DNA of 64,000 nucleotides from an uncultured Acidobacteriota bacterium (GTDB lineage: Bacteria; Acidobacteriota; Terriglobia; UBA7540), in the NCBI GenBank assembly GCA_963804995.1, contig CAWDSK010000001.1, positions 512,001 through 576,000 on the forward strand, given 5' to 3'. The stretch's first letter is position 1. Each line of letters opens with the position of its first letter. Position numbers and translations under genes: made by a program. Shown here in pieces: positions 1 to 64,000 of this stretch. The notes below the pieces were generated by a model. It was not told the origin of the DNA, ran no database searches, and saw nothing but the letters and a program-made list of their open reading frames with translations.

Positions 1-209
1 TTAGGGTCGTTTACCGGATGGGGCTCCGTACCACCCCTCAAGAGCCGATCCGGTCGGTTGCAGTGATTAATACTCCGGGAGAAGTTATAACGCAAGCCCG
101 GACTTTTCTGAATCCCGCCTCAAGGGAACTGTCCGGGTTCTGGTGGGTCGTTTAAGGAAGAATAAAAAAGCGATGGCCATTCCGTCCCCGGCCGGGGGGT
201 TGATTTGCT

Positions 210-271
210 GTAGAGGCGGCGTCCCGATCTGATCGGGACGCCGCCCTATGGCGAGGTAAACTCGCCGCTAC
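210..271. repeat. GTAG-type REP-like inverted doublet (copy A)
   Basis: Begins GTAG and ends CTAC. Perfect 15-bp-arm palindrome 215-245 plus hairpin GGCGAG-GTAAA-CTCGCC 250-266. Near-identical copy at 40686-40754. Confidence 0.8.
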
Positions 272-376
272 GACATCTAATTGACACAGCACAGGCTTGG
301 GGAGAAGGGTAGTCAGCTAAAAGTGCGTTGCTGAGTGGTGGGGGCCTCGCCAGTGTCGGATAAAAAATGAAGGCCA

Positions 377-1315
377 TCACGCCACCGCCTGCAAGAGTTC
401 AGTGATTGTCCAGGCGTGATCGGTGATACCCGCTTGCATGGCAGGAGTTACCCGAAGGGTCTTATGAACACGGCAGAAGTTGTAGAACGCGAACCATACT
501 GCATAGGCAGCCTTCAAGTTCTCCCACTTTTTACTGAAGGCGTTGGTGAGCCTCGTCATTCGACGCATCCCCATGCGAATCGAAAGATTCTGGCGTTCAA
601 CGTGGGATGTGCAAATACGATGGAGCTTCGGCTCTCCCCAGACTGGGACGGGGGTGGCATCGACTACTTCGGCGGGCGAATACCTTTGCTCCCCATCGCG
701 GGGAGTGGAATAGGTCTTTATCAACTGCCCAAAGTCAACGCGGGTGCCCAAGCTGTAAAGAACAGCATCAACGTAAGGCTTGAATCCGTCCGTGGTGATC
801 TGGAAGTGGCCTTGCGTGGCCTCATTGATTTTCTCCGTGAAGGCGACGGTATCTCGGGCGCTTCTCCGTCCAAGGTGCCAGGTCAAGACGATCTTACTGT
901 TTCGCTCGATGGCAACGAAGCAGTAGGCATCCCCCCGCATCGGGTCGCCACTGACATTTTTCTTTTCCTTGCATCCGACGTAGCCCCAGATTTCATCGCA
1001 CTGCACATCGGATACCAGAAGATTACGGATTCGGCCCTCAAGAAGCCGCTCGCACTTGTCGCCTATAAAGACGAGAAGGGAAAGTATCGTGGTGTGGTGA
1101 AGGCGGGTCACGTGCTCAACTGTGCTGACAGAGCATCCCTCGACAAGAAGCTCAATAGCCTTAGCTGCTTTGTCCAGGGGTGTGTACATGCCGCCAAGCG
1201 GTGTAGCGTGGTCCTCAGTGAAGGTCTTAGCGCATTGCCCGCAGCGATAGCGCTGAAGGCCGTTGCGGTGCTTCCCAAACTTCTTGCATTGAGACTGGCA
1301 GTTATGGCAGGTCAT
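377..1315 (-). CDS. IS1-family DDE transposase (single ORF: zinc ribbon, HTH, DDE)
   Basis: N-terminal CxxC...QRYRCxxC, then QCDEIW, ITTDG, TSHVERQN, RLTNAFSKK, YNFCRVH. Confidence 0.9.
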   Translation of the reverse strand: MTCHNCQSQCKKFGKHRNGLQRYRCGQCAKTFTEDHATPLGGMYTPLDKAAKAIELLVEGCSVSTVEHVTRLHHTTILSLLVFIGDKCERLLEGRIRNLLVSDVQCDEIWGYVGCKEKKNVSGDPMRGDAYCFVAIERNSKIVLTWHLGRRSARDTVAFTEKINEATQGHFQITTDGFKPYVDAVLYSLGTRVDFGQLIKTYSTPRDGEQRYSPAEVVDATPVPVWGEPKLHRICTSHVERQNLSIRMGMRRMTRLTNAFSKKWENLKAAYAVWFAFYNFCRVHKTLRVTPAMQAGITDHAWTITELLQAVA

Positions 1316-1321
1316 TTCGGC

Positions 1322-1350
1322 TTGCCTTTCTGCGGAAGCAAGCCGATAAT
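1322..1350 (+). promoter_or_regulatory. Putative sigma70 promoter for an IS-internal small RNA
   Basis: TTGCCT (1322-1327), 17-bp spacer, GATAAT (1345-1350). Overlapped by a perfect 9-bp inverted repeat 1317-1325/1338-1346. Confidence 0.5.
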
Positions 1351-1355
1351 GGGAC

Positions 1356-1440
1356 TGTATCGGTCGGCATTGCGGCTTACCCCGCGTGCTGATTTGGCCC
1401 CGTCAGTAGTTAGTAGCTACTGGCGGGGCTTCTTATTTTT
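1356..1440 (+). ncRNA. Candidate two-hairpin small RNA inside the IS1 element
   Basis: Stems 1362-1369/1387-1394 and 1371-1375/1382-1386, then hairpin 1397-1409/1417-1429 followed by TTCTTATTTTT. Several pairs are G.U on + only. Confidence 0.55.
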
Positions 1441-1951
1441 GACGCTGTGCTTCTTTGAGTCTTTCTGTAAATGCATTCGGATTCATCATCGGATAATCTA
1501 CTTTCTGTTTCGGCGCAGCGGGCCTTATCCACCGATATTCTTTGAATTCTTTGATAGGAGACTTCCCCTTCCGCATCTTGACATCTGTCCGTTTAAATCT
1601 CTTCAAGACGGTATGGACGGAGGCGAGCGGATTAGAAGAATACGCAGAGAAATCGAAGCCGGAGGCAACAAGTCGATCTCTGACCTGTATGGCATTGAGC
1701 CACTCACTAGGATTCGATTCCAGCAAATTCCTTACGGCCTCAGTGAGTCCCACATCGTTCTTTACGGCAAGCTCCAACACCGTCTCGAATGCGCTCAAGA
1801 ACGTAGTACGCTCTTCGTCAGACATCATCCCAAAACTTGCCTTCAACATCTCCAAAACGTTCGCCATTTCCGTTTGCGTTCGCTGCTGTTGATCGGCAAG
1901 CTCGCCGTACCTTTTCACGTGTTCCTGGAAAATGTCTCCGTATTGCGTCAT
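1433..1951 (-). CDS. IS passenger: coiled-coil plus winged-helix (HARE-HTH-like) protein
   Basis: GLTEAVRNLL...LNAIQVRDRLVASGFDFSAYSSNPLASVHTVLKR resembles a wHTH. GGAGG SD precedes ATG 1951. Confidence 0.65.
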   Translation of the reverse strand: MTQYGDIFQEHVKRYGELADQQQRTQTEMANVLEMLKASFGMMSDEERTTFLSAFETVLELAVKNDVGLTEAVRNLLESNPSEWLNAIQVRDRLVASGFDFSAYSSNPLASVHTVLKRFKRTDVKMRKGKSPIKEFKEYRWIRPAAPKQKVDYPMMNPNAFTERLKEAQRQK

Positions 1952-1977
1952 CGACGTATCCTCCATCAACTAAGGAG

Positions 1978-2006
1978 AGTATAAGACAATGTCTAACTCA
2001 TGTCAA
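1978..2006 (-). promoter_or_regulatory. Near-consensus sigma70 promoter for the wHTH passenger gene
   Basis: Minus strand TTGACA (2006-2001), 17 bp, TATACT (1983-1978). Palindrome AGACA-A-TGTCT in the spacer (1984-1994). Confidence 0.7.
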
Positions 2007-2165
2007 GAGAAAAGTGTAGACAAGCGAAATAAATTGTCAGGATGGGATCAAGCGATAAAAGAGGCTCAACAGCACATTAAACAGTTAGAATTTTCAATTC
2101 ACGTCTTCCGCAAACGAAAAAAGGCTGGAGAGACATGGCCTGGAAAGCCAGCAACGCAGAATTAG
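1989..2165 (+). CDS. Small 58-aa helical passenger protein (below ORF-track cutoff)
   Basis: AAGGAG upstream. Translates MSNSCQEKSVDKRNKLSGWDQAIKEAQQHIKQLEFSIHVFRKRKKAGETWPGKPATQN; stop lies inside the right TIR. Confidence 0.55.
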   Translation: MSNSCQEKSVDKRNKLSGWDQAIKEAQQHIKQLEFSIHVFRKRKKAGETWPGKPATQN

Positions 2166-2221
2166 CGCACTACCGGGAGAAGGGGTGCACGCCTGGGAAA
2201 TGAAATTCTGGGAAAGTGGGG

Positions 2222-2264
2222 TTGAAATAAGTTCTCTCTTACGGCTATAATAGCCGTAAGGAGG
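2222..2264 (+). promoter_or_regulatory. ISKra4 promoter with overlapping palindrome and SD
   Basis: TTGAAA, 18 bp, TATAAT (2246-2251). 10-bp IR CTTACGGCTA/TAGCCGTAAG (2238-2260). AAGGAGG SD. Confidence 0.65.
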
Positions 2265-2268
2265 AACC

Positions 2269-2670
2269 ATGGCTCAGTCTTTTGAAGTTCCTGGTCCGGT
2301 CCGTGAGCTTGCCGCTCGGTTGGGTCAGTCCCAGCCCATGCGGCGCGGCTCCCTATCGGAGCGTTATGTGAAATGCGGCAAGCCGGGTTGTGGTTGCGCG
2401 GAGGATGCCAAGGCGCGGCACGGCCCTTATTACAGTCTGACGCGGGCGGTGGGAGGGCAGACCCGCTCCCGCTTCTTGAACCCCGAGGAAGCGCAGCGGG
2501 CGCGAGAGCAGATCGAGACGGGCCAGCAGTTTCGGCGTCAGGTGGAGGCTTACTGGGCTGCCTGTGAGCAATGGGCGGATGCCCAGCTGGAAGCCCGGGA
2601 GGAAGAAGGGCAAGCCGAGGTTAAAAAAAACCGCACTCGGCGAGGCTCTGGCGCACGACCTCACCGCTGA
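2269..2670 (+). CDS. IS accessory protein, DUF6788-like
   Basis: RRGSLSERYVKCGKPGCGC...HGPYYSLTR motif; strong SD. Confidence 0.75.
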   Translation: MAQSFEVPGPVRELAARLGQSQPMRRGSLSERYVKCGKPGCGCAEDAKARHGPYYSLTRAVGGQTRSRFLNPEEAQRAREQIETGQQFRRQVEAYWAACEQWADAQLEAREEEGQAEVKKNRTRRGSGARPHR

Positions 2671-3976
2671 GATTGAGCGCCTGGTGGGTCGGGAAGCCAC
2701 GGCGGCTCTGGACTTCGAGGCGGTGGAAACGGCCGTACGCCGTCAGGCTTTGCGCTTCGCCGCGCGGGTGGTGGAGCAGCGGCTGAATGCCGACCACTCC
2801 GACTTTACCGGAGCCCGTCGGCCGTGTTCCTGCGGTCAGCCCGCGCGCTATGTAGACCGGCGGGCCAAGCCTTTCCAGACCGTGCTGGGCGAATTACGGC
2901 TGGAGCGCGCCTACTATTATTGTGCTGCCTGCCAGCGCGGGTTCTGTCCTCGTGACCAGCAGTGGGGAATGGAGGACACTTCTCTGTCCCCGGCGGTGAC
3001 ACGCATGGTGGGCACGGTGGGAACCTTGGTGAGCTTTCAAGAAGGGCGTGAACTCCTCGGGGAATTGGCGGGCGTGGAAGTAAGTGCCAAGCAGGTGGAG
3101 CGTACGGCGGAGGCGCTGGGAGCGGAAGTCGCCGAGGATGAACGCCAACCGGTGGAGGCGGTGAGGGAAGGACCCTTGCCGCCCACCCTCTATCTCGGCC
3201 TGGATGGTACCGGCATTCCCATGCGCAAGGAGGAACTCACGGGGCGAGCGGGCAAGCAGCCGGATGGCTCCGCCCAAACCCGCGAGGTCAAGGTCTGCGC
3301 CATCTGGAGCGCGGAAGCGCGCGATGCCGAAGGCCGGCCCCGGCGTGATGCTGGCTCGGTCAGCTACTCGGCGGCCATCGAGACGGCGGCCTGCCGCGAC
3401 ACCGACTCCCAGATCGCAGCATTTACCCAGCGCGTCGAGCGTGAGGCGAAGCGTCGAGACTTCGGGCAAGCCTCTCGCCAAGTGGTGATCGGCGACGGGG
3501 CTCCCTGGATCTGGAACATCGCCGCGGAGGTGTTCCCGCAAGCCCTGCAAATCGTGGATCGTTACCACGTGAAGGAGCATTTGAGCCAAGTGGCCAAGGC
3601 CCTCTATGGGCAAGCGGAGGCATCCCATCGCTGGGCGCAACGTCGGCACCAAGAATTGGATGGCGGGCGTTGGCGGAGTCTGACGACGGCGCTGGCCCGC
3701 CATGCGGCCCGCTCACCGGAAGCCCGCAACTGCCTTCAGTACTTGCAGCGCAACCGGCACCGCATGCGCTACGCGGAATTTCATGCCCAGCACCTGTGTA
3801 CTTCCTCAGGGGTTCTGGAGGCGGGTTGCAGGGTCGTCGTGGGGTCGCGCCTAAAACGTTCGGGCATGCATTGGACCGTGCGCGGCTCCAATGCCATCAT
3901 CGCTCTGCGGTGTTACAAACTCAGCGGTCGCTTCGAAGACTTCTGGGAACGCCGGGCGCACAGGGTGGGGGCGTGA
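2564..3976 (+). CDS. ISKra4-family transposase (true start uncertain)
   Basis: CSCG...RAYYYCAAC...CPRD, LDGTG, IGDGAPWIW, VDRYH, SSGVLEAGC, RLKRSGMHW. Confidence 0.85.
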   Translation: MSNGRMPSWKPGRKKGKPRLKKTALGEALAHDLTAEIERLVGREATAALDFEAVETAVRRQALRFAARVVEQRLNADHSDFTGARRPCSCGQPARYVDRRAKPFQTVLGELRLERAYYYCAACQRGFCPRDQQWGMEDTSLSPAVTRMVGTVGTLVSFQEGRELLGELAGVEVSAKQVERTAEALGAEVAEDERQPVEAVREGPLPPTLYLGLDGTGIPMRKEELTGRAGKQPDGSAQTREVKVCAIWSAEARDAEGRPRRDAGSVSYSAAIETAACRDTDSQIAAFTQRVEREAKRRDFGQASRQVVIGDGAPWIWNIAAEVFPQALQIVDRYHVKEHLSQVAKALYGQAEASHRWAQRRHQELDGGRWRSLTTALARHAARSPEARNCLQYLQRNRHRMRYAEFHAQHLCTSSGVLEAGCRVVVGSRLKRSGMHWTVRGSNAIIALRCYKLSGRFEDFWERRAHRVGA

Positions 3977-4157
3977 GCCCGCTCACTCCTTCGTCGTGCA
4001 CCCCGGGAGAAGCGTTGACTTGTGTCATCATCTTGAGTTAGGCTAGCCTTGCGGATCAACGTGTTTAGGTAACGGGTGGTAGTGGTCTAAGAGAGACAAT
4101 TTAAAGCATCTGCTCCAGGGCAGATGAGTTCGGGCTGGGGTGTGAAAGCGAGGCTGC

Positions 4158-6203
4158 ATGGCCGAGGCATTGACCAAAACAGGCCGGTACCAAATCGTCG
4201 GCGAATTGGGCCGCGGGTCGATGGGAGTAGTCTACCAGGGGTACGACCCGATCATTGGACGTACGGTGGCGATCAAGACGATGCTCACCGAAGGCCTCTC
4301 TCCGCAAGAGTTCAACGAATACAAGGCGCGTTTTCAGCGCGAGGCACAGGCCGCGGGAATCCTCGCCCACCCCAACATCATCACGGTATACGATTTCGGA
4401 GAGGATAACGGCATCCTCTATCTGGCCATGGAGTTCCTGGAAGGGAAATCGCTGGAAATGATCGTCGAGGAGCAAAATATTCTGCCCCTCGAAACCATCA
4501 TCCCCATCTATGAGCAGGTTTGCAACGCACTCAACTTCGCCCACCAGCACAAGATAGTGCATCGCGATGTCAAACCCGCCAACATCATGAGACTGCATAG
4601 CGGGCTGGTGAAAATGACCGATTTTGGCATCGCCAAGATGATGTCGATGGGCATGACGCAGGCAGGCCAAATTCTAGGCACGCCGAATTACATGTCACCG
4701 GAGCAGGTCAAGGGCCGCCAGGTGGATGGCCGGTCTGACATCTTTTCCTTGGGCGTGATCCTGTACGAATTAGTGACGGGTGAAAAGCCCTTCGGCGGTC
4801 AGAACATCACCACCGTCATCTACAAGATCATCAATGAGAATCCCATTCCGCCGCGTGAGCTGGACTCGACAATCCATGCCGGCCTGAATTACGTGATCGG
4901 CAAAGCGCTGGCCAAGAACCCTGACGAACGCTACCAGACCTGCAAGGAATTGGCGGAAGATCTGAAGAACTATAAGACCCTGGGAGGGGCGGTTTCACCC
5001 CAAGGGACGATGGTTCTGAAAGTGGCGCCGACTATCGCCGTGGCATCCGAAGCTGCGCCGACCCAAGCGGTAGAAGTTCCACGGCCCCCGGCAGCCACTC
5101 CTCCGGCCGCGCGATCAGGATGGGTTCCCCAGGTGGCACCCCAGGCTACCCCAACTCCCGCGGCGCGATCAGGGTCAGTTCCCCGGGTGGCGCCCCAGGC
5201 TCCGGCTGCTCCTTCGGCGCGATCGGGAGTGGTTCCCCGAGTGGCTCCTCAGGCCCCACCTCCCCCAGCCCCGGCTCCGCAAGAGGCGTCCGTATCTGTT
5301 GCGGAAACACCGATCTCAAGCCCCATCAACATCCAGGTCATAGCCCCGGCGCATCCTCAACAAGGGGGGGAGGTTCCCCAAATCGCCTGGGTCCTCGGCG
5401 CACTTCTGCTGGTGGCCACGGTTGTGGGGGGCGGCTATTACTACCACCTGCGGCACCCGGTAGTGCCCCCTGCCCCGCCTGCACCGGTCGTGGGGCAGCT
5501 TCAGGTCAACGCCAATGTACCCGGCGCGAAGATCTCGATCGATGGGCAGACCAATCCGAGCTGGGTGACGCCTTTCACGATCCCCAGCCTTTCCGTGGGA
5601 ACCCACAACGTCGTCATTTCCATGGATGGCTATCAGGACTTCCAGCAGAGTGTGACGATTGCGGGAGGCCAGACCAACAGCCTCGAGGGTAATCTTCCCG
5701 CGGTCGCGGCTCAGGCCGTCGTGACTCCCCCGAAACAGGAACCCGTCCACGAGAAAACGGTGGTACCCAAGGTGGGACAGCTCCAAGTCAACGCCAACAT
5801 CAGCGGCGCTACAATCTCGATCGATGGGCGGAGCGATCCGAGCTGGGTGACGCCCACTACGATTTCGGACCTTTCCGCGGGAACCCACAACGTGCTTATT
5901 TCCAAAGCCGGTTACGACAACTTCCACCAGAGCGTGACGATTGAAGGGGGCGAGACTAACAGCGTGACGGCGGATTTCTCTGTCCCCAGCGGTGAAATCA
6001 ACATAGAGACGATTCCCCCCGGGGTCGAAGTGCTGATCGATGGCAAACCTTACGGTCCAAGCCCCGTCCGAACAACCTTGAAAGCCGGCGATCACACCTA
6101 CACCCTCAGGCGGCCGGGGTCAGAGCCTTACGAGAGCAAGTTCACGATGCAAGGCGGGGCCATTATGACCAAGAGGGTGAACTTTGGGGGCGCTGCGAAG
6201 TAG
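4158..6203 (+). CDS. Membrane Hanks-type Ser/Thr protein kinase with three PEGA domains
   Basis: LGRGSMG, VAIK, HRDVKPAN, DFG, GTPNYMSPE. Pro/Ala linker, TM helix, repeated GA(K/T)ISIDG...VTP units. Confidence 0.95.
   Translation: MAEALTKTGRYQIVGELGRGSMGVVYQGYDPIIGRTVAIKTMLTEGLSPQEFNEYKARFQREAQAAGILAHPNIITVYDFGEDNGILYLAMEFLEGKSLEMIVEEQNILPLETIIPIYEQVCNALNFAHQHKIVHRDVKPANIMRLHSGLVKMTDFGIAKMMSMGMTQAGQILGTPNYMSPEQVKGRQVDGRSDIFSLGVILYELVTGEKPFGGQNITTVIYKIINENPIPPRELDSTIHAGLNYVIGKALAKNPDERYQTCKELAEDLKNYKTLGGAVSPQGTMVLKVAPTIAVASEAAPTQAVEVPRPPAATPPAARSGWVPQVAPQATPTPAARSGSVPRVAPQAPAAPSARSGVVPRVAPQAPPPPAPAPQEASVSVAETPISSPINIQVIAPAHPQQGGEVPQIAWVLGALLLVATVVGGGYYYHLRHPVVPPAPPAPVVGQLQVNANVPGAKISIDGQTNPSWVTPFTIPSLSVGTHNVVISMDGYQDFQQSVTIAGGQTNSLEGNLPAVAAQAVVTPPKQEPVHEKTVVPKVGQLQVNANISGATISIDGRSDPSWVTPTTISDLSAGTHNVLISKAGYDNFHQSVTIEGGETNSVTADFSVPSGEINIETIPPGVEVLIDGKPYGPSPVRTTLKAGDHTYTLRRPGSEPYESKFTMQGGAIMTKRVNFGGAAK
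5109..5255 (+). repeat. Three 54-nt coding tandem repeats in the kinase linker
   Basis: ARSG(W/S/V)VP(Q/R)VAPQA starting at 5109, 5163 and 5217. Confidence 0.8.
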
Positions 6204-6217
6204 CCCGGGCTTTCCTC

Positions 6218-7861
6218 ATGGCACGTTTCGTCATTACCGATCCCTCCGACCGGACCCAGATTTTTGAGATTTCCAGCCCTACGGTAAGTGTGGGACGGGC
6301 GGAATCCAACGATCTGGTTTTGCGGCACCCCAGTGTCTCCCGCCACCACGCGCGCATCACCGTGCTTCCCGGCGACACCACCCTGCTGATTGACCTGGGC
6401 AGCCTGAACGGAACCTTTGTGAACGGCGGGCAGATTCAGGAGCACAGCCTTTCTGACCAGGACCGCGTCGGCATCGGTATGTACGAGCTTAAGTATGAGA
6501 CGGCCATTTCTCACGACTTGCACATTGAGTCCGTGGGCGGCGTCGTGACTGATGTGGACGGCTTGGTGGGCTCAGAAGACCTGAGTACCGCCCTGCGGGT
6601 CGCCTCCCCCCTGGCGCCTCCCACCGCGGTGCCCATCCAGGAACGCATGAAGGTCCTGGAGAAGGAGAACAAACTCCTAAAATTGCTCCTGGCAGTGGGC
6701 AAGACACTCTCTTCTCTTCTGACGCCCGAAGAAGTCATGCACCGGGTCATGGAACTGGTATTTCAAATGGAGAACGTGGACCGGGGCTTCGTCATGCTTC
6801 GCGACGAGAAGAAGGGGTTCAAGCCCGCCGTGCTCCTTTACAAAGAGGAGAGCATGAAAGCCCAGGCGCGAGGTGTGGCCCTGTCCACCACGGTGATTGA
6901 CCGGGTCATGAGTGACCGTGTGCCGCTGCTGATTCATGACGTGGGCAGCGACGAACGCTTTTCCTCCAGCGCGAGCCTGCGGATATCCGGCATCCGCTCC
7001 GCGATGTGCGCCCCGCTGATTTACAAAGACCGCGTGTTTGGGCTCTTTTACGTTGATTGCCTGAGCAAGCCCTACGCGTTCTCCCAGGAAGAACTGGGCA
7101 TTTTTTCGGTCATCGCCGCCGAGGCCTCCATCAGCTTCGACAATGCGCGCTCGCATGAGGAACTGGCCCGCCAGCTTGTGGAGCGGAAAGCGCTCGAACG
7201 GTACATGAGTCCCAACATCGTCGAAAAGATTGTCGCCAACCCCGATGAAGTCCATCTCGGGGGAGAAAATCAAACTGTCACCATCTTGTTTTCCGACATT
7301 CGGGGTTTTACTCGAATGTCGGAAAACATGGAACCACACGCCGTGGTGGAACTACTCAATGAATACTTCTCGGAGATGACGGACCTCATCTTTGAAAGCG
7401 GTGGCACGCTCGACAAATACCTTGGCGATGGAATCATGGCGGTCTATGGAGCTCCGTTTCCGAAGGCCGATGACGCTCTGCGCGCCACCAAGACCGCCAT
7501 GGAAATGCAGCGCGCCCTGGTTGCTCTCAATCGCGATTGGGAAAGCCGGGGACAACAGCCCCTCCGGGTAGGAGTGGGAGTGAACACGGGTCCCGTCACG
7601 GCAGGCAACATCGGCTCTGCCAAACGCTTGGATTACACCGTCATCGGGGATGCTGTCAATCTGGCCTCGCGCTTGTGCGCGAACGCCGCGGGAGGACAAA
7701 TCCTCATCTCCGAATCAACCTTCGCTCTCCTGAATGGCATCATACCGGCGCAACGCCTGGAGCCCATCCTGGTGAAAGGCAAGGAGACGCCAGTGGAGCT
7801 CTACGAGATCCTCTGGCAGGATGCCGTCCCCCAGGAAGACAACATGCAATTTCCGGGGTAA
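6218..7861 (+). CDS. FHA-GAF-class III adenylate cyclase
   Basis: FHA GR..SRHH..NGT; GAF IRSAMCAPL; cyclase LFSDIRGFT, DKYLGDG, DYTVIGDAVNLASRL. Confidence 0.95.
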   Translation: MARFVITDPSDRTQIFEISSPTVSVGRAESNDLVLRHPSVSRHHARITVLPGDTTLLIDLGSLNGTFVNGGQIQEHSLSDQDRVGIGMYELKYETAISHDLHIESVGGVVTDVDGLVGSEDLSTALRVASPLAPPTAVPIQERMKVLEKENKLLKLLLAVGKTLSSLLTPEEVMHRVMELVFQMENVDRGFVMLRDEKKGFKPAVLLYKEESMKAQARGVALSTTVIDRVMSDRVPLLIHDVGSDERFSSSASLRISGIRSAMCAPLIYKDRVFGLFYVDCLSKPYAFSQEELGIFSVIAAEASISFDNARSHEELARQLVERKALERYMSPNIVEKIVANPDEVHLGGENQTVTILFSDIRGFTRMSENMEPHAVVELLNEYFSEMTDLIFESGGTLDKYLGDGIMAVYGAPFPKADDALRATKTAMEMQRALVALNRDWESRGQQPLRVGVGVNTGPVTAGNIGSAKRLDYTVIGDAVNLASRLCANAAGGQILISESTFALLNGIIPAQRLEPILVKGKETPVELYEILWQDAVPQEDNMQFPG

Positions 7862-7899
7862 ACCATTTCTGCGCTGGATCGACCCCGGGGGTCCACAGA

Positions 7900-9348
7900 A
7901 TGCTTTTGCCACCATCGATTTTCTCACGTTCTTTGACTCTTGCCGCCATCGTCTGGGTCCTCGTGACCTGCTCCGTACCGGCCGTCGCGCAGCAGCCCGA
8001 ACCGCCCCCTCAGTTGCCCGAGGAGATTCGGGGTGCCAAGATTTACCAGCTTCCCACCAAAGGTGGCCAGCCGGCGCCCAACCCCGCCGTTTACAAGAGT
8101 ATCGGGTTTCAAGATATTAATTTCGAGCGCCTGTTGCTGTCTCTCTCGATCAGCATTAGGCCCGTGGATCGCGCCGCCACCGTGGAGCGGATTTACTTCC
8201 AGGATGTGCGCGTAAACGGCATTCCTGTTCACATTGAGACCTTCGAAAAGGAATTCAAACTTTCGAATAAGCAAACCGTTGACTTGCCCGCCCCGCTTAA
8301 TTGTTCCATCATTTTTGCCGATCTTGATTCCCTCAAACCCGTCCAGGACATGGTGGACCAGGACAAGATTCAGATCACCGGGCAAAGCTTCGTCGAGGTC
8401 AAGCTGAGTTCTCTCGAAAAACTTGCGGTGCGGGCCAAGCAGTTGGTGATTCCGTCCTCCCTGAACGAACAGGTCCCCTTGAATCTCTTCCAGGGCAACC
8501 CCTTGCTGCGCATGACGGCCGACACGATTCTGGCCAAGCTGGCGGATCCTTCTTCCGCCGCGGCCCTCAACATGGCGAAGGAACATCTGGCCAAGATGCA
8601 TCAGGACCAGACCGTGGGCGCCGTAGTAAAACCGGCTTTGTATCTGTTGTACACACAATATGCGGTGCGCGACCCGAAGACCAAAGCCACCGAGGTATTC
8701 TCGCAATCCGGGACCGGCTTCCTGGTCAGCAAAGATGGAAAGATGCTGACCACCAAACGCGTGGTTGAGCCCTGGAAGTTCGACTCCCCGGTCGCCTTCC
8801 TGTTGCAAAACCTGCACCTCGAGCTGGACAAGGATAGTGTGAAGACCTACGCCTGGCCGGCGGGGGCCCAGGTGATTGGAGCGGACGGCCAACCGGATTT
8901 TCAATCGGCCCTCAGCACTGAGAAACAGACCTTGAAGGTCCTCCAAACGTCTCCTGACCAGATGACCCAGCAGGTCTACCAGGACCCGGACTCAGCCCAG
9001 CAGGCCACCCTGAGTCTCCACGCCGAAGGTGAGTCTGATCTGGCCCTGCTGCAGCTCACGGGGACGGACTTTCACCCCTTGGCCTTCCTGGAGGCGGCGC
9101 CCGACCTTGCCACCAACCCCAATTTTGTTTTGTGCGGATATCCCTTCGGCGCCAGCCAACCTCAAACGGCCCCGCGCCTTCTGGGCGTCAAGGTGCAGTT
9201 GCAGGAGGGCGCCACGGTGATGGACCACCAGGCGGATGCCGGTGAATCGGGTGCGCCTTTGCTCAATGCCGAAGGCAAGGTTGTGGCTATGGCCGCCTCG
9301 GGCCACCAGTGTATTTCCATCCAGACCGCTCGGAAACTAGTCCCATGA
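7900..9348 (+). CDS. Secreted protein with C-terminal trypsin-like domain, catalytic His apparently replaced
   Basis: Signal peptide. SGTGFLV..DG.MLTTKRVV, DLALL, GESGAPLLNAEGKVV. Confidence 0.8.
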   Translation: MLLPPSIFSRSLTLAAIVWVLVTCSVPAVAQQPEPPPQLPEEIRGAKIYQLPTKGGQPAPNPAVYKSIGFQDINFERLLLSLSISIRPVDRAATVERIYFQDVRVNGIPVHIETFEKEFKLSNKQTVDLPAPLNCSIIFADLDSLKPVQDMVDQDKIQITGQSFVEVKLSSLEKLAVRAKQLVIPSSLNEQVPLNLFQGNPLLRMTADTILAKLADPSSAAALNMAKEHLAKMHQDQTVGAVVKPALYLLYTQYAVRDPKTKATEVFSQSGTGFLVSKDGKMLTTKRVVEPWKFDSPVAFLLQNLHLELDKDSVKTYAWPAGAQVIGADGQPDFQSALSTEKQTLKVLQTSPDQMTQQVYQDPDSAQQATLSLHAEGESDLALLQLTGTDFHPLAFLEAAPDLATNPNFVLCGYPFGASQPQTAPRLLGVKVQLQEGATVMDHQADAGESGAPLLNAEGKVVAMAASGHQCISIQTARKLVP

Positions 9349-11323
9349 AACTTCATAAACGCTATTTTAGGATTCTGGTTTGTGTTGCCAGCTTGACGTT
9401 TTTCTTTGCCCTGACTCTCCCGCTCTTCTCCCAAACTCAGGAAACCCTAACGTCCCAATTAAAGGAAAAGCTCTCCAAGACCGGTATTTTCTTCCGGGCT
9501 GACGCTCCACGTTGGCTGCGGAATCCTGATGACACGGATCTCCCCATCTACCTTGAGATCATCAACGGCGTCGAGCAGGAAGCGCATACCACCGGGTCCT
9601 CCGTATCACACTACATCACGCGCGACCCGCTGAAGCTCGAGGGTGTGAACATTTATTTGAAACCCACTGGGGCGCGGCACAAATTCGCCCCGGAACCCCT
9701 GCTTCTGGGAACGAGCAAAGACTATTCCTTTGACGCGCGAACCGGCGGACAGCCCCTGGGGATTCAAGACCGGCTGAAGAAGCCTCTGGTGGTGCCCCGC
9801 GAGCTGGTGAAATCTTTTCTCGCCAGCCACTACTTGGGTGGACCCTACTCAACGGTAGACCTCTGGGTTTCCTTTCGCGTGGTGGATTGGCCTAACCAGG
9901 ACTTCTATCTGCGCGTCGGCCTGGATGCTCCGCCGCTGCCGCACATCCCCAACTGGTATCGGGGCGACCTGCACTACCACACAGCTTTCACCGATAACCC
10001 CGCCGAGCGCGGGTACCCGCTCAGCGTCACCCGACAGGCGGCGCTCCAGGCGGGACTGGACTGGGTGCTCACGTCCGATCATTCTACTGACCTCTCCCCC
10101 GAACGCTATCAGCAGGAATTGAACGACGTAAAGCAGTATCGCGACAGCCGGATGATGCTGATTCGCGGCGAAGAGATGACCCTTGCCTCCAGCCAGGATG
10201 CGATACTGACCACTGTCCACATGGTTGCGGCGCCCTCGCCTGACGATCCCGACAAGGGCTTTCCGGACCCTGCCAATCCCGCCAGCACGGTGGTGGTGAC
10301 GGGTGATGGCTCTCCCTCTTCCGCGTCCATGCCCATCAAGGAGGCTTTGGCGCGCATCGCTGCGGCAGGCGGATTTGCCTATGCGGCGCATCCCTTCGAC
10401 CCCATCAGTCCGGTCATGCGAGGTGGTAAGTGGGATTTGGACGCGGATTTCCTGGCCCCGGATGGGAAGGGGCTCCAGGCCGGTCTGGTCGGGTTGGAAC
10501 CCTGGAACCGCGCCACCAACCGCACCGCGGATGATATGCGTGACCCTTTCTGTGTCCGTCAACAGGAAGATACAAGCGCCTGCTTCCAACCCGATCAGGA
10601 CGCCAACCAGTACGTGCGCCTGGAACAAGGAATCAAGGTTGGGTGGCAGCCATTGCTCCAGCGCGGCCTCCGGCCACGTGGTGATGGAGTGGATGCCCCG
10701 CTATTTAAAACCTTCCTAGGAGCGGGGTCGGACGCCCATGGTGACCTGAATTACGAAGCCACCATGGATGTCACCGACTTCCTCGGCAAACCATCGCGCG
10801 GCATAAACGGCTATGCGGAAGACAACGCCCTCGGCCGGATTTCTACGGTGGTCTATGCGCCGAACGGCATGGGGGCGCGCGGTGAAAACGTCCTGCGTGC
10901 CCTGCGGGAGGGCCGCAGCGTCGCAAGCAATGGCCCGATCCTCGTCGCCGGCTTCGACCGCAATTCCAACGGCTCTCTTGCCGACCCCGGAGATGTGGGG
11001 ATTGGGCAGGATATCTCCTGCCCGCTCAAATCTCTTCCCCCCCTGCAACTTCTCTGGGTGAGCAGTGAAGAATTTGGGCCCCTGCAATCCATCCGGCTGA
11101 TTGTGGGAACGCGCACCGGAGAGTTGCCACCTGTCGAAGTGCCCGTGCCGCCTTCCCAAGGGCTCTGAGCGGAGGCATTGTTCCCTTTGACCTTCACCAG
11201 GTCTGGAAGGAAGGTTCGGGAGAGTGGAAGTATATTCGCTTGGAGGCTATAACACGAAACATCACCAAAGATGAGTTTCGCTGCTATACTAACCCCATCT
11301 GGATGAAAGTCACCGGCGATTAG
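9345..11323 (+). CDS. Secreted PHP-fold (CehA/McbA-like) metallohydrolase, frameshift near 11160
   Basis: WYRGDLHYH, SDH, GEE, AHP, GSDAHG. ATGA overlap with the upstream gene. The -1 frame 11162-11323 supplies YIRLE...CYTNPIW. Confidence 0.8.
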
Positions 11324-11357
11324 CAGACGCCGATCACAAACGAGAAGAGCATAGACC

Positions 11358-12677
11358 ATGAGCGCAGACACAACAGAACAAGGAACAGTCCGTTACATGC
11401 GGTGCACCTCCTGCGGAAATATGAACCCCGCGTCTTCGCCGACATGTTCGCGCTGCGGAAAACCGTTGCATGCCGCGCCAACACCAACGCCCCCGCCCCG
11501 CCCCGTGGCGGCGCCGGTCGTCGCCCAAGTCATCTGCCCGAAGTGCCACAAATCGTTTCCGGTGGGGAGTAAGTTCTGCGGCTTCTGCGGTACGCCCTTG
11601 CCGGCTTCAGCGCCTGCTGCGGCAGCCCCGCCTGTGCCCGTGCAGCAGCCTGTGGCGCCGGCTCGGCCGCCTGCGCCCGTGGCCGCTCCGCCCCCGCACC
11701 CTGTGGTTCCACCGAAACCCGTGGCGCCGCCGCCCGCACCACCTGTGGCCCGGCCCGTGGCTCCCCCTCCGCGGCCCATGCCGCCGGCTCCGGCCCCGCC
11801 GGTTGCCAGGCCGGTTCCGCCTGCGCCCGTGGCCGCTCCGCTCCCACGCCCCCAGGTTCCTCCCAAACCTGTGGCACCGCCGCCCGCACCGCCTGTGGCC
11901 CGCCCACCGGCTCCGGCGCCGGTCCCGAAGCCCGTTCCCCCTGCACCGCCCGTGGCTCCTCCGCGTCCCGCTCCAGCGGAGGGTACCGTAGTGTTTACGG
12001 GCCTGCACGTGGGGCAAATCGAAGCCAAGATTTCGGAAAAGAAACCGGACGGGTCGGTGGGGAAATCCGTGGCCATCACCAAGGAAACACTCATTGGCCG
12101 CGAAGGCTGCGATCTAAGCTACCCCCAGGATCAACTGCTGTCACCACGGCACGCTTCCCTTCGAGTGCGCGAAGGCAAGCTCATGTTGCGGGACCTGAAC
12201 AGCCAGAACGGATCCTTCATTCGGCAAAGGGAAGACAGCGAGCTCGCCCCTGGTGACGTCTTTCTGCTGGGACGTGAACTCTTTCGCTTCACGACTCAGG
12301 GGCTGGACGAGGGTCCGAGCAAGGATCCCACTCAGGGTACGGTGATGTGGAGCGGTCCGCCCAAGCTTCAGAAGGGGCCCCTATCAGCCAAGCTCGAACA
12401 TATCAAGTTGAATGGGGATATCGTGGCGGAGTTCAAACTCGAAAAGCCGGAGACAACCCTGGGCCGGACCACGGGGGACCTGATCTTCAAAGAAGATCCC
12501 TACATGTCGGGAACGCACGCCCGCATCGTGGCTCAACCGGGACGCTTTGTTCTTCAGGATTTGCACAGCCGGAACGGCGTGTATCGCCGTGTGCGAAACG
12601 AAACTGAACTCGTCGACAACGACGAGTTCTTCATGGGCGAGCAGCTTTTCCACGTAGAAATAAAGACCGTCAGTTAG
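11358..12677 (+). CDS. Double zinc-ribbon, Pro-rich linker, tandem FHA protein
   Basis: Four CxxC pairs, long Pro/Ala/Val tract, two FHA domains (GR, SxxH, NG). Confidence 0.9.
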   Translation: MSADTTEQGTVRYMRCTSCGNMNPASSPTCSRCGKPLHAAPTPTPPPRPVAAPVVAQVICPKCHKSFPVGSKFCGFCGTPLPASAPAAAAPPVPVQQPVAPARPPAPVAAPPPHPVVPPKPVAPPPAPPVARPVAPPPRPMPPAPAPPVARPVPPAPVAAPLPRPQVPPKPVAPPPAPPVARPPAPAPVPKPVPPAPPVAPPRPAPAEGTVVFTGLHVGQIEAKISEKKPDGSVGKSVAITKETLIGREGCDLSYPQDQLLSPRHASLRVREGKLMLRDLNSQNGSFIRQREDSELAPGDVFLLGRELFRFTTQGLDEGPSKDPTQGTVMWSGPPKLQKGPLSAKLEHIKLNGDIVAEFKLEKPETTLGRTTGDLIFKEDPYMSGTHARIVAQPGRFVLQDLHSRNGVYRRVRNETELVDNDEFFMGEQLFHVEIKTVS

Positions 12678-12845
12678 GGCTGGCTGGAATCGCGAGGCCC
12701 TCGCTTCATTTCAGTTTCTTGCTGAGCTCTAACCCGCAGCCGCAGCGCCTTACAGTGTGTCGGCGAAGCAAGGCATTTCCCCAGACGCTATCGCCTCGGT
12801 TCCGCGCCGCGCGCCCCGAGCCACTTTCCCGCTTCCCGGACAGAT

Positions 12846-13211
12846 CTATCTCGTTACTGCCTGCTTCATAGCCTGCTTTTCAATCAGGGGCATGCGCGTC
12901 TTGAAGTAATTGTCCAGAGTCTTGGGGAGCTCGTTGTTCATTCTCACCACAAAATCATCCTGGGCCTTCTTCATCTTCTGGTCGATGCCCGCCGCGTCTT
13001 GATTGAGCTGCTCCATTTTTTGCTGCAACTGCTCCGACTGTTGCAAGGCCGTTCCCATCATCTGTTTTTGCAGAAGCAGGCCCAGGCGCGCCAGTTCATC
13101 ACTATTCCTGGCCAGTTGCGACGCGACGTAGAAGTTTGCAAAGACTGCCAAGAGGGTGAGCACCAGAACTATGTAAAGCAGGTTGCGTACCGTGGAAACA
13201 CCGCTGTCCAT
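12846..13211 (-). CDS. Single-TM coiled-coil protein
   Basis: AAGGAG SD, hydrophobic N-terminus, Q/K-rich helix; directly follows the ABC gene. Confidence 0.7.
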   Translation of the reverse strand: MDSGVSTVRNLLYIVLVLTLLAVFANFYVASQLARNSDELARLGLLLQKQMMGTALQQSEQLQQKMEQLNQDAAGIDQKMKKAQDDFVVRMNNELPKTLDNYFKTRMPLIEKQAMKQAVTR

Positions 13212-13238
13212 GCTGACTCCTTTGTGCAAGGGGCTATG

Positions 13239-16200
13239 CTATTTCACATCCTTGCGTTTCATCACCACCAGGATGAGCACAATCATCAGAAGGGCGTACC
13301 CGGTCATAATCCCCAAGTACGGCCCCTTGTCCTTAAGAAAACTGGAGGGCAGGGGGAATTCGCCGGAAGCCGCCACGGCTTCGGCCGGCTGCTCCAAACC
13401 CTGCCTCGAGGCTTTCGACATCATCCGGATGCAGAGAAATCGTGATGGTGTTGAGGATTTTGTAAGCGTAGTCCTCGGTAGAATGCGCGCCATGCACGCA
13501 CAGGTCGGACAGCGCTTCCAAACCCCAGCGCGAGATCGCCAGCGTCGAAAGCCAGCGGACGGGCGTCCCCATGCCCTCAACGGGAGCAGGGGTGAACCGG
13601 TGGAAACAATCCGCGATTTCCGGGGACGGTGTCATCGCCCCCGCCACTTGATGCGCAAAGCGGCCCTGGTCGGAGGGTTGCTCGGCTGCTGCGGGATTAG
13701 CCGCCCCACCGCCCGCCCCTAAGACAGGATAGGCGACGCCTTTGCAAGGTTGCAGGATCTTTTGCACCTTGGCGTTCGCCTCCGGCTGGGCAAACATCTT
13801 CCCTTCCATAAGCTGTTCCACGGTGATCGGAATGATCGTTTGGACGGGCCGGACCGGCAGGAACAAGCCACAGAGCAGCAATTCCGGAATCAGCACGAGC
13901 GGAAACAGCGTGAGGGCTTTTTCCGGAGTGGCCACCAGGCTTGAAATCAGCAGGCCGATCAGGGTGCCGTTCACCGCCACCAGAAACATGATGAGGATCG
14001 CCGCGCCGGCTTCCGGCAGGCTCAGCGATAGGGCGTGATTGACCGCCAGCAAGATGATGACGACCGACACGCACTGCGCCAGCGCCACCACCGACAAGAC
14101 GAAAAGTTTGGAAAGGATGTAGGAGGGGATCTTCAGCCCGGTCTGCCGCTCGCGTCTGTAAATCGTCTGCTCGTCCACGATTTCGCGCACCGCATTGGAG
14201 CAGCCGAACCATAGCGAGGAGAACATCGCCATGAAGATGGTCTGCACCTGGTTGGGTCCTCCCGCCATCAAGGCCACGAGCAGCGCCACCAAGGGAGCCT
14301 GTGCGAACAGCAAAATAGTTTGCGCCCGGTCGCTGAATTTCAATTCCCAGTTGCGCTGCAACAGGGTGCTGAACTGGTGCAGGCTGAAGCCCTTTTCCTT
14401 GGGCCGAGTCTCGCCCGCAGCGGGTGCTGCACCCATCTGAGACACTCTTTCGGCGGGAATGTTTTTCTGCGGCTCGATCACCAGGTCTTGATATAACTGC
14501 GCTTCCTGAAATCGCTTCTTCAACTCCAGCGCGTATGGAACCGTGTTGTTGTCGGTCAGGTCGTCGTAAACGTCGGGAGGAGACTCCGCCTTGAAATAAT
14601 CCAGGAACTTTGTTCCCGGGCCGTAGTAGGCAAGCCGCCCCTGCACAAGGACGACGACTTTATCCAGGACGCCGAACGACCCCAAGAGATGCGTCGTAAT
14701 GACAATGGTGGAACCCTGGTTGGCGAGTTGCCGGAACAGCATCATCATCAGCGTCTCGGTGCGCGGATCCAGGCCTGCCGTGGGCTCATCCAAAAAGAGC
14801 ACGCCGGGTTTGGGGAGCAACTCGATTCCCAAGCTAACCCGCTTGCGCTGCCCGCCGCTCAGGGTGGCCACCGGATTATCCCAGCGCTGGGGGTCCAGCT
14901 TCAGGGTGTCCAGCATCTCTTCCACCCGGCGGTTGATTTCGTCATCGGAAATATCATCCGGCAAGCGCAGTCTCGCCGCGTAGTAAAGGCAGCGGCGAAC
15001 GCTGAGCTGCCGGTGCATGATGTCTTCCTGGGGAACAAATCCAATGCTCAACTTCAGCGCGTCCAGGTTGTGGTACAGATCCACGCCGTTGTAAAGCACT
15101 TTGCCGGAGGTGGGCTTCACAAAGCCGTTCAACGCATTCATCAAGGTGGTTTTTCCCGCCCCGCTGGGTCCCAGCAGGCCAATCAGTTCCTTGGGCTTGA
15201 CCACCAACGAAAGGTCATCCAACAGCAGCTTGGGCTTGCCGGTGTTGTTGTCCGTAACCTGGAAATTCAGGTGCACGGAATCCAGCCGCATGACGTGCCG
15301 GTCCGGGGCATGGGAGAGGGTCCCACCACTGAAATGGAGTTCCGAAGGGCCGATGACCACCCGGTCCAAATCCTGGAGTTCGTGGCGTTTGATGCGAATG
15401 CCGTTCACAAACGTCCCGTTGGTGGAGCCCATATCGACGATCAGAATCTTGCCGTTCTGCTTGATGATCTCCGCGTGTTTTTTCGAGACGATGGGGTGGG
15501 CCACCACCACGTCGCAGTCGGGATCGCGGCCGATGACTAGATGGTCTTTGCTCAGATCGATGCTTTCCAGCTTGAGCTGCGGTTCCAGGCCCGTGCGGAA
15601 AATCAGTGACTTGCCGGAGTACCGTCCGAAGGTGATGTAATCGCCGTCATGCAATTCGCTGGAAGTGATCCGGATCCCGTTAACAAACGTTCCGTTGGTG
15701 GATTTATCGGTCAGGGTGACTTGCGCATTCTTGACGGTAAACTCCGCGTGTACGGCGGAAACCGAAGAGTGCTCCATGACCATCTGGCAGCGTGCCGGGT
15801 CGCGCCCCACCACCAGACCTGTCTCAGGGATGTCCTCACTCTTCACGGCGAACTTGTCAACGATCAGCTCAACGTGCGGGCGGGCCATCAGGTCCGTAAG
15901 CTTGATGGCCACAGTTTCGCCCCTGGTACTTTCCTCCTTTTGCGCGGCGGCGATGTCCGCCTGGCTCACCATGGAGGTCACGACGTGGCCATCCTCTTCG
16001 GCTGCCCCCCGACGCGCCGCTGCAACTGGGGGAGGAGCAGCAGCGACCGGAACATAAGACTCGATGTGAAAGAGATGTTTGTCGGCGGCGCCGATGGAAA
16101 TCAAATCGTCCGGCTTCACCACCGCTTCCTGAATGCGTCCGTGGTTGAGGTAGGTCCCATTGGCGGAATTCTTGTCGCGAATCACCACCTCACCAGCATT

Positions 16201-16533
16201 GTTCAATCCAATCCAGGCATGTTGGCGAGAGACCTGGTCATCGGCAAGCACAACCTGGCAGTTGGCATGATCGCGACCGAGGGTCAGCCCTTTAGGCGTG
16301 ATGGTGAAGGTGCGCCCGGAGAGGGGGCCGGAGGTGGCGACTAGTCGAAAGGCGGAGGGAGGGGAGGCCGGAGTCTCCAGGGCGACGGTGGGAGTTTCCT
16401 CCTCACTGGAGCCCGAATCCACGGAGACGGCGATGGTGGGGATGGCTTCTTCCGCCGCCCCCAGCGCGTGACCACAAACTCTGCAAAACCGGTACCCTTC
16501 CTCATTCACTTCGCCGCAGACGGGGCATTTCAT
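13239..16533 (-). CDS. Zinc ribbon-3xFHA-ABC ATPase-ABC2 permease fusion (Rv1747-like), frameshift near 13390
   Basis: CxxC pairs, three FHA domains, GPSGAGKT, LSGGQ, LDEPT, TM domain. Last TM and KRKD terminus lie in the 13239-13580 frame. Confidence 0.9.
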
Positions 16534-16669
16534 GGCCTTGGACCTCGTTGTCCAGTTTGAGTGCGGTGCCGCGACGGAGAACGTCAGGTCATCATCGTGA
16601 CGCTCGTGCCGCACGCCCACCCTGCCAGCCAGGGGCGGGTGGGGTCTTCCGAAAGCCTGATTTGCGAAT

Positions 16670-17587
16670 TTACGTACGCGGTTTGAAATCTTCTTCGTTG
16701 AATTCTTTGCATTCGACGGAAGCGGTAGCGTCCGCGGGGGAAAGCCCTTGCCCCGAAAACTCCGCCAGGATCAACGTGACGTTGTCGGTCCCACCATGGG
16801 CATTAGCCTTCTCAATAAGGGCTTTGCACTTGTCGGCCAGCCCGCTCTCCTGGTTTGCCGTCTCCAGAATCTCAGGTTCGGGCACCATGTTGTAGAGCCC
16901 GTCGCTGCACAGCAGGATCTTGTCTCCCTGGAACACTTTCGTGTAAGTGACCTTCACATCCAGCGTTTCACTGCTCCCCACAGCCTGCGTCAGGATACTT
17001 TTCCGGCTGTCCTTTTCCGGGTCGGCCGGCAACTCAGCCCCGATGTCTTTAAGGTAGTTCAGGAACGTCTGGTCCCGGGTTAACTGCGTGACCTTTTTGT
17101 TGCGAAATATATAAGCGCGGGAATCGCCTACTTGCCCCACCAGGAGGTACTGGCCGAAAAGGGCCGCCGCCGTTGTGGTGGTCCCCATGCCCCGGTAAGC
17201 GGGGTTACCCTGCGCCTTCTGGAAAATAATCTGATTGGCGTACTCAATGGCCTCGCGCAAAAGGATAACGAAGTTGGCTTCACTGACCGTGCCCAACGAC
17301 TTCAGGTTGTCATACAAACGCTTGGGAACCGTCACGGCGGCAAGCTGGCTGGCGACTTCGCCGCTCGCTTCGCCTCCCATCCCGTCCGCCACCATGAAGA
17401 GTGAACCATACGTCCCCACGTCGTGTTCGCGGATCGACGGCGAAAGCCCCACCTCTCCAGTGGTTAGATTGCACACCACAAAATTATCTTCGTTATTCTT
17501 GCGGACTCGACCCACGTCCGACATCCCGAACAGGCTCACATGAATGGCCTTCGGATCACTCCCCGTCGTTTCGGCCACGTCCCCCAC
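16670..17587 (-). CDS. PP2C-family Ser/Thr phosphatase
   Basis: GRVRKNNED, VADGMGG, MGTT, VGDSR, CSDGL, GGTDN. Confidence 0.95.
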   Translation of the reverse strand: MGDVAETTGSDPKAIHVSLFGMSDVGRVRKNNEDNFVVCNLTTGEVGLSPSIREHDVGTYGSLFMVADGMGGEASGEVASQLAAVTVPKRLYDNLKSLGTVSEANFVILLREAIEYANQIIFQKAQGNPAYRGMGTTTTAAALFGQYLLVGQVGDSRAYIFRNKKVTQLTRDQTFLNYLKDIGAELPADPEKDSRKSILTQAVGSSETLDVKVTYTKVFQGDKILLCSDGLYNMVPEPEILETANQESGLADKCKALIEKANAHGGTDNVTLILAEFSGQGLSPADATASVECKEFNEEDFKPRT

Positions 17588-17831
17588 CTTCCCCTGGTTG
17601 CAATGACTGCCAACCTCAAGTGAAACAGCACTCGCTTGCTGCTAGTGTAACTTGAGAATCAGTTCGAGTTTACCTCAAAAGGAATCCTGTCTCCGCTCCG
17701 GCTTATTCTCGCGTGTCGGTCAACCGCCGACTACCTGCTCGCCAGGGGGCTGGCTTTTGAGGATTGAAATGACCGCTCTTTCTTACCACAGCCGCAGTCC
17801 CGTATCAAGTCAATTGGCGCTTAACCGCGGT

Positions 17832-18794
17832 CTACCCGGAGCCGCCGCGCAGTTCCTGAACAATCTGCGCCGCCACCTCGTGCGCCCGTTCCAGGTTAGC
17901 TGGAGGCAACGAAATCGCCGCCACCTTGGCATGACCGCCGCCCCCATAGCGCTCACAGATGCTGGCCAGATTGGCGGTCTTAGGGGCGCTATTCCAGGGG
18001 TTGCTGCCCACGGCGATCTTGATCCGTTCCGCCGATTGGCTTAAACCCACACTATAAAGCGCCCCGGGAAAAAGGTAATATGGAATGAACTTGTTGAAGC
18101 CCTCCATATGTTGGTCCGCGACGTCAAAGAACACGACCCCGTCTTGCAGTTTGGCGCGCCCGCGAATCAATTCGATCGACCGCAAGTGCCGGGCGTAGAG
18201 TTCCTCAAAGGCCTTCCGGATATGGGGGAGCGCCACAATTTCGCCGAGCGGCTTGGAGAGAAGTTCCGGAATCAACTGGACGCAGAAGTTCGGCTCCAAC
18301 GTCCCCTCAATCACCAAAGTCAATTGCGTAGCCGGTTCGCGCATTTCCACGGCGGTGCGAATGTCCGGATACCGCGCCCCGTCAATCAGGTCCGCCCAAC
18401 GCACCAGATCTTCCAGGTCCGGCGCCTGCAAGCCGAAGCGCGTGCTGGCGATGTGGGAGATAAACTTCGTGCAGGAGTGGAAGTCCGGCCCGTAGAATTT
18501 CTTCCCGCTGGTGTCATGCCGGAAGTGCTCCGCGTCCGCTTCCGTCAGGAAAGCACTCTGGTGATGATCGAACCACCAGGTCAGGCGGTCGGAGCTGGAG
18601 TACTTGAAATCCACGATGACATTCTCTTTTGCACTGAACAGCCCTTCGTCGAATAACTGTCCCGCGCGGTGCATCAGCCCACGATAGAGGAAGTCACCCT
18701 GAGCATCGACACACTGCCGGTAGAAGCGCGTGAAGACTGCCGCCGAGCACGCTCCGTCGAAACATCGGTCGTGAAAACAAACCAGAACAGACAT
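17832..18794 (-). CDS. DHH/DHHA1 family phosphoesterase
   Basis: FDG, IVDF, FDHH, GGGH motifs. Confidence 0.85.
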   Translation of the reverse strand: MSVLVCFHDRCFDGACSAAVFTRFYRQCVDAQGDFLYRGLMHRAGQLFDEGLFSAKENVIVDFKYSSSDRLTWWFDHHQSAFLTEADAEHFRHDTSGKKFYGPDFHSCTKFISHIASTRFGLQAPDLEDLVRWADLIDGARYPDIRTAVEMREPATQLTLVIEGTLEPNFCVQLIPELLSKPLGEIVALPHIRKAFEELYARHLRSIELIRGRAKLQDGVVFFDVADQHMEGFNKFIPYYLFPGALYSVGLSQSAERIKIAVGSNPWNSAPKTANLASICERYGGGGHAKVAAISLPPANLERAHEVAAQIVQELRGGSG

Positions 18795-18799
18795 GATAT

Positions 18800-18838
18800 A
18801 AAAAAGCGAGGCTCCCTGCGAACTGGCTCTGGAGCCTC
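18800..18838 (-). terminator. Terminator-like hairpin immediately upstream of the DHH gene
   Basis: GAGGCTCC/GGAGCCTC stem followed on minus by GCTTTTTT. Confidence 0.55.
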
Positions 18839-19034
18839 ACCCTGTGCAGGCGAAAACCCCTTACCTTGCGCTTCCCGCAATAAATTGTCAAGTGGAAATG
18901 CGCGTTGAGGATTGCCTCAGGAAACCCAGGGATGGGGGTCGCGGCCCTTCGATCCATCGAGACGTCACGCCGCTCATCCCTGGAGTGCACACACCCGCCC
19001 CAGGACCGGAACCTGCGGGGATGCGGAAAGCCGT

Positions 19035-19508
19035 TTAGCGGGAAGCCTGCTCCTCAGCCAGCTTGCCGATGACGGGCAGCATGAACTTTTCGTTGTTGTA
19101 AGCCTTGTACATCGTGAAAAGCACAAGCACGAACATTCCCAGCCCCAACAACGGGAAGAGTATCAGCCCCACCAACCAGCCCACAAAGGGGATCATCGCA
19201 AATATTCCCAGAGCAAAGAAGAGCACGAACGCTCCCGCCGCCAGAAACAGGCATTGAAAAGCGTGGAACCTCACGAACTTATCCCGATTATAGGGAGCAG
19301 CGACCAAAAATATGATCGCGGGGATTATGGTGAAGTATGCCAAGGCACCCGCCATGTTCGACGTGAGCCCACTGGAGGCCTGGGTGCTGTTGCCGGGGGC
19401 GGAGGGTGTCGGTGCGCTTCCTGCTGCCGCACCCACTGCCGCGCCGCACGAGCCACAGAAAGTCGTCCCCTCGGCCATTTGTGCACCACACTTCGCACAG
19501 AACGCCAT
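19035..19508 (-). CDS. Zinc-ribbon plus DUF4870-like membrane protein
   Basis: MAFCAKCG..FCGSCG; AGALAY, FVRFHAFQ, LPVIG. Confidence 0.85.
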   Translation of the reverse strand: MAFCAKCGAQMAEGTTFCGSCGAAVGAAAGSAPTPSAPGNSTQASSGLTSNMAGALAYFTIIPAIIFLVAAPYNRDKFVRFHAFQCLFLAAGAFVLFFALGIFAMIPFVGWLVGLILFPLLGLGMFVLVLFTMYKAYNNEKFMLPVIGKLAEEQASR

Positions 19509-19671
19509 GTCTACATCTCCTTTCGCGGAACGTAGGAGTCTCAAGCCTGGTTCTCAAGAACCGTCCCGGCCCCTCACTCCCGACCCAATTTTCCGCTATC
19601 TATAAGGAAGCTAGTCACAACCGACAGGCGTGCTATTGGTACCATAAAGGCGTCGGTGAAACAAGGGGAAT

Positions 19672-21147
19672 TCAGGGAATGCGTTTGACCCGCAAGGCGA
19701 TGTCCACCGTATGCTCAGGGGTGCGGAAATCCTTTTTCCCGCCTTGGTGCGTGAACGTGTTGCTCTTGATGACCGAGCCCGAGGCGGGGTCGACCCAATC
19801 TTCCCGGTAGGTTCCTCCCGGAAGATCCAGGACCAGGGTTTCATGATAATGCCCCGGGTTCACAAGATAGTACATCTGGTCGTGTTCGAGTTCGCTATGG
19901 TGATGATACAACGCATACTGTTCTCCCGCCTGGCTGAGACCTCGGCAGTAAGCTCCGTGGGGCACGCCGCTGAGCACGAAGCTTTGGTCCGGACGCATCT
20001 TGATGAAGTCGAAGCTGAGCATGAAGTTCTTCAGGTTGCGCAGCGCACCTAGCACCTGGGCGTTATCGGGAGTATTGCCGGCCGGGTCCTCAGCCGTGAA
20101 GCGCGCGTTTAAATGATTAAAGCTTGCGCCCCCTCCCACCATGAACTCCCAGGCTTCCACGCGGGAAGCCGCGACCGGATCGGTATCGTGATACCACCCG
20201 GGGTAATAGGCGGTTTCGTTCAGTTCAATCGGCTTGTTGGTGCCGTACTTATAATCCAGACCTTCCATCCCTCCCATCTGATCGCTATCCGCATCGCCGC
20301 CCCAAATGTACTGCCCAACAATAACGGACGCCAGGGGACTTGCCGAGAAATCCACCGGACCGGCGAGTGGACCCTCCACCTCCTGCGCCACCAAGTGCTT
20401 CTTGGGCAGCTTCTGTTCCGTATCATGGATAACCTGCAACAGGTGACCTACCCACGGGCCCGCGTCCGCATGCGAAGTGAAGTTGGACGGCTCGTCGCAA
20501 ATTTCCAGAATGACGTTGTCATACCCATTCACTTCCTGGGTGATCTTGCTGACGTACTCGCTTTGGCGCCGGACGAGGTCCGCGTGGCGCAGCGTCTGGA
20601 AGTCCTCGTAATCGCAATGGCCCACGCCCTGGATGTTGTTTTCGTAATACAGGGGAGAAATAGGCCAATTCACGACGTACTCCGAGTTGAAGAAACAGAT
20701 CTCCACCACAATGCCGCGCTCCGCCGCCTTGGAAATGAAGTCCTTCAGGCGCACGAAATATTCCGGATCCCACTTGTCCAGGTCGAACTTGTTTCCACCA
20801 TAGACATGGCCGGGCACGTTGCTGCGCGCCCAGGGCACGATGGTCCTTGCCGGCTTCGGCCCCAGAGGGTTGCCTTTCACATACTCGTCCACCAATTCGA
20901 GCACCGCACCCGCATAGGGGCGCGTGTAGTTCATTCCATACGCTTTTAGCGCATCCAGATACTTGACGTAGTCGAAGTCCAGATTGACCACCGCGCCGTA
21001 GTGCTCAGCCGAGGTGATCAGGACGGTGGGCTGCCCATTAAATAGGTAATAGTGCGGATTGGCCGGATGGAGTCTGATCGGCTCAGCCAGGCCTGGGATC
21101 ACGAAAAGAAGCCATACGAGACCCAGAAAAACCGTTCGCTTCGACAT
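19672..21147 (-). CDS. Secreted GH5-like glycoside hydrolase with C-terminal beta domain
   Basis: Signal peptide; HPANPHY, EICDEP, KPIELNET, WVDP.SG; GGAGG SD. Confidence 0.7.
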   Translation of the reverse strand: MSKRTVFLGLVWLLFVIPGLAEPIRLHPANPHYYLFNGQPTVLITSAEHYGAVVNLDFDYVKYLDALKAYGMNYTRPYAGAVLELVDEYVKGNPLGPKPARTIVPWARSNVPGHVYGGNKFDLDKWDPEYFVRLKDFISKAAERGIVVEICFFNSEYVVNWPISPLYYENNIQGVGHCDYEDFQTLRHADLVRRQSEYVSKITQEVNGYDNVILEICDEPSNFTSHADAGPWVGHLLQVIHDTEQKLPKKHLVAQEVEGPLAGPVDFSASPLASVIVGQYIWGGDADSDQMGGMEGLDYKYGTNKPIELNETAYYPGWYHDTDPVAASRVEAWEFMVGGGASFNHLNARFTAEDPAGNTPDNAQVLGALRNLKNFMLSFDFIKMRPDQSFVLSGVPHGAYCRGLSQAGEQYALYHHHSELEHDQMYYLVNPGHYHETLVLDLPGGTYREDWVDPASGSVIKSNTFTHQGGKKDFRTPEHTVDIALRVKRIP

Positions 21148-21255
21148 GTCACAAACCTCCTCGGTTTCCGCGTGGCGGAACACGAACAAATCATATATTG
21201 GCGCGACGCGGTACACCAGCCTATAAGGGGCGCATCGCCACTTGTCTTTCCTGCT

Positions 21256-21379
21256 CGTCACTGGTCACTGGTCACTCGCCACTGTCCTTTATGACTCTCC
21301 TGTCCCCTGTTCCCTATTCCCTGTTCCCTGCTCTTTGTTCCCTGTCCCCTGTTCTTTGTCCCCTATTCCAGGTTCCCTG
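21256..21379. repeat. Composite heptamer arrays (GGTCACT-like)4, linker, (CCCTGTT-like)n; copy 1
   Basis: Read directly; same architecture and linker at 25947-26030. Confidence 0.85.
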
Positions 21380-21504
21380 GCTGGCGCAGAGTGAAACTCT
21401 GCGACTGGAGTTTCTACATTTAGGTCTGGCAAAGTAAGATTTCTATTGACAGACCTCCCTGATTTCCGTTACCTTCCTCCTGAGTCCTGGCTCCGGAGGT
21501 TAAC

Positions 21505-21840
21505 TTGCCTGACGATCTCAAGGATTCCATTCTTTCGATATTCGAGGCCTCACTGGATGCCCAGTTGCGGGCGGTTCGCCGTCTCCGCGGCGGTTCCCCA
21601 GCCCCCGCCCCGAGGCCGCGCCGCACAGGTCTGTCCCAAGTGGACATGGCGTACGACATACTCAAGAAGGCCCGTACCCCCTTGCACATTTCCGAACTCC
21701 TGGCGCGCCTCCGCGCCGCCTTCCACGTCACCGTCGATCGCGAGAGCCTGGTCTCTTCGCTGACCAAAAAAGTCGCCCGCGGCGATCGCTTCCTGCGTAC
21801 CGGGAAGAACACTTTCGGCTTACGTCCGGAGGCCCGATGA
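21505..21840 (+). CDS. IS accessory winged-helix (HARE-HTH-like) protein
   Basis: GGAGG plus TTG start. LSQVDMAYDILKKARTPLHISELL...SLVSSL...RFLRTGKNTFGL. ATGA-coupled to the transposase. Confidence 0.75.
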   Translation: MPDDLKDSILSIFEASLDAQLRAVRRLRGGSPAPAPRPRRTGLSQVDMAYDILKKARTPLHISELLARLRAAFHVTVDRESLVSSLTKKVARGDRFLRTGKNTFGLRPEAR

Positions 21841-23216
21841 CTCTGTTCGCCGCCTGGTCGGAGATCGTGGCGGACTGGGCCCCCACTTTTCCCCAGCAGC
21901 GCACCCTGCAGCGCGCCGTGCGCCAGGCCCTGGGCGCCTTGGTCTGCGTGGGTCGACGCTGTCTTTCGCGTATCCTCTGGACCCAGGGCCGCCAGCAGCG
22001 CAGTTGGTCGAGCGAATACTTTCTCCACTCGCGTTGTCACTGGGAACCGCAGACGTTGTTTGCCGGCGTCTGGCGCCGCGCCTTGCCCTATTGTCCCGGC
22101 CGCCTGGTGGGCGTGGCCGTCGACGACACCCGCCTGCGCAAGACCGGCCGCGCCATTCCCCAGGCGCGTTATCACCGCGATCCCCTCTCGCCCCCCTTTC
22201 ATGTCAACCTCCTGCGCGGCGTGCGCTTTCTGCAAGCTTCCCTGCTGCTGCCCCTGCATCGGCACGCCCCCGCCAGCTGCCGCGCTCTGCCCGTGCGCTT
22301 TGAAGAGGCGGCGCCGCTGAAAAAGCCCTCCCGCAAGGCGAAAGAGGAAGCCTGGCAGGAATATAAAAGGATGCGCAAGCTCCACAACCTCTCGCAGCGT
22401 TTTGTGCAGAGCGTGGCCCCCTTGCGCCAGGCGCTGGATGCGGCCGGGGGTGGGGCCAAGCTGCTGGTGCTGGCTCTGGATGGCAGCTTCTGCAACCGCA
22501 CCTGTCTGCGCGCCCCCCGCGATCGCACCGAGTTGATCGCCCGCGCCCGCAAGGATGCGCGCCTCGGCTTTCGCGCTCCCCAGCCTTCTCGCCGCTTTTA
22601 CGCCCTCTCCACCTTTACCCCCGAACAGGTCCGGCAGGACGAGTCCCACCTCTGGCAGCAAACCAAGCTCTTCTACGGAGGCAAGCGCCGCCGCCTCCGT
22701 TATAAAGAGGTGTCGCAAGTCTACTGGCGTCGGGGCGCCGGCCAGATCCCCCTGCGGCTCTTCGTCGTGGCTCCTACCCCCTATCGCAAACGGAAGAGCT
22801 CCAGACTCTACTACCGTCAACCGGCCTACCTGCTGACCACCGACCTGCGGCACTCTGCCCCTCAGTTGCTGCAAATCTACTTCGACCGCTGGCAGATCGA
22901 AGTCAACCACCGCGACGAGAAGGAGACGCTGGGTGTCGGACAAGCCCAGTTATGGAACGTTAACGCCGTGCCCAAGCAACCTGCCCTGGTCGTGGCCGCC
23001 TACAGCGCGCTGCTCCTGGCTTCTCTCCAAGCCTTCGGCACCGAGCGTGGCACGGCCTATCAGGCTCTGCCCCGGTGGCGACGCAAGGCCCACCGCCCTT
23101 CCTGCCTCAACCTCGTCACCCTGCTGCGCCAAGAAATGGTCGACCACCCGGAATGTCCCCAATCTCTGGGCTTCCAACTCACCGACCGCGCCCTCACCCA
23201 CGCCGCTGATGCATAA
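21837..23216 (+). CDS. DDE transposase, IS701-like
   Basis: VAVDDTRLRKTG, LDGSF, LLTTD, YFDRWQIEVNHRDEK. Confidence 0.85.
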   Translation: MTLFAAWSEIVADWAPTFPQQRTLQRAVRQALGALVCVGRRCLSRILWTQGRQQRSWSSEYFLHSRCHWEPQTLFAGVWRRALPYCPGRLVGVAVDDTRLRKTGRAIPQARYHRDPLSPPFHVNLLRGVRFLQASLLLPLHRHAPASCRALPVRFEEAAPLKKPSRKAKEEAWQEYKRMRKLHNLSQRFVQSVAPLRQALDAAGGGAKLLVLALDGSFCNRTCLRAPRDRTELIARARKDARLGFRAPQPSRRFYALSTFTPEQVRQDESHLWQQTKLFYGGKRRRLRYKEVSQVYWRRGAGQIPLRLFVVAPTPYRKRKSSRLYYRQPAYLLTTDLRHSAPQLLQIYFDRWQIEVNHRDEKETLGVGQAQLWNVNAVPKQPALVVAAYSALLLASLQAFGTERGTAYQALPRWRRKAHRPSCLNLVTLLRQEMVDHPECPQSLGFQLTDRALTHAADA

Positions 23217-23325
23217 TAAATGTAGAAACTCCAGGCGCAGAGTGAAACTCTGCGATATGGTGAGCGTTACGGATAAGTCGCAGTGCCGCGCTCTGCACTA
23301 GGCGGCCAGGAGAGGAGAAAACGCA

Positions 23326-25581
23326 ATGCAAGATCCGGACTCAAACGAGAAGCTTGCTGGCGAGTCGCTCGACCGCAGAAGTTTTCTGACCGCGACCGGA
23401 AGCGTGCTGGCTTCCCTGGGAGCCTGGGATCGGATGGCCACCGCCAGACCGCGGCCGGGGGAGGGTTTACTCCCCCCGGACATGGAGGTGATCGAGACAC
23501 CGATCTGCCGCCTGCACCTGGACCGGCGGAACGGGAATCTGGTGGGTATAGGCTGGAAGAATCCCACCCTGGAGGTCATCGCGGAACCTCGCCTCGGCGA
23601 GAATTTCCGGCTCTTGTTTCCGCGGCCGGGTTACGAGGCCAACTACTTCACGAGCAGCGAGCAGCAGGTGAGCCGGATAGACCGGACGGGCGAGGGTGTG
23701 ACCTGCGTGTATGAGAACCTGCGCAACGCGCGCGAGACCCTGGACGTCAAGGTGCGCTATCACATTCGCGCCGTGGGCGAGAGTCTGGAGTTTCTGTTGG
23801 AGGTTGCGAACCCCACCGACCTGCCTCTGGCCGAGGTTTTCTTTGCCATCATCGGCGGGCAACAGGGATTGGGCATTCGCCACGACACTGAGTCCCTGGT
23901 GCCGGGACGGAATTCCAATCTCGCCCCGAAGGTCTTTACAGAATTCAGCCCGGGCGAGTATGGCGGAGGGAATTTGGGCATTCGATACGATGCCACAGGG
24001 TTCTTCTACCCCAATTATTCCGGGATGCAAATGGGATGGATCGAGTTCTTCAACCGGAAGGCCAACCTGGGGCTCTATTATGCGAACTGCGACCCGGTAT
24101 CACGGCTGACGGGGCTTTACTTTGAGCTTCGTCCTTTCAGTAAGAGCGCGGTGGTGGGGGATAACTGGCCGACGCCCGCGGATGTGCCGCCCGGGGAACC
24201 CATCGGACTGACGATGGGCTGGCTGAAGTTTCCGTATTTGAAGCGAGGCACGTTCAATTCGGGTCCCGTGGCCCTGCGGGTTCACGCCGGTGACTGGCAT
24301 GAAGGCAGTGATATCTACCGCGCCTGGTTCGACCAGCACTTCCAGGTCAAGCGCCCGCCCACCTGGCTGCGCAAGGAAATGGCCTGGCAATCCGTCATCC
24401 TTTCCAACTGCGAAGATGTGATCAACTGGAAGTTCAAAGACCTGCCGAGGCTGGCGGCGGGTGCAAAGAAATACGGTGTGACGACGTTCGAGATTCAGGG
24501 CTGGGATATGGGGGGGATCGATCGCGGCTACCCGCAGTACCATCCCAATCCACGCTTGGGGACGCCCGAAGATTTCCGCCAGGCGCTGGCCGAGGTGAAG
24601 AAGCTGGGTGTCCACCCTTTGATTTTTACCAACATTCAAGTTGCAGACACCGCGACGCCGCTTTTTAAGGACAGTCTGCATCGCTACGCGGTTCTGGGGA
24701 AGTGGGCTCCGGATTATGTGCTGATGGGCTTCGGTGAGGGGACCACGAGCGCGCGCCTGGGGTTGACGAGCTCGAAAATGGCGCTAGTCAGTCCCGCCCA
24801 TCCGGAATTCCGCAAGTTTCTCGTCGAGCAGTTCGTGCAATTGGCCAGGGATGGCGCTGAGGGGCTCCAAATAGACAAGACGTGCGCCAATAATTTTTTG
24901 GATTTCAACCCGAATCTTCCCACTTCGCCGGACAAGTCCCTCACCGAGGAAGTGTTGTCGACCCTCCAGGAAATCGTGCAGCGCTGTCGTGAGGTGAACC
25001 CGGAGTTTGCCTTGGCATCGGAATTCTTTTGGGACCGGTCCTTTCCGCTTTTGGAAGTGTCCTATATACGCATGAACGACATCGACATGGATTCCCCCGC
25101 CCTGCGCTATACGTTTCCGGAGTGGACGTCGACGATTTGCGCGGAGAGTCCGGGTGACTTCAACATCATCAATAATGGCATGCGGTACGGGCTGGTGTGG
25201 GCCGTTCAGCCGCGCCACTTTATTGACTCCATGGACGAGGCGCTGACTCGGCCGCTCTCCCGGTACGTGCAGGAACTGATCCGCATTCGAAATAAGCACA
25301 AGGAGCTGCTCTTCCACGGTCGATTCCGCGACACGCTAGGAGCAGACGTGAAGGCGGACAAGAATGTGCGCTATTCCGTTTTCGATGGGATGGACAAGCA
25401 CGGGAAGGCCTGCGTGGTGGTGAATTACGGAAACGATGAGGCCAGCGCGGAGGTGACGTGGCCGGGCGGAGAAGGCCGTGCAGTTGAGATTCTGAAGCCT
25501 TTTGCCCCAGACGTCGTGGGGAAGCTGCCGGTCAAAGTCCAGTTGGCGCCACTTACCTGCGCTGTTATAGCGCTGGAATAA
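23326..25581 (+). CDS. Tat-exported DUF6259-like putative glycoside hydrolase
   Basis: DRRSFL Tat motif; GDWH, GIDRGYPQY.PNPRLGT, AEGLQID; AGGAG SD. Confidence 0.7.
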   Translation: MQDPDSNEKLAGESLDRRSFLTATGSVLASLGAWDRMATARPRPGEGLLPPDMEVIETPICRLHLDRRNGNLVGIGWKNPTLEVIAEPRLGENFRLLFPRPGYEANYFTSSEQQVSRIDRTGEGVTCVYENLRNARETLDVKVRYHIRAVGESLEFLLEVANPTDLPLAEVFFAIIGGQQGLGIRHDTESLVPGRNSNLAPKVFTEFSPGEYGGGNLGIRYDATGFFYPNYSGMQMGWIEFFNRKANLGLYYANCDPVSRLTGLYFELRPFSKSAVVGDNWPTPADVPPGEPIGLTMGWLKFPYLKRGTFNSGPVALRVHAGDWHEGSDIYRAWFDQHFQVKRPPTWLRKEMAWQSVILSNCEDVINWKFKDLPRLAAGAKKYGVTTFEIQGWDMGGIDRGYPQYHPNPRLGTPEDFRQALAEVKKLGVHPLIFTNIQVADTATPLFKDSLHRYAVLGKWAPDYVLMGFGEGTTSARLGLTSSKMALVSPAHPEFRKFLVEQFVQLARDGAEGLQIDKTCANNFLDFNPNLPTSPDKSLTEEVLSTLQEIVQRCREVNPEFALASEFFWDRSFPLLEVSYIRMNDIDMDSPALRYTFPEWTSTICAESPGDFNIINNGMRYGLVWAVQPRHFIDSMDEALTRPLSRYVQELIRIRNKHKELLFHGRFRDTLGADVKADKNVRYSVFDGMDKHGKACVVVNYGNDEASAEVTWPGGEGRAVEILKPFAPDVVGKLPVKVQLAPLTCAVIALE

Positions 25582-25946
25582 ACTTATCCACCCCGTCAGG
25601 CGGGTCAGGCCGGCTGGCGCAGGGCGAGCCCAGCCCTGCGATTTGGTCGAAACGCCGTCGATAAATCGAGAATACGGGGGGCATGATCGGAAACGTGAAT
25701 CGCAGAGTTGTGCTCTCCGCAAGCCCGCCAAAATCTCCGGACTTTTAAGCGGACTTATTTGCGGTCATATTTGTCCTTTAATCAAAATCAACTTAAAGTA
25801 GAATAAGCTTGTTACTAAAGCTTATTAGAGGATATAGAAGCGGACATGGAAGCGGACATAAAGGTGCCGGAAGACCATCGCAGAGTCTCATGCTTTCCGA
25901 GACTCTTTTCGTTTCTTGGGCGCGCCTTCCTCTTGCATTTATCGCT

Positions 25947-26030
25947 GGTCACTCGTCACTGGCCACTCGCCACTGTCCTTTATGACCTTCTCTTTTCCCT
26001 GTTCCCTATTCCCTATTCCCTGTTCCCTGC
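25947..26030. repeat. Composite heptamer arrays, copy 2
   Basis: Shares CGCCACTGTCCTTTATGAC linker with 21256-21379. Confidence 0.85.
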
Positions 26031-26070
26031 CTTTGGGTGTGTTAATAATACAGTGCATGTTTATCAGATT

Positions 26071-26109
26071 AAGAACCGCAGAGTGTGAAAGGCGTACACT
26101 CTGCGCTAC
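26071..26109. repeat. REP-like hairpin ending CTAC
   Basis: AAGAACCGCAGAGTGT-GAAAGGCGT-ACACTCTGCGCTAC; ends match the REP arm at 63304-63340. Confidence 0.75.
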
Positions 26110-26212
26110 CTACCTGCTTGGGTATCGGGCACGAGAAAAGACCACGGAAAGCACGGGACTGACCATGGCTGCTCTACCCAGTTGACCCACCTCGTGGTAA
26201 CATTCGCGGACT

Positions 26213-26891
26213 ATGCGAGCTCCCGAATCTTATGTCCATTGGATGAACGAAAATATTGGTTTTAACCCAAGGGCACAGCAAAACTCCAACGCTCTGTCGG
26301 AGTTCGTCGTTGCTGACCTCCTTGCCTCTTGTCCCGCGATACGGAGCGCAATCCAGTCTGAAGCCCTAACGCCCAGGAAGAACTCCGAAGTCAATACGGC
26401 CAGCGCAGTCAGGACGGTGGACCTGGTTTTGTTTGAGAAGCTCAAGCTTCCCCTCATTTCTGTGTGCATCTCAGTGGAAAACAAAACGATTATGACGGCC
26501 CACAGAAAGGCGAGGAAGAACAGGTACGGAGACATCATTGCGTATTCGAACCACATGCACAACCACCGGCGCGATCGTGGTTGTCAACGTCTCGCCGAAG
26601 TATGAGAACCCGGACGAATTTGCCAAGGGGCTGGTGCGGCCGAAATTCGATATGGAAAAGATCGTCAAGGACACCATCAAAATCTTCGCCAGAATCCCAC
26701 TGAGAAATGACCCTGGAGATCCCAGCGACCAGCCAGAGGCCCTGGCGGCAATCGTGGTTGATTACGACGGGGTGTCGGCAGCAAGACTCGTAAAGGGATC
26801 ACTGGCCCCTCAGCTTGGCGACAGCATCCATTACGAGAGTTTTGTTGAAAGGATTGGAAGTCTGTACGAACGCCGATTCAGCGGACGATAA
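26213..26891 (+). pseudogene. Putative PD-(D/E)xK restriction endonuclease, split near 26570
   Basis: RTVDLV...VENK in ORF 26213-26605; continuation in the +1 frame to 26891; convergent with an MTase. Confidence 0.6.
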
Positions 26892-27870
26892 TGGAAGGCC
26901 GATCCTGATCGAAAAGTGAAGTCAGTTCCTTCTCCAGCCTTGTTTTTGCCATTTTCACGTAGGAAGGGTCGATCTCGACTCCGATGCCGTTCCGGCCACA
27001 TTTGGCAGCGGCCAACAGCGTAGTTCCTGTGCCCATAAAGGGATCAAGAATCGTATCGCCAACAAAAGAGAACATCCTCACCAGACGGTGAGCTAATTCC
27101 TCGGGATACGGCGCGGGGTGATACCTCGTAGATTCCCCCGTCAAGCCGTTCCAGACCTGTTGAAACCATTGCTGGTATTCTTCCTTGGTCAGCTTCGAAG
27201 CTTCGCGCTGTTCGTCAGTCGGCTGGCGATAGCCCCCAGGCTTCCTGAGCATCAGGATAAATTCCACGTCGTTCTTGATGATGGCGTTCGGCTCGTAGGG
27301 CTTTCCCAAGAAGCTGGAACCGTTTTCAACCTCGTAGTTGGCATTGGCGATCTTGTACCAAAAAATAGGGCTGAGGTTATCGAAGCCGATCTTCCGAGCC
27401 CTAACCACAATGTCAGCGTGCAGGGGCATTACTGAGTGCTTGCCGTGGCGACGACGGGACAGGCAAACATCACCCACTACGCAGACAAGGCGACCTCCGG
27501 GGACTAGAACTCGAAAAGCATGAGCCCACACTTTGTCGAGCTCATCGTGAAAAGCGTCATAATCTTCTATATGCCCAAGCTGGCTTTTGTGGTGAGGGTA
27601 CTCCTTAAGTGTCCAGTAAGGAGGAGAGGTAAGGACCAGATGGACAGACCCCGGCGGAATCCAGTCCATTTCCCTCGAATCACCGCAACTCAATGTCAGA
27701 TTGATTTTGGTGAGCGTGGCTTGCATCAAGCCAGATTGTAACAGAGTTGACCCAGCTCGCAAAGGAGGCGGATCGCACCCAATCGTTTCCGTCTTGCGCG
27801 AGATGGGTGGGATTGCCATCGAGTTAGTGACTTCTAAGTTTCCTAGCTTCAGTTGTTCCAACATCAACAA
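26878..27870 (-). CDS. Beta-class amino-DNA methyltransferase (SPPY, probably N4-C); start uncertain
   Basis: LTSPPY, HPAPYP, LDPFMGTGTT, GVEID. Confidence 0.93.
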   Translation of the reverse strand: MLMLEQLKLGNLEVTNSMAIPPISRKTETIGCDPPPLRAGSTLLQSGLMQATLTKINLTLSCGDSREMDWIPPGSVHLVLTSPPYWTLKEYPHHKSQLGHIEDYDAFHDELDKVWAHAFRVLVPGGRLVCVVGDVCLSRRRHGKHSVMPLHADIVVRARKIGFDNLSPIFWYKIANANYEVENGSSFLGKPYEPNAIIKNDVEFILMLRKPGGYRQPTDEQREASKLTKEEYQQWFQQVWNGLTGESTRYHPAPYPEELAHRLVRMFSFVGDTILDPFMGTGTTLLAAAKCGRNGIGVEIDPSYVKMAKTRLEKELTSLFDQDRPSIIVR

Positions 27871-27985
27871 TACTATCGGCTATTCCCCACCTCAACAATA
27901 TGGTTTTTCAGGAGATAAATCGCGTACCCCGAGTTATCTCGGTTACGATAACGAAGAAGCGGGACAAGCTGCCGCCCCCCAGGTG

Positions 27986-29011
27986 CTAAAATCTTACGGG
28001 AATGTCGGAGCCTTGCACCCGGGTATTAGAATAACCATTCTTGCCCAGCATCATGCAGACCGCCATACCTGCCGTAGTCTTGTTGAGGGTTGGGCCGGAC
28101 CGAACGGAGACGATAGGGAGCTTCTTGGTAGGATCGGTCGGAACAAGCTTTACATACGGAACCAGCATTCCTTGGGAGGAGCGGAAGTGGACGGGTATCG
28201 GGGTTTTGCCACCGTCATCGGTGCCCTGCTTGAGTAATTCTCGCTGGCGAACAACAACGCGCCACTCCTTTTCAACCATAAACGCCTCATTCTTAAAACT
28301 CACGATTTCCTCTAGAAGTATGTCTCCTATCACCCTCAGAATTTTGGAGTATCCAAATAAGGGATGGTCACCGATGGTTGCCATTGCTCGGGCCGTATCT
28401 GGACTATCAAAGATTGCGAGCACTGGGTTCAAAATGCCGCTGCATTTCTTAGCTTGCTCGGTCCTGTCATACTCTACTCGCACCCATTTAGATGTATAGA
28501 TATTCGGTTCCGGCTTGAATCCTTGGCCGGTCAGCAGGTCTGGGGCTGGAACCGTGAATCCAAGCGAATAGCCGCCCGATTGGCCGTAGGTCCTCCACTG
28601 GCTTAGCAGGTTGTCGTTCTCGCAGAAACACGCGAGGTAGATTGGGTTGATAACGTTTCTCTTCAGGAGTTCCTCTCCGAACCATTTGTCCAAGCCTCGT
28701 ACCAATCCGAGAGTCAGAGAGTCTTCGGGGCGTGGATTCTTGGCCAGCCAAGCATCCAAGACCTCTTTGAGAACGCCGTAGCCGTAGCTGATCTCAGATG
28801 AATCGTTAAGGAAGTACGCAGATGTCGCCCAAAGTTCATTTTTCTCGATGATTCCCTTTAGCCCATCCGCCGTAGTGTAGTGATAAAGAAGGCCCCTTGG
28901 GGGCATCTGTTTTGGTGTGATAGTTTCTCGGTCACGGTGTAATTTCAGAATGTGATGAAACGCCGTGTTTGCTAGCTCCACCGCGGTTTTGTCGTATTCA
29001 CTGAGCAGCAT
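27986..29011 (-). CDS. DUF2971-like protein
   Basis: LYHYT, FLNDSSE, ACFCE..NLLSQWRTYG, K...F..EKEWR, GP motifs; start could extend to 29074. Confidence 0.8.
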   Translation of the reverse strand: MLLSEYDKTAVELANTAFHHILKLHRDRETITPKQMPPRGLLYHYTTADGLKGIIEKNELWATSAYFLNDSSEISYGYGVLKEVLDAWLAKNPRPEDSLTLGLVRGLDKWFGEELLKRNVINPIYLACFCENDNLLSQWRTYGQSGGYSLGFTVPAPDLLTGQGFKPEPNIYTSKWVRVEYDRTEQAKKCSGILNPVLAIFDSPDTARAMATIGDHPLFGYSKILRVIGDILLEEIVSFKNEAFMVEKEWRVVVRQRELLKQGTDDGGKTPIPVHFRSSQGMLVPYVKLVPTDPTKKLPIVSVRSGPTLNKTTAGMAVCMMLGKNGYSNTRVQGSDIPVRF

Positions 29012-29232
29012 GTTGGTTCGATTTTTACGGAAATTCGTGTGCTGTGCTGGGGTTCTGAGAAGGATCAATTTCACAGGGCGGGTGTTCGGTCTCGAAACTT
29101 ACCCTTCTTGAAACAATAAACAGGAATTAGGGTACCCCAGCGGCAATCGTGCATAGTCAATTTGGATGGGGCACGCCGCCACGGTCGCCCTGTCCAGAGC
29201 AAAATTGTTGTAACTAGACCACCGCCGGAAGA

Positions 29233-29265
29233 GCCCACGGTCAGGACTGCATTGACCGTGGCTAC
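29233..29265. repeat. REP-like hairpin ending CTAC
   Basis: CCACGGTCA-GGACTGCAT-TGACCGTGG-CTAC. Confidence 0.6.
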
Positions 29266-29438
29266 GCCGCTCTGCCGCTCTCCGCTATCCCTCCGGCCCT
29301 TTCCCCAACACCCCGTCTTGGCGAAGCATTTTGCGAGGCTGCCCTGCGAGCACTTCTGTTGTCCAGCTTGTAGCACCGTGATAGTGTTCGAGACGCTTTG
29401 CACCCTGCTGCCAGCTTGGGATCGGAAAAGGGCAAGAA

Positions 29439-32285
29439 ATGCGACGCAGAAACTTCCTGCAACGATTCGCCGCGCTAGGCGGATGGAGGGGACTTGCGAA
29501 GGGCTTCGTGAAGGCGCAGGGCGTCATCGGACCCTCACAGGCGCCGAAGTCAACGTATCCTGAAGCCGCGTTGCGACCCGTGGGCTTGCTGTGCGAATAC
29601 GCAGTTAATCCCCTGGGAATCGATGTCTTAAAACCGCGCCTAAGCTGGCGACTGGAATCGAGTCAACGCGCGCAAATGCAGGCGGCATATCAAATCCTGG
29701 TGGCAAGAAAGAACCTTGCGGTCAACGCCGGCGACTTGTGGGATTCAGGCAAGATTGCCTCCAACCACTCGATTCAAATTGACTACCAGGGGAAGCCGCT
29801 TGAATCCTTCATGCGCGGTTATTGGAAAGTGCGAGTCTGGGACAAGAGCGGTAACGCTTCGCTTTACAGCGACCCGGCAACCTGGGAAATGGGAATTTTG
29901 AATGAGCGCGCCTGGCAGGCGAAATGGATCTCGGCCAACTATCTTATGGCCGGACCTGCCGCGAACCCGCCCGCTGGGAGTATCGCGCCGCTCTTTCGCC
30001 GGGACTTCCGCGTGCGCGAACTTCCCGAAAGGGCGCGGGCCTACATCTGCGGTCTGGGTTACTACGAACTTTACTTGAATGGCTCCAAAGTGGGAGACCA
30101 GGTTCTCGATCCCGCTCAGACCGACTACGAAAAGCGCGCCTTCTATGTGACCTACGACATAACCGATTCCTTGAAAGTGGGAGAGAATGCGGCGGGCGTG
30201 ATGCTCGGCAGCGGTTGGTTCAACCAGAATCAGGTTTGGAAAAAGGGGAAGTACAGCGTTCCGGGGGGAACCGATTATGGCGTCCCGCGCCTTATCCTGC
30301 AACTTCGTTTTGAATATCGCGACGGAACCGTTGAGACTGTCGTGACCGACGAGAATTGGAAAGTGGCCCCGGGGCCCATCCTCGATAACAACGTTTACGC
30401 CGGAGAGACATACGACGCGCGTCTGGAAATTTCGGGTTGGTCCAAACCCGCCTTCGACGACAAGACTTGGGAACCGGCGCGCCCGGTCGCTTCACCTACC
30501 GCCCGCTTGCAAGCGCAGAGTCTGCCCCCCATCAAAGTCATGCGCATGCTCCGGCCGGTTCGACTGTCCCAACCCCGTCCCGGAGTTTTCGTCTACGATT
30601 TGGGCCAGAACTTCGCGGGTTGGGGAAAACTTCAAGCCACTGCGCCGCGCGGCACAAAGATCGTCCTGCGCTACGCCGAGTCCGTTGCAGAAGATGGCAT
30701 GATCGACCCCGCCAGCACCGGGGTCTTTGCGACCCACGTCGTCCAAACCGATACCTACATTGCCAGGGGCGAGGGAGAGGAAATGTGGGAGCCGCGCTTC
30801 ACCTACCACGGCTTTCGCTACGTCGAGATGACGGGTTTTCCCGGCGCGCCTTCGCTCGAAAGCCTTGAAGGTGTGGTGGTTCACACGGCCGTTCGCAAGG
30901 TGGGTGAGTTCGAATGCTCCGATGCCTTGCTCAACCGGATCCACCAAACCGCGCTGTGGACTGAAGTCAGCAACCTGCACGGCGTCCCCACCGACTGTCC
31001 GGCGCGCGAGAAGTGTGGCTGGCTGGGCGACGCCCAAGTCTGTGGGGAAATGACGATTTTCAACTTTGATATGGCACAGTTCTGGGCCAAGTACTCAGAG
31101 GACATCCACACTTCTGAGGTGCAGGGCTTGCCGGCCATGGTGGCGCCCGGGAAGCGTGAGCGTGAGCTGGCGGCGCCTGACTGGGGGACCGCGGTCGTGC
31201 AGCTTCCCTGGTATGTCTATTTATATTACGGTGACAAGCGTATCCTTACGGAGCATTATGACGACATGAAACGGTGGCTCGACCACTTGCAAGGCTTGGC
31301 GCGCGATTACATCGTCTCCGCAGGCCTCGGAGATTGGTGCCCGCCGGGAAGTGTGAAACCGACAGAGACGCCGGTACCGCTAACCTCCACGGCTTATTTC
31401 TACCTCAACGCGCGAATCATGAGTGCCGTCGCGAAGATTCTGGGCAGAAATGAGGAGGCGGCAATTTACGAAGCGCTGGCGGGCAGGATACGTCAGGCCT
31501 TTACGCGGACCTTCTTCAATACGGCCGGCACGACCTATGGCAGCCAGACCGCGGATAGTCTTGCCCTGAGGTTGGGGTTGGCGCCCGCTGCTCGCGACGT
31601 TCAGGTTGCCGCCGCGCTCGCGCGCAACGTCACGGAGAAACATCACGGCCACTTCTCCACGGGCATCACCGGGAGCCGGTGTCTCTACTGGGCGCTGGCA
31701 GAATACGGCCACGGCAACGTCGCGCTGGAAATCTTGCGCCAGAAAACTTACCCCAGCATTGACAACCTCTTTTCGCTCGGGGCAACAACCTTTTGGGAGA
31801 CCTGGGGTGAGCCGGAACTGGACAAGCAATACGGCCCGCGGTCGCGTAATCACCCTATGCAGGGCGGATTCGACGCCTGGTTCTACCAGGGGCTGGCGGG
31901 GATTTGTCCCGATCCTGAGCAGCCCGGGTTCAAGCACACGATCCTCCGACCGCAAGTTCTGGCCGGCCTCACCCACGTGCGCGCGGAGTACGATTCCATT
32001 CAGGGCAAAATCGCAAGTGAATGGCGGCTTGAAAATGAGCGCTTCAATTGGCGAATCACCGTGCCCGCCAACACACGGGCCACGGTTTATATGCCCTGTG
32101 ATGAAGCGAGCGCTATCACGGAAGGTGGTCATCCGGTGCACGAACTTCGCGAGCTTACCCTGCGCAGCGAAAGACCCGGCTGGGCAATCCTCAAGATCGG
32201 CTCTGGGGAATACGAGTTCGCTTCCCACCTGAACAAAAGCTGCCAGCCGGTGGTGCCCCGCGATTCTGCTCAACCCTGGTGGTAA
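29439..32285 (+). CDS. Tat-exported GH78 alpha-L-rhamnosidase
   Basis: RRNFL; PRLSW, GLGYYEL, DLGQNFAG, FTYHGFRY, PTDCPAREKCGWLGD, GATTFWETW, SRNH. Confidence 0.93.
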   Translation: MRRRNFLQRFAALGGWRGLAKGFVKAQGVIGPSQAPKSTYPEAALRPVGLLCEYAVNPLGIDVLKPRLSWRLESSQRAQMQAAYQILVARKNLAVNAGDLWDSGKIASNHSIQIDYQGKPLESFMRGYWKVRVWDKSGNASLYSDPATWEMGILNERAWQAKWISANYLMAGPAANPPAGSIAPLFRRDFRVRELPERARAYICGLGYYELYLNGSKVGDQVLDPAQTDYEKRAFYVTYDITDSLKVGENAAGVMLGSGWFNQNQVWKKGKYSVPGGTDYGVPRLILQLRFEYRDGTVETVVTDENWKVAPGPILDNNVYAGETYDARLEISGWSKPAFDDKTWEPARPVASPTARLQAQSLPPIKVMRMLRPVRLSQPRPGVFVYDLGQNFAGWGKLQATAPRGTKIVLRYAESVAEDGMIDPASTGVFATHVVQTDTYIARGEGEEMWEPRFTYHGFRYVEMTGFPGAPSLESLEGVVVHTAVRKVGEFECSDALLNRIHQTALWTEVSNLHGVPTDCPAREKCGWLGDAQVCGEMTIFNFDMAQFWAKYSEDIHTSEVQGLPAMVAPGKRERELAAPDWGTAVVQLPWYVYLYYGDKRILTEHYDDMKRWLDHLQGLARDYIVSAGLGDWCPPGSVKPTETPVPLTSTAYFYLNARIMSAVAKILGRNEEAAIYEALAGRIRQAFTRTFFNTAGTTYGSQTADSLALRLGLAPAARDVQVAAALARNVTEKHHGHFSTGITGSRCLYWALAEYGHGNVALEILRQKTYPSIDNLFSLGATTFWETWGEPELDKQYGPRSRNHPMQGGFDAWFYQGLAGICPDPEQPGFKHTILRPQVLAGLTHVRAEYDSIQGKIASEWRLENERFNWRITVPANTRATVYMPCDEASAITEGGHPVHELRELTLRSERPGWAILKIGSGEYEFASHLNKSCQPVVPRDSAQPWW

Positions 32286-32803
32286 CCCCACGCTTCCCAG
32301 TCACGGCATGGCAGGCCCGTACGTGCCTGTTAACCCCTCAGAAACCCTGTGCCATTGGCAGCATTACTGAAGTAAGAATCGGTCGATCCCAGGGTTGCGG
32401 CTCGACCGGCTTCGACACGCGTGGTTCTTAGTTTGGCGAGGGTTGAGGTGGGCGGGAAATCCACACATCCGGGCGGGCGAAGGGCGAAGAGATCGGACTT
32501 AACGTCGCCTGTTCTCCCACGCGGTTATTGCAGGCCCGCGACTTTTTGTCAATGTGGGACTTGTCCCAGAAGTTGCTCTCCGCGGGGTGTAGCGAGCGAG
32601 GTCCCACTTAATTCCCCACCTTCTTGCGTTATTTTCCTATGACTTTTCACATGCGGATTCGCCGCTCTGAATAATCATCAAACTCCCGTTAACGGGAACA
32701 CCCTCTGATGACTTCCCCATCACGATCTCGAAGCTACAGGGCAACAGCACGCAGTGCATGTCATGGTCGAGCCATTGCAAATCCACCGGTCTCGCGATAA
32801 AGG

Positions 32804-34639
32804 TCAGGGCTTGAGCCTCGCGATATTTGAGTAAGCAGACCGGCCACTCTTATTCAAAGCATAAACACGGTAGCTGACCTGTCCCGTGGCCGGCGGCTGG
32901 AGGTCAGCATATTCCGATTTGTCGGCCGGCAAATCGGCCAGCTTCATCCACGCTTCCCCATTGCGGTTTCGCCGCTCCAGGACGACGCCGGTGATGTCAC
33001 CCCCGTGCGGCTTCCAAGTCAGACGCACCGAGCCGCTGGCTGCATGGACATCGAGTGAGCTCGGGGTTTCCGGCAGGATGGGCCAATCAAAATAAGTTGC
33101 GTCCGCTATCGCTTGAATAGTGTCTCGAATCGGCAGCTTTTCAAGCGTGTCGGTCGTGCCTTCTTTCCATTTAAGCGGTGTAATCTTTCCTGAAACCACA
33201 TCAATCAAGATGGGATTTTTGATGCCGGTATTCTCGATCGTAACGGTGGCGAAGTAGGGAGCAAACACGTTGTGAGGCCAACTGTGCGCCGACAACCAAT
33301 ATCCCACCACACCCTTGCCGCTGCGCGAGCGGAATCCGTACGCCAGCACGGGCGCGCCGGCGTCCACCTGAATGGCAGTAAAATCGGGACTGGTCATCTG
33401 GATGGTCGCGTCGCGCTGGGTGTCGGAGAAAACCGCGTCCAGATTCTGCATCGCAAAATAAACCGGGCGCGGAGTAAAGTCCGCGGGCTTGTACATCATT
33501 CCATGAATAATCCCAAATGCATCGCCTTCACTGCTGCTCGTGTCGTTGATCAATTCCCAGATGTAGGTCGATACACCCTCCGCCCAATTGTAGAGCATGC
33601 CGCGGGTGACGTATTTCGCCTGCACGGATTCGTCATTACCGCGGGGAAGATCGGGAAGGGCATTGAACTCGTCATCCCAAAACTCGATGTCGGTACGGAT
33701 GCCGGGATAGCTGCGTATCGCTTGCCGCAGGGCACGGGTCGTCAGCGGGCCAAAGGCGCCGTAATCCATGGACTCAGGTGGGGCATTGTTCGCGTAGCCA
33801 CCGGGATAAGTGTGGTAAGCGAAAACATCGAGACCGGCAGCACACTGGCAAGCGTCCAAAGCGGTGCGCGCGAAGTCAACGGAAAGTGAGGCTTGGCCGC
33901 CGTAAATCACCTTGGCGTCCGGGTCAGTCTCCCGCACAGCTTTTACAAAGGCGCCCAGCAACCTTCCATATTCTTCCGCGTTGGAGTCGGGGTTCCAGTA
34001 CGAACCGTCTTGCTCGTTCCACAAGGCGTAATAGCGAATGCGGCCTCGGAAGTGATTCACCATCCACTTGGTGTAGCGTACAAACGCGGCGATCTGTTCC
34101 GGCGTTCTAGGCGGCCAGAACACGGAGTACAAATTCATGTCGCGATTGTGGACGCTGGCCGGGGTGGGAGTAATCGTATCCGGCAGGCGGCCCGCCGGGG
34201 AGGTGTACATGGGGTTGCCATACAGGAGTTGGAGCTGAACCTTGACGCCATTATCGACGAGGGAATCCACGTAGTCATCCAGTTCAGGCAGGGCGCTGAA
34301 TTCCCCGCGCTTCTGTTCGATCCAATCCCAGCCACTAATATCCGAGGTGTCCTCGTACTGGCCGATGCGCGCCCACTTCATGCCCGCGTCGAACATGCGC
34401 GTCCACCACCAGCGGTTCCAGGGAATATAGGGATCGCGCGGCAGGCTGGTGTTAACGCCTCCCATCCCGATCTCAATCTGTGCCGAGCGCTTGGGAGGAA
34501 TGCGCTCCGGCACGCTGCGGTTCTGCCCCGCCGCGTTTATGGTCAGGGCCGGAGTTCCAATCAGAATGAATGCGGCTGCAACCAGCAGCAACCAGGGACC
34601 TCGGACCGACAAGTATCGATGTTTTGAAATGGCGCCCAT
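32804..34639 (-). CDS. Secreted clan GH-A (GH39-like) hydrolase with C-terminal FN3
   Basis: WDWIEQKRG, LLYGNP, LWNEQD, AYHTY, DEF; C-terminal LTW...YRVYALN. Confidence 0.7.
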   Translation of the reverse strand: MGAISKHRYLSVRGPWLLLVAAAFILIGTPALTINAAGQNRSVPERIPPKRSAQIEIGMGGVNTSLPRDPYIPWNRWWWTRMFDAGMKWARIGQYEDTSDISGWDWIEQKRGEFSALPELDDYVDSLVDNGVKVQLQLLYGNPMYTSPAGRLPDTITPTPASVHNRDMNLYSVFWPPRTPEQIAAFVRYTKWMVNHFRGRIRYYALWNEQDGSYWNPDSNAEEYGRLLGAFVKAVRETDPDAKVIYGGQASLSVDFARTALDACQCAAGLDVFAYHTYPGGYANNAPPESMDYGAFGPLTTRALRQAIRSYPGIRTDIEFWDDEFNALPDLPRGNDESVQAKYVTRGMLYNWAEGVSTYIWELINDTSSSEGDAFGIIHGMMYKPADFTPRPVYFAMQNLDAVFSDTQRDATIQMTSPDFTAIQVDAGAPVLAYGFRSRSGKGVVGYWLSAHSWPHNVFAPYFATVTIENTGIKNPILIDVVSGKITPLKWKEGTTDTLEKLPIRDTIQAIADATYFDWPILPETPSSLDVHAASGSVRLTWKPHGGDITGVVLERRNRNGEAWMKLADLPADKSEYADLQPPATGQVSYRVYALNKSGRSAYSNIARLKP

Positions 34640-34758
34640 GCTTCTTCCTCCGTGATGGATCATGATGGCCGGGTCATACTTCCTTTACTCGTAGAGAGGG
34701 GGCCTTTGAAATAAAGGGGTGCGTTCCCACTCGCAACAGATGGCCCCGTTTCCTTCGA

Positions 34759-35878
34759 CTAATGTTTCTCGCCCAGGACCCACGCACGCGAGAACCGCGC
34801 CCAGTGAATCTCCTCTCGAACACCCTCCTCAAGTTCCAATTGCCAGACGGCTACAAACGTTCCGTCCTGGGTCTGGGTGATACTCGGGTAAGAAACATCC
34901 AGCCGGTTGGTCGTCGCGATGTCCCGAGGCGGGCTCCAGCGCCTGCCCCCATCGGCTGAAATCGCCACGCTGAGCGGCCAGCGATTAATCGGAGAATTGT
35001 TGAAGGCGACGATGATTTCCTCCGGCTTCTGCTCCAGCTTCCAGAGCGACACCGGGTTGTTGTGGCCCAGCACGGTTGAAGGGCGAGGAGGATCCCAACT
35101 CAGGCCCCCGTCGTGGCTGCGGCTTTCGTAGTGGAATGAAGTTCCGGTCCGCATGATCATTAGCAGGTCACCGTTGGCCAATTGCACCAGTGCCGGCTCG
35201 GCGAGTCCATTAATCGAAAACGAAGTCACCTTCTCAAGCCAGACGTGCAACTGGCCGTGAGGGGTCCAATGAACACCGTCCTTCGAAAGGAGTACTCCGG
35301 AGGCGACGTTCATTTCGCCTTCAGTGCGGGCAGGATCGTCATTCTGCGCCCAGAGGTCCCAGGAGAATCCCATGGCCAGAGTGCCGTCTCTCAACTTAAT
35401 GCCGTTTTGGCATTTGCCCACAAAGTATTTGTAGGGCTGCGAGATCAGAACCGGCTTGGTCCAAGTGGCCCCTTCGTCGTCACTCTGAATCATGAAAACC
35501 TGGCTTCCCGTGATGTGCTTCATGTGCAGCGGGACGGTGGTGGAGTAGACGAACACGCGCTTTGCGTCCACAACCATGTTGGGATCGGAGTCATCCATGC
35601 CGGGGGTTTTGATGAGGTCCTGAGGTCGAGACCACGTGCGGCCTCCGTCGCTTGAAGATTGCGCCTACAATGCGGCCCCGCCACTCACTTCTAGCATAAG
35701 CCGACCAGACAGCAAGCAGCTTTCCGCTCGCCAGTCGCGCTACGGCCGGAATCGTGTTCAGTTGAAATGCCCCGCCGTCAGTGCGCTGAATGACACCCGT
35801 CTCGAAACCTGCGGAAACTGCGGCGGCAGGCATCATTATTGCCGCGATAATCAGCAGGGCACAGCAAATGGCTTTCAT
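34759..35878 (-). CDS. BNR-repeat exo-alpha-sialidase-like protein, frameshift near 35660
   Basis: Signal peptide in the 35591-35974 frame. Asp-boxes SDGGRTW, SDDEGATW, SHDGGLSW, SADGGRRW; SYP. Confidence 0.8.
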
Positions 35879-35920
35879 CGTGTACTTTCCAACCAGGGCG
35901 TTGAGGAACCGTGAGCAACT

Positions 35921-36060
35921 GTAGCGCCGACCGCCGTTCTGGGGGTCGCGATTCTTCCGTCGCCAAAACTGCAAATCTCAAAGGTGGACGCCCACCTATG
36001 GGCTGGGGTGCGCAAATCCAGGGAAGGGCCGTAGACCTCAAAGGCGGGGGTCTGCGCTAC
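35921..36060. repeat. GTAG...CTAC REP doublet
   Basis: GTAGCGCCGACC... and ...AGACCTCAAAGGCGGGGGTCTGCGCTAC; similar to 63195-63340. Confidence 0.8.
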
Positions 36061-36089
36061 AATCTCACCTAGCTCCTGGCTTTCCCATC

Positions 36090-37910
36090 CTACCTTCTCC
36101 CGTACACCGGCCCATAGGTTGCGCAGGCGCGGAAGTCGGCCCCTTCCGGATCATGGGTCCCGAAGTGGGTCCAGGCGCTGGGCCGGAAGATCCTTTCTTC
36201 GTCCACGTTATGCATGCAAACGGGAATGCGCAGCATGGACGCAAGGGTAATCAGCTTATCGCCAACGTGCCCGTAGCAGATGGCCCCATGGTTCGCGCCC
36301 CAATTGTTCATCACTGAGTACACATCGCGGAAGGGGCCCTTGCCGGTGAGAAGGGGAGCAAACCAAGTGGTCGGCCAAGTGGGGTTGGTCCGCTGATCGA
36401 GGACTTTGTTGATGTCCTGCGGCAGGGCTACGGTGTGGCCTTCCACGAGTTGCAGCACCGGCCCCAGGCCCATCATCCAGTTGAGCCGAGCCATGGTCAC
36501 GGGCATTTCACAGCAGGTCAGGAACTGCGATGAGTAGCCGCCGCCGCGGAAGTACTCGAGCATCGCCGGCGCCCACTCGGTCGCCTCCAGACAGCGCCCG
36601 ACATCCTCGGGAGTGATTTCCCAAAAAGGTTTCATGGCGGGCTCGCCGTCACAGGTCATCTGCCCTGTGGCATCGAGCGTGGCGGCGCCGGAGTTAATCA
36701 AATGCAGAATGCCTCCGCTAGCCCTTCCCGTCAGGCCCCGGCCGGTGACGCGCGCCACCGCCGCCGGGCTCCAGTAAGTCCGCACGTCCGCAAAAATCTG
36801 TGCCGTGTCGGTGAGCAGGTGCCCAAAGAGCATGGTGGCCCCATTGAGCGAATCGTTTTCGGTAGCGAAGACAAAGGGCTCGCGGATGCCGTTCCAATCG
36901 AAAGAGGAATTCAGCATGGCCTCCATGAAATCCCCGTTGGGGAAGTGGTCGGTCCATTGCCGCTGCCCCTGGAAGCCTGCCACGATGGCGTTGCGGCCCA
37001 AGGCTTCCTCACCGTAACCCAGTTCTGCGAGGCGACGGTTGCCGACCATCAGGTCACGCGCGATCATCGCCATCTTGACGGAGGTTTGCCAATCGGCGTC
37101 CTTTTTATCGCGCGACTTCTGAAGCGCCGGGGGATTCAAGTCGGCGCCCTCCGGGCAATTGTCCTTCACCCACGTGAGGGCGCGCTCGAACTCTTTGGGA
37201 TCATAGATCCCCTCGTCAATGCGCCGCACAAACTCTGACATGTCCACATACTCGTTGCGCATGCCCAAGTAATTCTGAAACAAATCGGAGTTAACCATGG
37301 AGCCTGCAATGCCCATGGAAACGGAGCCCAAAGAGAGATACGACTTGCCCCGCATCTCCGCCGCCGCCAGGCCCGCCTTGGCGAATTGCAGCAACTTCTC
37401 CTGCACATCCGGGGGAATCGAGGTGTCCGTGGAATCCTGCACGTCGTGCCCGTAAATACCGAAGGCGGGCAACCCCTTCTGGTTGTGCCCGGCCAGCACG
37501 GCAGCCAGATAGACCGCACCTGGCCGCTCCGTGCCGTTGAAACCCCACACCGCCTTGGGAATGAGCGGGTCCATGTCCATCGTCTCTGAGCCGTAACACC
37601 AACACGGGGAAACCGTCAGCGACACGCCCACGCCCGTGCGCGCAAACTTGTCGGCGCAGTCGGCGGCCTCCGCCACGCCTCCGATGCACGTGTCCGCGAC
37701 CACGCACTCCACCGGCAGACCGTTCGGATGACGCAGGTTCTTTTCCAGGAATGCAGCCGCGCCCTTCGCCATGCCCATTACTTGCCCTTCCAGCGACTCG
37801 CGAACGCCCTTCCGCCGCCCGTCAATCGCGGGCCGAATTCCAATCTTCGGAAGCGCCCCGCGTAAACGCTTCTGCGGCTCGCCCGCTTTCATGTCCTTAA
37901 TCTTCGCCAT
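36090..37910 (-). CDS. fucI: L-fucose isomerase
   Basis: [45 protein letters not shown]. Confidence 0.97.
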
Positions 37911-37955
37911 GTCTGTATGCCTCCTCAGCGCGCCCCATTGTACTCCAACGTTCTC

Positions 37956-38654
37956 CTATTCCTTTCCCAATCTGGAAAACGACCGGTCGATGGTGAACGA
38001 CAAAGTGGCGCGTGCGATCTCAACGTAATTCGCCAGCGCCTCGCGATAGAACGTCAGGCTGCGCTTGCGCACCACATCTTCCGGCGCTTGGGGCTCGACC
38101 ATGTGGTGAGTCTCGTGCAGCAGGATGCTGAGCAAGCGGAAACGTAATTGTTGGTCGTGGAATTCCTTCCGGCGGCTTCCGGCGATGAACTGCGTATCGA
38201 GCGCCGTGTCCATCAGGGGTTGCGCCAGCCAGCTCTCTACGCGGTCGAAGGCAATGTCCATCTCGCCCACGGCGGCATTACCAAACGCTTCGTGCGGCTC
38301 AGCGAAGGGCGCTTCCTTCACCACGACGTGGCGATGCCCCAGGCACCCGCACACATTCCTGCGGCGCAACTGAACAACGATCAGGCCGGGGGCCTGCGCC
38401 AGAATCTCTTCGTAGGACTCGCGGCAGCGCAACGGTGTCTCCGCCCAATCCTGCTCGACGGCGCGGGCCACCTGCTCCGCCTTCGCAGGGTCGCGATAGC
38501 GATGCGCAATCACCACTACGGGCAGCGCGCGGTCCGGGAAGGCCGCCAGTCGATAGCGGCGGCCCGCCAGCCACTCAATCCAGCGGGCAGCGCGCGGGCG
38601 CGAGGCGAGATAGCTCTCAACGGCCTGTCCGAAGGGGGGATACTCTTGAACCAT
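37956..38654 (-). CDS. Hypothetical protein with HExxH motif
   Basis: ILLHETHH; CGCLGH. Confidence 0.6.
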   Translation of the reverse strand: MVQEYPPFGQAVESYLASRPRAARWIEWLAGRRYRLAAFPDRALPVVVIAHRYRDPAKAEQVARAVEQDWAETPLRCRESYEEILAQAPGLIVVQLRRRNVCGCLGHRHVVVKEAPFAEPHEAFGNAAVGEMDIAFDRVESWLAQPLMDTALDTQFIAGSRRKEFHDQQLRFRLLSILLHETHHMVEPQAPEDVVRKRSLTFYREALANYVEIARATLSFTIDRSFSRLGKE

Positions 38655-38750
38655 CGGATCACATTTTAACCAGGGTTATCCCGTGGAGCAGAGCCTGAAG
38701 GTGAAATCTTCCGGTCTCGCAATCTTCTATTAATTCTTCAACCGCATTCC

Positions 38751-40031
38751 TCACCCCAGTGCCAAGGGTTTCTCCTGCGGAGCCAGGATATCTCCAGGCA
38801 ATGCCATCAGGCGCGCCAGGGTGGGGGCAATTTGCTTCAGCGAGATGCGCCCCAGATTTTTCCCGGGAGCGATCTCCCGACCCACCGCAGTGAACATTGC
38901 CTCCATGCCCGCGTGGGAGGGAAGGTAACCGTGGGTGCCGTGATCCTTTGTCGAATCGCTCGCCACCGGTCCTTCCAGCCGGTCGGAGAAACTAAAACCC
39001 GGCGCAGCTTCGAGCATCAGTTCGGCGTCGGGGTCGGCCCCGAGGGCGTCAAGCTTTTGCCGGTCTACTACTTCCGCGACGGCGCCCGTCGCGCGCACGC
39101 GTTCCACTGCATTTTCCAACCGGCGCCGATCGTCGGCCGAAGGCTTTTCCAGCCAGTAGACCGCGAGCGACCCGCCCGCGCTCACCGCACCCAGCCGCCG
39201 CAGCGACAGCGACCCGTCCGCGCCGTGCGCAAAGAGCCCTTCCTCGGCAAAGACTGCGAGCGGCGCCACCTCCTTCTCAACCGGCACAAAGCCGTGATCG
39301 GAAAGCACGACCAGGGTTGCCGCCGCGTCGGCCGAGATGGCATCGCGAATCCGTCCAATTTCCTTGTCGGCGGACTCAAGCGCCGCAAGCGCCGGTTCCG
39401 ACTCCGGCCCATAAGCGTGCGCCTGCGAATCGTACCAAACGAAGTGCACCATCAGCAGGTCCGGCCGGTAGTGACTCCACAAGTAGAGCGCCGCCTCGCC
39501 GCGCATCTGGTCAGGATCAGCCTTGCCAAGCCTCGGCATCACGACCGCTGCTACTTCGGCAAAGAGGCCGGGCGTGGCATGGCGCGCGGGCGTTTCGAAA
39601 TCGCGGTGCGGGTCAGGCACGGCGGGGTCCCAGATTTCCGGGATGTTGTGATTGATTGCAGCGCCGGCGCTGACCGGCCAACTGATGGCCGCGCTCCGCC
39701 GGCCGCTGGCCCGGGCCACGTCCCAGAGCGCCGGGGCGCGCAGGGTGCGTGCAAACCAACACCAGGGCCGCGCCTTCTCCGTGGGGTCAAGCGAAGCGAG
39801 GTGGCTATAGATGCCATGCGCGCGGGGGGGAAGGCCGGTCACAATCGTCGCGTGGGCGGGGTAGGTCGTCGTGGGGTAGATGCTCTCCACGGCCTCTGCG
39901 CTCGCCCCGGCTGGTTCGAGCGCGTTGAGATTGGGGAAGCGGTGACGCGTCTCCGGCGCGCGATAAACCGCCGGCCGCAGGCCGTCCACGGAAAGCAGCA
40001 CCAGTAATGGGGATGAGGGGATAGATTTCAC
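38751..40031 (-). CDS. Nucleotide pyrophosphatase/phosphodiesterase (alkaline phosphatase superfamily)
   Basis: SVDGLR, PTTTYPAH, D..AH, SDHG, GTHGY. Confidence 0.9.
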   Translation of the reverse strand: MKSIPSSPLLVLLSVDGLRPAVYRAPETRHRFPNLNALEPAGASAEAVESIYPTTTYPAHATIVTGLPPRAHGIYSHLASLDPTEKARPWCWFARTLRAPALWDVARASGRRSAAISWPVSAGAAINHNIPEIWDPAVPDPHRDFETPARHATPGLFAEVAAVVMPRLGKADPDQMRGEAALYLWSHYRPDLLMVHFVWYDSQAHAYGPESEPALAALESADKEIGRIRDAISADAAATLVVLSDHGFVPVEKEVAPLAVFAEEGLFAHGADGSLSLRRLGAVSAGGSLAVYWLEKPSADDRRRLENAVERVRATGAVAEVVDRQKLDALGADPDAELMLEAAPGFSFSDRLEGPVASDSTKDHGTHGYLPSHAGMEAMFTAVGREIAPGKNLGRISLKQIAPTLARLMALPGDILAPQEKPLALG

Positions 40032-40149
40032 AGTGTCAGGCTACCATATTGCCAGAATCGTGGGCCACCCTGGAAGTCATAATCATGATTGATGCCTCGG
40101 GGCGCTATTCGGTTAACAGCCTGCGGGTATCCTCGCAGCCCACGCGACG

Positions 40150-40158
40150 TGCTATAAT
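40150..40158 (+). promoter_or_regulatory. Extended -10 promoter
   Basis: TGC-TATAAT just upstream of the riboswitch. Confidence 0.6.
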
Positions 40159-40167
40159 TGGTTTATC

Positions 40168-40248
40168 CCAGGCGATGGAGTTCGCCTTTAAGCGTCCCTT
40201 TAGTGGACTGATGACTCCTGGCCGCTGACCGGCGCCCAGGAGTTTTTT
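40168..40248 (+). ncRNA. Fluoride riboswitch with intrinsic terminator
   Basis: GGCGATGGAGTTCGCC...CTGATGACTCCT. Overlapping terminator ACTCCTGG/CCAGGAGT-TTTTT. Upstream of crcB. Confidence 0.95.
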
Positions 40249-40283
40249 GTTGGGCAGGGACGCGCGCGGAAAGCGATACACCT

Positions 40284-40655
40284 TTGCGTATCTTTCTCCT
40301 GATTGTGTTCGGGTCAGCCGGAACACTCGCCCGCTACGCTATGCAGGGGCTCATCCAGTACCGGACGGAGTCCTCACTTCCCCTTGGCACACTCGCGGTG
40401 AACTTGCTGGGCTGCTTTCTGTTGGGAGGTATCGGCCAGTTTGGTCTTGACCACCTCGCCTTCCCGCCGGAGTGGCGCATCGCCATCACCGTGGGCTTTT
40501 TCGGCGCTTTCACTACCTTTTCCAGTTTCAGTTGGGAAACCGTTCACCTTTTTGAAGATGGCGAGTGGATTCAGGCTTGTGTGTATGTGATGGTCAGCGT
40601 GTTGGGCGGACTCTTGCTGGTTCGCACCGGCATGCGATTGGCAAAATGGTTCTGA
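40284..40655 (+). CDS. crcB: Fluoride efflux channel Fluc
   Basis: GTLARY, PLGTLAVNLLGC, GFFGAFTTFSSF. Confidence 0.95.
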   Translation: MRIFLLIVFGSAGTLARYAMQGLIQYRTESSLPLGTLAVNLLGCFLLGGIGQFGLDHLAFPPEWRIAITVGFFGAFTTFSSFSWETVHLFEDGEWIQACVYVMVSVLGGLLLVRTGMRLAKWF

Positions 40656-40685
40656 GCGGACGTACCGGTTCGGTTTGATCTTGTC

Positions 40686-40754
40686 GTAGAGGCGGTGGCA
40701 TTCATCCCGATCTGATCGGGACGCCGCCATATGGCGAGGTAAACTCGCCGCTAC
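40686..40754. repeat. GTAG-type REP-like doublet (copy B)
   Basis: Matches 210-271: TCCCGATCTGATCGGGACGCCGCC...GGCGAGGTAAACTCGCCGCTAC. Confidence 0.8.
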
Positions 40755-40789
40755 AAAATCAATGGGAACCACCATTGAGCGGAGGCGTT

Positions 40790-41134
40790 ATGGAACACCA
40801 GCGCTTTGAAGGCGAACGCACTTTGATGCGGATTCACATCGGCGAATCGGACCGGTGGCAGGGTTCGCCGCTCTACGAGGCCCTGATCAAGCTATTTCGC
40901 AGGGAAGGTTTCAGCGGGGTCACGGTGCTGCGAGGCGTAGCCGGCTTCGGCTCAGCCAGCCACCTTCATACCGACAAGATTCTGCGTCTCTCGCAAGACT
41001 TGCCGATCGTCCTTGAGGTAGTCGAGTATTCGGAGCGAATCGAAAATATTCTTCCCAAGCTCGATGAGATGGTAGGGGGAGGCCTGGTCACGCTCGAAAA
41101 GGTCCGGGTGATTCTTTACCGGCCCAGGAAGTAG
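40790..41134 (+). CDS. DUF190 family (PII-like) protein
   Basis: IGESD, GVTVLRGVAGFG, LSQDLP; usual crcB neighbour. Confidence 0.9.
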   Translation: MEHQRFEGERTLMRIHIGESDRWQGSPLYEALIKLFRREGFSGVTVLRGVAGFGSASHLHTDKILRLSQDLPIVLEVVEYSERIENILPKLDEMVGGGLVTLEKVRVILYRPRK

Positions 41135-41262
41135 ATTCCGGATACGAAAAGCCAAAGGTTTCAGGTGTCTGGTGCAAAAGCACAACCTGAGCTCTTCCTG
41201 CTGGATAGTCTTTTGAGGCTGAGTTTCCCGAGTCCCGAATCCCCGGTCAAATAAAGCGCCGC

Positions 41263-42163
41263 CTACAGCGCGTGAATGCGGATCGACCCGCCGCTGGTGT
41301 GCAGCCGCAATTCCTCTCCGCCGGAGCCTATCGCCCCCTGCATCTTGGAACGGCTGACCGTGCCCACCACGCGCACGGGTAAATCGCTGGAAACCGATCC
41401 GCCGGAAGTTGACGCGTCAAGATTCAGATTAGCGGAGGGATCAAGGGCGACTTCAATCGGGCCGCCGGAGGTTTCGAGATCGCCTCCATGCCGGTTGCCG
41501 GGGGAGTAGCTGACGTGGATCGGGCCGCCGGAACTCTTGGCTACCACGCGGCCGGAGACCCGATTCACGTGAATTCCCCCACCGCTCGTTTCTGCCTGCA
41601 GGTTCCCGTTCGAGCGCTTCCACGTCAATCGGCCCGCCGGAGGTATCCACGCGCGCATCGCCGGTCACCTCGCGCAGGCGAATGGGTCCTCCCGAGGTTC
41701 GCGCCTCCAGATTCCCGCTCAACCCGGTGACCTCGATGGGTCCTCCCAACGTCTTCACATTGGATTCCCCGCGCAAGCCGGAAAGCGTAATGGGTCCGCC
41801 GCCGGTGCGGACCATGGTGCGGGTTTCGATGGGGACTTGAATTTCAAAGCGCACGTAATGACCATGCGACCAGCCAGACTCCGGCTTGCGCTTAGCTGTC
41901 ACACGTGCCAGTGCTGCGCTGCCGGAGAAATTGAAATCAAGCAGCCTGTTCAGATCTTCGCGCTCCGAGGTGATGACAATGTGCGCACCCGAACGCGAGA
42001 CGCCGGTGACCGTAACACTGCCCATGTCCGATTCCAGAACGAACTGGCCATTGGGCTGCAGGTCCAAATCTTTCTCGATGCGTGATTCTCCCGCCGCCGG
42101 CAATGCCACGGCCAGAAACGCCAGGACTCCCGCCATGATTCCCAGGGATCGAAAGACTCTCAT
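41263..42163 (-). CDS. DUF4097-like beta-strand repeat protein, frameshift near 41610
   Basis: Signal peptide; repeated TSGG(P/S)I units in both frames. Confidence 0.8.
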
Positions 42164-42325
42164 TTTTCCTCCTACCGAAGACACCCAAGATTTGTTACGT
42201 TAGACGCGCGGCGCAAGTTCCGGATAGTTGATCATTTTTGGCCTGAATCTCTGGTGTGCCGCCTGCCATGCCGGTGTAGAATCTCCTCTGCTGTAAACGA
42301 TCCTGTCATCCTAGAAGGTGATGCT

Positions 42326-43426
42326 ATGAAAAAATTGCTCTTTCTAGTGCTACTTCTCAGTCTGAGCGCGAGGGGTGGATTCGCCCAGGCGGCGAAGACT
42401 CGTCTCGCCATTATAGGTCTCGACCACGATCACGTATGGGGCCTGCTTGGAACCATCGCCAAAACTCCAGAGGCGGAACTGGTGGCTATTGCCGACCCGC
42501 ACCCGGAGCTGGTGGCGAAGGCGAAAGCCAAAGTTCCTGCCAGCGTGAAGTTCTTCGCCGACTACGCGCAGATGCTCGACCAGGTGAAGCCGGAGGCGGT
42601 CATCGTCACCACGGCCAATAATCGGCATCTCGAAATCCTGCGTGCCTGCGTCCAGCGGCACGTGCATTTCTTCACTGAAAAGCCCATGGCCGCGACGGGT
42701 TCGGACGCGCGCGAAATGGAGCGACTGGCGCGGGAGGCGGGCATCAAGCTGATGGTGAATTACTGGAATGCCTGGGCTCCCCCCACGCAGGCTGCCTACG
42801 CGCGGCTGAAGGCCGGCGAGCTTGGACCCATTCAGAAAATGATCATCGAATTTGGCCACGAGGGTCCGAAGGAAATCGGAGTCTCAAAGGAATTTGGGGA
42901 GTGGCTCTACGATCCGGATAAGAATGGTGCGGGCGCCCTGATGGACTTTGCCTGCTACGGTGCGGATTGGGCGCTGTGGGCAAAGGGGCGGCCCCAGCGG
43001 GTTTACGCCTATTCACTCAAGCTGAAAACCGCGCAGCACAATAAGGTTGAAGACGACGCGGTGGTCCTGCTGGAGTACGCGGACGCGACGGCGATCCTGC
43101 TGCCTTCCTGGGACTGGCCGTACGGTAAGGGCCAGGCAGAGTTTTTTGGTCCCAAGGGCAGCTTCCTGGTCATGGGCGACGGATTGCTCTTCCAGCCTGC
43201 CCATAAGGATACCAAGGCCCAGAATCCCGACGGCACACTGGTGCCCACCCCACCGCTGCCGCCCGAGAAGCAAAACGGCATCACTTATTTTCTCGATTGC
43301 CTTCGCAATAACAAACCGATTGAGGGTCCAGTAACAGCGGAACTCAACGTGGGCGTGAATGAAATCATCGACGCGGCGAAGGAGTCCATTCGCACCGGCC
43401 GCGCGGTGGATTTGGCGAGCAAGTGA
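42326..43426 (+). CDS. Exported Gfo/Idh/MocA oxidoreductase
   Basis: Signal peptide; EKPMA, GAGALMDFACY, VEDDA. Confidence 0.9.
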   Translation: MKKLLFLVLLLSLSARGGFAQAAKTRLAIIGLDHDHVWGLLGTIAKTPEAELVAIADPHPELVAKAKAKVPASVKFFADYAQMLDQVKPEAVIVTTANNRHLEILRACVQRHVHFFTEKPMAATGSDAREMERLAREAGIKLMVNYWNAWAPPTQAAYARLKAGELGPIQKMIIEFGHEGPKEIGVSKEFGEWLYDPDKNGAGALMDFACYGADWALWAKGRPQRVYAYSLKLKTAQHNKVEDDAVVLLEYADATAILLPSWDWPYGKGQAEFFGPKGSFLVMGDGLLFQPAHKDTKAQNPDGTLVPTPPLPPEKQNGITYFLDCLRNNKPIEGPVTAELNVGVNEIIDAAKESIRTGRAVDLASK

Positions 43427-43914
43427 GTTGAACAGCTAGCGGGCACCCCCCGGCGCCATAAACGTTAACCTGAAACCAGCGTGAAAAATGGGAAGAACCC
43501 AGCTTCCAGCGTCTAGAAACACAGCTTTTGCAGCACTCGAATACAAAAACAAGATTTGCCTTTTGCCCTTAGTTCGGCGCGACGCTTAAACCAACGGGTG
43601 ACCGCCCTTGAGGCGGCCCCACTCAGCAAGCCACCCGCTTTGCGGGGGGCGTCTGACTGATCCAGGACAGGGCAAATACACTCGCCTTTCATGTGTCGAA
43701 TTTCGCATTCTAGTATCTCCGAACGGCGACTTTGGCCTGGGTTTTTGGGGTTGAGTCATCAAATAAATGACAAACAGCAAGAAAATGGATGTAAGCTCTC
43801 GTTTCTCTTGGTCCTGGCAGGATACCCAGGCCTCAGCGGAAGGACCGATTCTGGCAGAGCGATTGCGAGGGAAAGCACCCAGATAGGCTGAATCCACCGT
43901 GCCCGGAGGCGAGA

Positions 43915-45114
43915 ATGTCCGGTCCCCCCCAAACGGATCTCAAGGCTTGGCAGCGCAGCGCCATCCGGAATACGATGGCGAACTACCGTCGCGCCCAGGA
44001 GAATTACTACATCAGTGGCAAGCCGCTGGTGGAATTAGAGGATGGCACCAAGGCTTTTTCTCTCCTCACGCCTCCGCTGGGCTCCCTGGCGGCCCGGCGC
44101 CGGGTGAAGTTGATTATGGGGAACATGCTCCAAGCGAATGCTGCCGCCCCAACCCAAGTGCAGTTCGCCACCGCAGGACGCACGCCCCACGTCATTACGG
44201 TCGCGGTCACTTACAACTGCCAGTGCGACTGCCTGCATTGCTCGGCGGTGGATTATCAGGAAAGAACGCGCCGCGAGAAAAGCTGCCCTCCGCCTCGGCG
44301 AGTTGAAGAGGGCGATCGAACGAGAGCCTCGCCCTGGGCACGACCTGCGTCGTCCTGACGGGGGGCGAGCCTTTACTCTACGAGCACATTTATGAACTCA
44401 TCGCCGCGGTCGACAGATCCCGCAGCGTCATGCACGATGTTTACCAACGGCGAGTTTCTGCGGGAGCACACAGTGGAGCGGCTGAAGAACGCGGGGGTGT
44501 TCGGCGTGTTCGTCAGCCTGGACCACGCCGACTCCGGCCGGCACGACGCCAACCGCCAGCGTCCCGGCCTGGCGGAAAAGGCTTACCGCGGCGTGAGGCT
44601 CTGCCAGCAGGCTGGCATCCTCACCGGCATCTCCACCTACGCGACCAAGGAGAAAATCGATAACGGCGAACTGGATGCGATGATGGACGTCGCACGTGAC
44701 CTGGGCGTGCTGGAAGTCTTTCTCTTCGATGTCATCCCCACCGGGCGGCTCTCCGCGCAGCACGAGTGCATGCTCAGTGAGGCGGACGCGCGCCGCATCG
44801 TTGACTTCCGTGCGAAATACACGGCTCTGCCCGATTACCCGCGTATCATCCACCAGACGATGTTCTCCAGCATCGCCTATCCCTGCGTGGCGGAGGGCTG
44901 CCCGGCCGCCATGGTGCAATTGCACCTGCGGGCCAACGGCGATGTGTGCCCCTGCGATTTCACCCCGTACTCCTTCGGCAATATTCGCCAGCGGCCGCTG
45001 CGGGAGATCTGGGAATCGATGAGCGCCGATCCGCTGTACGCCAAGCCGTCGGCGCGCTGCCGCCTGTCGCAGGAGGCCTTCTGGTCGAAGCTGTCGGAGT
45101 TGCCTCCCGTGTAG
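43915..45114 (+). CDS. Radical SAM protein with SPASM/twitch domain, frameshifts about 44290-44430
   Basis: TYNCQCDCLHC; LTGGEP in an intermediate frame; FTNG, SLD; GCPAA...GDVCPCDF..FGNI. Confidence 0.8.
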
Positions 45115-45153
45115 GCAATCGCCCCGACGACTCCTGTGAATAGGCATCAAGAA

Positions 45154-46275
45154 ATGTCTTTCTTCCGAATCGCCCTCAAGAACCTCCTTCGACGCCGCCT
45201 GCGCACCGCGCTCACGCTCTGCGGAGTGGCGGTTGGTATCGCGGCATTCGTGGCGTTGGTGGGGTTTTCGCGTTCCTTTGAGCAGCAATGGCTGAAGCTT
45301 TATGAAAGCTCGGGTACCGACCTCGCGGTCGTGCAGAAGACCTTCCTGAATACTTCTGTAGATGAAGGGGCAGGGGAAAAGCTGCGCGCCCTCCCCGCCG
45401 TCGCGGCCGCTGAGCCCATGATCGTGAACCTGATGGACCTCACCCCCGAGGTCAACGCCCTGGTCTATGGATGGCCGGACAATTCTTTTGAAATGGATTC
45501 GCTCACTCTTCTCCAGGGACGCCGGTTTCACGACGATCAGCCCGAAGTGATGCTGGGCGAAGTGCTGGCGGAAAACCTCGGAAAGAAGGCCAACGAGGAT
45601 TTGGAGATTCAAGGCGCCACCTTTCATGTAGTGGGCGTGTTCCGCGGAGGCTCGGCCTTGGAGGCCGGCGCGGCGATTATGCCCCTGCGGCAGTTACAGA
45701 AGCTCGCCGACCTCGGAGGCAAGGTCACGGCTTTCCATGTGCGCCTGCGCAAACCGCCCGGCGGAGAACTAGACCCGAAGCGTATTCAACAGGCCCGCGG
45801 CGCGATTGAAGCAGCGCTCCCGGGCCTAAAAGCCGTCCCCGCCAGCGACCGCGCGCACAACAATCAATTCGTCGCGCTGGCCCGGTCCACGGCCTGGGGC
45901 ACGTCACTCATCGCGCTTCTCATCGGCGCCCTGGGCATCGCCAACACCATGGCCATGTCGGTATTCGAACGCACCAAAGAGATCGGCGTCTTGCGCGCCT
46001 TGGGTTGGAGGCGCTCGCGGGTGATGAAGCTCATCCTCATCGAGGCAGCGGTCCTGGGCTTGGCGGGGGGCTGTTTCGGCGTGGCGGGCGGGTGGCTGGC
46101 GCTGCGCATCCTGGCCGGCCTGCCCTTCACGGCCAGCTTCGTCACCAGCTCGATTCCCATCATGCACTGCGTGGAAGCGCTGTGCATCGCGGTGCTCGTC
46201 GGCCTGCTGGCCGGTTTCCTGCCCGCCCATCGCGGAGCGCGGCTTTCGCCCGTGGAGGCGTTGCGCTATGAATGA
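45154..46275 (+). CDS. MacB/FtsX-type ABC permease
   Basis: KNLLRRRLRTALT, NTMAMSVFERTKEIGVLRALG, PVEALRYE. Confidence 0.93.
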   Translation: MSFFRIALKNLLRRRLRTALTLCGVAVGIAAFVALVGFSRSFEQQWLKLYESSGTDLAVVQKTFLNTSVDEGAGEKLRALPAVAAAEPMIVNLMDLTPEVNALVYGWPDNSFEMDSLTLLQGRRFHDDQPEVMLGEVLAENLGKKANEDLEIQGATFHVVGVFRGGSALEAGAAIMPLRQLQKLADLGGKVTAFHVRLRKPPGGELDPKRIQQARGAIEAALPGLKAVPASDRAHNNQFVALARSTAWGTSLIALLIGALGIANTMAMSVFERTKEIGVLRALGWRRSRVMKLILIEAAVLGLAGGCFGVAGGWLALRILAGLPFTASFVTSSIPIMHCVEALCIAVLVGLLAGFLPAHRGARLSPVEALRYE

Positions 46276-46936
46276 TGGCCTGCTTGAGGCGAGGAACGTC
46301 ACCAAGCATTACGACGAGGGCCGCATTCAGGCCTTGCGCGGCGTCGATCTGGCGGTCAACGCCGGCGAGTTTGTGGCCATCACGGGCCCCAGCGGCAGCG
46401 GCAAATCCACCCTCCTGCACCTGCTGGGCGGACTGGACCAACCCACCAGCGGGGAGATCAGGTTCCGGGGCCAAAAGCTGGCCAACTCCTTCGACCTGGA
46501 TGCTTACCGCTCGCGGAGCGTGGGCTTCATCTTCCAGGCCTTCCATTTGCTGCCCACGCTGCGGGCGCTGGAAAACGTTCAAGTGCCCATGTTTGAAACC
46601 AAGTTGAGCTTGCGCGAGCGTGAGGAGAAGGCCGCGGCGCTGTTGTGCGAGGTGGGGCTTGAGCACCGCCTCCGGCAGTATCCGAATCAGCTCTCCGCGG
46701 GCGAGCGCCAGCGCGCGGCCATCGCCCGCAGCCTGGCCAACGACCCCGAGATCCTGCTCGCCGACGAGCCCACCGGCAACCTCGACAGCGAGAACTCCGC
46801 CCTGGTCATGGCCTTGTTGACGGGCATTCAGGCCAAGCGCAACATGACTCTGGTGGTCGTCACGCACGAAGCCGCCATCGCGCAATTGGCCCAGCGCACG
46901 GTGCAGATTCGCGACGGCCGCATCTGGACCCACTAA
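46268..46936 (+). CDS. LolD-like ABC ATP-binding protein
   Basis: GPSGSGKST, LSAGERQR, ADEPTGNLD, VTH. Confidence 0.95.
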   Translation: MNDGLLEARNVTKHYDEGRIQALRGVDLAVNAGEFVAITGPSGSGKSTLLHLLGGLDQPTSGEIRFRGQKLANSFDLDAYRSRSVGFIFQAFHLLPTLRALENVQVPMFETKLSLREREEKAAALLCEVGLEHRLRQYPNQLSAGERQRAAIARSLANDPEILLADEPTGNLDSENSALVMALLTGIQAKRNMTLVVVTHEAAIAQLAQRTVQIRDGRIWTH

Positions 46937-46939
46937 GCC

Positions 46940-47699
46940 ATGCCCCTGCCCCATCGACTCGTTGCCTCGCTGCTTCTGTCCGTGGCCATCTCTGCCCGCC
47001 GCCACGCGGGAGGAAGTGGTGGCGCGGCTTCTCTCCCTCCGCAACGCGACCGACTATACGGCCAGCGCCCGCCTGGTGCGTGTCTCGGCGTCAGGTGAGC
47101 GTAACAACATCTCCATTGCCTTCCGAGCCCACGCGTTCCCTGACGGTCTGCGAATCTTTTGTGACGTAACCGCTCCGCCGCCCGCGCGCGCCCGCTTGCT
47201 CCTGTTCGTTCCCTCCCAGGGCCCAGCGACCATCCGTATTGGTCATCCCGGCGACCGGTCGCCCAAAGAACTGCCCAGGGAGCGCTGGGGCGAGAGCCTG
47301 CTGGGCACGGATTTCACTTACGAGGATCTGCTGGAGAACTCCGTGTTGTGGCGGCGCCAGACACTGCTTCCGGAGGCGCAATACGGAGCGCGCACTTGCC
47401 TGGTCTTGCGGAGCGAGCCCGGGCCCGAAGATCACAGCCAGTATGCATCGGTCACCTCGTGGCTCGACCGGGAGATTTATCATGCGGTGAAAGTGGAGAA
47501 GGTCGTGAAGAATTCCGGCGAGGTGAGGGTGTTCATCTACTATGGCCTGCGCCAGGTGAAAGGCGTGTGGTCCGCCAGCCAGATCGAGTGCAAGGTGGCG
47601 GGCAAACCCGGCTCGTCCCTCTTGATTATCAACCGCGGCGCCGAGAAACCCCACCTGGATCGCACTGCCTTCGATCCCACCCTGCTAACCAAGCCCTGA
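46940..47699 (+). CDS. LolA-like outer membrane lipoprotein-sorting protein, frameshift near 46990
   Basis: LLGTDFTYEDL motif. The ATG 46940 frame encodes a signal-like peptide. Confidence 0.7.
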
Positions 47700-48082
47700 T
47701 TCCTCCGTGGGAAAGCCCTGCCCTTTCCAACCCGTGGGAAGAAATCCGGGTGAATTCCTGCCAGGCGGTCGTCACTTGACTCCCAGCTCCTCGCGCGGAA
47801 GCAAGTCCGGCAGCCCCCAGCAGCGAATTGCCGAAAGCAATTCCGGAGGGATGGCGGGGACCTGGGCCAGGAAATCGTCAATTAGGAAGACGGTCGTCTT
47901 GCACTGGCGCGATCTTCGGTCGTAGCCTTGGCAGTTGCGCGCGGCGCACGGGGACGTGATCAGCTTGGTCGTGTAACTTGCATACGAAAGTGTGGTGCGG
48001 CCCGGCTGACTGCTGCGAAGTCCATCTCCCATCAATGACTTCCACGCAATTTATTGCGAGGCGATCGGGGCACTGGATGACT

Positions 48083-49238
48083 TTACAGCGGGCCGATGTC
48101 AACCCAGGAGCGCTTGCGCCATGACTCCAGGCCTTTCTCGGCGAGCTGCAAGCCCTTGGCGCCTTCGAGCAGGCTCCAACGGAACGGCTCATCCTTCACG
48201 ACGTAGCGCAGGAATAACTCCCACTGCCGCTTGAAGGCGTTGTCATAAGTTTCCTGCTCCGGCACCTTTTGCCATCCCTCGAAATAGTCGAGCGTACTCG
48301 GCACGTCCGGATCCCACACCGGACGGGGGGTTGCTCCATAGGGCTGAATCCAGCAATCGCGCAATCCCGCCACCGCAGTACCCTTCGTGCCTTCCACCTG
48401 AATCGTCAGCAGGTCGTCCCGGCGGACCCGCACACACCAGGAAGAGCTGAAGGGGGCAAGGATGCCGCCCTCCAGTTCAAAGGTGGCGTAAGCGGAATCG
48501 TCAGCCGTGCATTCATAAGGCTTGCCTTCTTCATCGCGCCGTTGGGGGATGTGGGTTGCGCCCACACAGGAAACCGCTTTCACGGGGGCAAAGATGTTGT
48601 CGAGAACATAGCGCCAGTGGCAGAACATATCGATGATGATCCCGCCGCCTTCTTCCTTGCGGTAGTTCCACGAGGGGCGCTGAGAAGGAACCGTGTCGCC
48701 CTCGAAAACCCAATAGCCGAACTCTCCGCGTACTGCGAAAATGCGCCCGAAGAAGCCCGTATCGCGCAGCCTTTGGATCTTCAGCAAGCCCGGCAGCCAG
48801 AGTTTGTCCTGCACCACGCCGTGCTTGAGGCCGGCAGCTTCCGCCAGCCGGTAAAGCTGGAGCGCTTGCTTCGAGAGTCTCAGCGACCGGCTTCTCGCAA
48901 TAGATGTGTTTGCGCGCGGCGATGGCTTTGGTCACTGACTCGGCGCGTTGCGCGGTGGTCTGGGAATCGAAATAAATGGAGTATTCAGCATTGTTGAGGG
49001 CTACATCAAGGTGGGTGGTGTAGGGCACGCCTCCCATCTCCCGGGAAATAGCCTCCAGCTTCGCAGGGTTTCTCCCCACCAGGAGCGGACGGGGCATGAT
49101 TCTTTCCACCGGGCTAATCTTGATGCCGCCTTGCTTGATAATGGCGTTAATCGAACGGCGGAGGTGCTGGTTCAGGCCCATGCGCCCGGTGATGCCGTTC
49201 ATTATGATTCCAATCGAGTGGGTCTTCTGGATGTCCAT
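48083..49238 (-). CDS. Gfo/Idh/MocA oxidoreductase, frameshift near 48865
   Basis: IIMNGITGRMG, YCEKP; VQDKLWLPG, GEFGYWVFEG, GGIIIDMFCHW. Confidence 0.85.
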
Positions 49239-49240
49239 GT

Positions 49241-49690
49241 TTACGCCTTTGGTTTTTCCGTGCATTGGGGATGGGCGCCGGAGGGGAGCGCCGGGGCTTC
49301 TACTCCCGCGCGGGGCAGGGTGCCCTCCAATTCCTGCCGCCAATGCGCCACATCGCCGGCGGGGCCGTAACAGTAAATCATGCGCATCGTCGTGGAGCCG
49401 GTGTTGGTAAGCTGGTGAAAGACCTTGGGAGGAATATAGACGGCCTGCCCTGCCTTGAGCGTCACCTTCTCAGCGCCCAAGCACATCTCGCCGGCGCCTT
49501 CGAGAACCAGGTAAATCTCTTCCTGCTCCTGGTTGTGCCAGGGGACCTGGCCACCCTCAGGCTCCAGCGTGACGCACCCCATCGAAAAGGTCTTGGCTTG
49601 GATGGGGCTGGCCCCGCCCACGATATTCTGCGTGCGGCGCCGCGCGGGATAGGTGCGGCCAGCGATTTCATTCAGGTCAGCAATAATCAC
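49241..49690 (-). CDS. Cupin domain protein
   Basis: PWHNQEQEEIY, YIPPKVFHQLTN; GGAG plus GTG start. Confidence 0.9.
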   Translation of the reverse strand: MIIADLNEIAGRTYPARRRTQNIVGGASPIQAKTFSMGCVTLEPEGGQVPWHNQEQEEIYLVLEGAGEMCLGAEKVTLKAGQAVYIPPKVFHQLTNTGSTTMRMIYCYGPAGDVAHWRQELEGTLPRAGVEAPALPSGAHPQCTEKPKA

Positions 49691-49999
49691 AGGGTGTACT
49701 CCCAAATATCAAATGAAGTGATTGTCCGAGATGATTAATCTACAGCTTCGAACGCCGGACGGTGGGTCACAGGGAAGATCCGTTGCCGAAGTCGATCCTA
49801 CCTGGGCCCTATGCACGAAGTGTTCCAAGATACCCTTGCTCCGCTTCGAAATCAATTCTGCTGATTTCTTTTCCGGTTCATTATCGGCTATAACCCATCA
49901 TACCGTGTACGTTTGTGCGATTAAATCCCCGTGCTGGGCGGCGAGCTGAATTATAATCGCTCCGCCGTCAGGACTAACACCCACAGCTTCAGAGAGGAA

Positions 50000-51331
50000 A
50001 TGATGCCTTCCCCGCTACCCGACTATGTCCGCTCCTCGGTCCCCATCCCTGCTGCCCATCGCACTGCGTGGTATCTCAATACTTTTCCGTCTTACGCCGG
50101 GATCTTCCTCTGGGTGGGATTCTACCTGGGCCTGCCTGGCCCCACGCTCAGCCGCGCTGGAACGGGGGTGTGCCTGTTAGGGCTCCTGATTGCCGGCCTG
50201 CTTTGTTTCGCTTTTTATTACTACGCTCCGGCAATGCTGGGAATGCAGACCGGCCGGCCGCTTTACATCATCGGCACGTCGACGTTCGGGGTGACCGGGG
50301 GCTACCTGATGCCGGGATTGCTCATGGGGCTGCTGCAAATCGGATGGTTTGCCGTCGCCACCTCCATTTCCGCTCAGTTCATCCTGAAAGGCCTGCATCA
50401 GGAATCCAAAACCCTCTTCACCATCGTGGCGCTCGTTTGGGCTTACGGTTTGGCTTGGATCGCTCTCAAAGGGATCGCTTATGTGGCGCGCGTCGCCGAG
50501 ATCTTGAATTGGGTTCCGTTGATCATGATCGCAATCGTTTTCTGGAAGAATATGGGAGGCATCGCAAGCTATCGCCCGGCCCAACCCGACCCCTGGGGCG
50601 GGTTTGTAACCACCCTCGAAATCGTGCTCGGTTTTTTCGCGACCGCCGGCGCCGCCGGGGCTGACTTTGGGATGAGCAACCGCAATAGCCGCGACGTTTC
50701 CCTGGGAGGATTCACCGGCATCGCGCTGGCGATTCTGGTCGCCGGCGGACTTCCGATTCTTGCCGTTGCAGGGCACATCGGCAAAACGGCGGGGCCGCAG
50801 AGCTTCGATTATACCGTCACCATCTCGAGCGTAGGGGCGCTCGCCCCCATGGTCTTTTTCCTCTTCGCTGCCGCCTCCGTGACGCCCACGTGCTTCTGCA
50901 CATTTATCGCCTCCAACAGTTTTGCCACCATGCTGCCCAAGGTCCCGCGCACCTTATCCACCCTGGTGGGCGTCACCGTGGGAGCGGCCCTCGCCATCAC
51001 GGGAGTCGCGCAGAATTTGATCGGGTTTTTTGGGATTGTGGGTGCTTCCTTCGGTCCCATCTGCGGAGCCATCGCCGCCGACTATCTCCTGTCTGGAAAG
51101 AAGTGGGCAGGACCGCGCGCTGGCATCAATTGGGCAGGATATATTTCTTGGGCGCTGGGATTCCTGGTCGGCATCCTGGGCAAAATCCCGGGTGTTCCCG
51201 AATTCCTCGTCAAAGTAGACCGTCCCCCTACCTTATTCTCTTTCGTAGTGGGATTTGCAGTCTATTACACCCTTGTCAAGGTAGGATTCGAGCCCCCTAC
51301 CCTTCCCCTGGAAGAATCACCCGCACGCTAG
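50000..51331 (+). CDS. NCS1 (cytosine-permease-like) transporter
   Basis: Many TM helices; GMQTG.P, TFG..G, QIGWFAV, GAIAADY, NWAG. Confidence 0.8.
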   Translation: MMPSPLPDYVRSSVPIPAAHRTAWYLNTFPSYAGIFLWVGFYLGLPGPTLSRAGTGVCLLGLLIAGLLCFAFYYYAPAMLGMQTGRPLYIIGTSTFGVTGGYLMPGLLMGLLQIGWFAVATSISAQFILKGLHQESKTLFTIVALVWAYGLAWIALKGIAYVARVAEILNWVPLIMIAIVFWKNMGGIASYRPAQPDPWGGFVTTLEIVLGFFATAGAAGADFGMSNRNSRDVSLGGFTGIALAILVAGGLPILAVAGHIGKTAGPQSFDYTVTISSVGALAPMVFFLFAAASVTPTCFCTFIASNSFATMLPKVPRTLSTLVGVTVGAALAITGVAQNLIGFFGIVGASFGPICGAIAADYLLSGKKWAGPRAGINWAGYISWALGFLVGILGKIPGVPEFLVKVDRPPTLFSFVVGFAVYYTLVKVGFEPPTLPLEESPAR

Positions 51332-51340
51332 TGCCACGCC

Positions 51341-52354
51341 TCAAGGTTTCAGGACCACTTTGATGCGCGTGGATTTCGGGTTGACGAGGTCCTCGAAAAT
51401 TTCCTGCCCGTCCGCCAACGGCGCTTCGCTGATCATATCTCCCATAGCCAATCGGCCACCGGCAACCCACTCCACAGCTTTCTGAAACTCCCGGCGATTG
51501 TATGCGAAGGCGCCTGCCAGGCGAATCTCGCGGCGGATGATCTCCACACAATCAAGATTAGTTTCCTGATCCCCCAACCCGGCCAAGACGATGAGCCCGC
51601 CTGAGCGCACCAATCGCACGGCCAGTTGACGAGTCACAGAGAATCCCGCAGCATCAAACACCACGGCGCAGCCTTCCTCGCCGAAGAAGCGCTGAAGTTC
51701 TTCGACCGCACCAGCGTCCAGGGGATTCACGGTCATGTTTGCACCTAAGCGCCGCGCCGCCTCGGAACGGTGGGGATTGATCTCCACGACGGCGATCTTC
51801 GTAAAGTTCAGTTGACGCGCAGCCTGCAATCCCATCAAGCCGATGGGCCCGGCACCCAGAATGGCCAGTGGGCCGCGCTCCTCCCCGGCCAAGCCCGCCA
51901 TGTGCATGCCACACGCCAGGGATTCCACCAGGGCCCCTTGGTTGAAATCGACTTCGGCGGGGAGGGGGTCCAGGTTGGCAATAGGAACCTTCAGATATTC
52001 AGCGAAGCCACCCGCCACATGAAGTCCCAGCACTTGCCGACGCGGGCAAATGTAGTCCCGCCCGGATAAGCAGTAGGCGCACCGGCCACATCCCAAAAGA
52101 GGATAGACGGTCACGCGTGCTCCTGGAACAAAGGCTGCCTGCGCGGTGCCGACTTCGACCACTTCTCCCGCCATCTCGTGCCCGAGCACCAGCGGCGGAA
52201 TGCGGCCGCGGCTGTGGCCGAGCCACCCGTGCAAATCCGAACCGCACACGGCCACGGAATGAACACGCACTAGCGCCTCGCCCGACCCAGGTTTGGGATC
52301 GGGCCAATCCTGATACTCCAGCTTTCGCGGTCCGGTATAGACAAGGGCTTTCAT
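51341..52354 (-). CDS. Zn-dependent medium-chain (polyol-type) dehydrogenase
   Basis: CGSDLH, GHE, CGRCAYC..C, GAGPIG. Confidence 0.92.
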   Translation of the reverse strand: MKALVYTGPRKLEYQDWPDPKPGSGEALVRVHSVAVCGSDLHGWLGHSRGRIPPLVLGHEMAGEVVEVGTAQAAFVPGARVTVYPLLGCGRCAYCLSGRDYICPRRQVLGLHVAGGFAEYLKVPIANLDPLPAEVDFNQGALVESLACGMHMAGLAGEERGPLAILGAGPIGLMGLQAARQLNFTKIAVVEINPHRSEAARRLGANMTVNPLDAGAVEELQRFFGEEGCAVVFDAAGFSVTRQLAVRLVRSGGLIVLAGLGDQETNLDCVEIIRREIRLAGAFAYNRREFQKAVEWVAGGRLAMGDMISEAPLADGQEIFEDLVNPKSTRIKVVLKP

Positions 52355-52630
52355 GAAATCGTCTCCTCGGGAAAGTTACAGAACCTCTCTGCTCACGACA
52401 CCAAACGCCCCCGCGCTATGAGCCGGAAAGTATACGTCAAATGCACTATGGCACGGTGAGGTAATCTGACAATCCGCTGCCCTCCCGCCCATCGCGATTT
52501 GAGGCGCACCGCTGGACGCACCTGCGGCAGGAATCTATAATCCCTTACACCGCCTTCAGGGGGATTCATGAGTAACTGGAAAAAAGTCTTCATGCGCTCC
52601 TTGTGCCGAAGTGCCAGCGGAAGGAGAGAC

Positions 52631-54649
52631 ATGGCACCCGGCTGGTTGGTCGTGTTGCTGAGCGTAGCCTGGCTGGCGTCCTGGCCGCCTGACGCCCGCC
52701 CACAGACTTCGCTACGAGCTGCCACTGATAGAATCACCTACAACGTAGGAGAGCAAGTCTGGCTCCAAATTATTCCCCCTTCGCCCGAGGAAGTTCGCAC
52801 GCTGGATAGCTATCTCTTCACAGTACGTTATGAGGGGGAAGGAAAACCACTGGTAGATGGGTTGCGGCTCGGAGAGAAGGTACCGCCTTCTTCTTCGCCT
52901 TCCTCAAGCTATCGGTTGCTTTGGAAGGTCCCTCTCGACGCCCGGACGGGAAGGTACGACATCGATTTGCGGGTGCGAGATCCCAAGTCGCCCCAGGTCA
53001 TTCAGGATAATCCCCGCGTCTGTTCCTTCGTGGTCACTCGCCAGGTGGTTCAAATTATCTCTGCCGAAGTCGGCAAGTTCTACTACACGTCGGGTGATGC
53101 AATAAGCTGTGATATGAAGCTCGAAAACCGCAGTGAGCAGCTTCTTGATGGACTCCGCCTCGAATTCTCCGAGCGTTATTGGCCGTGGATTGTTCAGCAA
53201 ACGGAGAAAGTGGGAACGACCATCAAGACCCTGAAAGAAGACATCAAGCTCGAACCGCACCAGCGGATGAGCTTAGGCTCCACGCACTGCACCGAGGCGA
53301 AAGGCGGAAATGAGCCGGCGATCAAACAGTACGCCGCAGTGGTCTGGGACCGCGACCGCAAGAACGTCTATGCCATTGCCTTCACCCCGCTGGTCTTTGT
53401 CAATCCACCTGGAGCGGATGCGCCGCGGCCTTACCCCGGGCAATACATTTACCCAAAGCTGGATGCGGTCAACACCTCGAGCTATCGGCAGTTTCATTCT
53501 GAATCCTTCGGTGCAGGCGCCATTCAGTTTGATACCCACCATACCCTGTTCCCTTCGGGGGCCGAAGCCACCGTGAAATTTTCATTGTTAAACCCGACGG
53601 ACTCCGTGTGGCAGCAAGTCTCCGTGCACGGGCGCCTGACTGGCCCTGATGGAAAAGAGCAGGTGAATACGGTGGTCGCAGAGCACATCGACCTTGACGC
53701 GCACGGCCCGCCACTGACGCAGGAAGTAAAGTTCAGCCTGCCGGCCGACGCGAGCGGGCTCTACCATGCTTGGGTTGAGGTAACCGCTGCCTCCGGGCAA
53801 AGGCTCGCCTCCAACGAACTCGAACTCGGCGTCAATCCGCTTCCCAGGTCCGCCCTCGTCTTTTGCGCGCACGAGGATGACGATGGAACCCAAATGGGTT
53901 TCATTCGCGCCTTAGTCGAAAACCACATCCCTCTCCAAGTGATCTACTTTACCAGTGGCGATGCAGGCTCCTGCGATCGCTACTACGAGCATTCCTGCGG
54001 CCCGGCCGAGGCGCTGAACTTCGGGGCTATCCGCATGGATGAAGCCCGCGCCGCACTGGGGCACCTCGGCGTACCGCGTGAAAATATTCTCTTTCTGGGT
54101 CTGCCCGATGGGGGTTCGGGCAAGATCTGGTATGACCACCTACGATCGTCGGATCCCTATCTTTCCATTCAGCTCGCGAGCAGTCATGCACCCTACGAAG
54201 GTCTCTTCCGGCCCAATCTGCCTTTCGCCCGGCAGAGCGTCGTCGACGCGGCCGCGGAGATCATCAAGAAGTTTCAGCCTGATGTTGTCTTTACGGTGCA
54301 CCCGCCTGCGCAAGGCCACATCGACCACATCGTGAACAACTATTTTGTGGTGAAGGCGCTGCAACAATTGTGGCGCGAGGGCGCCATCTCGCCCAACCTT
54401 GAAGTGCGCGTGGACCGCATCTTCAGCCCTGAGGGTTATCCAGCTACTCCCTATCACTATGAGGATCACACCTTCCATGTCTCGGGTGAAGCCATGGCGC
54501 TGGCACAGGAGGCCGGATGGTATTATCAATCACAGGGAGGCAACAAAGGGCAAGGCAACATTCGCACCTGGAATAAACTGTCCCGCAGCGAAGGCTATCG
54601 CAAGGTGTTAGACTGGAAGGAGCACGAAGGCTGGAATGAGAGACCGTGA
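52631..54649 (+). CDS. Secreted PIG-L family deacetylase with N-terminal beta-sandwich domains
   Basis: AHEDDD, TSGDAG, R..EA, LGLPDG, HIDH; AAGGAG SD. Confidence 0.85.
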   Translation: MAPGWLVVLLSVAWLASWPPDARPQTSLRAATDRITYNVGEQVWLQIIPPSPEEVRTLDSYLFTVRYEGEGKPLVDGLRLGEKVPPSSSPSSSYRLLWKVPLDARTGRYDIDLRVRDPKSPQVIQDNPRVCSFVVTRQVVQIISAEVGKFYYTSGDAISCDMKLENRSEQLLDGLRLEFSERYWPWIVQQTEKVGTTIKTLKEDIKLEPHQRMSLGSTHCTEAKGGNEPAIKQYAAVVWDRDRKNVYAIAFTPLVFVNPPGADAPRPYPGQYIYPKLDAVNTSSYRQFHSESFGAGAIQFDTHHTLFPSGAEATVKFSLLNPTDSVWQQVSVHGRLTGPDGKEQVNTVVAEHIDLDAHGPPLTQEVKFSLPADASGLYHAWVEVTAASGQRLASNELELGVNPLPRSALVFCAHEDDDGTQMGFIRALVENHIPLQVIYFTSGDAGSCDRYYEHSCGPAEALNFGAIRMDEARAALGHLGVPRENILFLGLPDGGSGKIWYDHLRSSDPYLSIQLASSHAPYEGLFRPNLPFARQSVVDAAAEIIKKFQPDVVFTVHPPAQGHIDHIVNNYFVVKALQQLWREGAISPNLEVRVDRIFSPEGYPATPYHYEDHTFHVSGEAMALAQEAGWYYQSQGGNKGQGNIRTWNKLSRSEGYRKVLDWKEHEGWNERP

Positions 54650-54652
54650 ATT

Positions 54653-55309
54653 ATGGAAACGCCGCGAGAGTGGGCGAGGAGATATGACCGCCAAGCGATG
54701 AACGAGGAAGCTGATTCGCAAAACCCGAATGCTGAAGCGCTGGACGCGGCCGTTCAGGCTTCGGAATTTCCTACCGAGCCGTTCCCCTGCCCGGCGTGCG
54801 GCCAGTTGCTTGCCCCCACGTGTCGTGTGTGCGTAGCTTGCCGGCACGCCATCGATCCCGCCGAAATCGCCAAGCCGCAGGAGGTCGCAGCGGTGATGGC
54901 TCCTCGACCGGCTGCGGAAGTCAAGCCAGCACCCGTGCGCTACCCTTGGGTTCTTTTCTTTGCCGTGCTAGGGATTTCCTTCCTTCTTGCCCAGACCTTT
55001 CTCGAATTCTGGGACCTTCAAAAGACTCAGCTCGCGATGGGGGGAATCCAGGCCCTGGCCGGGATCTGGGTGTTCTTCGATGCTCTCCGTCAGCGCCTTC
55101 CTCGACCACTGCGCTGGGGATTGGGCACGATGATATTGCCCGTCATCATTTTCCCCTGGTACCTGGCACGCCGAAGAGCGCCGCAGTCACGAGTCCCTTT
55201 CGTCGAAGCGGAAGTAGGGCCGGTCACCCGATTCCTGTCTTTCGCCTTGGTTGTCTTCTTTCTGCTGAGCGTGATTCTTTATTTTGTGCAGGGGCCGCCA
55301 CCCAAGTAG
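54653..55309 (+). CDS. Zinc-ribbon membrane protein (start may be 54698)
   Basis: CPACG..CRVCVAC; several hydrophobic segments. Confidence 0.7.
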   Translation: METPREWARRYDRQAMNEEADSQNPNAEALDAAVQASEFPTEPFPCPACGQLLAPTCRVCVACRHAIDPAEIAKPQEVAAVMAPRPAAEVKPAPVRYPWVLFFAVLGISFLLAQTFLEFWDLQKTQLAMGGIQALAGIWVFFDALRQRLPRPLRWGLGTMILPVIIFPWYLARRRAPQSRVPFVEAEVGPVTRFLSFALVVFFLLSVILYFVQGPPPK

Positions 55310-55461
55310 CAAACAGGCTTACCTATCTCCAAACTAAGGACAGCGCCTGGTTAGCGGTAGTGGTGCAGTTTGCCGCCGGAGTGACTGATTTCAGCGTGGG
55401 CCGGGTTCGCGGCGAAGATGGGGCCCTACTTCCCTCAATTCATCCCCCGCAACTATAAAGC

Positions 55462-55491
55462 TTGACAATACGCTTTAATGATTGGTATAAT
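55462..55491 (+). promoter_or_regulatory. Consensus sigma70 promoter without a large downstream gene
   Basis: TTGACA (55462-55467), 18 bp, TGn-TATAAT (55486-55491). Confidence 0.7.
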
Positions 55492-55633
55492 CCGGCTGCG
55501 CCGACTTTCGGAAGGACTTGGCGTGGAGCGCACCATAGGGAGGCACGCGGTGAAGCCTAAATATGAGACCGAAAACGCACCGTCTGACCCCTTCATTCTT
55601 AGCCGACAATGTGTCGCTGGATGCCCAAAACGC

Positions 55634-55715
55634 CCAAAGCTGAGAACATGTTGAAAACAAAGCGCGTCGACTCGCGTTTTCTGTTTGCCAAAGCTGAGAG
55701 GTTATTGAAAACAAA
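55634..55715. repeat. 28-bp direct repeat x2, 54-bp period
   Basis: CCAAAGCTGAGA-N5-TTGAAAACAAA at 55634 and 55688. Confidence 0.8.
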
Positions 55716-55805
55716 TACGGTTAGCAAAGATATGAAAAATGGTAAAACAGGATGACAATATGTCTATTGAAGTGTCCGGGAAATGGCTCGACAAATGCTT
55801 TGGCC

Positions 55806-55854
55806 GTAGCGCCAGCATCCTGCCGGCAAATGCCCCGATGGATCGGGGCGCTAC
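55806..55854. repeat. GTAG...CTAC REP-like doublet
   Basis: GTAGCGCC...GCCCCGATGGATCGGGGCGCTAC; flanked by IR AGTGTCCGG (55771) / CCGGACACT (55871). Confidence 0.7.
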
Positions 55855-55877
55855 GATGTCCAGTTAATTACCGGACA

Positions 55878-57017
55878 CTACACTAGCGCCCCATCCGACG
55901 CCTGGCAAATATAGACCTCGGCCTTAAGGCCTAGCGCTTCCTCGTAACCCTTCGCGACCGAGTGTGCGAATGCCTCCGCCGCGCCCTCGCGGACCAGGTT
56001 AACCGTACACCCGCCAAACCCCGCTCCAGTCATGCGCGCTCCCAGCACGCCGGGTTGCTTCCATGCCAACTCAACAAGGGTATCGAGCTCCTTGGAACTG
56101 ACTTCATAATCATCCCGCAAGCTCACATGGGATTGATTCATCAATTCGCCGAAGCGTTCCAGGTTGCCGCCTTCGAGAACCTTGACGGCCTCCAGCACGC
56201 GCTCGTTCTCCGAAACCACATGGTGGGCGCGGCGAAAGAGCAATTCGTCCAGAACACCGCGCGCCGCCACTAAATCCGAGAGTTCTACATCGCGCAGCGA
56301 CTTGACCGCGAGGCCGGTGCTCGCGATCTGGGCAACAGACTGGCGGCACTGTTTTAACCGTACCTCGTATTCCGATTGCGCCAGAGCGCGCTTGACCCCG
56401 GAATTGCAGACCACAATTTTCACATCGGCCCGGAGCGGCACGTGGCGATACGTGAGGCTACGGCAATCGAGAAACAGGGCGTGATCCCGCCGGCCGAGCG
56501 CCGAAATAAACTGGTCCATGATTCCGCAAGGCACTCCCACAAATTCGTTTTCGGTGCGGCGCGCGAGCTTGACGACATAGACAGGATCGAGCCCCAGGTT
56601 CAGGAGTTTGTTCCAGAATGTCGTGGCGCCCACTTCCACTGCGGCGGAGGAACTGAGCCCTGCCTCGCGCGGCACGTCGCCCCCGAAGGCGATGTCCGCA
56701 CCGGTCAGGTGATGGCCATCTTCTTCCAGGAACTTCGATACGCCGCGGAGAAAATTGCTCCAGGAGTGCTGCCTGTCTTTCTGAATGTCATCGAGGCTGA
56801 ACTCAACGGAGGCTTGGAAGTCGGTGGAGTAAGCGCGCACGCGGCGGTCCGCGCGGCGGCGGCCCACATAGGTGATGGCGCGGTCGATGGCGGCGGGAAG
56901 CACAAAGCCGTCGTTGTAATCCGTGTGCTCGCCAATCAGGTTGACGCGCCCCGGCGCGCGCACCACCGCATCCGGCAGTGAGCCGAACATTTGTTGGAAG
57001 GTTTGTTCAATCATCAC
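55878..57017 (-). CDS. galK: Galactokinase
   Basis: APGRVNLIGEHTDYNDG, GLSSSAA, CGIMDQ, GARMTGAGFGG. Confidence 0.97.
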   Translation of the reverse strand: MMIEQTFQQMFGSLPDAVVRAPGRVNLIGEHTDYNDGFVLPAAIDRAITYVGRRRADRRVRAYSTDFQASVEFSLDDIQKDRQHSWSNFLRGVSKFLEEDGHHLTGADIAFGGDVPREAGLSSSAAVEVGATTFWNKLLNLGLDPVYVVKLARRTENEFVGVPCGIMDQFISALGRRDHALFLDCRSLTYRHVPLRADVKIVVCNSGVKRALAQSEYEVRLKQCRQSVAQIASTGLAVKSLRDVELSDLVAARGVLDELLFRRAHHVVSENERVLEAVKVLEGGNLERFGELMNQSHVSLRDDYEVSSKELDTLVELAWKQPGVLGARMTGAGFGGCTVNLVREGAAEAFAHSVAKGYEEALGLKAEVYICQASDGALV

Positions 57018-57030
57018 TCAATCCTCCCAG

Positions 57031-57252
57031 GCAGAAGGCAGTAGGCAGAAAGCAGAAGGCAGAAGGCGGCAAGCAGAAAGCATTGCTACGCCGCCCCTTG
57101 AGAAGATGGTGCGAATCTTTCAGGATGTTCGATCATTGCCAGATCAGGCCTTATATCTTTCAAAGGACCTCCTGAAGATCGAAGTCTTCCGGTTTGTGCT
57201 TTCTGCTTTCCGCCTTCTGCTTTCTGCCTACTGCCTTCCGCCTACTGCCTTC
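57031..57252. repeat. Inverted pair of GCAGAAG-type heptamer arrays
   Basis: 7 units at 57031-57079 and 8 reverse-complement units at 57197-57252. Confidence 0.85.
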
Positions 57253-58218
57253 CTCCAGCTTCTCCCGCTTCAACGGCGGGACCGCCCGCAACTCCGCTGC
57301 TTTCGCTTCCGCCAGCGAATCATTCAGAAAGGTCCCCCCGCCGGTTTCCACGCTGGCCAGGTACTTAAGCTTGTCCTTGCTGCGGTGAGGTGGATAGAAC
57401 TCGATGTGGAAATGGTAGTAGGGATGCGCCCCCCGTGTGGGGGCCTGATGCAGGAGCATCATGTACGGGAACGACATATGAAAAAGGTTGTCATACTTCA
57501 AAGTCACCCACTTCAATATCTCGGCAAGCGCCTGGTCTTCTGAGGGGCGGAATGCCTCCAGCGTTCCCAGATGGCGGCGCGCGAAAATGTGAACTTCATA
57601 CGGCCAACGCGCGTAGAAGGGGATGAACGCCGTGAAGTCTGCGTTCTCCGCGATGATGCGCTGTCCGTTGCGACGCTCTTTCTTCAAGATATCGCAATAC
57701 AGGCAGCGTTTATGAGTGCGCTGGTGGGCGCGAGCGACGGCCAGCGCTTTCTGCATCCTCGGCGGGATTAGCGGAAACGCGTAAATCTGCCCATGGGGAT
57801 GCGGCATGGTGACCCCAATCACCGCGCCCTTATTTTCGAATATCAAGACATAGCGAATGCCCGGCGTGGCTTTGAGCTCCAGGAAGCGCTTCCGCCAGAG
57901 CCGCACGAGTTTGACGATGTGATCGATGGGAAGTTGCGGCAGAGAGGCATGATGATCTGGGTGGTAGAGCACCACGTCACACTTGCCGTGGCACGGGCGA
58001 ACCCTATAGAAATCGTCGCCTTCGATTGACGGCTTCGGGGCGGGGATGGAGAAGGCCGGGAAATCGTTGGGATAGATCAAAACGTCGTAGTTGTCGGGGA
58101 CGCGTCCGGAGCCCGGGCAGAAAGGGCACCAATCCTTGGGCATCTGGGGACGGCCCTGGCGATGTGAGGCGGTTGCAACCCATTCACGGACGGTAGGATT
58201 CCAGCGCAGTTCGCTCAT
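57160..58218 (-). CDS. galT: Galactose-1-phosphate uridylyltransferase
   Basis: CPFCPG, FENKG..IG, HPHGQ, HFHIEFYP. Confidence 0.95.
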   Translation of the reverse strand: MSELRWNPTVREWVATASHRQGRPQMPKDWCPFCPGSGRVPDNYDVLIYPNDFPAFSIPAPKPSIEGDDFYRVRPCHGKCDVVLYHPDHHASLPQLPIDHIVKLVRLWRKRFLELKATPGIRYVLIFENKGAVIGVTMPHPHGQIYAFPLIPPRMQKALAVARAHQRTHKRCLYCDILKKERRNGQRIIAENADFTAFIPFYARWPYEVHIFARRHLGTLEAFRPSEDQALAEILKWVTLKYDNLFHMSFPYMMLLHQAPTRGAHPYYHFHIEFYPPHRSKDKLKYLASVETGGGTFLNDSLAEAKAAELRAVPPLKREKLEEGSRRKAVGRKQKAESRKHKPEDFDLQEVL

Positions 58219-58424
58219 GGTTCACTACGATGCGAAGCTCGGTACGCCAGCGCCCCCATGAAAAGTCCAAAAACCAACATCGCCAAGCCCCACCACAGAT
58301 CGATGTTCACTCCCAGCGACTTCTCACGAAAGATGGAAGGGTCCGCAACCGCCCCGTAAGACATCATGATGAGACCGTAAATCGAAAAGATAATTCCAAT
58401 CGGCCAGCGAATATCTAATCCCAT
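58215..58424 (-). CDS. Small two-TM protein associated with the SSS transporter
   Basis: MGLDIRWPIG..F..YG, NIDLWWG; overlaps the galT start. Confidence 0.8.
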   Translation of the reverse strand: MGLDIRWPIGIIFSIYGLIMMSYGAVADPSIFREKSLGVNIDLWWGLAMLVFGLFMGALAYRASHRSEP

Positions 58425-58430
58425 CGTCTC

Positions 58431-60071
58431 CTACCAGAAGATAATATTTAAAACCACGCAGAGCGCCAGAATGCCAATCGCCAGGATCCCCGGCCGCTCG
58501 TACCAGGGAAGGTGCGAGGTCTTGGGCCTGGGAGTCATCGAATAAACCAGACCGACCAGGTCCTCTTCTTTCTTGGGGGCGGTGAATGAGCTGACCACGA
58601 GCGTGACCACGAAACAGACGCCAAACGCCCACATGGCTTGATAGAAATTGTTGGCCATGGCCTGGGCGTTGGGATAATGGAAAACATTGAAATAGAGCAG
58701 GGCATAATGAGTGGCGGCGGTCAGGATCCCCGACAGCAATCCCCAGAACCCTGCCGTGGGCGTGGCGCGTTTCCAGAACATCCCCAGCAGGAACGTAGCA
58801 AAGAGCGGCGCGTTGAAGAAGGCAAAAAGGAGCTGGAGATAGTCCATGAGGTTGTTGAACATCAGGACGATGAATGCGGTTCCTATGCCCACCGATACGG
58901 CAAAAATCGTGGCCAGCTTGCCCATGCGCAGGTAGTGGGCATCGGGCTTGCCTGGGTTGACGTGCGTTTGGTAAATGTCGAATGTCCAAACCGTGTTGAA
59001 GGCCGTCACGTTCCCTGCCATGCCTGACATGAAACTGGCCAGCAGCGCCGTCAGACCGATGCCCAGCAGGCCAGAGGGATAAAAGCTGCCGAGCATCGTG
59101 GGCAGCGCCTGGTTGTAATTGTAATCGTGCGTCGCAGGGTCCCAGAGCAGTTGTCGGATGGGCCCGTAGGAGATCGCCACCAAGCCAGGCAGTACCACCA
59201 TCAAGGGAAAGAACATCTTGGGGACCGCGGCGATCAGAGGTGTGCGCTGAGCGGAGGCCATGTCCTTGGCCGCCAGTCCCCGCTGCACGACCAGGAAGTC
59301 TGTGCACCAGTAGCCGAATGACAATACGAATCCCAACCCAAAGATGGTGCCAATCCAATTCACGCCCATGGGGTTCTGGTTCGAATGCCAGATGTTCGCC
59401 CAGGTGTGCGCGTAGCCCGGGTATGGCAACGTCGAGAGCTTGGCGTCCAATCCCGCGAATCCACCCACGGCCTTCAAGCCCAGAATGGCCAGCGGCAGGA
59501 AGCCGAAGACGATCAGGAAGAATTGCAGGACCTCGTTGTAGATTGAGGATGTGAGGCCGCCGAGATAGATATAGATTGCCACCACTACTGCCGACGCCAC
59601 CACACTCGCCCAGAAGGGCCAATTGAGCAGGCGCTCAAAGAGGATCGCCATCGCGTAGAGGTCTACACCCGAGACCAGCAGGGTCATGAACGCGAACGAA
59701 AGGGCGTTGAGGGTGCGAGTCTTCTCATCGTACCGCTTGCGCAGGAATTCGGGCACGCTGCGTACTTTGCTGCCGTAATAGAACGGCATCATGAAGACGC
59801 CCACAAAACACATGGCAGGCATCGCAGCAAGCCAATAAAAGTGATTGACGAACATGCCGTATTTGGCGGCGTTGGCGGCGTGGCCCATCACTTCCAGCGC
59901 CCCGAGGTTCGCGGACATGAAAGCCAGGCCGGTGATCCAGCCGGGAATCGAGCGGCCCGAGAGGAAAAAGTCCTCGCTGGTCTTCATTCGCCCGCGCAGG
60001 GAGAATCCGATCCCTAAAACAAACCCGAAGTAGATGGCGATAATCGCGTAGTCAACAAAATGAGGATGCAT
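58431..60071 (-). CDS. Sodium:solute symporter (probably galactose)
   Basis: DFFLSGR, SANLGA, SVPEFL, YWCTDFLVVQR; in operon with galT and galK. Confidence 0.93.
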   Translation of the reverse strand: MHPHFVDYAIIAIYFGFVLGIGFSLRGRMKTSEDFFLSGRSIPGWITGLAFMSANLGALEVMGHAANAAKYGMFVNHFYWLAAMPAMCFVGVFMMPFYYGSKVRSVPEFLRKRYDEKTRTLNALSFAFMTLLVSGVDLYAMAILFERLLNWPFWASVVASAVVVAIYIYLGGLTSSIYNEVLQFFLIVFGFLPLAILGLKAVGGFAGLDAKLSTLPYPGYAHTWANIWHSNQNPMGVNWIGTIFGLGFVLSFGYWCTDFLVVQRGLAAKDMASAQRTPLIAAVPKMFFPLMVVLPGLVAISYGPIRQLLWDPATHDYNYNQALPTMLGSFYPSGLLGIGLTALLASFMSGMAGNVTAFNTVWTFDIYQTHVNPGKPDAHYLRMGKLATIFAVSVGIGTAFIVLMFNNLMDYLQLLFAFFNAPLFATFLLGMFWKRATPTAGFWGLLSGILTAATHYALLYFNVFHYPNAQAMANNFYQAMWAFGVCFVVTLVVSSFTAPKKEEDLVGLVYSMTPRPKTSHLPWYERPGILAIGILALCVVLNIIFW

Positions 60072-60411
60072 AGATTCCTTCCGGTCCGCGCATACTTATC
60101 ACAGGGCACCCCAAATGTAAACGGAAGCCGCGATGTTTCTCATTTTTGTTTTGAGGAGTTTTGAGAAGGCGGGATCGTTCCTCTGTGCGGCCGGGAGGTT
60201 AGGTTGCAGAGGACGCCTATCGGGGTTGACCTCAGCGGGCCTTGTCTTTATTTGGCACCGCAATTCGGATCGATGCCTATGGCCCGGCCCCTTTATCGCT
60301 ACGGCGACCGAAGGGGCGAGTTAGTTCAATCCACATACCCTTGACCTCTGGGGAAAGAGGGAGACGCTCAAGCCCCGGCCATCACTCCCGGATCAGAGTC
60401 GTCTGCCGGCG

Positions 60412-60963
60412 TTACGCGCTCGCAGCTTTCCAGCCCGACCGCTCACGCAGAGAAGTAATGTGCGCCACGTGATGTTTCCCGTGCCAGGCGTAAAGGGCTA
60501 GGTATTTTTCGAGCGTTACGCGCCCCATTTCCGGATGTTTCAAGGCCCGCGCAAAATCTTCCGCCCGAAGGGATTTCAACAGCATTACCCAACGCGCATG
60601 CAGGGTTTCAAGCAGCGTCAATGAGATTTCCGCCGGGGCGGTGCGCGCGTCCGCCAACTCTGCCCAGCGGCTTTCCTGGTAGGTCTTGACAGGCGGCTCA
60701 TCTTCGGTCAGCCCCAGCCGGAAGCGCACGTAAGCATTCAAGTGGCTGTCAGGCAAGTGATGCACCACTTGCCGTACCGTCCAGCCGCCGGGCCGATAGG
60801 GCGTATCGAGTTGCGCCTCACTCAGCCCCGCCACCGCAGCCCGCAACCGTGCCGGAGTCTGTTCGATTTCATGGATCCACTCACGCCGCTCCGCTTCACT
60901 CGCCAGCAACCCTTCACCACTGCGATTCCAAGTGAACTTCCCGATAGGATATTGTAGGTCCAT
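60412..60963 (-). CDS. yfiT: YfiT/BstA-like DinB-superfamily thiol transferase
   Basis: DLQYPIG, DTPYRPGGWTVRQVVHHLPDSH, YAWHGKHHVAHI. Confidence 0.9.
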   Translation of the reverse strand: MDLQYPIGKFTWNRSGEGLLASEAERREWIHEIEQTPARLRAAVAGLSEAQLDTPYRPGGWTVRQVVHHLPDSHLNAYVRFRLGLTEDEPPVKTYQESRWAELADARTAPAEISLTLLETLHARWVMLLKSLRAEDFARALKHPEMGRVTLEKYLALYAWHGKHHVAHITSLRERSGWKAASA

Positions 60964-61210
60964 GTCACCCTCCCGTTCAGCATGAATGCTTATTCGATGC
61001 ATTCCGCAGCCGACCGGTTCCGATTTCTTACTGCCAGCCCCGCGCCCTTTCGCATGCGCGGTAAGATTCTATCTTGCAGCGGCCAATGCCACCCGCGCAA
61101 GACACGCATTGACGGCATATCCAGGAACCTGTACGATGGTAGTCAAAGCACACAGGGCTGCCATTACCAGGGTTCGAATCATAGCGGGCGAGCCGGCTCG
61201 GGAGAACGAA

Positions 61211-61540
61211 GTGCCGCCAAGACGAGCAGTTCGGGTTCGATCGAGAGCTGTCACGCATGTGGGCTTTATTGGGACTGACCAGAAATTCACTGCCCCCTTG
61301 CTGGAATTCAGCCCCTTTGGGCTTTCCGTCAAAAGTTCGCGTGAGACCAAAAAAGGCACAATTTTCAAGGTGGGCATTCAGGTTGGCGCTGACTACTTCC
61401 GTGCTTCCGCCATCTGCCGCGCGCAGTTTCCCGGCGGGTTCGCGGTGGAATTCCTTTCTATGACTCCCATGGACCGCGAAATGATGCGCCGACTTTACCT
61501 GCGTCTGCAAATAATTGAACGTGAATCAAATGCGGGGTGA
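61211..61540 (+). CDS. PilZ-like single-domain protein
   Basis: GGAG plus GTG start; RRAVR (RxxxR), EFSPFG, GFAVEF. Confidence 0.65.
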   Translation: MPPRRAVRVRSRAVTHVGFIGTDQKFTAPLLEFSPFGLSVKSSRETKKGTIFKVGIQVGADYFRASAICRAQFPGGFAVEFLSMTPMDREMMRRLYLRLQIIERESNAG

Positions 61541-61695
61541 TCTCGCGGAATATACGTGGGACAACGCCCGCTACAGCCCGCTACGGGCAACAAGTGGGAC
61601 GGCTCTCGTCCGGGTGTCCCATCTCTCGCGAGGAACCCCGAGCAGGTTGAAGCTTCAAATCCTCAGACTATTTGCCCCTTAATCCTGCCCTGCAA

Positions 61696-63111
61696 TCACG
61701 CGTAAGAGTGCAATCCTGGCAGCAAATAAGTAACGCCGAAGAAGGTGAACATTACGACGGCGAAGCCGATGATGGCGAAATAGGCCGAGCGTCGTCTGCG
61801 CCACCCCCGCGTGAGCCGCATGTGCAGGTATCCGGCGTAGGTCAGCCAGGTAATCAGGGCCCAATCTTCTTTAGGATCCCAGCTCCAATACGAGCCCCAG
61901 GTGCGATTAGCCCAGTAAGCGCCGGCGATGATCATCAAGGTCAGCAGCGGAAAAGAAATCGCCACGGTTTTATAAATCATCTCGTCGAGCACATCGCGGT
62001 TGGGCAGGAAATTGGCGATGGTGTCGCGTTTCCAATTCAGCACCTGCCACGCGAGCGAAACGAACAGCGCCGTGACCACGCCTGCCAGCAGAAACGGGCT
62101 GGCTGCCAGATGCACGCCAAAGCTCTGCCCATATTGTGGAACCTCGTAGGGCCCTGCATTCACCTTGACCAACAGGAGCGCGAGCGACAGCGCCTGGGCG
62201 AAGAGCGTAGCCATGTACACGCGGCGCGCCAGGGTCTCCCAGCGCTCACTTGAAGCCGAAGACGTGCCCACCAGATTCAGCGCCAGCGTGGCCGCTGCGA
62301 GCGCCAGCACCAGAACGAAGGGCCAGCCCAGCCCCTCGAGGGGCACCATCAGCGCCTGGTGAGGAGCCTGCATTACTTTCTCATGCGCCGCGGCGTCCCA
62401 AGCGGGCAGCATCAGCGCCATGCCGCTCGATACAGAAGTCGCCGCGACGACGCCGTAGATGCCCACCACCAGCGCCGCGCTCCAACTGAGAAAGCTGCGG
62501 AGGGCGACGCCGTCTTTGATCAAATAAAGCAGCGCCACGGCAAACGAAATGGTGAAACCCGCGTAGCTCAGCATGGCGAGCGTCACGTGAATCTGCAACC
62601 AGGTGGATTGCAACGCCGGCACCAGGGGCCGAATCTCCCCCGGCAGCACCTGCATGAGGACGAGCGACAGCGCGGCGATGGGCACCGTGATAGCGCCCAG
62701 GAAGGGCAGCTCGAAATTCCATTCCGCCAGCTCGTGCAGCGCCACGACGCCCCAGGAAAACATCAGCACCATCTCATAGATATTCGAAAGGGGTGCGTGC
62801 CCCGAACTCGCCCAGCGCACCACAATCGCCGTGGTATGCAGCATGAAGCCGCCCCGCGTCAGCGCCACCGCGCCTGCCAACAGACCTGCCTGCCGCACCG
62901 CCGCCGCTAAAACGTACAACGCCGCCGCGCCCAGATAGGCAACGAGTGCCAAGTAGAGAAATTTCTCGCCCGTCAACCACCCCTCGCGTCCCACCAGGTG
63001 CGGGACGGAGATGGCTGTCACGGTCAGTACTGCCACGCTGACCACCAGAAGGATCCAGCTTGAGGCGCTCTGCTGGCCGCGGTCCGCGGTTTGTGTCATC
63101 GCTTTCGCCAT
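61696..63111 (-). CDS. ccsA: Cytochrome c biogenesis System II CcsA/ResC
   Basis: HAPLSNIYE, PALQSTWLQIHV, WANRTWGSYWSWDPKE, GLHSYA. Confidence 0.93.
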   Translation of the reverse strand: MAKAMTQTADRGQQSASSWILLVVSVAVLTVTAISVPHLVGREGWLTGEKFLYLALVAYLGAAALYVLAAAVRQAGLLAGAVALTRGGFMLHTTAIVVRWASSGHAPLSNIYEMVLMFSWGVVALHELAEWNFELPFLGAITVPIAALSLVLMQVLPGEIRPLVPALQSTWLQIHVTLAMLSYAGFTISFAVALLYLIKDGVALRSFLSWSAALVVGIYGVVAATSVSSGMALMLPAWDAAAHEKVMQAPHQALMVPLEGLGWPFVLVLALAAATLALNLVGTSSASSERWETLARRVYMATLFAQALSLALLLVKVNAGPYEVPQYGQSFGVHLAASPFLLAGVVTALFVSLAWQVLNWKRDTIANFLPNRDVLDEMIYKTVAISFPLLTLMIIAGAYWANRTWGSYWSWDPKEDWALITWLTYAGYLHMRLTRGWRRRRSAYFAIIGFAVVMFTFFGVTYLLPGLHSYA

Positions 63112-63194
63112 GTTCTGCTCCCTTGCTAAGTCTTGAACTGATCGCCGGCTTGCCGCGCTAGAAACCTTGAAGTTGAGAACTAAGTGAAGCACGC

Positions 63195-63340
63195 GTAGCG
63201 CGGTCCCCCGTTTTTGGGGTCCGCGGTTCTTCCTTTGGAAACTCCGAAAACCTTAAACCCGGGCGGCTTCTTCGCCACATTACATTTGCTCCCATGACGC
63301 ACGAAGAACCGCAGACCTCAAGAGCGGAGGTCTGCGCTAC
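63195..63340. repeat. GTAG...CTAC REP doublet between resB and ccsA
   Basis: GTAGCGCGG..CCGCGGTTCTTC and GAAGAACCGCAG..CTGCGCTAC are inverted copies. Confidence 0.85.
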
Positions 63341-63426
63341 ACTTACTTCTTCCGCTCTATCATGCGCCGCAGTCATCTTCTCGGCGGGCGTCAGGACACG
63401 GCCAGTGTCGCGCCCCGACGCTTTTC

Positions 63427-64000
63427 TTATGCCGCCGAAACCGTTTCGGTTACACCCTCAGAGGTGTTCTGCAAAGCCTTCTCCAGCTCATCCGCCAGAT
63501 GCTGGAAGGTGCGCTCAAATTTCTCACGATACTTGCTGGGCTGGCCGCCGAGCAGCAGCACCGGGCGACCCTTGCGGTCGCTCGCCACCACCCCCCAGAT
63601 GCGGATGTGCGAGAGGTACAGCGCCATCATCAGGCCGGCGCACAGCACCAGGCAGCCGAGCCAGATCAACCCTTGCCCGGGCTCGCGAGCCACTTGCAAG
63701 CCCGTCATGTATTCCATGTCCAGGCTGACTAATCGAAAGTTTATGCCCGTATCGTTGGGTGCCTTCGTGTCGGGCGCCTTGGGCAGAATCCAGGCGGTCG
63801 TCGGCTTGTCGCCCGGCCGCGTAACTTGCAGGCGAATGGCGGGGTTATTGGGCTCAGCGGAACGCGAGGCGATCTGGTTGCCTTCCAGCACGAAATCGGG
63901 GATGAAGTCGCCCAATTCGACCGTCGCGCCCTGCTGACCGAGCGGCGCCGGCGTCCCGGGCGCCAGGGTAAGCGTCTGATATTTCTCTGCTCCCTTTTCG
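63427..64000 (-). CDS. resB: Cytochrome c biogenesis ResB/CcsB, C-terminal part (runs off window)
   Basis: S.EPNNPA, YMTGLQVAREPG..LIWLG, LYLSHIRIW; upstream of ccsA. Confidence 0.85.
   Translation of the reverse strand, partial: EKGAEKYQTLTLAPGTPAPLGQQGATVELGDFIPDFVLEGNQIASRSAEPNNPAIRLQVTRPGDKPTTAWILPKAPDTKAPNDTGINFRLVSLDMEYMTGLQVAREPGQGLIWLGCLVLCAGLMMALYLSHIRIWGVVASDRKGRPVLLLGGQPSKYREKFERTFQHLADELEKALQNTSEGVTETVSAA

What the first reader, a model, noticed from the sequence alone, without database searches (positions are those of the whole stretch)
1317..1440. Candidate structured small RNA encoded inside an IS1-family element
Seen: the 117-bp gap between the transposase and its passenger gene holds a complete unit on the opposite strand. 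It has TTGCCT-17-GATAAT, an interrupted hairpin (1362-1394), a 13-bp hairpin (1397-1429) and a U-rich tail. Five stem pairs are G.U on + but would be A.C on -, which points to a + strand RNA. A 9-bp IR (1317-1346) covers this promoter and would also fold over the transposase SD region. Known: IS10 RNA-OUT and IS200 art200 are IS-encoded antisense regulators, and IS110 uses an IS-encoded RNA for targeting; I know of no such RNA in IS1. Inference: an ~85-nt regulatory or cofactor RNA.
Basis: partly seen in the sequence, partly recalled or inferred. Interest (0 to 1): 0.8.

Follow-up and report, generated by a model that had tools for sequence, protein, structure and literature searches.

The report
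Antisense RNA switch on a transposase
A jumping gene of soil bacteria carries a small folded RNA, read from the strand opposite its transposase message, that most likely keeps the message folded over its own ribosome-binding site; antisense control of transposases is known, but this indirect switch on this family of elements appears undescribed.

Summary
In a 1,867-bp IS1-family element (308-2174, 8-bp TSD), a promoter / two-hairpin / U-tail unit (about 1357-1440, +) lies antisense to the transposase leader. It occurs in 37 of 72 distinct homologous upstream regions. Both hairpins covary (24 of 25 pairs show double changes). G·U polarity favours the + strand (125:8 and 74:17), as does the U-tail, so it is not the passenger gene's terminator. 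No Rfam family matches. New here: the hairpin-1 apex covaries with the segment that hides the transposase SD/AUG (cognate pairing beats the non-cognate mean in 53 of 53). In the mRNA this gives two exclusive folds, and blocking the RNA-covered part raises the RBS opening cost from about 7 to 13 kcal/mol. Best reading (0.65): antisense-driven translational attenuation, resembling IncI1/IncB plasmid control more than RNA-OUT or art200. A guide or cofactor role is unsupported: there is no match to target sites, and RNA-less relatives have transposed. No expression data were available. This scan noted the same switch before on other DNA (e1-7865611, e1-6449663).

The parts
308..2174 (-). IS1-family element with passenger gene, 1,867 bp
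   Evidence: TIR pair 308-333/2149-2174, 81% complementary; 8-bp TSD 300-307 and 2175-2182; one full copy in G000
377..1315 (-). single-ORF IS1-type DDE transposase, 312 aa, N-terminal Zn finger
   Evidence: NF033558 88.6 bits (cut-off 100, not reached), NF050000 34 bits (cut-off 28), PF03400 24.3 (cut-off 24.1)
1313..1351 (-). mRNA hairpin (OFF state) that pairs the anti-SD arm with the SD-like AGAAAGG (1331-1325) and the AUG; contains the 9-bp IR
   Evidence: MFE of the mRNA; present across cassettes with no strand bias of wobbles, 22:27 and 13:13
1322..1350 (+). sigma-70-type promoter of the small RNA (TTGCCT-17-GATAAT)
   Evidence: a TT-starting -35 at 16-18 nt in 53 of 53 cassettes (part of the training set was picked on this feature); unselected test: TT[G/T] at exactly 17 nt in 85 of 87 metagenome hits vs 2 of 105 hits of a loose control pattern
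1357..1440 (+). predicted antisense small RNA, about 84 nt (start inferred from the invariant G1357 after a nearly invariant T)
   Evidence: alignment A2; covariation; not observed as a transcript
1362..1394 (+). hairpin 1, G.U-rich; its apex carries the specificity sequence
   Evidence: 12 of 12 pairs with double changes on model-fitted alignment A4, 6 of 12 on unfitted A2
1368..1385 (-). anti-anti-SD segment of the mRNA (complement of the hairpin-1 apex); pairs with 1332-1351 (17 bp) in the ON state
1396..1440 (+). hairpin 2 plus U-tail: intrinsic terminator of the small RNA; no U-tract on the - strand
1433..1969 (-). passenger ORF, 178 aa, first cistron of the transposase mRNA; possible winged-helix regulator (weak lead); stop codon at the foot of hairpin 2
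   Evidence: no Pfam/NCBIfam hit above cut-off; atlas look-alikes are unnamed Acidobacteriota clusters, one with HARE-HTH on 38% of members
1978..2006 (-). promoter of the passenger-transposase mRNA (TTGACA-17-TATACT, 11/12) with a palindrome at 1984-1994; the passenger appears leaderless
1989..2165 (+). 58-aa divergent ORF inside the element, unverified
   Evidence: no family hit

Best explanation
A portable cassette sits in the 5' leader of the transposase mRNA. On the - strand the leader can fold two ways. OFF: segment 1351-1332 pairs with the SD and AUG. ON: the upstream segment 1385-1368 captures 1351-1332 before the SD is made, leaving the RBS free. The + strand makes an ~84-nt two-hairpin RNA, stabilised by G.U pairs that become A.C mismatches in the mRNA copy. 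This RNA is the exact complement of the activating segment. Binding through the hairpin-1 loop removes the activator, the OFF hairpin forms, and transposase translation is shut; the duplex may also be cut by RNase III. The RNA should act in trans on elements with the same apex, so it would limit copy number. Shown by computation: conservation, strand polarity, covariation of apex with anti-SD, and the energetics. Inferred: transcription of both RNAs, their pairing in vivo, the kinetic origin of ON, repression, and trans action.
For: The cassette lies between a transposase-sense promoter and the AUG: the -10 box is 16-17 nt upstream of it in L002, L016 and L052. In L083, L088 and L093 it is inserted behind the same operator-type promoter that abuts the AUG in RNA-less elements. 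Cost of opening the RBS: 7.1 kcal/mol free, 13.1 with the RNA-covered part blocked (36 of 37), 12.0 with hairpin 1 shuffled (35 of 37). Held-out set: 6.9/11.3/10.5, 14 of 16 each. Apex/anti-SD duplex: cognate -22.2 and -25.4 vs non-cognate -15.1 and -16.6, better than the non-cognate mean in 37 of 37 and 16 of 16. In nascent mRNA, expected ON pairs are 16.1 (own) vs 9.4 (swapped hairpin 1) and 8.8 (shuffled); own is higher in 51 and 53 of 53. Where the apex base is unpaired in hairpin 1, wobbles of the long-range helix fit the mRNA strand 33:13, p=0.005. The RNA is antisense and directly upstream of an IS1-type transposase in 17 of 20 non-window hits from 151 genomes, in 6 of 6 further loci checked, and in 67 of 81 metagenome hits with room to test. 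Precedent: in IncI1/IncB plasmids an antisense RNA prevents a structure needed for RepZ translation (PMC8053102, passages).
Against: Neither transcript has been observed. In the window the full-length mRNA is already OFF at equilibrium (OFF -53.9 vs ON -47.3 kcal/mol). The ON helix holds at least 6 expected pairs at full length in only 26 of 53, so ON must often be a co-transcriptional, metastable state, which is inferred. The long-range helix is equally stable on both strands (-23.6 on +, -22.3 on -). Over all its positions wobbles lean to + (66:40; stem positions 51:25); I ascribe this to selection on hairpin 1, and the loop-only count may be biased by C-rich loops. Blocking any region can only raise the opening cost; the shuffle and swap controls address this only in silico. 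The elements are related, so p-values overstate. 13 metagenome hits with hairpin 2 and room to test have no transposase downstream.
Confidence: 0.65

Rival explanations
1. The antisense RNA is real but represses by a simpler route: direct pairing of its apex with the SD/AUG (RNA-OUT style), RNase III decay of the duplex, or convergent-transcription interference. The ON fold would then be incidental.
For: In the window, 1368-1381 is a 12/14 direct repeat of 1313-1326, so the apex can pair with the RBS (-21.6 vs -17.4 kcal/mol shuffled). The promoter fires head-on into the incoming mRNA.
Against: Across 37 cassettes RNA:RBS pairing is barely above shuffle (-15.5 vs -13.8; 24 of 37), whereas apex:anti-SD pairing beats shuffle in 36 of 37. 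The RNA starts 42 nt upstream of the AUG and does not overlap the SD. Interference would not explain the covariation.
Confidence: 0.14
2. No functional small RNA: everything is an mRNA leader switch (or terminator) on the - strand, and the + strand features are by-products.
For: The - strand also folds well (z -4.1 to -4.2), and the two-state fold works on the mRNA alone.
Against: Hairpin 1 wobbles are 125:8 and 51:2 for +, with few other mismatches. U-tail is larger on + in 48 of 53. A -35 box at exactly 17 nt is found in 85 of 87 unselected hits.
Confidence: 0.08
3. The RNA recognises DNA: its apex pairs with the non-template strand of its own promoter (spacer to -10), alone or as a guide for an element-encoded protein, for feedback control or as a transposition cofactor.
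For: Apex and promoter spacer covary, and the helix is as stable on + as on -. Overall wobbles lean to + (66:40).
Against: Loop-position wobbles favour the mRNA (33:13). There is no match to insertion sites (5.7 vs 6.3 nt) or to end junctions (5-10 nt) in 15 elements. 35 of 72 upstream regions lack the RNA, among them elements in 2-4 copies per assembly (L019-L022, L037/L038 with different TSDs, L041/L042). Cassette identity does not follow transposase identity (rho 0.14, p 0.35, n 47).
Confidence: 0.07
4. The RNA mainly regulates host mRNAs in trans.
For: The art200 paper raises a possible trans role for its RNA (PMC4513863 abstract). An orphan copy without a transposase lies at G000:C9 (L082).
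Against: The variable apex tracks the element's own anti-SD segment. No host-target search was run.
Confidence: 0.06

Closest known systems
IS200 art200 / tnpA (PMC4513863; abstract, introduction and Fig. 1 legend read)
   Same: IS-encoded RNA of about 90 nt, antisense to the transposase 5' UTR; the SD is also sequestered by an mRNA stem-loop.
   Different: art200 covers the 5' UTR and first three codons and acts independently of the mRNA structure. Here the RNA stops short of the SD and would act through the structure, by removing an anti-anti-SD. The transposase is a DDE IS1 type.
IS10 RNA-OUT / RNA-IN (as summarised in the PMC4513863 introduction)
   Same: Cis-antisense hairpin RNA; loop-initiated pairing; trans action on all copies (predicted here).
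   Different: RNA-OUT's duplex blocks 30S binding directly. This RNA has two hairpins, does not overlap the RBS, and its promoter lies over the RBS.
IncI1/IncB plasmid antisense control of repZ (PMC8053102, passages)
   Same: Antisense RNA in the leader prevents a long-range structure that is needed to free the RBS: the closest mechanistic match.
   Different: The target is a transposase; the predicted activator is a 17-bp strand-exchange helix, not a pseudoknot; no leader peptide is common to all cassettes.
IS110 bridge RNA (recalled; no paper read)
   Same: Non-coding RNA inside an IS with a variable loop that covaries with a DNA segment of the element.
   Different: No match to target or ends, dispensable in relatives, antisense to the transposase leader.
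IS1-family elements with passenger genes (the term 'transporter IS' is recalled)
   Same: Zn-finger plus DDE transposase, GGTA-starting TIRs, 8-9-bp TSD.
   Different: Single ORF, 1.9-4.5 kb with cargo; the RNA cassette was not found in my literature searches.

Membership tests
IS1 family | IS1-type DDE transposase with N-terminal Zn finger | tested here: met
   NF050000 and PF03400 above cut-off; NF033558 E 5e-25 but 88.6 bits is below its 100-bit cut-off; plasmid relatives at 37-40% identity are annotated IS1 family
IS1 family | terminal inverted repeats and 8-9-bp target duplication | tested here: met
   26-bp TIR and 8-bp TSD; end pairs found for 37 of 76 sequences, most with an 8-9-bp TSD
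cis-encoded antisense regulators of transposase (RNA-OUT, art200) | encoded inside the IS opposite the transposase 5' leader, with its own promoter and terminator | tested here: met
   (sequence level only)
cis-encoded antisense regulators of transposase (RNA-OUT, art200) | RNA overlaps the SD/start codon | tested here: not met
   predicted start 1357, SD 1325-1331; the promoter, not the RNA, covers the RBS
cis-encoded antisense regulators of transposase (RNA-OUT, art200) | RNA is expressed and represses transposase translation | not testable with these tools
   no RNA run was listed
IncI1/IncB-type antisense attenuators | antisense target is an upstream element whose long-range pairing frees the RBS | tested here: met
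   in silico only:
IncI1/IncB-type antisense attenuators | pseudoknot and coupling to a leader peptide | tested here: inconclusive
   the predicted ON helix is nested; pseudoknots were not modelled; the upstream module varies (promoter, passenger ORF, tRNA-like gene, RxPP ORF)
IS110 bridge RNA | loops pair with target and donor DNA | tested here: not met
   own-target match no better than others' targets, 15 elements; end junction 5-10 nt
any Rfam 15 family | reaches the gathering score | tested here: not met
   window 200-2300 at E<=5: two chance hits outside the unit; 20 homolog loci: only tRNAs and one Acido-Lenti-1 about 650 nt from the cassette; whole window: only a fluoride riboswitch

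The most novel reading that the evidence does not exclude
The covarying apex is a programmable recognition sequence for DNA: the RNA pairs with the opened non-template strand of its own promoter, alone or with an element-encoded protein, giving RNA-directed feedback at a promoter inside an IS1 element. A milder version (about 0.4) is that the exchangeable cassettes form orthogonal specificity groups that control copy number across transposases only about 40% alike, like plasmid incompatibility.
Probability: 0.07. Interest if true: 0.85.

Novelty: new variant of a known kind. Interest (0 to 1): 0.55.

Why it matters
It would extend antisense control to IS1-family elements, with an attenuator logic known mainly from plasmid replication (anti-SD, anti-anti-SD, antisense RNA), packed with its own promoter into about 125 bp. 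The cassette has been gained, lost or exchanged repeatedly: 7 label changes on a quick tree, at least 3 forced; a 42%-identical transposase carries an 83%-identical cassette, while the 81%-identical one carries a 64%-identical cassette of another type. Natural sister elements with and without it allow a direct test of how RNA control shapes copy number. The covarying variants are a ready library of candidate orthogonal riboregulators.

Tried and rejected
RNA runs: no RNA holder listed; this is no evidence either way, and no reads were laid. Rfam: no family. Acido-1, Soil-1 and Solibacter-1 from Weinberg 2010 (PMC2864571; passages and parts of supplement files 5 and 6 seen) look unrelated by eye; no alignment was made. 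Guide-to-target test negative. Passenger-gene terminator rejected on tail polarity. Transcriptional attenuation rejected for the window: the OFF hairpin runs into the AUG without a U-tract. Model R1 had a mis-registered structure string, exposed (54% paired; best at slide -2). It was rebuilt as R2. The 151-genome class search had used R1; 18 of its 20 non-window hits were given to R2 and all 18 matched. R2 misses the divergent cassettes L005, L023, L039 and L058, so model-based counts are lower bounds. First TIR searches failed through a poor pattern and were redone. The tree is the quick one, not the careful one. Two loose viral patterns gave mostly chance hits. Four alphaproteobacterial plasmid relatives have no cassette. 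Not-in-print claim: searches returned no paper describing an antisense RNA in IS1 elements (listings and abstract starts only). Subscription journals, ISfinder and bioRxiv supplements were not visible, so a prior description cannot be excluded.

Full report
The element. Window 308-2174 is bounded by 26-bp inverted repeats and an 8-bp duplication. It encodes a 312-aa single-ORF IS1-type transposase (377-1315, -), a 178-aa passenger on the same strand (1433-1969), and a strong promoter at 2006-1978 that would transcribe both. It is the only full copy in G000; two 42-43% relatives on C5 have a promoter directly at the start codon and no cassette. Of the 80 best homologous loci from named genomes, 78 are labelled Acidobacteriota.

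The observation. All coordinates check. Alone, the promoter and terminator are not above chance, but the fold is (z -6.3 on +, -4.1 on -). I compared upstream regions of 75 of the 80 loci plus the window; 5 loci were dropped because the match did not reach the N-terminus or lay at the locus edge. That gave 72 distinct regions. The automatic rule flagged 43. I removed 9 by eye as operator-promoter type and added 3 by hand, leaving 37 with the cassette and 35 without. With symmetric scoring, hairpin 1 shows G.U(+):A.C(+) of 125:8 and hairpin 2 of 74:17. Hairpin 2 has double changes in 12 of 13 pairs. On an unfitted 22-sequence alignment 85% of cells pair (0 of 500 shuffles; slid controls 42-49%). 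On a model-fitted 41-sequence alignment 90% pair, with double changes in 24 of 25 pairs (this leans towards the model). Tails are T-rich on + only.

Independent tests. A covariance model hit 17 of 151 genomes of the class (R1) and 6 of 151 of the phylum (R2), G000 included. 17 of 20 non-window hits lie antisense and just upstream of an IS1-type transposase. The exceptions are a MITE-like relic (L100), L098, and an orphan in G000 (L082). None of 33 cassette-less loci given to R2 matched. For held-out statistics I used 16 of the 20, dropping two duplicates, L098 and L082: polarity 51:2 and 36:5. A metagenome pattern fixing only the -10 region and the 5' arm of hairpin 1 gave 108 hits, 88 distinct. 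85 of 87 have the -35 at 17 nt, 86 of 88 have a strong downstream fold, and 67 of 81 with room have the transposase; a loose viral pattern gave 2, 11 and 1 of 105. A conserved + strand RNA gene is therefore very likely (about 0.9), although no transcript has been seen.

In every cassette the apex of hairpin 1 is complementary to the promoter spacer, and the two change together between sequence types (cognate better than the non-cognate mean in 53 of 53). On the mRNA strand the spacer is the arm that hides the SD and AUG, so the copy of the apex is an anti-anti-SD. For the window, the nascent mRNA folds 1385-1368 onto 1351-1332, and the full mRNA prefers the OFF hairpin by 6.6 kcal/mol. Across elements, the upstream segment roughly halves the cost of opening the RBS, and blocking or shuffling it removes the effect. 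Swapped or shuffled hairpins give about 9 instead of 16 long-range pairs. The long-range helix is equally stable on both strands, and its wobbles lean to + overall; at positions free of hairpin-1 constraint they lean 33:13 to the mRNA. The cassette is in the transposase leader: a sense promoter ends 16-17 nt before it in three elements. In three more it follows the same operator-type promoter that cassette-less elements place at the AUG.

Mechanism. Most likely (0.65) the RNA is a translational attenuator: without it ON forms during transcription and gives a window for translation; with it the activator is removed and OFF forms. Conservation, polarity, covariation and energetics are computed; expression, pairing and repression are inferred. 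Rivals are direct RBS pairing, decay or interference (0.14), an mRNA-only switch (0.08), DNA recognition or cofactor (0.07), and host regulation (0.06). Against a guide role: no match to own target sites, and cassette-less elements occur in several copies with distinct duplications.

Evolution. On a quick tree of 69 transposases the label needs 7 changes, at least 3 forced by well-supported branches. Cassette identity to the window does not follow transposase identity. The cassette also heads transposases that lack the Zn finger (L083, L088, L093) and, in a few metagenome contigs, short Cys-rich ORFs. It is a portable module.

Known systems. It works like IncI1/IncB repZ control (PMC8053102, passages) and occupies the place of art200 and RNA-OUT (PMC4513863, abstract, introduction and Fig. 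1 legend; PMC6524683, passages). It fails their direct-overlap feature and matches no Rfam family. Seven literature searches found no description in IS1 elements, within the limits of the library. I reached the switch reading (stated) before seeing earlier notes of this scan. Those notes report the same idea on other DNA (e1-7865611, e1-6449663, e1-3704992) and are not counted as support.

Verdict. A real, conserved, uncatalogued RNA cassette; a new variant of antisense control of transposition; interest 0.55.

Noticed in passing
window 300-307, 2175-2182, 4005-4012: The same 8-bp sequence occurs three times. An ISKra4-family element (about 2183-4004; transposase 2564-3976, NF033572 287 bits) is stacked on the IS1 element at one target, 2 nt before a TTGACT box upstream of a kinase-like ORF at 4158.
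   Followed up: partly
L001 2303-2378, L006, L011, L013, L017, L024, L034 (cassette) and L033, L061, L076 (no cassette): tRNA-like genes lie on the transposase strand 100-220 nt upstream of the start in 10 of 60 loci scanned. Five have stop anticodons (3 TTA, 2 CTA); others have odd body/anticodon combinations. Cassettes followed by such a gene have weaker U-tails (4.5 vs 5.8). Compare the irregular and suppressor tRNAs of Acidobacteria near TA systems and transposon genes (PMC5389517, passages); the 8/4 or 9/3 geometry was not tested.
   Followed up: partly
450 nt upstream of the transposase in 28 of 72 regions (e.g. L003, L032, L049): Short sense-strand ORFs with RGPP/RPPP/RAPP (18 of 35 without the cassette, 10 of 37 with it; 3 on the antisense strand). 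They resemble ribosome-arrest motifs (recalled). Absent from the window's element.
   Followed up: partly
L128, L179, L187, L199, L158 (metagenome): An intact cassette heads 60-86-aa Cys-rich ORFs instead of a transposase: either decayed elements or a toxin-antitoxin-like use of the same switch.
   Followed up: no
L105 1628-1753 and L109 1654-1759: A second RNA-like unit in tandem behind the first.
   Followed up: no
G000:C9:323453-323547 (L082): Orphan copy of the RNA with its promoter, convergent to the 3' end of a 186-aa gene, with no transposase.
   Followed up: partly
flanks of L009, L012, L013, L043, L047, L057: A TTGAC box starts 7-8 nt from the target duplication in several elements, with and without the cassette, suggesting promoter-directed insertion independent of the RNA (read by eye from 30 flanks, no statistics).
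   Followed up: partly
window 40162-40227 (+): Fluoride riboswitch, RF01734, 49.1 bits.
   Followed up: no
window 215-245: Perfect 15-bp inverted repeat with a 1-nt spacer just outside the left TSD.
   Followed up: no
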